12,167 bases of DNA from contig JBDGSM010000034.1 of the NCBI GenBank assembly GCA_042217545.1, positions 1 through 12,167 of the forward strand, in the 5' to 3' direction. Under the pieces are notes generated by a model. It was not told the origin of the DNA. It saw nothing but the letters and a program-made list of their open reading frames with translations, and did not search any database. The DNA comes from Candidatus Nanohalobium sp. (GTDB taxonomy: Archaea > Nanohalarchaeota > Nanosalinia > Nanosalinales > Nanosalinaceae). Made by a program: the position numbers and the translations under genes. Shown here one piece after another: positions 1 through 12,167 of this stretch. The stretch's first letter is position 1; every line of letters starts with the position of its first letter.

Positions 1-371
1 TTGAGGTCTGATTCGTCTACTAGCTGGTCCACAGTAAGCAGATCTATCTCCTCGAACCTGATCTCGACGACTTCGTCCGGGTTGGTACGTTTTGCTTTCA
101 GTATAAGTTCTTCCTCGTCCGCCTTTACCGTGTATGAGTCGACTTCTGGCTGCCAGTTCTTCGGCTGATAGTTATCAGGTCCGTGGACGAGGATGGCGGA
201 GTCCTGTTTCTTGATGACCAGGCGTTCTCCTTTGTCCAGTTTGGACTTTGCGCGTCCCTGGTAGTTGACCATGCAGAGGCCGTTGACCTGGACTGTGTAG
301 TTTCTTTTCAGGTATTCGTCGAGTATTTCCTCGGCCTGTTCGAAGCTCGGGTTTTTGACGATCTTTTCCAT
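1..371 (-). CDS. nucS: Endonuclease NucS/EndoMS (mismatch-specific), N-terminal part; gene continues beyond the left edge
   Basis: Hand translation of the minus strand from ATG at 371: MEKIVKNPSFEQAEEILDEYLKRNYTVQVNGLCMVNYQGRAKSKLDKGERLVIKKQDSAILVHGPDNYQPKNWQPEVDSY... with no stop before the edge. The pattern C-x-V-x-Y-x-GRA-x-S-x-L-x-x-G-x-RL...K-x-D...H...P-x-NWQP is the NucS N-terminal signature. Not in the ORF track because its stop lies outside the window. Confidence 0.92.
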   Translation of the reverse strand, partial: MEKIVKNPSFEQAEEILDEYLKRNYTVQVNGLCMVNYQGRAKSKLDKGERLVIKKQDSAILVHGPDNYQPKNWQPEVDSYTVKADEEELILKAKRTNPDEVVEIRFEEIDLLTVDQLVDESDL

Positions 372-453
372 GAAGAAGTAGTTGAGGCCTTAAGTTCTTT
401 AGAGCTACCGGGTTCCGGAAAGTTTTACAAAAGTCGAGATCATGGGAAGATGC
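372..453. promoter_or_regulatory. Divergent promoter region shared by nucS and radC
   Basis: 82-bp head-to-head gap. AT-rich GAAAGTTTTACAAAA (418-432) lies about 25-30 nt before the radC ATG at 454. CTTAAG (389-394) lies about 20 nt before the nucS ATG on the minus strand. No clear SD for either gene, so leaderless transcripts are inferred. Confidence 0.45.
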
Positions 454-1116
454 ATGGATTATACTATCCAGGAGCTGCCGGAGGAGGAGAGGCCTCGTGA
501 GAAACTTGAGGAGCTTGGCGCCGGGGATATGACTTCTGTGGAGCTTCTGTCTATAATCCTGAGGACAGGTACGCAGGGGAAGAACGTAAAGGAGCTGGCC
601 TCGGAGATCCTGAACCAGCACTCCGTTTCTGAACTCGGGAACCAGGGCCTTGAATCTTTGAAAAAGTTTCAGGGCATCTCAAGGGTGAAGGCAGGGCAGC
701 TGAAGGCGCTGGGCGAGCTGTCGAGACGGGCGGAGAGAACTGAGAGGGAGAGTATAGAGGATCTCTCTGATGTAAGGTCCCAGGTCGGCGATATGAAGTT
801 CCTGGACTCTGAAGTTCTGCGCGTCTTCTACCTGAACTCCGGTAATGAACTGGTTGGTGAGGAGGAGTTCGACGGAGGGGTCTCAAACGTAGGCCTTGAC
901 GTCCAGGAGATCTTCCGTTCCGCTATCGAGTCGAAGGCCTCTGCCGTGATCCTGGCGCATAACCATCCCTCCGGTGAGGCTTCTGCTACGGAACAGGATC
1001 TTGGGACGACTGAGGAGGTTATCGAGGCAGGTGAGAATCTTGGGATAGATGTGCTGGATCACGTGATTGTTGGAGAGGAGGTTTTCAGTATGAGAAGTGA
1101 GACAGGCCTTTGGTAG
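454..1116 (+). CDS. radC: RadC family (UPF0758) JAB/MPN-domain protein
   Basis: N-terminal IQELPEEERPREKL and ELLSIILRTG, HhH-like FQGISRVKA, and JAB metal motif E...ILAHNHPSG...D...VLDHVIVG. Start placed at the second ATG (454, MDYTIQEL); ATG 442 is the alternative. Confidence 0.92.
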   Translation: MDYTIQELPEEERPREKLEELGAGDMTSVELLSIILRTGTQGKNVKELASEILNQHSVSELGNQGLESLKKFQGISRVKAGQLKALGELSRRAERTERESIEDLSDVRSQVGDMKFLDSEVLRVFYLNSGNELVGEEEFDGGVSNVGLDVQEIFRSAIESKASAVILAHNHPSGEASATEQDLGTTEEVIEAGENLGIDVLDHVIVGEEVFSMRSETGLW

Positions 1117-1159
1117 TATTCTTGGCCTCTTTAATATGTTTCGGCTTCTGGGGCGACCG

Positions 1160-1213
1160 TATTTAAAGTTTACTTGGGCCTGTCTATTTGTATCTGTTCT
1201 ACCCGCGCGAGGT
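1160..1213 (+). promoter_or_regulatory. Putative TATA box and Shine-Dalgarno of the RNA polymerase operon
   Basis: TATTTAAAG at 1160-1168. GAGGT at 1209-1213 lies 10 nt before the rpoH ATG at 1224. Confidence 0.6.
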
Positions 1214-1223
1214 ACAATAATCA

Positions 1224-1460
1224 ATGGCTATGGACGTACGTGACCACAGGGCTGTTCCGGAACACAGGAAAATGGAAGAAGACGAAGTTGAGGACCTTCT
1301 CGAGAAGTATAGTACTGAGAAGGATAATCTCCCGAAAATTGAACGGACTGATGCTGCTTTGAAGCAGATGGAGGCCGAGGAGGGAGATGTTATTGAGATA
1401 ACTCGTAGCAGTCCTACGGCGGGTAAAACCAACTACTACCGTGTAGTTGTTGACAAGTAG
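1224..1460 (+). CDS. rpoH: DNA-directed RNA polymerase subunit H (Rpo5)
   Basis: 78 aa with H-x-x-VPEH, LPKI-x-x-x-D and GDVIEITRSSPTAG...YYRVV; first gene of the canonical archaeal rpo cluster. Confidence 0.97.
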   Translation: MAMDVRDHRAVPEHRKMEEDEVEDLLEKYSTEKDNLPKIERTDAALKQMEAEEGDVIEITRSSPTAGKTNYYRVVVDK

Positions 1461-1484
1461 AGCTTTGAAGGTGTCCCCTGGAAA

Positions 1485-2942
1485 ATGAATGAAGAATTCC
1501 TAGAGCAGTTGATCGATAAGAACCTTGTAAAACATCAAATTGAGTCCTACAACCGTTTTGTGGAGGAGCGTGTTCAGGCTATCCTTAATGAGGTCGGGAG
1601 TATCGAGCCTGAGCTTCCTGACGGTGAGGATCTTGTTATAAAAATAGTTAATGTTGAGATCCAGAGGCCTGAGATTAACGAGGCTGACGGTTCTGTAAGA
1701 GAGATTGCTCCGAGAGAAGCTCGTATGCGTGACTTGACTTATTCTTCTGAGATCAAGGTCGAGATGACTCCGATCTTTGAAGGTGTTAAGCAGGATACTG
1801 AAGAGGTCACGATTGGTGAGATCCCTGTCATGGTAGGTTCAGACCTGTGCTGGACCAGTGACTGGGACGAGGAAGAGATGAGAGCGCACGGCGAGGACCC
1901 CAAGGACCCTGGCGGTTACTTCATCATCAACGGTTCGGAGAAGACTTTGATTGCTATGGAGGAGCTTGCGGACAACAAGCCAGTCTACCAGAAAGACGGC
2001 GAGGAGGAGAAATGCCGTATCAACTCGGAGAACGAGGGATACGTTCAGAGGCACGTCCTGAGGAGGGGCGAGGATATTGTCAACATCTCATTTGCTAACG
2101 TGAAGAAGACTCCCGCCGTTGCACTTGTAAGAGCTCTCGGCTACGAGACCGATAAGGAGATTGTAGAAGCTATAGGAGAAGAATACTCTTCAGATGTTTA
2201 CCTGAACCTTTACGAGGTCGACGCCTCCAACCAGGAAGAGGCCTTCGAGTATGTAGCGAACCAGGCAGGTATCACTTCCGATATTGAGGAGAGAGTTGTA
2301 AGCATCCTGGACGAGTACCTGCTCCCTCACCTGGGACAGGAGCCAGAAGCCAGAGAGGACAAGGCAGAGTTCCTGACAAACATGATAAGAAACACAATCG
2401 CCCTCGGAAAAGGCCATATAGATGAGGACGATATCGACCATTACGCTAACAAGAGGCTGAACACTGCAGGCGAACTTCTCGAGATGCAGTTCAGATCTGT
2501 TTTCCTTGGAAAATGGGGTCTGGTCGCACGTATGAAGTACAACTTCCAGAAGAGCGCAAAGCGTGGAAGACTTCCTTCCCTACAGAGCACGATCGTCGCC
2601 GACACGCTCACCAGCCAGATCATGGGAGCTATGGCGACAGGAAACTGGGTCGGCGGCAGAACAGGTGTCTGCCAGGGCCTCGAACGTAACAACCGTATCA
2701 AAACTCTAAGCCATTTGAGAAACATTGTCTCACCTCTTTCCAGCGACAGGCAGCACTTCGAGGCAAGAGACCTTCACCCAACTCACTGGGGACGGATCTG
2801 TCCGATCAAGACGCCGGAAGGTATGAACATCGGACTCAGGACCCACCTCGCGATGTCCGCTAACGTTTCAAGAGGTATGAGCGAGATGGACAGGAACAGC
2901 CTGAAAGCCAAGCTGGAAGAGGTAGGGATCGACGCAAGGTGA
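1485..2942 (+). CDS. rpoB2: DNA-directed RNA polymerase subunit B'' (Rpo2 N-terminal half)
   Basis: Motifs HQIESYNRF, PREARMRDLTYS, GEDPKDPGGYFIINGSE, DDIDHYANKRL, ATGNW, LSHLR and ARDLHPTHWGRICP-x-x-TPEG. SD AGGTG at 1469-1473. Confidence 0.97.
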   Translation: MNEEFLEQLIDKNLVKHQIESYNRFVEERVQAILNEVGSIEPELPDGEDLVIKIVNVEIQRPEINEADGSVREIAPREARMRDLTYSSEIKVEMTPIFEGVKQDTEEVTIGEIPVMVGSDLCWTSDWDEEEMRAHGEDPKDPGGYFIINGSEKTLIAMEELADNKPVYQKDGEEEKCRINSENEGYVQRHVLRRGEDIVNISFANVKKTPAVALVRALGYETDKEIVEAIGEEYSSDVYLNLYEVDASNQEEAFEYVANQAGITSDIEERVVSILDEYLLPHLGQEPEAREDKAEFLTNMIRNTIALGKGHIDEDDIDHYANKRLNTAGELLEMQFRSVFLGKWGLVARMKYNFQKSAKRGRLPSLQSTIVADTLTSQIMGAMATGNWVGGRTGVCQGLERNNRIKTLSHLRNIVSPLSSDRQHFEARDLHPTHWGRICPIKTPEGMNIGLRTHLAMSANVSRGMSEMDRNSLKAKLEEVGIDAR

Positions 2943-2948
2943 TTGAAA

Positions 2949-3020
2949 ATGAATACTATGACTGACAAATCCGAAGCAAAGTTTGCAAAGCTGAAGAAGG
3001 CCTTCAGAGGTGTTTTCTAG
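2949..3020 (+). CDS. Putative 23-aa intercistronic mini-ORF (MNTMTDKSEAKFAKLKKAFRGVF)
   Basis: ATG at 2949 follows the SD-like AAGGTGA that contains the rpoB'' stop. TAG at 3018-3020 ends 1 nt before the rpoB' ATG at 3022. Translation is not demonstrated. Confidence 0.45.
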   Translation: MNTMTDKSEAKFAKLKKAFRGVF

Positions 3021-3021
3021 A

Positions 3022-4821
3022 ATGACAGATGTTTTCCTTGATGGAGAGATCCTGGGGGAGATTGACAGCCCTGAGCAAGTCAGAGAGCAGCTTATCGAGA
3101 AGAGAAGGGACGGAGACATTGGAGAGGAAGTATCCGTCTACTACGCAGAGGACAAGGACGAGATCAGGATAAACACAGACTCAGGACGTGTACTGAGGCC
3201 TGTGATCATTGTTGAGGACGGCGAAGCTCTTCTCAACGAGGAAGATGAGCAAAAGCTGGTTGAAGGTGAGACCTCTCTCGAAGAGTTCGAGGAAGACGGC
3301 ATGATCGAGTACCTCGACGCTGAAGAGGAGGAGAACGCTTACGTTGCGATGGATCGTGACGAGATCACGGACGAGCATACTCACCTGGAGATCGATCCGG
3401 AGATCATCAACGGGCTTTCAGCTTCAATAGTTGTTTATCCTGAGCACGCGAGAGGAGACCGTGTTAACTTCGGTGCAAAGATGTCCGGTCAGGGCCTTGG
3501 AATGCCTTCCAGGGAGCTTCACCAGCGCTTTGACACGCGTGGGAACATCCTGACGTACGGTCAGAAACCTATAGTTACTACAAACACTTTCGATACTGTT
3601 CTGGGCGAGCATCCTATCGGACAGAACATGGTTATCGCCCTTGCCTCTTTCGACGGCTACAACATCGAGGACGCTATTATCATGAACGAGTCATCGATGC
3701 ATAGAGGTGTTGGACGTTCCGCCTACATGAGGACTTACCAGACAGAGGCGCAGCGTTTCTGGGGAGGCCAGAAAGACGAAATAGAAGTCCCTGACAAGGA
3801 CGTCAGAGGATATAGAAGAGAAGAGGCCTACAACCACCTGGACGAGGACGGTATCGCGAACCCGGAGACAAATGTAGAGTCGGATGACGTACTTGTCGGT
3901 AAAACCAGCCCTCCTAAGTTCCTCGGCTCCGGAGGCGGAGAAGAGGTAAAGATGGGTCTTGCAGACCGCAGGGAAACCTCCCTGACTGTAAGACACGGAG
4001 AGCAGGGTAAAGTCGACACCGTTCTCGTTTCCGAGACAGGAGACGGTGACAAACTGATCAAGGTAAAGATGAGAGAGTACAGAGTCCCTGAACTTGGTGA
4101 CAAGTTCGCTACAAGGCACGGACAGAAGGGAACAGTCGGAATGTTTGTTCCTGATCAGGACATGCCTTTCACGAGCCAGGGGATCACTCCAGACATGATC
4201 CTTTCGACTCACGCTATCCCTTCCCGTATGACAGTGTCGCAGATCATAGAGCTCATGGCCGGAAAGGTTGGAGCTCTAAGAGGCGATCCTGTGGACGGTA
4301 CTCCTTACCACAACGAGTCCAAGGAGAAGATGAAGGAGCAGCTGGAAGAACTTGGATTCGAACAGACAGGAAAAGAGACCATGTACAACGGACTGACAGG
4401 CGAGGAAATGGAAGCAGAGATCATGATAGGCCCAGGATACTACCTGAAGCTAAGCCACATGGTTGGAGACAAGGTCCACGCAAGAGCAAGAGGACCTGTC
4501 ACCCTGCTCACAAAGCAGCCTACAGAAGGAAGAAGCCAGGAAGGAGGCCTGCGCCTCGGAGAGATGGAAAAGGATGTCTTCGTGGGACACGGAGCCTCGC
4601 TCCTGCTTAAGGAAAGGTTCGGAGCTGACAGTACAGAGATCAAGGTATGTGACAACTGCGGCGAGATCGCCGTGGAGGATAGAGAGGAAAACAGGACTTA
4701 CTGTCCGAACTGCGACTCCTCGAGCGTAGAAGAGTCGGAGATACCGCATGCGTTCCTCCTGCTAATGAACGAGCTAAAATCCATGATGATGGATACGGAG
4801 CTCGAGCTTGAGGAGGAATAG
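3022..4821 (+). CDS. rpoB1: DNA-directed RNA polymerase subunit B' (Rpo2 C-terminal half)
   Basis: Motifs DSGRVLRP, GYNIEDA, GDKFATRHGQKG, HAIPSRMT, LSHMVGDKVHARARGP, QPTEGRSQEGGLRLGEME and a C-terminal CDNC...CPNC zinc site. Start moved to ATG 3022 because the GTG at 3010 is part of the SD GAGGTG (3007-3012). Confidence 0.97.
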   Translation: MTDVFLDGEILGEIDSPEQVREQLIEKRRDGDIGEEVSVYYAEDKDEIRINTDSGRVLRPVIIVEDGEALLNEEDEQKLVEGETSLEEFEEDGMIEYLDAEEEENAYVAMDRDEITDEHTHLEIDPEIINGLSASIVVYPEHARGDRVNFGAKMSGQGLGMPSRELHQRFDTRGNILTYGQKPIVTTNTFDTVLGEHPIGQNMVIALASFDGYNIEDAIIMNESSMHRGVGRSAYMRTYQTEAQRFWGGQKDEIEVPDKDVRGYRREEAYNHLDEDGIANPETNVESDDVLVGKTSPPKFLGSGGGEEVKMGLADRRETSLTVRHGEQGKVDTVLVSETGDGDKLIKVKMREYRVPELGDKFATRHGQKGTVGMFVPDQDMPFTSQGITPDMILSTHAIPSRMTVSQIIELMAGKVGALRGDPVDGTPYHNESKEKMKEQLEELGFEQTGKETMYNGLTGEEMEAEIMIGPGYYLKLSHMVGDKVHARARGPVTLLTKQPTEGRSQEGGLRLGEMEKDVFVGHGASLLLKERFGADSTEIKVCDNCGEIAVEDREENRTYCPNCDSSSVEESEIPHAFLLLMNELKSMMMDTELELEEE

Positions 4822-4834
4822 AGGTGAATAAAAA

Positions 4835-7300
4835 ATGAAGAACGTAGATAAACTCGACTTCGGAATCATGAATTCGGAAAAACTCCAGAAAATAGCTGTC
4901 AAGGAGATCGACAAGGCAGAAGTCTACGACGCGGACGGATACCCTGTCGAAGACGGAGTTATGGACCCGGCGCTCGGAGTCATCGACCCAGGAATGACAT
5001 GCCAGACATGTGGCGGAAGAATCAGAGAATGCAAAGGACACTTCGGAATCATCACACTCTCCAAACCCGTCGTCCACGTACTCTACGCCAAAAAGGTGCG
5101 CGACCTCCTCAGATTCTCCTGCAAGGAATGCCAGACACTTCTGATGAAGGACGAGGACAAGCCTTACAGAAAATCAAACAGGATGAGCGAGTGCCCGGAA
5201 TGTGGCTACGAGGTGGAGGACGTCAAGCTTGACAAGCCTTACAGCTTCAGAGAAGGAGGCGAAGAGCTGAAGCCAGATGAGATAAGAGAAAGATTCAAGG
5301 AGATACCGGACGATATAGCAGCCAAGATAGGTATGGAAGGCGGAAGGCCTGAAGACCTTATACTCACACACATTCCCGTACCTCCTGTAACGATGAGGCC
5401 TTCGATCACGCTCGACACCGGAGAGAGAAGTGAGGACGACATCACTCACAAACTGGTAGACGTTATCCGTATCAACAAGCGTCTCCAGAACAATATCGAG
5501 ATCGAGGCCCCTGATTTCATTATCGACGACCTGTGGGAGCTTCTTCAGTACCACACTGCTACCCTGTTCTACAACGATCTTTCAAGCGTTCCACCGGCGA
5601 GACATCGTTCCGGTAGAAGCCTGAAATCTCTTATTGAGCGTGTGCAGGGAAAGCAAGGCCGTTTCAGGCAGAACCTGATCGGTAAACGTGTTAACTTCTC
5701 CGCTCGTACGGTCATCACGCCAGATCCCAACATCGGGATCAACGAGGTCGGAGTACCAGGACTGATCGCCAGGAAACTTACGATACCGAAGAAAGTTACT
5801 GAAAGAAACTACGATCAGGCCATGGAATGGATCGAGAACGGTCCTGACACGCATCCGGGCGCAAACTACGTGTTCCAGCCGGACGGAAGCAGAAGAAGAC
5901 TAACTGACGAAAACATCGAAGAGATCAAGGAGGCAATCGAGCCTGGAGAAGGCTGGAAGGTCGAAAGACACCTTATGGACGAGGACACTGTCCTGTTCAA
6001 CAGGCAGCCTTCACTGCACAGAATGTCGATCATGGCACACAAAGTAAGAGTACTACCTTACAGAACATTCAGGCTCAACCTGAACGTCTGCGCACCTTAC
6101 AACGCGGACTTCGACGGAGACGAGATGAACCTGCACGTACCACAGACAGAAGAAGCAAGAGCCGAAGCGGAGGAATTGATGAAGGTCCAGGAGCACGTCA
6201 AATCCCCTAAGATGGGAGGACCTATCGTAGGAATGCTTCAGGACTTCGTATCAGGCCTCTACCTGTTGACACAGGAGGATAAGACTATCTCCCGTGAAAA
6301 GGCCTTTAACCTGCTTGCCGAATCTGGTGAGCACGAGAAGGATCTTCCTGAAGGCGAAAAGGTTTCAGGTAGAGACGTTGTATCGCTATTCATACCCGAG
6401 GACATCTCCCTGACAATCAACGAGGGAGATTCCGATGAAGTGGTTATCGAAGATGGTAAGCTTGTCAAGGGAGTTCTGGATGAAGATGCTCTCGGAGACT
6501 ACGGTGGAGAGATCATCCAGCAGCTTGACATAGAGTACGGAAGTGATAAGGTCGCAGAGTTCCTAAACCGTGTTTCACGTGTAGGAGCTATCTTCCTGAC
6601 ACACCGCGGATTCTCGATAGGCCTTGACGACCTCGAAGTCCCTCAGGAAGCAACCGATGAAATCCATGAAATTATCGATGAAGCTCTTGACGATGCAGAG
6701 GAACTGCTTCAGGAGTACGAACAGGGTAAGATGGAGGCCATCACAGGTCAGACCCTAGAAGATACAAGAGAGATCAAGGTCTCCAAACGCCTGAACGAGG
6801 CGAACACGGATATCGGAGACGTTATCGACCAGTACTTCGACGAAGACTCCTCTGCCTACGTCATGGCAGACTCGGGAGCAAGAGGTTCTATGCAGAACGT
6901 TACCACGATGGCCGGAATGCTTGGACAGAACTCGGTCAGGGACACCAGAATCGAGAGAGGATACAAGAACCGCACGCTCTCCCATTTCAAGAAAGGAGAG
7001 CTCAGTGCGAAGTCGAAAGGATTCGTATCCTCCAGCATCCTGGAAGGCCTTGACGCACAGGAGATGTTCTTCCATCAGATGGCACAGAGAAAAGCTCTTG
7101 CGGACAAGTCTCTTAACACGAAGACATCCGGATACATGTATAGACGTGTATCGAACGCACTGCAGGACCTGAAGGTCGAATATGACCAGACCGTCAGAAA
7201 CGCACAGGGAGATATTATCCAGTTCAGGGCAGGAGAAGACGGTATGGATCCTCAAAAATCGGATAGAGGCGTCATATCAACCAACATCAGTACAAATTAG
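4835..7300 (+). CDS. rpoA1: DNA-directed RNA polymerase subunit A' (Rpo1 N-terminal part)
   Basis: Catalytic [14 protein letters not shown]...C-x-GHFG zinc site, [27 protein letters not shown] and SGYMYRR. SD GAGGTG at 4821-4826. Confidence 0.98.
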
Positions 7301-7314
7301 AGGTGATCAAAGAG

Positions 7315-8433
7315 ATGACAAACGAACAGATTACATGGAAGGAAAGAGCAGAAGAACTTCCGGAAAAGTATCAAGGCCTCGACCTTGACAAGGAAACACG
7401 TGAAAAGCTCCATGAGCGGTATGAGCAGATGCAGTACGAGCCTGGAGAAGCTATCGGCATCGTTGCTGCGCAGTCACTCTCTGAACCAGCTACACAGCTG
7501 ACTATGGAGACGTACCACCAGGCAGGAGGCGCACAGGTCGACCTTACAGCAGGACTACCACGCCTGATCGAGATCGTGGACGCACGTAGAGAACCTGATA
7601 CACCGTCCATGGAAGTCTACCTCGCAGAGGACTACAACAACGAGGAAGATGCAAAAAAGGTAGCAAGAAAGCTCAGAGAGATCAAGTTCGAAGACCTTGT
7701 AAAGCAGGATACGATTGATATAATGCAGCTGAACGTTGAATACGTTCTGAACGAGAACCTGCTGAGCGACTACGATGTAGACATGGAAGACGTGAAGACC
7801 AGGATCAAAGACGACGTCAGGAAGGCAAAGGTCACTATCGACGACAACAAAGTAATCCTTGAATCCTCAGAGGACGACTACGACCTCAGAGACTTGAAGG
7901 ATCTGAAAAACGATACAGAGGACGCAAGAATCAAAGGCCTGAAAGGAATAGAGCAGGTTGTAGTTAACGAAGAAGACGATGACTGGCAGCTCCAGACCGC
8001 AGGCACAGCCCTGAGGAAGACTCTGAAGCTTGAAGAGGTCGACGACACAAGGACCACAAGCAACCACCTCTTCGAGATCAAACGTGTTCTCGGAGTCGAG
8101 GCCTTGAGACGCAAAATCATAGATGAGATCAACGAGACACTGCAGAAGCAGGGCATCGGAATAGACGACCGTCACATCATGCTCCTTTCAGATATGATGA
8201 CAAAGGAAGGCGAGCTCCAGGGAACCACGAGGTACGGAATCGTCGGGAACAAGGAATCGATGATCGCACGTTCCGTATTCGAGGAGACGAAGAAACACCT
8301 GCGTGAAGGAACCCTCAGAGGAGAGGAAGATCCTCTGGAAGGAGTCGTCGAAAACATTGTCACAGGTCAACCTGTTCCTGTCGGTACAGGAGCTATCGAC
8401 CTGAAGCCAAAGTTCGGCACGGAGGACGAGTAA
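7315..8433 (+). CDS. rpoA2: DNA-directed RNA polymerase subunit A'' (Rpo1 C-terminal part)
   Basis: [34 protein letters not shown] and [17 protein letters not shown]. Start moved to ATG 7315 because the GTG at 7303 lies in the SD GAGGTG (7300-7305). Confidence 0.97.
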
Positions 8434-8458
8434 AAACCTGTCCTCCAACACCGACCCC

Positions 8459-8466
8459 TTTATAAA
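8459..8466 (+). promoter_or_regulatory. Putative internal TATA box upstream of nusA
   Basis: Consensus-like TTTATAAA in the 89-bp gap between rpoA'' and nusA, about 57 nt before ATG 8523, flanked by an inverted repeat. Confidence 0.6.
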
Positions 8467-8522
8467 ATCTGGGTCGTGTATAAGTATACAGACTGAACGT
8501 ATACAGTTTCTAACGTGATAAA

Positions 8523-8945
8523 ATGGCAACAGCAACTTATGACACAGAAATGATCCGCATGATCAACATGTTCGAATCACTCACAGATGTCGAGGCAAGA
8601 GACTGCCTGATCAAGGACAACGAGGCCTACTTCATCGTACCTGAAGGAAAGGCAGGAATGGCGATCGGAAAAGGAGGAAAAATCGTCCAGAAGGTACAGA
8701 GCCAGCTAGGCAAGGATGTCAAGATCTACGAGTACAACGACAACCTCGGAGCATTCATCAACAACCTTGTCCCAACCGACCTCAGAGGAGTAGACATCAA
8801 GGAAGAAGGAGGACGCAAAACAGTTACAATCAGCGTCCCAAGAGACAACAAAGGCCGAGTAGTCGGAAAAGACGGCAGCAAGATCGACGCCATCAGAGAC
8901 ATCCTAGCAAGGACACACAACGTCGACGACGTAACAGTCGAATAG
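8523..8945 (+). CDS. nusA: Archaeal NusA-like KH-domain transcription factor
   Basis: 140 aa with FESLT...DC and two KH GxxG loops (AIGKGG, VVGKDG); canonical position after rpoA''. Confidence 0.93.
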   Translation: MATATYDTEMIRMINMFESLTDVEARDCLIKDNEAYFIVPEGKAGMAIGKGGKIVQKVQSQLGKDVKIYEYNDNLGAFINNLVPTDLRGVDIKEEGGRKTVTISVPRDNKGRVVGKDGSKIDAIRDILARTHNVDDVTVE

Positions 8946-9111
8946 AGAACATTTATCTGCGGATCAAAGCACATCTAGGCAAAAAGTTTGGATAAGAGGC
9001 CTAACTACAGAACTATCCTTTTAACAGGTAGAGTTAATTCAAGGCCTTTCGCTGCTGATCGGACACAGTGTCACCTTTTTGTGTCATTTACCCCCAGTCT
9101 ATACTGAGGAG

Positions 9112-10692
9112 ATGAACCGCAACCCTGTCAAACAGGATATAGCAGATGCAGAAAGGCTGGAAGAGATTGTCAGAACTTCATCAGAGTACGAGGCCTCACA
9201 TCTTGTAAAGAAACTAGGCCTCACCAAGCATCTTCCTCTAAGATACAGACATAAAGAGGAGAAACCTTCTCCTGAAAGACTTCGTGAACTTCTTGAAGAG
9301 TTAGGCCCTACATTTGTCAAGTTCGGACAGATAATGGCTCAGAGGCCTGATATCGTACCTGAAGACTATCTTGAGGAGTTGAAGAAGTTGCAGGACGACG
9401 TTAAGGCCTTTCCAGGCGAGGAATCGAAGAGTATAGTTGATGAGGAGATAGGACTTGATGTTTTTGACGAGTTTAACGAGGAGCCGGTTGCAGCTGCTTC
9501 CATAGCACAGGTTCATGAGGCCTGGATCGACGGTGAGAAGGTTGCGGTTAAGGTTAGAAGGCCGGGCATCAAGGATCAGATTACTACGGATCTGGATTTG
9601 ATGAGGTATATGGCTGCGAAAGGTGAGAAGCATTCTGAGACATTAAGGGATATACGGGTCAGTAAACTTGTGGAGGAGTTCGCGGACTGGACTATGGATG
9701 AGCTTGACTTGACAGAGGAGGCTATGAATGCTCAGGCCTTCAAGAAGAACCTTGAAGATGAGGAGGACGTGAAGGTTCCCGAAGTTTATCCTGAGAACAC
9801 TACTGAGAAAGTTCTTGTCATGGAGTTTGTAGAGGGCACAAAATCTACTAACAACGAGAAGATAGATAAGTTGGACCTGGATCGGGAGAAGATCGCTGAG
9901 ACCGGTATCAGGTCAGGCCTTAAACAGACTATCAGAGACGGTCTCTTCCACGCAGATCCACATCCATCGAACTTCCTGATACAGGAGGACAACACCCTTG
10001 TCTACCTTGATTTCGGGATGATGGGCAAGATCACGCCGAAGACCAAGGATCAGATGGGCCTTATCCTGATGCATACCTTGAACGAGGATATTGAAGGGGC
10101 GATGTCGCTGATCGAGGACATGGCCTATATAGAAGACGATGCCGACCTTGAAGGCCTGAAAAAGGATATAGAGGAGAAGATGCTCGAGCTGAGGAACAGC
10201 ACCTTGAAGCAGAACAGCATCACTTCCTCAATGCTTGAGATTACAGTAAGTGCTTCGGAGAAAGGAGTTCACATGCCGTCATCATTCGTCCTTGTAAGCA
10301 AGACCCTTCTGACACTTGAATCCATAGGCCTGAACGTGTATCCTGAGTTCGAGATCCAGGAAGAATATCAGGACATGGCGAAGGATATGCTGCTGAAAAA
10401 TAACGGGCCAAAAGATATCATGGAATCGTTCGCGATTGACCTAGTTCAGAACAAGGAACTGATCTCCAAGGCACCTAGCAAGATAAATAGGACTCTTGAA
10501 AACATAAACAAGAAACAGCAGCATCAGGTTATACAGGAAAAGGCCTCTGGCAACAGTAAAGCAATTATCATTACAGGCCTTCTGGTTTCGTCATCGATAT
10601 TTGCGTTCAACTCTTTCCCAAGTCAGTGGTCAAATCTTGTGGCGTTGACCGAGATCATACTGGCGTTCTTCCTCATGTACGAGGTACTGTAG
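9112..10692 (+). CDS. AarF/ABC1/UbiB family atypical protein kinase with C-terminal hydrophobic helices
   Basis: [10 protein letters not shown] (KxGQ), [26 protein letters not shown] and LDFGM; two hydrophobic segments at the C-terminus. Start placed at ATG 9112 rather than TTG 9079. Confidence 0.93.
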
Positions 10693-10729
10693 ACGGTTTA
10701 GGTCGAACAACCTTTGTTGGGGAAGTGGG

Positions 10730-10737
10730 TATAAAAA
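10730..10737 (+). promoter_or_regulatory. Putative TATA box of a leaderless rps12-rps7 transcript
   Basis: TATAAAAA 27-34 nt upstream of the rps12 ATG at 10764, with no SD in between. Confidence 0.6.
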
Positions 10738-10763
10738 GGTTAACTTCGATTTCTGTGTTACGT

Positions 10764-11186
10764 ATGGGACTGTACAACGCACGTAAAATGAGGAAGAAAC
10801 GCCAGCAGTACCGCTGGAGTGACAAGGATTACAAGCGAAGAATGCTTAATTTGAAGGAGAAGGCAGACCCGCTAGAAGGATCTCCACAGGGTCGTGGAAT
10901 TGTACTTGAAAAACGTATTATCGAGGCTAAGCAGCCTAACTCCGCACTGAGAAAATGTGTACGTGTACAGCTCCTCAAAAACGGTAAACAACTAACTGCT
11001 TTCGTTCCAGGAGACGGAGCGATCGATCACATCGACGAGCACGACGAAGTACTGATCGAAGGTATCGGAGGAGCAGACTCCGGACCAAAGGGAGACATCC
11101 CAACGGTACGCTACAAAGTCATCAAAGTCAACGGAGTAAGCCTGGAAGAGCTCGTCGCAGGAGAACAGCAGAAGCCAACAAGGTGA
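10764..11186 (+). CDS. rps12: 30S ribosomal protein S12 (uS12)
   Basis: MGLYNARK..., [40 protein letters not shown] and GDIP-x-VRYKV. True start ATG 10764 (140 aa); the ORF-track extension to 10626 overlaps the kinase gene. Confidence 0.98.
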
Positions 11187-11190
11187 TAAA

Positions 11191-11247
11191 ATGACTAAAA
11201 TCGCAGATTTTATGGATTCAAAGAAAACACGAGGTGTTTTCGAATAA
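11191..11247 (+). CDS. Putative 18-aa intercistronic mini-ORF (MTKIADFMDSKKTRGVFE)
   Basis: ATG at 11191 follows AAGGTGA, which contains the rps12 stop. Its TAA (11245-11247) overlaps the rps7 ATG as TAATG. Translation is not demonstrated. Confidence 0.45.
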   Translation: MTKIADFMDSKKTRGVFE

Positions 11248-11873
11248 TGACAGACGCAGCAAAGCTCGACCTTGAAGACGAACTTCTCACAATGGGACGC
11301 TGGGACGCATCAGAGGCCCAGGTCTCCGACGACGGACTTGTAAGATACATCAGCCTGGAGAACATCCTGGCACCAAGATCCAAGGGAAGACACGTCGAGA
11401 AACAGTTCTACAAGGCAGACGTCCCGATCGTGGAAAGACTTCTCAACAGACTCTACGTCGCAGGACACAGAGGACAGAAGCACTACATCACATCCGGAAT
11501 CAACGCTGGAGACAGTGAAAAACTCTGGAACGTAATCGAAGACGCCTTTGAAATAATCGAAGAAGAAACCGGCGAAAACCCTGTACAGGTACTCGTTGAC
11601 GCTATCGAAAACTCCTCACCAACTGAAGAAGTAGTCACATACCAGAGAGGAGGAGTCCGTGCAAGAAAAGCAGTTATCGTATCACCTCAAAGACGAGTAG
11701 ACCTGGCACTCAGACTACTCGCACAGGGCGCATACGAGAAGCGCCTCACAGACTCTGACTCAGCGGCACAGACAATCGCCAATGAGATCATCGAAGCAAG
11801 CAACGGCAACAGCGACATCAGAGCAGTCAGAGAAAAGGAAAGAAGAGAAAGAGAAGCAGAAGGCGCACGCTAA
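11247..11873 (+). CDS. rps7: 30S ribosomal protein S7 (uS7)
   Basis: GRH-x-x-KQF-x-KA-x-VPIVERL, ENPVQVLVDAIENS-x-P-x-EE, VSPQRRVDLALR and a C-terminal KE...ER-x-A-x-x-AR. SD GAGGTG at 11231-11236. Confidence 0.97.
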   Translation: MTDAAKLDLEDELLTMGRWDASEAQVSDDGLVRYISLENILAPRSKGRHVEKQFYKADVPIVERLLNRLYVAGHRGQKHYITSGINAGDSEKLWNVIEDAFEIIEEETGENPVQVLVDAIENSSPTEEVVTYQRGGVRARKAVIVSPQRRVDLALRLLAQGAYEKRLTDSDSAAQTIANEIIEASNGNSDIRAVREKERREREAEGAR

Positions 11874-11955
11874 GGCCTTCACAAACCTTTTCCCACATAT
11901 CCTCCCTCCCTATTTCATTTCCCCCTCCAGTTATCTCATAACATTTCAGTTCTCA
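11874..11955 (+). terminator. Probable termination region after rps7 (pyrimidine-rich, G-poor tract)
   Basis: CCTTTTCCCACATATCCTCCCTCCCTATTTCATTTCCCCCTCC... directly after the stop. Archaeal terminators are typically T/pyrimidine tracts; the exact 3' end is unknown. Confidence 0.4.
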
Positions 11956-11983
11956 ACTACCGTTTAGAGGCCTCAAAAACCCG

Positions 11984-12040
11984 ATGACTGAAAACGTAAG
12001 ATTCTGCCCTAAGCCGAAAACCGGAGGTTTTCTGGTTTGA
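11984..12040 (+). other. Short 18-aa ORF (MTENVRFCPKPKTGGFLV), possibly the displaced original 5' end of the zinc-ribbon gene
   Basis: ATG 11984 to TGA 12038-12040. The first 10 codons resemble the start of the downstream ORF (TQNQRFCPN); the remainder reads through the palindromic element. Confidence 0.5.
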
Positions 12041-12060
12041 CACAAAACCAGAGGTTCTGT
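12016..12060. repeat. Tandem double-palindrome (REP/MITE-like) element
   Basis: GAAAACC-GGA-GGTTTTC (12016-12032, perfect 7-bp stem) and ACAAAACC-AGA-GGTTCTGT (12042-12060, 7 of 8 pairs). Shared core AAAACC(G/A)GAGGTT. Alternative stem TCTGGTTT/AAACCAGA (12031-12038 with 12045-12052). Confidence 0.65.
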
Positions 12061-12167
12061 CCGAACTGCGGCTCCACAAACGTGGAGTTCGATACGGACC
12101 ATACGAACGTGATAGGCGACATCATCGCGAACCAGAACAAGTGGCTGTGCAACGAATGCGGCTACAG
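12037..12167 (+). CDS. Small zinc-ribbon (CPxCG...CxxCG) protein, truncated by the right edge
   Basis: TTG 12037 with SD GGAGGT (12023-12028). Translation MTQNQRFCPNCGSTNVEFDTDHTNVIGDIIANQNKWLCNECGY..., open to the edge; not in the ORF track. The start codon is uncertain. Confidence 0.75.
   Translation, partial: MTQNQRFCPNCGSTNVEFDTDHTNVIGDIIANQNKWLCNECGY

Follow-up and report, generated by a model that had tools for sequence, protein, structure and literature searches.

AGGCCT, a highly iterated palindrome that is kept and regained throughout the genome of a nanohaloarchaeon

Three decades after the description of HIP1, the hoarding of restriction-type palindromes is still debated; the leading models need a methylase. 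Chi, another short over-represented word, tied to recombination, is asymmetric and strand-skewed, unlike AGGCCT, a palindrome that cannot be strand-skewed. Cyanobacterial HIP1 has the sequence GCGATCGC, and the alternate HIPs are GGCGCC, GCsGC and rCCGGy (Elhai 2015, PMC4390886; Xu et al. 2018, PMC5861425). A preprint (bioRxiv 10.1101/2024.09.10.611283) describes, for HIP1, a methylation-dependent gain in transformation or recombination. The DNA-uptake sequences of Pasteurellaceae and Neisseriaceae (USS/DUS) have an asymmetric core of 9-10 bp, and for 17% of USS another copy is found within 30 bp. AGGCCT itself, a StuI-like site, is methylated and cut in Alcanivorax borkumensis (PMC12128166). 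A literature search found no paper on an AGGCCT excess in nanohaloarchaea.

The window, the whole stretch of 12,167 nucleotides analysed, contains exactly 36 AGGCCT (385..11973; 2.96 per kb) and thereby samples a feature of the whole genome. The original prediction had counted about 36 by hand against about 3 expected; in 200 dinucleotide shuffles of the window the mean was 2.68, the maximum was 8, and 36 was never reached. Its further counts were likewise reproduced: AGGCCT accounts for more than half of the GGCC (36/61, predicted from about 60), and the remainder are mostly one-mismatch variants, AGGCCN or NGGCCT (22/25). All three codon phases are used by the 30 coding sites (6/11/13), and the six sites assigned to gene gaps (385, 2998, 8997, 9042, 11873 and 11968) are indeed intergenic or at a gene boundary.

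The 5' part of nucS, encoding the EndoMS mismatch endonuclease (3..371, minus strand), is cut by the contig end and serves as context only; the first site (385..390) lies between it and the radC-family (JAB) gene. This gene (454..1116), on the plus strand like all those that follow, contains sites at 490 (Arg-Pro frame), 891 (x-Gly-Leu), 935 (Lys-Ala-Ser) and 1104, and rpoH (1224..1460) contains none. The genes of the other RNA polymerase subunits carry sites at 1665 and 2239 (rpoB'', 1485..2942), 3196, 3824 and 4545 (rpoB', 3022..4821), 5345, 5396, 6253, 6300, 6619 and 7045 (rpoA', 4835..7300, also the tree marker) and 7374, 7935 and 8099 (rpoA'', 7315..8433), with one intergenic site between rpoB'' and rpoB' (2998..3003). 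A nusA-like gene (8523..8945) has one site, at 8623; two intergenic sites, 8997 and 9042 (8997..9047), separate it from the UbiB/ABC1-family kinase-like gene (9112..10692), in which 11 were found (9191, 9216, 9343, 9404, 9518, 9734, 9915, 10152, 10326, 10541 and 10575). The bodies of the uS12 and uS7 genes (10764..11873) are without a site, and two sites follow uS7 (11873..11973), of which 11873 overlaps the last base of the stop codon and 11968 is downstream and intergenic. Contigs from two public salt-lake runs match positions 7683-10748 without difference, which is evidence against an error of assembly; since one of these runs may be that of the source sample, the match is not independent support. 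None of the 40 variants listed, out of 314, in salt-lake contigs falls in AGGCCT, a number too small for conclusions on polymorphism.

The enrichment extends far outside the window. The 1.03-Mb genome (G000) contains 3,699 AGGCCT (3.58 per kb), on 82/82 contigs, with observed/expected ratios (O/E) of 15.2, 13.0 and 5.1 under models of order 0, 1 and 2; it is the most over-represented word, and the next 6-mer palindrome reaches 2.5 at order 1. Coding sequences contain 3,123 sites versus 598 (maximum 644) after a synonymous-codon shuffle, with 531/1051/1541 in the three frames versus 125/202/271 shuffled; a 5.1-6.4-fold excess survives the shuffle in all three. Spacers contain 232 sites versus about 13 expected (3.8-4.6 per kb). 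The prediction of a HIP1-like palindrome iterated at the DNA level in an archaeon is thereby upheld.

Where a site could be written by synonymous codons, 2,671/3,449 opportunities (77%) are filled in G000 versus 363 expected from codons outside the opportunities (odds ratio 29), and 3,023/3,697 in a second genome rich in AGGCCT, G003 (odds ratio 48). This implies ln(odds) of 3.4-3.9 per site, with a strength that differs between lineages. The predicted dependence of density on constraint holds for the counts in the window (11 in the kinase gene, 4 in radC, none in rpoH, uS12 and uS7) and fails for the genome-wide fill rate, which hardly differs between conserved and variable genes (0.73-0.83; short basic conserved genes 56/69); the lower site density of conserved genes (2.6 vs 3.4-3.8 per kb) reflects their smaller number of opportunities. 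Encoded proteins are also changed: Arg-Pro is at 1.41 versus 0.78 for Pro-Arg, and [KE]A[FSYCW] at 1.83 versus 0.71 for the reverse, an asymmetry absent from G021, a genome low in AGGCCT. One-off words differing at a terminal base are enriched in G019 (2.3-2.8x), and AGGCCC in G003 (2.4x) and G000 (1.4x), with AGGCCG at 0.68 in G000; internal one-off words are mostly at 0.5-0.9. The flanks show weak bias only, at positions 1-4. Density is even along the single-contig chromosome of G003 (152-235 per 50 kb). Sites are scarce in a recently acquired island of G019 (4/44 opportunities filled), rRNA shows no enrichment (5 sites in 4.4 kb versus 3 in G021), and AGGCCT occurs in 0/18 tRNAs.

The sites repel one another below about 30-40 bp. 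Spacing was examined at distances up to 400 bp and in 50-kb bins. The frequencies of in-gene pairs at 6-11/12-19/20-29/30-39 bp were 0.17/0.47/0.57/0.75 of the null, and 0.48/0.64/0.82/0.88 when the same opportunities were refilled (Fisher p 6e-10 in G000, 2e-9 in G003); AGGCC half-sites are repelled too. Avoidance of hairpins was rejected as the cause, since generic GC-rich inverted repeats show no deficit in two high genomes (0.94-1.18). A 10-11 bp phase among site pairs was likewise rejected, being marginal (p 0.043) and weaker than that of a control word. A few spacer pairs 12 bp apart form hairpin-like structures.

Relatives and haloarchaea were compared, as the original prediction had proposed. 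High AGGCCT was found in 12/70 genomes of the phylum, and one genome is intermediate; the high genomes are interleaved with near relatives showing weak (2x) excess, as in G060 (2.1x; 45 vs 21.5 +/- 3.8), or avoidance, as in G021 (0.58x), and one genus, g2, contains 2 high and 4 low among 6. The RpoA' tree gives at least two changes of the trait, four most simply, and more once the low genomes of g2 are added. In Halobacteria no excess was detected in 27 loci (55 sites vs 73 expected), and AGGCCT as a host signature was rejected on this ground. None of the 80 viral loci listed in a triple-site scan of viral contigs reaches 3 distinct sites per kb.

Throughout the genome, AGGCCT is both retained and regained far more often than neutrality would predict. 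Between three close genome pairs, compared in both directions, 106/121 sites were kept versus 26 expected and 15/29 gained versus 1.9 (75 shared opportunities in 27 genes, where 4-fold sites are only 47-50% identical). The original prediction had proposed to look for polarised gain and loss in orthologue alignments; gain and retention in excess were both found. In 140 kb of G060 the 2.1-2.5x excess is equal at old and new opportunities, which does not polarise gain against loss. Site positions vary between genomes: among 1,625 aligned G000 sites, 627 are sites in G003 as well, with an odds ratio of 3.5 at shared opportunities. Protection of flanks was rejected, since conservation is no higher in the flanks of shared sites.

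AGGCCT works like HIP1 and the DNA-uptake sequences and is a member of neither family. As with HIP1 and the alternate HIPs, a restriction-type palindrome is hyper-abundant in all frames and spacers and conserved beyond codon choice; its O/E of 13-15 is close to the 15.5 of GGCGCC in Calothrix D253, and its distribution among relatives is patchy, as for alternate HIPs. One-offs toward terminal bases, a HIP trait, are clear in G019 and partial (AGGCCC only) in G003 and G000. Unlike HIP1, the word is neither GCGATCGC nor a CGATCG/GC-methyl derivative, and the genomes are archaeal, not cyanobacterial. Density is 3,580 per Mb versus about 500-2,500 per Mb in alternate HIPs, which come with a cognate methylase, whereas none was found for AGGCCT; the 30-40 bp repulsion is seen for AGGCCT. 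Its iteration is likely the archaeal counterpart of the unexplained cyanobacterial HIP1 repeats.

Shared with USS/DUS, as far as the accessible sections of the sources describe them, are flexible positions and a point-mutation origin (PMC2817400; PMC7811141), a rise in the encoded peptides of up to about 2x (PMC2817400), scarcity in rRNA and in recently acquired DNA, and the presence in spacers of some close pairs that form hairpins. According to the same sections, a second nearby USS gives no extra uptake (PMC7811141), which parallels the redundancy that the spacing of AGGCCT suggests. Unlike USS/DUS, AGGCCT is a 6-bp palindrome with weak flank preference and depleted close pairs, and ComEC (PF03772), whose profile matches 10/14 controls, was found in 0/5 genomes, so a drive of the bacterial uptake type would be without visible machinery. 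Type II restriction sites share the word or its core (GGCC, HaeIII/NgoPII), but the high genomes are enriched rather than avoiding, and the system was not found in them.

The explanation favoured here, at somewhat less than an even chance, is a molecular drive in which a putative DNA-binding protein would recognise AGGCCT without methylation and bias recombination or repair toward it, acting through these processes and not through fitness. The half-site AGGCC may be the unit read, the palindrome satisfying both strands; during homologous recombination or repair the site-bearing copy would tend to act as template. The repulsion would represent the stretch covered by the protein, inside which a second site would add little. 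The trait is labile and graded, as suits a by-product more than an essential function.

Drive and weak selection alike predict an excess of both gain and retention, as well as the footprint repulsion. The close rival, possible if rather doubtful, is weak selection for AGGCCT, at flexible positions, as the binding site of a protein that organises the chromosome or protects DNA (a self tag or a phasing anchor of histone chromatin), where any site without a bound neighbour covering it would give a small benefit. The even density in G003 and the excess retention are consistent with it, as are the conservation of HIP1 sites beyond codon choice (available portion of PMC5861425) and the similarity between the range of repulsion and the 30 bp assigned to each archaeal histone dimer in the accessible part of PMC7776873, histones being encoded in 70/70 genomes. 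Against it, near relatives do without AGGCCT, even within g2, the 12 histones aligned from 5 genomes look the same by eye in high and low ones, the 10-11 bp phase is marginal and exceeded by a control word, and the AbrB-like candidate occurs in many low genomes and is missing from the high G058.

Unlikely is a methylation-directed ratchet, Elhai's HIP model, in which a methylase undetected, host-supplied or lost would mark GGCC/AGGCCT, with repair copying the methylated strand. The terminal one-offs enriched in G019 and, for AGGCCC, in G003 and G000, with most internal ones at 0.5-0.9, are as this model predicts (PMC4390886); a recognisable cognate methylase is likewise missing from four HIP1-rich cyanobacteria, and methylation transfer between a nanohaloarchaeon and its host is proposed in the portion available of PMC11001535. 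GGCC methylases do circulate in the family: a HaeIII/NgoPII-like restriction pair is present in the low genomes G021 and G017, with an M.HaeIII-like enzyme in G021 (E 2e-95 to PDB 1dct). The two genomes with this system are, however, among the strongest avoiders of GGCC/AGGCCT (97 and 73 AGGCCT), and the NgoPII-like endonuclease occurs in 2/70 genomes only, both low. The cognate methyltransferase and the methylation-linked repair proposed by the original prediction were not supported: C5 methylases were not found in six of the seven high genomes then known (G000, G001, G002, G003, G019 and G023, three of them single-contig), N6/N4 methylases were not detected above the cut-off in G001 or G003 and no type tracks the trait, a search that does not reach a StuI-type m4C enzyme and in which G000 is 92% complete. 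For 11 methylase-like or motif-bearing proteins of G003, PADLOC type II/orphan-methylase scores were no better than E 3.6e-6. Nor does the model agree with the flanks of shared sites, the lack of excess in the 27 Halobacteria loci, its saturation at about 1 site per kb versus 3.6 per kb here, or the T:G-type neighbours, which are not specifically depleted in G000 (AGACCT 1.17). That the word is written by a mutator alone, or by a preference at the level of codons, codon pairs or RNA, is very improbable and largely refuted: GGC, GCC, CCT and AGG are common codons in G000 and a few spacer pairs are hairpin-like, but the excess remains after the synonymous shuffle and in spacers, there is no enrichment in rRNA, the 18 tRNAs carry no site, and a gain-only mutator cannot explain the retention.

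As for a protein that could act in the favoured molecular drive, 15 candidate genes or families were compared with the trait, and not one follows it. Screening began with 79 proteins that G000 and G003 share and that are missing or weak in G021 (75 distinct G003 counterparts in the Pfam scan; 6/79 tested across genomes); since G021 carries the GGCC restriction system, it may hold the driver and yet be low, which makes the screen flawed. Mre11, with adjacent Rad50, was found in 5/41 genomes, being missing from the high G019 and G022 and present in the low G014; the second family-B polymerase is missing from G019 and present in G014. The membrane OB-fold protein and the Ogt-like protein are present in the low G061, and NucS in both high and low genomes. 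The DnaG-like primase and the small HTH protein occur in 5/5 genomes, HhH-GPD glycosylases in 69/70, and histones, of which 12 aligned from 5 genomes showed no high/low difference by eye, in all 70. The AbrB-like protein (41/70) matches the trait within g2 only, and the SWIM protein, Mrr and the C5 and N6/N4 methylases do not track it.

Possible, if doubtful, is a sequence-specific drive in archaea that needs no methylation, in which a conserved protein for DNA binding or recombination, its footprint about 30 bp, would convert alleles to AGGCC(T) with a force sufficient to alter proteins. Small changes in this protein, or a newly arrived GGCC restriction system, would then make the drive strong, weak or reversed among members of one family. 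In these archaeal genomes of 1 Mb, where no methylase was detected, the signal is comparable to or denser than that of HIP1. The occurrence of the strong, the weak and the avoided state among near relatives, together with the 30-40 bp exclusion, makes the reader protein findable and drive testable against selection, and in high genomes the AGGCCT signature marks recently acquired DNA.

AGGCCT occurs 36 times in the window, over the originally noted span 385..11973, compared with 2.68 sites expected by shuffling, and this count was reached in none of 200 shuffles. Thirty sites are coding (6, 11 and 13 in the three frames), and the remaining six lie between genes or on a gene boundary, which confirms the original prediction in its count and in its sites in all codon phases and in gaps. 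The window is contig C28 of the genome G000 (1,032,751 bases, 82 contigs, 92% complete) and contains the genes nucS (truncated at the contig end), radC, rpoH, rpoB'', rpoB', rpoA', rpoA'' and nusA, and genes for a UbiB/ABC1-like kinase, uS12 and uS7. The gene of the UbiB/ABC1-family kinase-like protein (9112-10692) is located between nusA and uS12 in the rpo–rps operon, and its orthologue is present at the same place in two other genomes of the phylum sample, namely, AGGCCT-rich G003 and weakly enriched G060. RpoA' shows 64% identity to a record of Ca. Asbonarchaeaceae (phylum Ca. Nanohalarchaeota) and 45–52% to haloarchaea; DNA of the window is present in salt-lake metagenomes. Both observations point to a nanohaloarchaeon as the source.

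The excess of AGGCCT is real and strong. The whole genome of G000 contains 3,699 sites, found in all 82 contigs (1.3–5.9 per kb), with observed/expected (O/E) ratios of 15.2, 13.0 and 5.1 under Markov models of order 0, 1 and 2; AGGCCT makes up 58% of its GGCC sites. In the 1,126 genes predicted by our own gene caller, 3,123 sites were found, compared with 598 (maximum 644 in 20 shuffles) under within-gene synonymous shuffling, and every reading frame is 4–6-fold above this null. Spacers of 10–300 bp contain 232 sites versus about 13 expected. The predicted enrichment thus extends beyond the window and persists when synonymous codons are shuffled.

Gain and retention were counted in both directions in three close genome pairs (27 genes, 75 shared opportunities, i.e., coding places where the amino acids allow AGGCCT). 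Both are biased: retention of AGGCCT reached 106 of 121 cases against an expectation of 26, and gain 15 of 29 against an expectation of 1.9. Between G000 and G003, whose fourfold sites are near saturation (37% identity), only 627 of the 1,625 aligned sites fall at the same position in both genomes; the odds ratio at shared opportunities is 3.5. The excess of retention and gain, together with the few coinciding positions, points to a force favouring AGGCCT wherever it is allowed, acting on both gain and loss. Islands lack the site: AGGCCT occupies 4 of 44 opportunities in the island at 205–233 kb of AGGCCT-rich G019, and the genes of an island in G003 are mostly empty of AGGCCT, labels in both being read by eye. 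A type I restriction locus of G003 (679121-684904, L157–L158; labels by eye) contains six sites in the hsdR-like gene and none in the hsdS- and hsdM-like genes, the absence of sites beside an ameliorated hsdR-like gene suggesting recent replacement of both. Drive toward AGGCCT, that is, a recombination or repair bias toward the copy bearing it, is our leading but tentative explanation; a weakly selected binding site is a close rival, somewhat less likely, and the data at hand fit either.

AGGCCT sites repel each other at short range. Relative to a uniform null, in-gene pairs occur at 0.17, 0.47, 0.57, 0.75 and 0.81 at distances of 6–11, 12–19, 20–29, 30–39 and 40–59 bp, and a deficit below 30 bp is also present in G003 and G019. 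Half-sites are also depleted at short range; no consistent short-range pair deficit was found for five control words, and no depletion for generic inverted repeats. Amino-acid geometry accounts for part of the 6–11 bp deficit (0.47 in the opportunities of G021, a strong avoider of AGGCCT, too), and a deficit remains on random refilling of the same opportunities (0.48, 0.64, 0.82 and 0.88 in G000; 0.47, 0.79, 0.84 and 1.07 in G003). Fill, the fraction of opportunities carrying AGGCCT, is 55/102 in G000 with another site less than 20 bp away and about 0.82 at distances over 60 bp (p 6e-10); the proximity effect in G003 has p 2e-9. The exception is a distance of exactly 12 bp, represented partly by hairpin-like spacer pairs (7/17 in G000, 13/26 in G003). 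Under either leading explanation, drive or a selected binding site, AGGCC(T) would be read, without methylation, by a protein covering about 30–40 bp.

The likeness to HIP1, the iterated palindrome of cyanobacteria, and to DNA uptake sequences holds for behaviour, but not for defining features: no cognate methylase, characteristic of HIP1, was found, AGGCCT lacks the asymmetric core of uptake sequences, and a search of five genomes found no ComEC. The comparison draws on PMC4390886, PMC5861425, PMC2817400, PMC7811141, PMC11001535, PMC10266531, PMC12128166, PMC7776873, PMC13756078 and bioRxiv 10.1101/2024.09.10.611283; literature searches, mostly outside subscription journals, found no publication on AGGCCT excess in archaea. 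A search for C5 methylases found none in six of seven AGGCCT-rich genomes and one in the seventh, G022, and the presence of N6/N4 methylases does not track the trait. A motif screen for methylases in G000 and G003, supplemented for 11 G003 proteins by PADLOC, yielded no more than weak matches, the exception being a type I hsdM-like gene on a G003 island absent from G000. The suggested methylation-linked repair with a cognate methyltransferase accordingly found no counterpart in six of the seven genomes, and a methylation ratchet maintaining AGGCCT (Elhai's HIP model) is improbable. The published nanohaloarchaeal methylome contains the motif GDGCHC, and GGCC does not begin any word of the two main texts (PMC11001535, PMC10266531).

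Thirteen further candidate driver genes or families failed to track the trait. The reach of this negative result is limited by the protein screen, which took G021, a special case, as its low reference and of whose 79 hits 6 were compared across genomes; moreover, for a graded trait the cause may lie in substitutions within proteins instead of in which genes a genome has. Two loci have a patchy distribution in the family: an Mre11/Rad50-like pair (G000:C12:128-3116), its Mre11 occurring in 5 of 41 genomes, and the operon of a second family-B polymerase (G000:C37:1863-5787). HhH-GPD glycosylase genes adjoin C5 methylase genes in another genome of the sample (G010:C77:2117-4096 and G010:C6:2869-5036), an arrangement which we take to resemble that of Mig T:G repair. 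The endonuclease III-like gene of G060 (contig C7; L321, about 12,600-13,400) is frameshifted in the assembly, possibly by sequencing error. Giant open frames of 8,305 residues (G000:C9:32587-57504) and 8,880 residues (G019, 256299-282941) probably encode the nanohaloarchaeal giant surface proteins described in PMC10266531.

AGGCCT fills 2,671 of 3,449 opportunities in G000, compared with 363 expected from codon use elsewhere, and has invaded the proteins: Arg-Pro is at 1.41 versus 0.78 for Pro-Arg, EGL at 2.25 versus 0.57 for DGL, and [KE]A[FSYCW] at 1.83 versus 0.71 for its reverse, a skew absent from G021. Mutational or codon effects writing AGGCCT, weighed beside the excess in every frame, are highly implausible. 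Density was originally noted as highest in less constrained DNA, and conserved genes do contain fewer sites, because they offer fewer opportunities; fill itself is nearly constant (0.73–0.83 over all conservation classes). AGGCCT is not enriched in rRNA, and none of 18 tRNAs has a site. G000 strongly avoids CTAG, with an O/E of 0.24, and CTTAAG, at 0.23 relative to the shuffle null; avoidance of CTTAAG extends to G003 and G019, and CTAG is not avoided in G021 (0.82).

The strong avoiders G021 and G017 contain 97 and 73 AGGCCT and are the only two of 70 genomes with an NgoPII-family endonuclease, the gene of which adjoins that of an intact C5 methylase (L002:1456-3375 and L001:1456-3355, respectively). 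The two loci are 75% identical, and the G021 methylase is M.HaeIII-like. Judging by family, the enzymes are predicted to be specific for GGCC, presumably the specificity of the matched HaeIII/NgoPII-type enzymes. Across the G021 genome (L073–L121), ACGT avoidance (O/E 0.25) is stronger than GGCC avoidance (0.44).

AGGCCT is abundant (about 2–4.8 per kb) in 12 of 70 genomes of the phylum sample, namely, in 3/3 of genus g1, 3/3 of g18, 4/5 of g21 and 2/6 of g2; G046 is intermediate with 762 sites, and 57 genomes have at most 0.7 per kb. The rich genomes of g2 are G003 and G023, beside G060–G063, and those of g21 are G022 and G047–G049, beside G046. The trait is graded, with 45 coding sites versus 21.5 ± 3.8 in G060 (140 kb) and G021 at 0.58. 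Relatives therefore share the excess in part, and haloarchaea do not: 27 Halobacteria loci contain 55 sites versus 73 expected, and the signal is missing from each of 80 rpo loci of other archaea. CTCGAG is 3.2–4.4-fold over dinucleotide expectation in rpo loci of three Natrialbaceae-type records and Saliphagus (94 vs 21, 71 vs 20, 69 vs 20 and 56 vs 17 in L415, L382, L371 and L424), which may reflect Leu-Glu codon use or another iterated haloarchaeal palindrome. Viral contigs L198, L270 and L243 (36% G+C) contain 8–13 dispersed AGGCCT versus 1.2–1.7 expected, an excess partly built in by their choice on a triple-site pattern.

In a quick RpoA' tree with six rows omitted, which placed seven of the 12 AGGCCT-rich genomes and not the other five, these seven and G046 fall into one 16-row clade (SH-aLRT 96) with AGGCCT-poor genomes interleaved. 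A 30-row RpoA' tree requires four trait changes, at least two of them forced by well-supported branches. The trait is labile in this phylum, and its lability leads us to lean toward drive through recombination or repair over a selected binding site.
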